From positions 1 to 17,747 of the forward strand of contig CAXIUT010000115.1 in NCBI GenBank assembly GCA_964035545.1: 17,747 nt of DNA, read 5' to 3'. Under the pieces are notes generated by a model. It did no database searches. It was not told where the DNA came from and was given only the letters and a program-made list of their open reading frames with translations. Position 1 is the stretch's first letter. Every line of letters begins with the position of its first letter. The translations under genes were made by a program, and so were the position numbers. Shown one piece after another: positions 1 to 17,747 of the stretch. The DNA is from Bugula neritina. Its lineage: Eukaryota > Animalia > Bryozoa.

Positions 1-100
1 CCAACCCCCCAACCCCAACCCCAACCCCAACCCCAACCCCAACCCCAACCCCAACCCCAACCCCAACCCCAACCCCAACCCCAACCCCAACCCCAACCCC
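1..100 (+). repeat. Telomeric (CCCCAA)n tract, left end
   Basis: Near-perfect C4A2 repeats at the window start; Tetrahymena-type ciliate telomere repeat. Confidence 0.98.
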
Positions 101-585
101 TTTAAATAATTTCTAAGAAACTTTGTTTATTTCAGTATATTCAATAACAGTTGATTCGATTTATTTTCCTTAGTAATCCGTTCTTTAACCTTTCCCCAAC
201 ATCTTACTCAATTATTAAATCCTCCGGTGCTTCATATCAATCTATTTTTTCATAAGTTTCAACCTCTCCTTAAGTTCTCCTGCCACGTATTTTTAATGTT
301 CGTTAGATGCAGATACAATCTGGTCACTTATCAAAATCTACATCAACCATACAATACCTGGCAAGTTTTCTTTTAAAGCTATTCCTGTAGTTGTTTTCCT
401 CGAGCTAATAATCTCGAATTCTACTAAAATAAAAGTCCAACCAATGCTGGCAGTTCAATATCTTTTGGATTCAAAGCTATCTGCAAAGCCTTTCTATTGA
501 GAGTCATGAGTTCTTTGAATTAGTTGTTTTCTTCTCTGAGAGTTTTGTTCTCTGTTTGCAGGAAAACAATCAAATCAGTATGTTC
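101..585 (-). CDS. Internal fragment of a coiled-coil protein gene (no start, no stop); 20-nt intron at 338-357
   Basis: With UAR=Glu it reads EHTDLIVFLQTENKTLREENNEFKELMTLNRKALQIAL...KKTCQ|ILISDQIVSASNEHEK...EINKVSEKLFK. The intron gtattgtatggttgatgtag joins the two frames. The ORF is bounded by telomeric repeats on both sides. Confidence 0.7.
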
Positions 586-587
586 GC

Positions 588-605
588 AACCCCAACCCCA
601 ACCCC
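588..605 (+). repeat. Short internal telomeric tract (AACCCC)3; probable left telomere of the 11-kb mini-chromosome
   Basis: aaccccaaccccaacccc interrupts an ORF on its left and is followed by ~107 nt of AT-rich leader and then the RRP12 ATG. Confidence 0.85.
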
Positions 606-712
606 GATAATAAATAAATGAAACAAATCACCTTTAAATAAAATACCTTATGAATGATTTTTAATATAAATCAAGATAAAGAAATTATTATTATTGATCT
701 TACATTGTTGAA

Positions 713-3700
713 ATGGAAGTCGAACATCTAGCATAAACCCTTGCCTTAAAATTACAATAAAAATCATAAGAAAGTCCCATCTTCAGAAAAGCACAAGCTG
801 TACTACAATCACTCATGCAAGCCTCACTAACAATTCAAAACTTTAATACTACAGTCGCCAACAACTCCAAAACACTTGCCTTCTACCTAGTTGCAGGTAC
901 ATACAAACTACTCAAAAATATAATCGATGGAGACCTAAAACACGAACATCAACTTGATGCCTATCTCTTGCTTCTCAATATGACCCTACCTGAAGCCTCG
1001 ATTGATGCACTAGTCAAAGGAGGATTACTGCAATAGCTTAGAAAGTTCATGCTTATCATTTTGAAAAAGAAAGATAATACTGCCCTTATGACCAGAATAG
1101 CTACTTCTATTTTATCGTATTCGTTTACTCCAGGAATGGCATCAACCAACTTCAATAAAGGGTAAGATAAAGTTGTTTTAATCGATTTATTCAATCGTTC
1201 TGTGGCATCTCCGAGAAGCAATACTCTCAGTCGTTAGTGTTCTAAACTAATCACCAATTTGTTGAAAAATAATTCCACAGTTAGTCCAACAATCGCATAA
1301 TAAGCAAAATCACATCTACTAACAGACTTATAATAAAGAAAATAACTCTATCTTTCGAACATCAAAGAAGTCATTTTCTAGCTACCAGTTAGACTAATCA
1401 ATGATATCTGTTATAAAGTCGCAACTAATCTCACAGATATCGACCCAACTGACACTAACCAATAACAATATCTTTCGCAGACATACTTCTTCCTCGAAGC
1501 AATGACAAAAAAAATGTTATCATCTACCATCGAAAGCGTCATTCTCATCTTAGTCAACTCGATACCTGCAGGAACTATGCCAGAAAAAGTACAACTCAGC
1601 TTCCTACAACTTCTATATGAACTTACTATTTCATTAGTTCATATTCAATAATAAGCCTGTAATCGTGTCCTTTCACCAGTCATCTCAGTCCTTATGGAAA
1701 TGTTACTTATCAATAGAAAAATTGCTAAATTCGCTAGTAACCAACTCCTCTTCATAGTGAATAACTGTATCAGACCTTCTTTATGGAAAAGAAAGACTGA
1801 TTAACTCTCACTTGAAGGAATGGAACTCTAATAAAACAGTCAATAATTCACAAAAATAATATGTCTATTTCAAGGTTTACTTTCTTCAAGATTTGGAGAT
1901 CATAAACTTACTGCTTCTCTGATTTCCACTTTTTTTAATCAACTATAAGAAGAAACCATTAATGAATGCCTAAGTTTAATTCACAAAATAGTTTAATCTC
2001 GAAATTAATTGGATGATAAAAGCTTCAAAAAAATCATGGAATCTGTTCTTATTGCATTCGGAATTGATAATATGATACGGCTTTATCCTTTAAGTCTCAA
2101 TGGAGATATAGGAAATGAATCTTTTGAAGACTAAAATAATCTTTGGCTTTTATCTTGCATTTAAAAAACAGATAGAGAATAACAAATGACAATCTTCAAT
2201 CTTTACTTATTGCCTTTATTACAAAAAGCAAGAGTAGTCAGTCAAAGTGCAGGCCTCCCAAAACAAAGAAAATAAGCTTACACTTTAGTCTAAGAACTAC
2301 TATGGCGTTGCCTAAAACCATTTACTAAAATAATTGATAATAATGTTAATTATGAGCAAGTCTTCAATCTCATCGAAGGATAAATCAATAAAGTATCATA
2401 AAATACTTTACAACAACTAGCTTCAGCTTTATAACATCTTTCCAACACTCTTGTTCCAACTAAATATAAGAGCAAAGGAGCATAAAATCTTATCAAAACA
2501 CTAGCTAACATCTTAAATATCAATAGTGGAACATCAAAAAATATTCTTCAAGCTTTACAAGGACTAGCAAAAATAGCTCCAGTTTAATATGTAAAAAGAG
2601 TATTTGATAAAAATATTTAAAAGTTGATTTCTCAAGGAGAAGAGAAAGTTTTAATAAAAGAATAAGATAAAAATTCTAAAAATTTATAAATTCTTATGGC
2701 TATTAACTCAGCAATCGATTTAAGAGATCCTTCAGTAACTACTAAATATAGAATATCTAGAGAATAGTTGATACTAAAATTGATAACAGTACTTATCAGT
2801 TCAAATGGAATCTTCCAAAAAAAAGGATATAAATATCTCGGATAGATTCTTTGTTCAGCGCCAAAAAGTTTATATCTCTAAATTTTGGAGTTATTCTAAG
2901 ATAATTTTAAAGTTTAGAACGGATCAAGGCATCATCGACTCGCTGTATTAGGAAAACTATGGAATTGGCTCAAAAATGACGGTATTGAATAAAATCTATA
3001 AAATCTGATCAACTTCATTAAGAATTTTCTACCTTAACTTCTTCTTTCTCTTCGTGAACAAAATAAAGGAGCCAGACAATAAGCTTAAAGATTGATTGTT
3101 TCTTTTGCAGATTCAATGAATTAAATGTAAATCCTAAGCAACTTTATCTAAACTGTTTGTGCAGGTTTTGTTGGATAAAGAAGTTAAATGAAACTAGCCA
3201 CTCTCAATGGCATTGGTCTCATAGTCTCAAGAGGATATTGTTCTTAAACTATTTTTCAAGATGTACTTGAACTAGTATTATTACTGCTTAACGATAAAAA
3301 ACAAGAAATTTACAAAGGAGTAGTAGAGTATTGCAGAAAAGCTATTCTAGGATTATCAGTTAACGACCAAAAGAAATATTTACCTGTTATTTTGAAGGTT
3401 CTTTTCGAATAAGATGAAGATAGTAAGTTATAAAATCGACATACTTTGAGATATTTTTTGATTAGATTAGCTAAAAAGCATGGAAAAGATTCTATCGAAG
3501 AAATGATACCTCAGCTACATAGAAAAATGTTATCACATACCTTAAAAATGGAAAATAGATAAAAGAAAAAGAAAAAAGAACTTAGAAAAGCTAAAATGCT
3601 ACAAATTCAAGAATAAAAATAAAAACTTAGAAAAGAAGAAAGTTCAGATTAAGAATAATAATAAGCTCAAAATTAAAACAATCAAATGGATATCGAATAA

Positions 3701-4215
3701 CCTCTTTAATAACTTTAGAATAATAATAACTTATTGCTAAAATATGATCTAGAAAAAGAACAGTTTCATTTTCAAGATTAACAAAGAGGAAAACCTCTTA
3801 TGGAAAAGAAAAATAAGAAATCTAGCTAAAATATTTCCTTTGATAACGAAGGAATGATGATTATTGAATAAAGAAAAAGACCTAGAAACTTTTAATAGAA
3901 CTAACAAGCAGAATAAAATGTTAAAAAAACAATGGAACAACCTCTTAACTTCAAAAAGAAATCCAAAGGTATTTTTTTGTTTATTTAGTCTAAATACATC
4001 AAATTAAATAATCAGGTGAGACCTATCGTACTAATAGAGCAGGAGGAGATCTCAAATTAAAAGACAAGCCTGAGCCTTATGCTTTTATTCAATTCAACTC
4101 GAAAGCTCTCAATAAAAGATTCAAAAAAAGAGCTGAGAAAGTGTTTGATAATCTGTTTGAAAAGAAAGAAGGAGGACTAAGAGGGTTAAAATCAAGAATG
4201 GTAGGAAAACATTGA
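713..4215 (+). CDS. RRP12: RRP12-like ribosome biogenesis protein (~1160 aa); 20-nt intron at 3969-3988
   Basis: ATG at 713, open with TAA/TAG as sense, ends TGA at 4213-4215. NUC173-like segment FGIDNMIRLYPLSL...NLWLLSCI; KKHGKDSIEEMIPQLHRKML; characteristic C-terminus GETYRTNRAGGDLKLKDKPEPYAFIQFNSKALNKR, reached only after removing gtatttttttgtttatttag. Confidence 0.9.
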
Positions 4216-4249
4216 TACTAAATAGATTTATTTATCTGTGCTATTCAAA

Positions 4250-4748
4250 TCATTAAATCTTCCCAGAAATAATAGTGTTAACAAAGTCCTTATAGTAAAT
4301 CCTTGAATTAGTTACCTTGGCATACTTCAATATCTCCTTAGATTCTTCCTCGTTCAAAGGCTATCCAAAAGCATTCATTATCTTCTTGAGATCTGCCTCA
4401 GTAATATATCCATTTTCCTCTTTCTATTAATATTGTTACATTCATCGAAAAAGGAAAAAGCTCTTAAAAGCTCATCATTATGATTGATACTAGACTGTTT
4501 GGCTGCAAATTAAAGTCCAACCTAGATAAACTTTAGCATGCTAAAATGACCTTGTTTCATAGGATCAACCTTTTTTTCAAGTTATACAATTTACTATTCA
4601 GTTGGAAACAATCGAGCAGATCGAATAAGTTTTGCTTAATAGATAAATAAATACCTATTTATGATGTTTTTATGGTATTTGGGTTATGATTCTTTTTATC
4701 TTAGTAGACCTTGAATATTTATTAGAGTTTCTCTTTAGTGACGTTCAT
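4250..4748 (-). CDS. Calmodulin-like EF-hand protein (~152 aa); 20-nt introns at 4635-4654 and 4420-4439
   Basis: MNVTKEKLEEIFKVYEDKK...SEIAKLIRSARLFPTEEEIVELEKKVDP...ELLRAFSFFDEEENGYITEADLKKIMNAFGEPLNEEES...IYYKDFV aligns to the calmodulin/myosin-light-chain pattern (PTEAEL, AF.VFD.DGNGYI, GEKLTDEE). Ends in TGA. Confidence 0.88.
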
Positions 4749-4850
4749 TGTACTTATTTACAATAATTTCAAATTATTATTATTTATATTAAAAAAAACT
4801 ATGATTTCAAAGGTCCAAAAAGCAAATCAATAAATCAATTGACCAATAAA

Positions 4851-6103
4851 TCACTTCATAATCTAGGACTCATCTTACTCGTAGATTTCAACTTTCTCAG
4901 ATTCGTCTTTCATTTGATTCTATAGGGGTTAATCCTTTGTCACATTTCTCGTCTTATTATTTCTCATTTCATATTTTTTATTTGAGGATCTTTTCCTTGA
5001 ATTTTCTGATATCAATCTTGAAATTTATGGATGCCTTCTGAAAAATTTTTAAAGCCAACCTTTACTAGCTTTAAACTATGTTTATTTATCAAGTTAACTG
5101 CTTCTTCCAAAAATATCCAAAGCTTTCAATCGAATTTCTTTATTAGTTATTTGCAAACCAAATTTGATCATCATCCTGATCCATTTTATCAAATCTTTCT
5201 CCAAAAATGGAAATAAAGGCATTCTTCCATAATTTCGATGATTCTGAAGCTCTTTTTGATAAGTATATTTTGTCTGTTGAAGTTTAGAAAAGCTAATTTA
5301 ATTATGTCTTATAATTTTCTTCTTTATTTTTTTTCCTTTCGAAGATTTTTTATTCCATGATTATTTTGATCTTTTTCTGAGATTTTTTTGACTTTTTTAT
5401 GATTTAACATTATTCATCCCTTTTTCTTCCTTTATTGGACATTTTATTGAGGATTCTTCATTTTTCATATCAAAACTTTCCTCATCAGAATACTCTTTGT
5501 AGTATACTAAGGAATTTCTTTTTCTCATTTGTCTTGAATTAGGTGTGTTAACTGATAAAGAGAACTACCCTAAGGAATGATTTACAATTTCCTCTTGAAC
5601 ATCTTTGAAATACGCTTATAATTATGCTTCTTAGACTTTTAGATTGTCTTCTTTAATTTCGTCATTTTCTCTCTCTTCTTTAGACGATGATTTTTCACAT
5701 GATTTCTTTTCCAATTCTTCAGAACTAGGAGTCACTATCATTTCTCTTTTTACAACTTGAGAAAACATTATTTTTTCAATTTCTTCTTGCTCCTCGATTC
5801 CAATAGGGTTCAATATTTTGGTATTTCCTCTCTTTTTGATTTCGTTCCCAGATTGATGTCCAAACCACTTAGCTTCAATCTTGGTTTCATTCTCTTCTTC
5901 ACCTTGATAATTTTTGTCGTTTTGAAGCAAAACCTGAAAAATTCGAGTTATCTTCCTGAATACTATATCCTGAATCAAGTACACATTGGTTCTTCAAGCA
6001 AAGGCTATCCCCTTAGAGCTTGGTAGGCTACTATCGCTTCATAGATTTTGGTGTATAGGTTGTTTATTTCCATAGTTATCGGAGACTAGTGCTCTTCGTC
6101 CAT
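4851..6103 (-). CDS. HTH CENP-B/Tc5 (pogo-like) DNA-binding domain protein (~410 aa); 20-nt intron at 5963-5982
   Basis: Domain at about 5025-5225: GRMPLFPFLEKDLIKWIRMMIKFGLQITNKEIRLKALDIF...FKASKGWLEKFFRRHP matches the HTH_Tnp_Tc5 consensus (P.LE..L..W...I...A...F.AS.GWL..F..RH). The intron removes an in-frame TGA. No DDE domain follows. Confidence 0.82.
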
Positions 6104-6292
6104 TATAACTAAAAAATAGAGTCTTTTGAATGATTAAATTGTTAAATAGCAAGATTCATTTCTTTATTCGCTAGCAATTAAACTTATGATAAAAATATTA
6201 AATTGATACTACAAGCAAAAAAATACTCAGAATATAATTTTGTATTATCTTTTAAGTCATAAAATAAGACTATGTAAATCAAATTTTTACTA

Positions 6293-6688
6293 TCATTATT
6301 CGTGAAGTGCTTTCTGAATAAGTGAATATTTTTGAATTGATCCGACATGACCCTCATACTTTTGCCAAGGAATATCTTTTCTCCAATCAACTGCTTTTCC
6401 AACTCTTTAGCTAATCACCATATCTATGTCATTTCCATTCTCTTAAGACTTATAGCAAAATACTTTATAAAGATTATTTTATTCTACTTTAACTCCACCT
6501 AAAAGATGGCCATGTAAAGTAGCAGTCAAAGATGGTTCCTCTTTGATAGTTGATTTAAAGTAATTTCTAATTTTCGCATCAAGAATTGGCTCTTAAGGAG
6601 TTAATTTAGCAGGAATAAAGTGCCATTCACCGTTCTATGTGAGATTGTTGTTGATTGCTATGTTGAGCATGGCGCTTTTTTATATCAT
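6293..6688 (-). CDS. RNASEH2C: Ribonuclease H2 subunit C-like protein (~131 aa)
   Basis: WHFIPAKL...DAKIRNYFKSTI...LTATLHGHLLGG...VDWRKDIP...IQKALHEE* follows the RNase H2C layout (H.lP, A.V..YF, FRGR.L.G, W..d.P, a.aiH). Intronless, ends in TGA. Confidence 0.72.
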
Positions 6689-6813
6689 TTAATACAATAA
6701 GAATAAACAATATCCATAATATTAAAATAGATGAGTAAAAATAGTCATGATTGTTTACTATGGATAAAAAATTATATTCTCTATCCTTTCAGTTATAATT
6801 TGATTATATCTAT

Positions 6814-9800
6814 ATGAACCGTCGAGGAAACAACCACTCAACATAACGAGTAATCGAAAGCAGACAGACTAACCCTCGCATCAGCTATTAAAGAAAATGT
6901 CATACTCCATCAAGTCAATATCAAACACAAAAAAAAAGCAGTACTTCTATCAATACCCAGAATCAAAACACAAATAAACATAAAAAAAATCAAAACATCC
7001 ATCAAAACACAATAAATATCTAGATATACAACTCCCACAACCACATATCAACCCGAAAAAGTAATCACCTTTCAGACATAAACGTACTAAAATATATATC
7101 CAGCAAGACCTATCACCAACCTTAACAACATCAGACACGCCCGCAATCTAGAACATCAACTATCCAATCTTCATGAATCAGCAGCTTATGATTCCATACT
7201 CGAATAAAGTGGAAAGAAAGGAAGATCTTAAACTATTACTAATAAAGCCATTGTCTAAGGAAAAAAACTTATGAAAAATAACCAGTTCTAGAAAGGTCTT
7301 ATGGTCTTTTCAGAATGTACACAAAGAGATCCAAATAGTCTAGAAGCTCAATATCTACTAGGAGTTTGCGCTTTTCATCTAGAACACTACGATTAAGCTA
7401 TTAATTACTTTAGTCCTCTACTCAGACAAGAACCTTAGTATCGTAAAAATGCCTATCTATTTCAAGCTATTTCTTTCAAAAAGAAACAACTAAATGATGA
7501 AGCCCTTCTTACAGTATTTTAAAACTAATATAGCTCACAGATGCTTTACACTACTATCCTAAATACTTCGATGCAATGATTTTAAGGGCAAAAATTTTAT
7601 CTAAATTACATCGATACTATGATGCATTGTAAGACCTTAATAGAAGTCTCAAAATATAACCTGGAAATCCTCAATCTTTAATAGCCAAAGCCGACTGTCT
7701 CAGATGTCTCAGCCAATATTCATAGGCAATTAAAATATATAATGAACTTCTCTAATCAGGATGGGATTCTGAAGTTGTGCTAAAGAGAGCTATTGGTCAT
7801 ATCGAAAATAATTGTCCAAATTAAGCTCTTCTAGACCTTAATCGTCTAATTCAGCGCTCTCCTAACAACTCTTAAGCATATCTCTTCAAAGGCCTTGCTT
7901 TTTCTAAAATGAAAAACTATAATTAAGCCATTCTAGCATATTAGCAAGCAATGAAATTTAACAGTTCAAGAAAGGCTACAACCAAAGCTCTTTATGAAGT
8001 CAGCAAACTAAAAATATAACTTGGAGATTACTATGGAGCAAGTTATACTTTAGAAAGAGCTGGAACTCTAGACGTTGATCAAAAAGTTATTTAAAAGTTG
8101 AGAATATTTACTGAGGGAGCAACTGCGATAATGAAAAAAAAGTTTAAAAGAGGAATCTAAAATCTTAATTATCTAGCAAAAAAAGAACATCTCAGTGAAC
8201 AAATTAGACCATTGTTATACTCTTTTAGAGCCTATGCTCATTTTTGTCAATGTAAATTTATTAATGCTCTAAACGATCTAAATTCTCTTCAAAAATTAGG
8301 TTTTTCATGTGATCCAGCAAGTGAATATAACTTCCGCCTTTTGACAGGAATATTCCATGCTCAAAATAACAACTTTGCACTTGCTTTAACATCTTTTGAA
8401 TAAAGTTAATAATTCCGCAGGGAATTAAGTGATCCAATAATATACAAATCTCTTACAAAAATATCTTAATACAACCGCAATCCAAAAACAAAAGATCGTG
8501 GCCTTCTCGAATAAGCCATGAAATTAATGAATTTAGCACTTAACAAATAATAAAACTATAATTCACATTATCTAAGCTCAGCAATATAATATGGACTTGG
8601 AAACTTTAAAATAGCACATTAACATGTTTAAAAAGCTATTTAACTCTCAGATGATCATGTGCTGAAGCATTTCTATCTCAGAGGATTGATTCATGGTATT
8701 GTGGGAAAAACAAGATAAGCTTTTATTGATTTTAGTAATGTTCTCAGTTTGGGAAAATAACTTAAAGAAAAATCTGAATCTGAAGATGGATAAAAATAAA
8801 AATAAATACTTTAGTCATATCTCAATAGAGCTAAATGTCATCTTCTATTTGGATAAAAAAAGAAAGCATTTCAAGATTTACAAACTTATATTAGTTTTAA
8901 ACCTCTAGATAGTTAAATCCATACTGTTGCTGGGAAGTTGCTCTTTTCAATTGGTGCATGTGAAGATGCTATAAAAGCATATAATTATAGTCCAAATATC
9001 GATAAAAAACGTATTTCTGATCTAATTTAGGTGATTAATTAATAGAAAGAGCAAAATGCTACTTAGTGTTAAAGTAGCTTAACTTATGTCTCAAAGATCT
9101 CTAAAAAGCTGTAGAGTTAGGAGATTCTCTCTCAAGATTTGATTATTGTTGTTTGGCAGCTTTAAAATAAGCCAGTAAAGGATCTGCTTAACATTATCGA
9201 TAAGCGATGCGCAAATTAACTCCTGCTTAAGGTTTTACTCTTCAAAAAGGAAATATTTTCACTCAAGCAGATTATTATTTTTACAAAGGTTTACTTAGTT
9301 TCTTCTTAGGACAATATCCCTAAGCTCATAAATTATTAATAAAGTCTAAAAATCTAAAAGGTCTAAACAATGAACTTGAATTCCTTTAATAGTCCGATCC
9401 TTAAAAGTTCATTCCTTAACTATTCTAAAATAAGATATATACCGATGCTTAAATTGACTACAATATTGCCTTGTGCGATCTTCTTCTTGGAAATTAACAA
9501 CAAGCGAAAAAAATACTTTCACAATACTAAAGTTTTAACCTTCTTTTCGGTAAATAATAAACTGAAGAGCCTCTAGATTTAACTCCTTTTCCTGTTACTA
9601 ATCGACTCTGCTCGATTTTCCCATAATTTCAATATCCTTAAAACAAATCAATCCGATTTCGTTTATCTTTTTGCCTTCCAACAGTAAGTCCACCATAAAT
9701 AAAATTTTAAATTTAGCCTAAAATAATCTAGTAACTAGGTATGAGTTCAACAGAACCCAGACCTGATGCCCCATGGATAAAAAGAAATACCTTTGGAGTA

Positions 9801-9995
9801 ATATTTACAGACGAAATGGTGGGAGTTGACATTGATATCAAGACTTAGAAAAGTGTAAAGAAGCTGTAATAGATAAAGATTTAGATGGAATAAGATAGTC
9901 CAGTTGTAGAGAAGAAAGATTTAAAAAATATGTTTGCTCTCGACTCAGATACCTAGAATAAACTGGCTAAATTAATGAACAAAAATAAAAAATGA
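6814..9995 (+). CDS. Large tetratricopeptide-repeat (TPR) protein (~1040 aa); 20-nt introns at 7514-7533 and 9011-9030; start uncertain, with one apparent frameshift in the A-rich 5' region (~6930-6990)
   Basis: Many TPR helices, e.g. EAQYLLGVCAFHLEHYDEAINYF, SEAYLFKGLAFSKMKNYNEAILAYEQAMKFN, KADCLRCLSQYSEAIKIY. C-terminus contains EPRPDAPWIKRNTFGVIFTDE. TGA at 9993-9995. Confidence 0.88.
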
Positions 9996-10032
9996 ATGTT
10001 TATTTGAATTTTGCATTTTTAAGTAATAAAAA

Positions 10033-11346
10033 TCATATATTTACTATCTAATTACCCTCAGGAAGCTCAGTCTAGTTCTTTGATGGACCTTCCTTAAAAC
10101 CTTCTTTTTCATATTATTGCTTTTCCTCTTCCTTTATCTATTTTTCGCTTTATCTGCCTTAATTTTCTTTTTATTTGATTTATGTCACCTCTTTCTGATT
10201 TAATAATAAACTTCGACTAGACTTTTCCTCATTATTTTCTTTGTTTTTCAATTCTTCAGACTATAAGGGTAATTCACCTATCATTCTCGATTCATCTAAC
10301 TTCAATTTCTTCTAACTAGCAAGATAATCCAAAGCTATTCTACTTTTCTCCATTTTCCTCTTCTTGATCTCTTTTAGCTAGATTTATAATAGTCCCATCA
10401 GCTACTTAGCATTATCAGATTTAATCTAGATCTAGCTAGTTTTATTATCAATCATGACGCAATTAGCAGCTTCAGTATCTAACTCCTTCAACAATTTATA
10501 ATATTTGACTTGGCTAAAATTTTTATGAGATTCCATCTTCTTCCGAATCACCTCCATCTGATGTTTCCGCTCATATTGCTGTAACTATCTACTTCTAGCC
10601 ATTGCCTACTCACTTTTTATAGATTTTATCTTCTGATATTCAACTTATAACTGATTTATGAATGGATCTAGTTAGGTTATCTTTGCTTCAAGTTTAGCAT
10701 TTTCTTATACTACTCTATCACTATCAGCTTTTAACTTATCCAGACGGACATTAATAAGCATTTAATCAGTTTAAAGTAATCCCAATTTGGGATCTTGACT
10801 TTATACTTCTCTAACAAGATCTTTTCCCTCACGATTGACGCTAACTCTTTGCTCTATATTGGCATGTCTTAACTAATTAATATCATTTTTTATACTTTTT
10901 ATCTTTTTTGTAACTTATATTTCTTCCTGATGCTAAATTACTCTACTGAGCTTTTCTTTTAAACTTTAAATCTAATGCACCAATATATTAATATGTTTTT
11001 TACTATTTTCCACTTATTTTTAAGCCATTTGATTCTGCTGTTCAATACTGATCATTCTAGCATTCTTTTTAGGTTTCATACTATTAATCAAAGACAAAGT
11101 ATCTGTATTCATTTTTTTTAATATTCCTTTTAATGTAGTTTGTTCTTTATTAACATATTTAATATCTTTTTGATCGTATTAGATATTAGAAGAAAGATGT
11201 GCGACTGTATCAAGATAATTTGATTTATTTTTCTTATTATCACTTTAAGAATAAGTAATCGTCTTATGGATTCCAGGAAGAGCAACAGATGTGTTAGATT
11301 TACTAACTGAATTGTAATTTCGAGGCTTATGCCTCAAATCAGGCAT
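10033..11346 (-). CDS. Hypothetical coiled-coil protein (~437 aa; alternative in-frame ATG at 11367)
   Basis: Continuous TGA-free frame from MPDLRHKPRNYN to an E/K-rich C-terminus with heptad-like composition. No recognised domain. Confidence 0.75.
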
Positions 11347-11510
11347 TATAATAAAATTATCCATCATTATTCATTTTTAATTGATTCAGAATATCATTAA
11401 TTAGTATGAAATATCTATACAATCTAAAATATAAATAATAGAATTGAGCTTTAATGAATTTATTTTATGAATGATTCTTATTTACACCAAATTTATTAAT
11501 TAATATTTAA

Positions 11511-11568
11511 GGGGTTGGGGTTGGGGTTGGGGTTGGGGTTGGGGTTGGGGTTGGGGTTGGGTTGGGTT
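11511..11568 (+). repeat. Telomeric (GGGGTT)n tract; right telomere of the mini-chromosome, internal in this window
   Basis: G4T2 repeats ending in two G3T2 variants, preceded by an AT-rich subtelomere. Confidence 0.95.
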
Positions 11569-11582
11569 AGAATGATCTAGAA

Positions 11583-13795
11583 ATGCAATTCGATCATAAT
11601 GAAGCGCAATAAGAAAAAGAACTTAAAAATAAAGTCATTTTCAGTATTCAAGGATTAGGAGGAGTACGCACCATCCAAAGATCAGAAAAAGTTTTTCAAG
11701 CATACATCAAAGGAACTCACTGTGAATAATCAGTATAAGATCTTGTCAAATTCATCAAAAGATAGCCTCACGCAAATCCTAAAACAAGACTTCTTCTTTG
11801 TGACTACAACATATTTTAAAGCGATCTTTTAAAACTCTTACCTTCACAAGTCGATGATAAAAAGCTATCATTCTGGATCATTGCCCTTATGACTCTCCTC
11901 ACCAACAAACCTATTGATGATTTAAACCCTCCATAAACAGCAAAACTCTATGAAAGTCTCAGAGCCTACAAGCAAAGCTGTATCGATAGAGATTGCTTTG
12001 AAGTTTTAACAGTTCATATCGCAGAATACTACAGAATACCTGAATAATCAAGAACAAAAGCACATATTCAGATGCAATAGCTCATAATCTTGTTAATAAG
12101 AAATCTTTTGCAAATACCGAACTAATAAAAGAAACCAAATCTACACAACCACTTCCTAGCAACCATGCTCAAAGGATAAATCATGAATCCTATCCTCTAC
12201 ATACTCCAAAAAGATTTTACACCCTTTAGATATAAAATCGATATTCCTCTACTATAAATCCTCTACTACACCTTCACCTGCTTCGATCCAGAAATTATCT
12301 ATCAGATCAAAAGCAAATCTCTGATTGATATGAACAATATGTGCAAATCGAACAGAGGAACAGTGCCTACTAGACATTCAAGATTCCAACCTTTGTTTTA
12401 GATACCTAATTCAGCTGGGCGTTCAACTCTTTCCTTTAAAATAAAAGGAAACAAAGAAGAAAAACCTTTTTAAGGACAAAGAAAACAACCTCAAAGAATG
12501 GTTTAATACAAAAAAGTTATCAGTCTCTAATCATAAAAATTTACAGCAGATGTAAGAAATATAATATTTAGTTCATGTCCCTGCAAGTTGAAAACGATGG
12601 AATAACTAAAACTCTCAAATAGTATGTCACCACTCTAACAGAATAGTTTTTATAGTTATAATTCTAACTAATAGTTCAACTAACTTTCAACTAAATTTTT
12701 AGATAAACTGGTAAAGTTAGTGACCAAAACATCATGCAATATCTGTTGCTTTGTAGTTGGGCACTACAAATGGTTAGAGCTAAATATCATTATTAAAAAA
12801 GCCAAGTAATTTATAAAATAATTCAGACAAATAATAACTAACTAGATAGAAATGTGAAGTTCTAATTAAGTTGGGTAGTATAAGTCATGCAAAGTACCCA
12901 TTTTGAACTAATCTACAAAATACTCTATAGATAAGCTACCCACTAAAAGAAAAAACACTTCAAAATTAATCTATTCAATGCAGCTATCAAACTCTTCAAC
13001 TCCTACCTTGATGTAGTCGATGATATTTCCAACTCAATGGTGATGGCAGACAGAAAAAATGCCAATATCCTGATGGCTAACATGTTCCGTCATGACATTG
13101 CTAAAATAATTCGATAAGGATTTGGACGAGTCAATCATGAAGGCATCATCATGAGTCTTATCAAAATCACACATAAGTTTTTCAAATTATTGTCGTATTA
13201 TTCAAATGGAAAGGTTTTGATTATCCAAACTAATAAACTTTTGAAAAGAAAAAAGAAACAATATAATTAAGAAGGATAGTAACTCTAGATGTTCAAAGAA
13301 GGATAATAAAACTATTAAGTATAATAAGGCAAAAATAAATAAGAATAAGGTAAATTCCAATAAAGAAAATATAATTAGAAATCATAATTTGCATTCCTAG
13401 CATAATACGATATCATCTCGAAATACATATCTTTCCTTAAACACTAAAAGTTTGTAACAAACTCAAATTAACTCAATTAAGCCATTTTCTTCTTCCTCAT
13501 GCAACTCAAAAAGCTACTAGGAGGATAATGGCTTTTCAATCAGGCATAAACCCTTTGTGTTTTTCAATAAATTTTAGTGAACCATGATTGGTGTCGTAAA
13601 AACAAATAAAAAGCAAAATTTATCCAATCAGTTTGTCTTTCTTTTATCCAACTTTTAAGAAAAAATCCATTAGCTTTAGTTTAAAGTCTATTTAGATATA
13701 GCAACCTTTCAATGAAATAAAATATATTCAAAAATTATTCATAATAATATGAATAAGTATTAGAACCAGAACAAAACATGTTTACAGATGAATGA
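11583..13795 (+). CDS. TIMELESS: Timeless/Tof1/Swi1 family replication-fork protection protein (~730 aa); 20-nt intron at 12552-12571, possible 21-nt intron at 12806-12826; true start may lie beyond the junction
   Basis: YIKGTHCEESVEDLVKFIKRE, FESDLLKLL, MQELIILLIRNLLQIP, LLEILYYTF..FDPE, PTRHSRF and KNPLALVESLF parallel Timeless motifs (CLESVKDL, QSDLLPIL, IERILLLVRNILHVP, LEIVSL, RHSRF, AFVELLF). Confidence 0.9.
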
Positions 13796-13854
13796 TTAAC
13801 AGTCCAATATTTTATAATTTAGTAGTTTTGATAAAATAATTAAATATTGATTTA

Positions 13855-13930
13855 GGGGTTGGGGTTGGGGGTTGGGGTTGGGGTTGGGGTTGGGGTTGGG
13901 GTTGGGGTTGGGGTTGGGGTTGGGGTTGGG
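13855..13930 (+). repeat. Telomeric (GGGGTT)n tract closing the Timeless fragment, internal in this window
   Basis: G4T2 repeats 59 nt after the Timeless TGA. Confidence 0.95.
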
Positions 13931-15056
13931 ACTTTCCACATCTTCAAAAGACATAGAATTTCTCTACACTATCCTCTGCATCATCTCCTTTATATCCCAA
14001 GATCGAATTGAATGATCATAGCTTCCAGAATACAACATATTATCCGCAAAAGATAAAGATATTATACCGTCATCATGACCAGCCAACTCCTCCACCTACT
14101 CCATCTAAGGCCAATGATACACTCTGATCTTTCGATCATCACATCCCACATACAAATGATCAATCAAATACTCCATAGTCAACACCCAACCACCCAAACC
14201 CTCAATCATCTTCTTATGCACAAATTTCTATCTAAATAAATCAATACGTCTGGCTACTCAGGATCAAAAGCATTCAAATCATAGACCAATATCTTGTTTT
14301 CAGTATTTCCAAAGACCACTGTTCCTCGAAACAGAAAAGGCAGTAATAGAATGTTTCTTGAATTTAATACAACGAGTTATCTTATTAGTGCCTCGATCAA
14401 TTTGGTAAAAATGTATTTCGACAACTATCGCATTTATTATTTTATCTTCTCCCGCTCTCAATGCATTCACAGGTCCGTTCGTCTTGTAAACTGTCTAAGC
14501 ATCTCCATTCTATCTAGATATATAGATACAGATATGTTCCAAGTTCGAATTGTTCCATCATAAGAACCACTAATAAGAGTGTTTCCATCCACGTAGAGAT
14601 TGCAGACTCGCTTTGTATGACCGATAAATTGATTCAATATTTCTCCCTGGTTAGTAAAACTCCATTAGACTATTGTTCCGTCTTCAAAACTACCAAATAG
14701 TGTTTTTTAGGTAAAACAAGCCGATACTATCTCTTCTCGGATATCAGGTTTCTGCTATTCTTCCTAAATTATCTAGAGTTGTACTTTTTTTTCTTACTTT
14801 CCCTCGACTTCAAAAATAGCTTCTTCTTCCTTTTACTCTTTACCTTTTAATTTCTTATCAAGCAAAGCTTTGATAGTGATTTATCTTTTAGCCAAATCCC
14901 AACCTGCATATTATGAATAAAACCTCTGACAGATCCATCTTTAGAGATAGAATAAAGCATGTGTCCAGCTTAAGCATAAGGCGAGAAAAGAGTGATGACT
15001 GACTATTTATGTCCTTTGAGTCTATCTTTAAAAGCTCTTGACTTGACAACCTTCAT
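13931..15056 (-). CDS. WD40-repeat protein, 3'-truncated at the telomere junction; 20-nt introns at 14904-14923, 14510-14529 and 14228-14247; one apparent +1 indel near 14335
   Basis: WD repeats LKGHKESVITL..SISKDGSVRGWD, FIGHTKRVCNL..LISGSYDGTIRTWN and LAGHDDGIISL..LYSGSYDHSIRSWD. The frame is still open when it reaches the telomeric tract at 13930. Confidence 0.88.
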
Positions 15057-15143
15057 AATATAAAACTGATAATAAAAACAATAAAACTTGATTTAAATCA
15101 TTAATTATCAATATCTTAATCCTAAATAATTACTTAAACATTT

Positions 15144-16248
15144 ATGATCTCAGAAGAATAAGTTTACTATTTTTATAATAATAAAAAGTCGTTTATCGAT
15201 GAGAGACTATTTCAAATACTTAACAGTAAATGAAATAAACAAGTAGATCAAAGATACTTTCTTTTCAGCTAAACAAAAATAACATAAATGTCATAAAGTC
15301 AAAAAAGAACTCATCCTTCACAAATCAACCAAAAATTTCATCATTATGTTAACTAAATCAAATGCAAACAAATATAATATCAAAACATCATTAATCCCAA
15401 CAATGATCTTTAAATACTATTGAATAGAAGAAAAAAAAAATTAGGATAGTCACTAGAAAAATATTAAAATAAAATCAGATCTAAAACTTTAAATCACTCA
15501 CTTAGATAACCTTATGATCTAGCCAATTAAAGAATCAGTCTAACTATGAATAAAAATAGAAACTATAGTAACCAACCATCTTTCTCTTATCATAAAAATG
15601 ATAACAAATTCGATGACTTTAGACATATATAAAAACATAGATACTAAACTCAACCTACCTAGAATTACTATCAATCAAAAGTTCAATCTAAATTAAAAAA
15701 CCTAAAAGATTATAAACAATCGTATAATTAATATAAAAAATAAGAATTTAAAGATAAAAAACGTTTAAAATCAATACCAAACGTAATAAACATAAGAGTA
15801 GACACGAAAAAACAACAAAAATAATAAATTATTTTCATTTGCAAAAGATAGCATAAAACAATAATAAAGAATAGAAAGTAATATGATATATAAAAAATGA
15901 ATCATATCCAAAAACACTTAAACTATAAACAGCACCAACCTAACCAATAGAACACCCATAAATAACAAATAAATAATATCATAGAAATGAGTTAGATAAA
16001 TAACAATATAAGAAAAGAAAGACATCGAATGTGTAACATAAAGGAATACTATTGATTAAAAATAGAATCAATCGTAATCAATAAAATAGTATCAATCAAT
16101 GGAAAACTAACAAAAAATTATAAAATATCAAAAGTCTTATCCTTAAATACAGTATTAACATTTCATTAGAAGTGATCTAAAAACTAAATTATCCTCATCC
16201 AGCCATCTCTACTATCAAATTAAAGCCATCAGAAGCAAATCTAAATGA
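15144..16248 (+). CDS. Hypothetical low-complexity (N/K/E-rich) protein; probable 21-nt intron at 15226-15246; a probable frameshift, otherwise it ends at 16055
   Basis: ATG at 15144 and long TGA-free frames filling the space between the WD40 and PDF genes. No recognisable domain. Confidence 0.5.
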
Positions 16249-16271
16249 TATTTATTATTTTATACACTAAA

Positions 16272-16826
16272 ATGACCTGTAGAAAAGTAGTCAGAATGGG
16301 TGATCCAGTCCTCAGATAAGTAGCCCAAGACATCCCAATCGAATAAATCAAATCTAAATAAATCCAATCTCTCATCCAAGATCTCACCATCACGATGAAG
16401 TAATACAAAGGACTTGGAATAGCCGCTCCACAAATAGCCGTCTCCAAACAAGTCTGTCTCATCGACATCCCAGCCTATAACGCAAGATATGGATAACTCA
16501 CTCCTGTCCCCTTCACCATCGTCATCAACCCAAAAATAACAATCCTCAATCCAGACAAACAAGGCTTCTGGTAAGGCTGTCTCTCTATTCCAGCATTCGA
16601 GGATACGTAAGAAGACCGAAAAAGATAAAAGTAGAATTTTACAACTAAAAAGCATAATAGATAACAATGGATATATAAGGTATGGGAGCAGTGGTCTTCC
16701 AACACGAAGTAGATCATCTCATGGGCGTCCTCTTCGTAGATAAAGGTCGAACCAACCAAAATAGCCTATATTGAATAATTCTAGCAATTCGCTATTTACA
16801 AAACTGAAAAAGTCCTTGATGACTGA
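16272..16826 (+). CDS. def: Peptide deformylase, bacterial-like (~184 aa); two apparent single-base indels (~16593, ~16744)
   Basis: All three PDF motifs are present: GLGIAAPQI, W[TAA=E]GCLSIP and QHEVDHLMGVLFVD. N-terminus MTCRKVVRMGDPVLR. Intronless. Confidence 0.92.
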
Positions 16827-16883
16827 ATATATTCAATAAGTAATATAATCATCGTATAACAAATTTCTTCTTTACATCCATCT

Positions 16884-17585
16884 TCATTTCCTAGTCTTAT
16901 TCGTTTGCAGCAGTTTATCTTTCTTTTTAATCGTATTGCCGATTGAATTCATGAGACGTGAACCCGTAATCAGAAAATAAGACACTTTGGTTCTTTATTC
17001 CAGATACATTTTGAACTGCAGGCGTGCATTTAGCTGTCTTAGAATTTCTATTTCTTTACAAATAGTCAACTCCCTCTTGGTTTCCTTCTGTTGCTTCATC
17101 AAATATTATATAGTGCTCTTTAAAGCCTTCTTCACTCCCACCTTGTCCTGGTTCTTCTTCAAAGTAGCTATATTCACCTCTTTGTACCCACTTCTCTGTC
17201 GATATTTAGCCTTTTCCACAGGTTTGATATCCTTGAACTCGATATATTTTTATTCATCTTGCTCATCCGATTTTATTTGTTTACTTTGTCAGATCTAAAC
17301 AAATAAAATACGACACCCCAATTGCCCTCTTTGATACTATACTTTTATTTATTTCCAAAAGAAGACCTATCAATGATCCAACTTTTAAACTAACTCTTGA
17401 GGCTAATACCTCCAAATTTAAAATTAGATTCTTTCCCCTTTCGACACATTGAATCCTACTTCCTCAACTATCTTGTCCTAACCAACTCGACTAACAAAAA
17501 TCTATTCAGATAGAAATCTAAAGTAGATATTATTATTTGTCGGGAGAGATGAAGTCAGTACAATTTTAGTAATTTAAATATTCAT
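16884..17585 (-). CDS. Hypothetical protein; 20-nt introns at 17390-17409 and 17295-17314; probable indel near 17247; 3' end uncertain
   Basis: MNIEITKIVLTSSLPTNNNIYFRF...ERIEFEIWS|LKVGSLIG...AIGV|SDKVNK. Two 20-nt GT-AG introns avoid two TGAs. Basic, coiled C-terminal part. Confidence 0.5.
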
Positions 17586-17590
17586 AGTAT

Positions 17591-17624
17591 TATAATAAAC
17601 TATCACATATAATAAACTATCACA
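17591..17624 (+). repeat. Perfect 17-bp tandem duplication (tataataaactatcaca)x2 in the subtelomeric leader
   Basis: Seen directly at 17591-17607 and 17608-17624. Confidence 0.9.
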
Positions 17625-17663
17625 TTTTAACTTTCTTATAAGGAAATTTCTCATACTAAGTCC

Positions 17664-17747
17664 GGGGTTGGGGTTGGGGTTGGGGTTGGGGGTTGGGGTT
17701 GGGGTTGGGGTTGGGGTTGGGGTTGGGGTTGGGGTTGGGGTTGGGGG
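17664..17747 (+). repeat. Telomeric (GGGGTT)n tract, right end
   Basis: G4T2 repeats, some G5T2, to the window end. Confidence 0.98.

Follow-up and report, generated by a model that had tools for sequence, protein, structure and literature searches.

Predicted 20-nucleotide introns with a conserved adenosine six bases from the 3' end in a ciliate chromosome

Background

Several genes on a small ciliate chromosome are interrupted by segments that begin with GT, end with AG and are 20 nucleotides long. This raises the question of whether these segments are introns, whether their length is truly fixed, and what might set it. The chromosome is called the window here, meaning the whole stretch of 17,747 nucleotides that was analysed. 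Comparable systems of tiny introns have been described in other ciliates; the window adds a 20-nucleotide case in which an A stands at position -6 counted from the 3' end (15 of 20).

The sample consists of this single chromosome (17.7 kb) and about 85 kb of DNA from relatives. Counts out of 13 refer to supported introns of the window, of which 11 had been listed in a preliminary description and two were added here. Counts out of 41 add 28 orthologous copies, found in six or more related taxa.

Genetic code and lineage

Judged from codon alignments, the window is ciliate DNA that uses the peritrich nuclear genetic code, in which UAA and UAG stand for glutamate and UGA is the stop. Compared with orthologues, TAA in the window is aligned with glutamate in 116 of 218 cases and with TAA or TAG in 55. 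For TAG these numbers are 12 of 34 and 15. The RRP12, EF-hand and deformylase genes terminate in TGA. The original assignment to a ciliate that reads UAR as glutamate is thereby upheld: TAA and TAG align mostly with glutamate, as in the peritrich code. The telomeres are of the oligohymenophorean, C4A2 type. One related metagenome sample was traced to marine biofilms.

Segments and reading frames

The preliminary description listed 13 introns that restore reading frames. All 13 segments exist as described, 20 nucleotides long and running from GT to AG at the positions and on the strands of Table 1. Frame restoration stands for 11 of them, each with an orthologous intron at the same codon, and falls for the two at 17295-17314 and 17390-17409. 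The list was also incomplete: by comparison with orthologues, two real introns on the forward strand, 6941-6960 and 7084-7103, were overlooked.

Table 1 Predicted introns, unsupported segments and one candidate, with orthologous copies (L numbers)
Positions	Strand	Length (nt)	Phase	Gene	Standing	Remarks and orthologous copies
338..357	-	20	0	A	supported	Frame restored; same codon, 20 nt: GTAAGAATCTTTATATCAAG in L001/L002, GTAAAATTGCCTTAATTTAG in L009
3969..3988	+	20	1	RRP12-like (698-4212), near 3' end	supported	20 nt in L003, L008, L009/L010, L023; 22 nt in L017/L018/L021; 23 nt in L004
4420..4439	-	20	1	C, inside EF-hand loop	supported	20 nt in L008, L009; 22 nt in L023
4635..4654	-	20	1	C (EF-hand)	supported	Frame restored; 20 nt in L008; 21 nt in L009, L023, A still at -6
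5963..5982	-	20	1	D, near 5' end	supported	20-nt GTAGGTGTGTATCTATGTAG at equivalent place in L008
6941..6960	+	20	1	F (TPR), intron 1	supported, added	GTACTTCTATCAATACCCAG; same place between conserved flanks: GTATAGTTTGACTTACACAG in L009, GTAGGTCTGCTCTCACGCAG in L008
7084..7103	+	20	1	F (TPR), intron 2	supported, added	GTACTAAAATATATATCCAG; GTAAAATTGATTTCATCAAG in L009, GTAAGCAGCACTAGATGTAG in L008
7514..7533	+	20	0	F (TPR)	supported	20 nt in L008, L009
9011..9030	+	20	1	F (TPR)	supported	Frame restored; 20 nt in L008, L009
12552..12571	+	20	0	H (TIMELESS/TOF1-like)	supported	Frame restored; equal protein position, 20 nt: GTAATATTTAATTGATGCAG in L012, GTATATAGTGTCTAAAGTAG in L014
14228..14247	-	20	0	I (WD40)	supported	Frame restored; 20-nt GTAATCTAATCGTCATTTAG in L011
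14510..14529	-	20	0	I (WD40)	supported	Junction ...DGTIRTWNIS|NGDA; 20-nt GTAAGTGACTGGTGATTTAG in L011
14904..14923	-	20	1	I (WD40)	supported	GTT start; junction ...DGSVR|GWDL; 20-nt GTAACTCTTTTGCTATGCAG in L011
17295..17314	-	20			listed, unsupported	Starts GTC, no A at -6
17390..17409	-	20			listed, unsupported	GTA and A at -6; sensible only combined with 17295-17314
17168..17187	-	20		K	candidate	GTACAAAGAGGTGAATATAG; A at -6, T at -5

At the 11 listed junctions, a frame-compatible GT..AG segment of 20 nucleotides is found every time, while other lengths of the form 3n+2 (from 8 to 44) fit only 1 to 6 of the 11. On the coding strand, all 13 introns of the window and all 28 orthologous copies begin with GT and end with AG. 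Every one of the 13 also has an intron at the matching codon in related species. After splicing in silico, EF-hand, WD40, TPR and RRP12 C-terminal sequence runs on without a break, and continuity of the protein across the junctions is confirmed by orthologous proteins of the related loci. Together the 13 are well supported as introns on sequence grounds, and for the 11 listed ones frame restoration goes far beyond chance. A length of 20 is 3n+2, so that, as had been pointed out before, a retained intron always shifts the frame.

Gene A is a coiled-coil-like ORF cut off by the left telomere, and around its intron the flanks are conserved between orthologues and the interior is not. In the RRP12-like gene, splicing close to its 3' end links a 1090-codon ORF with the conserved C-terminus. 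In gene C, the product spliced at 4420..4439 reads FSFFDE-E-ENGYITEADL; the codon split there, T|AG in both the window and L008, is an ordinary Glu codon in the other two orthologues, G|AG in L009 and G|AA in L023. In gene D a start-codon exon is fused to a 369-codon ORF, and the protein-level match with L008 starts directly past the junction. The two added introns of gene F jointly connect an ATG near 6818 with the main frame, and further along, removal of 7514..7533 yields a 34-residue TPR unit whose register, judged by eye, matches that of its neighbours. Both orthologues of the gene H intron come from GC-richer relatives.

Removal from RNA

Transcript runs were sought in two run searches, and every run that holds window sequence behaves as DNA. 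This includes the four runs that were aligned to the window. At the RRP12 junction, 18 database proteins were searched for spliced ORFs; all are genomic read-throughs. Neither Rfam nor tRNA scans, run on the window and on related loci, gave a match, and no snRNA gene was found.

It could be argued that the segments stay in RNA, as assembly or sequencing artefacts, as ribosomal frameshift sites, or as sequences eliminated from DNA that happen to be seen here in a germline-like state. That the matching runs are all DNA fits this idea. So do single-base frame breaks that no intron accounts for, which affect the peptide deformylase gene near 16595 and the WD40 gene near 14319-14345; because of these breaks, frame logic alone is not fully specific. 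Programmed frameshifting is moreover said to be prevalent in peritrichs, going by the title of a paper cited by PMC12411067.

Each of the three variants meets with difficulties however. Blocks of the form GTA...A....AG, 20 nucleotides long, recur at identical codons in several species that were assembled independently, and have random interiors, which is unlike artefacts. A shift of 20 nucleotides is not a ribosomal frameshift. As to DNA elimination, the boundaries are GT and AG and not the TA and TA of ciliate eliminated sequences (IESs). The segments also lie between telomere tracts, in telomere-capped DNA, and are present in every DNA run or contig that covers them, and hence are not removed at the DNA level. 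That the segments stay in RNA is very improbable.

Instead, the segments are very probably ordinary GT-AG (U2-type) spliceosomal introns at a lineage-specific minimum of 20 nucleotides, with a branch A putatively at -6. The presence and exact length of the segments, the restored frames, the conserved positions and the pattern of conservation across species are shown directly; that the segments are spliced out, that branching takes place at -6, and why the length has a floor are inferences.

Length

The introns had been described as having a fixed length of 20 nucleotides. This is true of all 13 supported introns in the window, but too strong as a general statement. The 28 orthologous copies comprise 23 of 20 nucleotides, two of 21, two of 22 and one of 23, and none is shorter.

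Lengths can also be surveyed by motif, independently of individual genes. In the 85 kb of related loci, GTA..A(-6)..AG occurs 87 times at length 20, versus 39 +/- 7 at each of the other lengths between 12 and 60. Adding T at -5 to the motif changes this to 42 versus 10.9 +/- 3.5. The spectrum has its only peak at 20 (z about 7-9), with a faint bump at 25 and no excess at 15 or 16 nucleotides, and is compatible with a thin tail of longer introns or of introns that lack the motif. A purely ORF-based length scan likewise has an excess only at 20, which is weaker than in the motif spectrum; its background is high because TGA is rare. Codon-usage frame profiling was too noisy for placing introns.

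One way to read these numbers is as a strict ruler, where the spliceosome cuts exactly 20 nucleotides from the donor and length itself determines the 3' splice site. The uniformity of the window and of 23 of the 28 copies is what such a ruler would produce, as is a spectrum in which 20 alone stands out. Against it, the orthologues of 21, 22 and 23 nucleotides sit at the same codons, and four of these five keep the A at -6 rather than at +15. The longer copies all come from relatives, which would still allow a ruler confined to the window's own species.

Another point for the ruler is that three supported introns carry an AG at positions 15-16 that is not used as acceptor. The preliminary description had taken such AGs as a sign that splice sites are set by distance. 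That argument is not needed: if A15 is where branching occurs, the AG of which it is part cannot be the acceptor. A strict ruler is on the whole unlikely.

The alternative, suggested by the sequences, is that 20 nucleotides looks like a floor, combined with a fixed spacing from the A to the 3' end. The length is read as a floor because longer orthologues do exist, and because their extra bases sit 5' of the A.

The adenosine at -6

A recount agrees with the earlier observation that 12 of the 13 listed segments have A at position 15. For the 13 supported introns the score is 13 of 13, where A makes up 26% of bases within introns (0.26^13 ~ 2.5e-8). Including 27 of the 28 orthologous copies, it is 40 of 41. 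The one exception is the 22-nucleotide copy in L017/L018/L021, where T occupies -6 and the A is found at -7. That four of the five copies of 21-23 nucleotides keep the A at -6 means that it is anchored to the 3' end.

Position 16 had been reported to be T or G throughout. This is correct for the 13 listed segments but is no general rule, as position -5 of the 41 introns is T in 31, C in 6, G in 3 and A in 1.

Among the 36 introns of exactly 20 nucleotides, G1, T2, A15, A19 and G20 are invariant, and A3 is found in 35. GTA, A(-6) and AG are kept in 22-23 of 23 orthologue pairs. At the variable positions, orthologues share 33% of their bases, as expected by chance from the base composition there, while identity in the flanking proteins is 60-79%.

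Going by this conservation, branching most likely takes place at the A at -6. It might also, with the T at -5, form an extended 3' splice-site signal that is read by a protein or snRNA, with the branch located elsewhere upstream. Most introns do hold several other internal As, the case for a branch point is made by conservation only, and one orthologue has its A at -7. However, intron 3969-3988 contains no internal A other than A15, and no further interior position is conserved between orthologues. The near-invariant putative branch A of Stentor is also at -6 (PMC9505925). All in all the extended signal is quite improbable.

The introns have very probably shrunk to the minimum of their lineage, 20 nucleotides. 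Only the 5' GTA, the A at -6 (usually followed by T) and the terminal AG (usually after T or C) are constrained. The other 12-13 positions are AT-rich filler, free to evolve. Branching at this A would create a 15-nucleotide lariat loop and leave a four-base spacer before the acceptor AG. Given that the extra bases of the 21-23 nucleotide copies are found on the donor side of the A, the A-to-acceptor spacing is taken as the fixed quantity, and 15 nucleotides would be the apparent minimum separation of donor and branch. Where positions 15-16 read AG, this would go unused as an acceptor, its A being the branch point.

A more ambitious claim is that the spliceosome of this lineage physically cannot go below 20 nucleotides, a limit made up of a 15-nucleotide minimum loop and the fixed spacing. 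Heterotrich-like spacing would then have been reached independently, and minima would be 'quantised' per lineage (15, 20, 22-25), presumably via changes in U2-associated and branching factors. This is conceivable, if rather doubtful. If true, it would provide a second, independent natural system in which a spliceosome handles a substrate barely above the size of its active site.

Comparison with known systems

In Stentor, 93% of introns are 15 nucleotides long. The putative branch A falls at -6 whether the intron has 15 nucleotides (position 10) or 16 (position 11) (PMC9505925). The proposed Stentor-like geometry is thus matched by the 40 of 41 introns above. Like the introns of the heterotrichs Stentor coeruleus and Blepharisma, those described here have a near-invariant length, GT-AG ends and an AT-rich interior without a strong branch consensus. 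In Stentor, introns that are one base longer keep the distance of the A to the 3' end, just like the 21-nucleotide copies here.

There are also clear differences. Heterotrich introns measure 15 or 16 nucleotides and not 20, and the presumed lariat loop is 10 nucleotides there versus 15 here. Heterotrich introns are mostly of 3n length with a bias to phase 0 (PMC13685798). Here the length is 3n+2, and the 13 introns are divided as 5 in phase 0, 8 in phase 1 and none in phase 2. Most heterotrich genes are free of introns, versus a density of ~0.7 per kb here. With its oligohymenophorean-type telomeres and peritrich code, the lineage is far from heterotrichs.

Paramecium shares C4A2-type telomeres, GT-AG introns of ~20-30 nucleotides and a dominant length that depends on the species, which is 22 in P. 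caudatum, 23 in P. bursaria and 25 in P. tetraurelia (10.1101/2024.08.09.607295). Lengths of 3n are depleted, so retention breaks the frame (PMC13685798). Paramecium introns spread over roughly 20-35 nucleotides around modes of 22-25, whereas here the mode is 20, only 5 of 41 are longer and the maximum is 23. With 13 of 13 in the window and 23 of 28 in relatives at 20, the distribution looks much sharper. UAR is Gln in Paramecium, and Glu here.

The same 2026 paper reports that in the peritrichs Campanella sinica, Epistylis hentscheli and Vorticella campanula intron lengths are as tightly distributed as in Paramecium (PMC13685798). The window uses the peritrich code, and contigs related to it stem from metagenomes of marine biofilms; for peritrichs, the text of that paper gives no modal length, -6 adenosine or comparison of orthologues. 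Literature searches for an explicit 20-nucleotide intron class in peritrichs did not find one.

The lineage would be the second to combine a near-invariant length with an A at -6, and its loop would exceed that of Stentor by five bases. The two make for a natural comparison of the minimum distances between 5' site and branch, and between branch and acceptor. That orthologous introns have randomised interiors and an unchanged length suggests strong and long-lasting selection on length itself.

There is a practical side as well. Spliced aligners and gene finders often set a minimum intron size above 20, and missed 3n+2 introns mimic frameshifts. Overlooked introns of this kind may bear on the frequent programmed frameshifting that is reportedly found in peritrichs.

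Other candidates

Several further segments were tried as introns and rejected. A 23-nucleotide GT..AG at 16571-16593 in the peptide deformylase gene would remove the essential EGCLS motif, and Pfam puts both frames in a single deformylase domain. Candidates of 3n+1 length for the WD40 break near 14330 fail because the L011 orthologue is continuous; the window is short of two single bases. At 12395-12414 and other matches to the motif only, orthologous proteins read straight through.

The two unsupported segments of Table 1 are crossed by an open frame with a kinase-loop-like IKEGNWGVVF. Splicing 17295-17314 gives an in-frame TGA right after the junction with one joining, and two unconvincing frames with the other. 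A Pfam scan of three pieces of gene K, which did not include the IKEGNWGVVF frame, found no match. Splicing the candidate at 17168..17187 makes an in-frame TGA disappear and joins two long open frames of gene K.

Introns and reading frames

The preliminary description listed 13 GT..AG introns of 20 nt. Coordinates, length, terminal dinucleotides and strand were confirmed for every one of them, as was A at position 15 in 12 of the 13. It also claimed that removing these segments restores reading frames. This holds for 11, where a continuous and sensible protein results, but is doubtful for 17295-17314 and 17390-17409.

Splicing restores the conserved C-terminus of the RRP12-like protein, the EF-hand loop FSFFDE-E-ENGYITEADL, the WD40 repeats DGSVR/GWDL and GTIRTWNIS/NGDA, the TIMELESS-like protein, and a TPR unit of 34 residues that keeps the register of the adjacent units. 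A frame-compatible 20-nt GT..AG is available at all 11 good junctions; other 3n + 2 lengths, from 8 to 44, fit only 1 to 6 of them. The window holds 97 raw GT..AG pairs at 20 nt, which is not enriched relative to other spacings, so base composition does not account for the signal, which resides in the junctions. Because 20 is 3n + 2, intron retention always shifts the frame.

Two further introns in the TPR gene (see table) had been overlooked because no TGA breaks the wrong frame there. The observation of 20-nt introns is therefore largely right, with 11 of the 13 holding and two more added.

Features located in the window and in related contigs
Feature	Position	Strand	Remarks
(CCCCAA)n	7-100		telomere, left end of window
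(GGGGTT)n	17664-17746		telomere, right end of window
(GGGGTT)n, internal, full	11511-11566		polarity of right-end telomere
(GGGGTT)n, internal, full	13855-13930		polarity of right-end telomere
CCCCAA remnant, 16 bases	590-605		between genes A and B
Added intron	6941-6960	+	20 nt in window, L008 and L009; from aligning 5' part of TPR gene
Added intron	7084-7103	+	20 nt in window, L008 and L009; from aligning 5' part of TPR gene
Candidate 20-nt intron GTA...AT..AG, not listed before	17168-17187	-	A at -6, T at -5; removes in-frame TGA, links two longest gene-K frames
Orthologous intron, 21, 22 or 23 nt	L004:9960-9982
Orthologous intron, 21, 22 or 23 nt	L017:~4560-4581
Orthologous intron, 21, 22 or 23 nt	L023		orthologue of 4420-4439
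Orthologous intron, 21, 22 or 23 nt	L023		orthologue of 4635-4654
Orthologous intron, 21, 22 or 23 nt	L009		orthologue of 4635-4654

Orthologous introns in relatives

The main result of this analysis is the comparison with orthologues. Stretches free of stops from the RRP12-like, WD40 and TIMELESS-like genes served as queries. Related fragments matched at 58-93% identity, and their contigs were fetched as L001-L026. Several of these are syntenic with the window. The relatives represent at least six distinct taxa, at a nucleotide identity of roughly 64-80% and a protein identity of 60% (RRP12) or 78-79% (TPR gene). One related metagenome sample originates from marine biofilms.

For all 11 good listed introns, relatives carry an intron at the same codon. 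The supported window introns are exactly 20 nt in 13 out of 13 cases. Among the 28 orthologous copies, 23 measure 20 nt, two 21, two 22 and one 23, and none in any relative is shorter than 20.

All 36 introns that measure 20 nt share G1, T2, A15, A19 and G20; 35 have A3 and 27 have T16. Over all 41 introns, window and orthologous, a pyrimidine (T or C) occupies position -3 in 37, and G in none. The remaining positions are 47% T and 26% A, and are 33% identical between orthologues, which is the chance level for this composition. A is at -6 in 40 of the 41, including every one of the 13 supported window introns (p ~2.5e-8 given 26% A within introns). Of the five longer copies (21-23 nt), four retain A at -6, so their extra bases fall between the donor and this A; the fifth, 22 nt long and from the L017 group, has A at -7.

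As an independent test of length, occurrences of the motif learned in the window were tallied for each total length between 12 and 60 across non-redundant related loci adding up to 85 kb. GTA..A(-6)..AG is present 87 times at length 20, versus 39.2 ± 6.9 at other lengths (z = 6.9). With T at -5 added, the numbers are 42 versus 10.9 ± 3.5 (z = 8.8). In these 85 kb, 20 is the single length that stands out. This shows a clade-wide sharp mode at 20 nt for motif-bearing introns; a thin tail or motif-less introns are compatible with the count.

A search for transcript reads returned matching runs that all behave as DNA; contigs from four such runs over 3600-9500 pass through the introns, with no joints. 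The RRP12 C-terminus matches 18 database proteins, of which none is spliced and several are a genomic-frame read-through of the intron. We therefore infer the splicing of the 20-nt introns.

Putative branch point and intron length

The simplest reading is canonical U2-type splicing acting on minimal introns. A at -6 is then the natural branch candidate, since it is the sole conserved interior base, is anchored to the 3' end, and is the only internal A of 3969-3988. The putative branch A of Stentor, at position 10 of 15 or 11 of 16, likewise lies at -6 (PMC9505925). With this putative branch point, judged from sequence, the lariat loop would measure 15 nt, compared to 10 nt in Stentor.

An AG at positions 15-16 of 4420-4439, 14228-14247 and 14510-14529 had been taken as a sign that splice sites are set by distance. 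With A15 as the branch adenosine, this AG would be unusable as an acceptor, which would make a ruler unnecessary. The earlier interpretation is broadly right, but 'fixed' and 'ruler' are too strong given the few copies of 21-23 nt and none below 20 in relatives. A strict ruler may operate in the window's own species, where all 13 introns are 20 nt. Taken over all relatives, a floor of 20 nt describes the lengths better than an exact ruler does.

Very short introns in ciliates are not new. Heterotrich introns are 15 or 16 nt (PMC9505925, PMC13685798), and in species of Paramecium the modal length is 22, 23 or 25 nt (10.1101/2024.08.09.607295). PMC13685798 describes three peritrich genomes with intron length distributions as narrow as in Paramecium; in its text neither a modal length nor a branch position is stated. 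It also reports that non-heterotrich ciliates avoid 3n introns, which is consistent with a 3n + 2 length. No paper found in a literature search explicitly describes a 20-nt class. The introns form a new and very sharp length class inside the known phenomenon of ciliate tiny introns.

Doubtful introns and frame breaks

Two of the proposed introns are doubtful. Segment 17295-17314 starts with GTC and lacks A at -6; one joining leads to TGA right after the junction, the other to unconvincing frames. Segment 17390-17409 is sensible solely in combination with it. A single open frame with the kinase-loop-like IKEGNWGVVF spans both. Pfam has no match in the three gene-K pieces scanned, which did not include this frame, and no orthologue was found.

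The peptide deformylase gene (~16245-16773, + strand) switches frame between EGCLSIPA and IRGYVRRP, at 16590-16600, near 16595. No intron is possible there. Segments from both frames hit a single Pfam domain, Pep_deformylase, at profile positions 42-66 and 128-153. One base appears to be missing, for which an assembly error, a lesion and a -1 frameshift site are all conceivable. In the WD40 gene (- strand), two single bases are absent near 14345 and 14319, 26 nt apart, compared to L011, which has a continuous frame. CLFCFEEQ lies in a third frame between differing upstream and downstream frames. Both the deformylase and WD40 breaks may be assembly errors or real lesions. As these breaks have no intron explanation, frame logic alone is insufficient, and the case rests on the orthologues.

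By the title of a 2020 paper that PMC12411067 cites, programmed ribosomal frameshifting is reportedly more prevalent in peritrichs. Unannotated introns of 20 nt (3n + 2) would mimic frameshifts in genome-only gene models.

Genetic code and the molecule

The window's long reading frames are broken by TGA alone and are rich in in-frame TAA and TAG. When the window's proteins are aligned with orthologues in relatives, 116 of 218 TAA codons face Glu and 55 face TAA/TAG; for TAG, Glu is found in 12 of 34 and TAA/TAG in 15. Read from these alignments, the code is that of peritrich nuclei. The codon split by 4420-4439 is T/AG in the window and L008, G/AG in L009 and G/AA in L023, which supports both exact intron boundaries and UAG=Glu. 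At the 3' end of the EF-hand gene (4252-4257, - strand), ...GKI TAA TGA, the TAA immediately precedes the TGA stop and could be read either as a final Glu or as termination.

The molecule of 17,747 bases (30% G+C) ends in (CCCCAA)n on the left and (GGGGTT)n on the right, and is therefore a telomere-capped ciliate somatic chromosome. Gene A (100-510, - strand) is open into the left telomere with no TGA. Its orthologues in L001/L002 and L009 are much longer, so the window copy is truncated by the chromosome end. WD40 gene I enters the internal 13855-13930 tract directly, without a stop codon. The L011 orthologue extends ~27 codons further before reaching TGA, which places the tract at a deletion or break within the gene. 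Run X4, from another sample that differs by 1-2% in sequence, has a contig that starts at window position 6752, preceded by CCAACCCCAACCCC. In the X4 population a telomere is added at this point, which marks an alternative site of fragmentation, between genes E and F.
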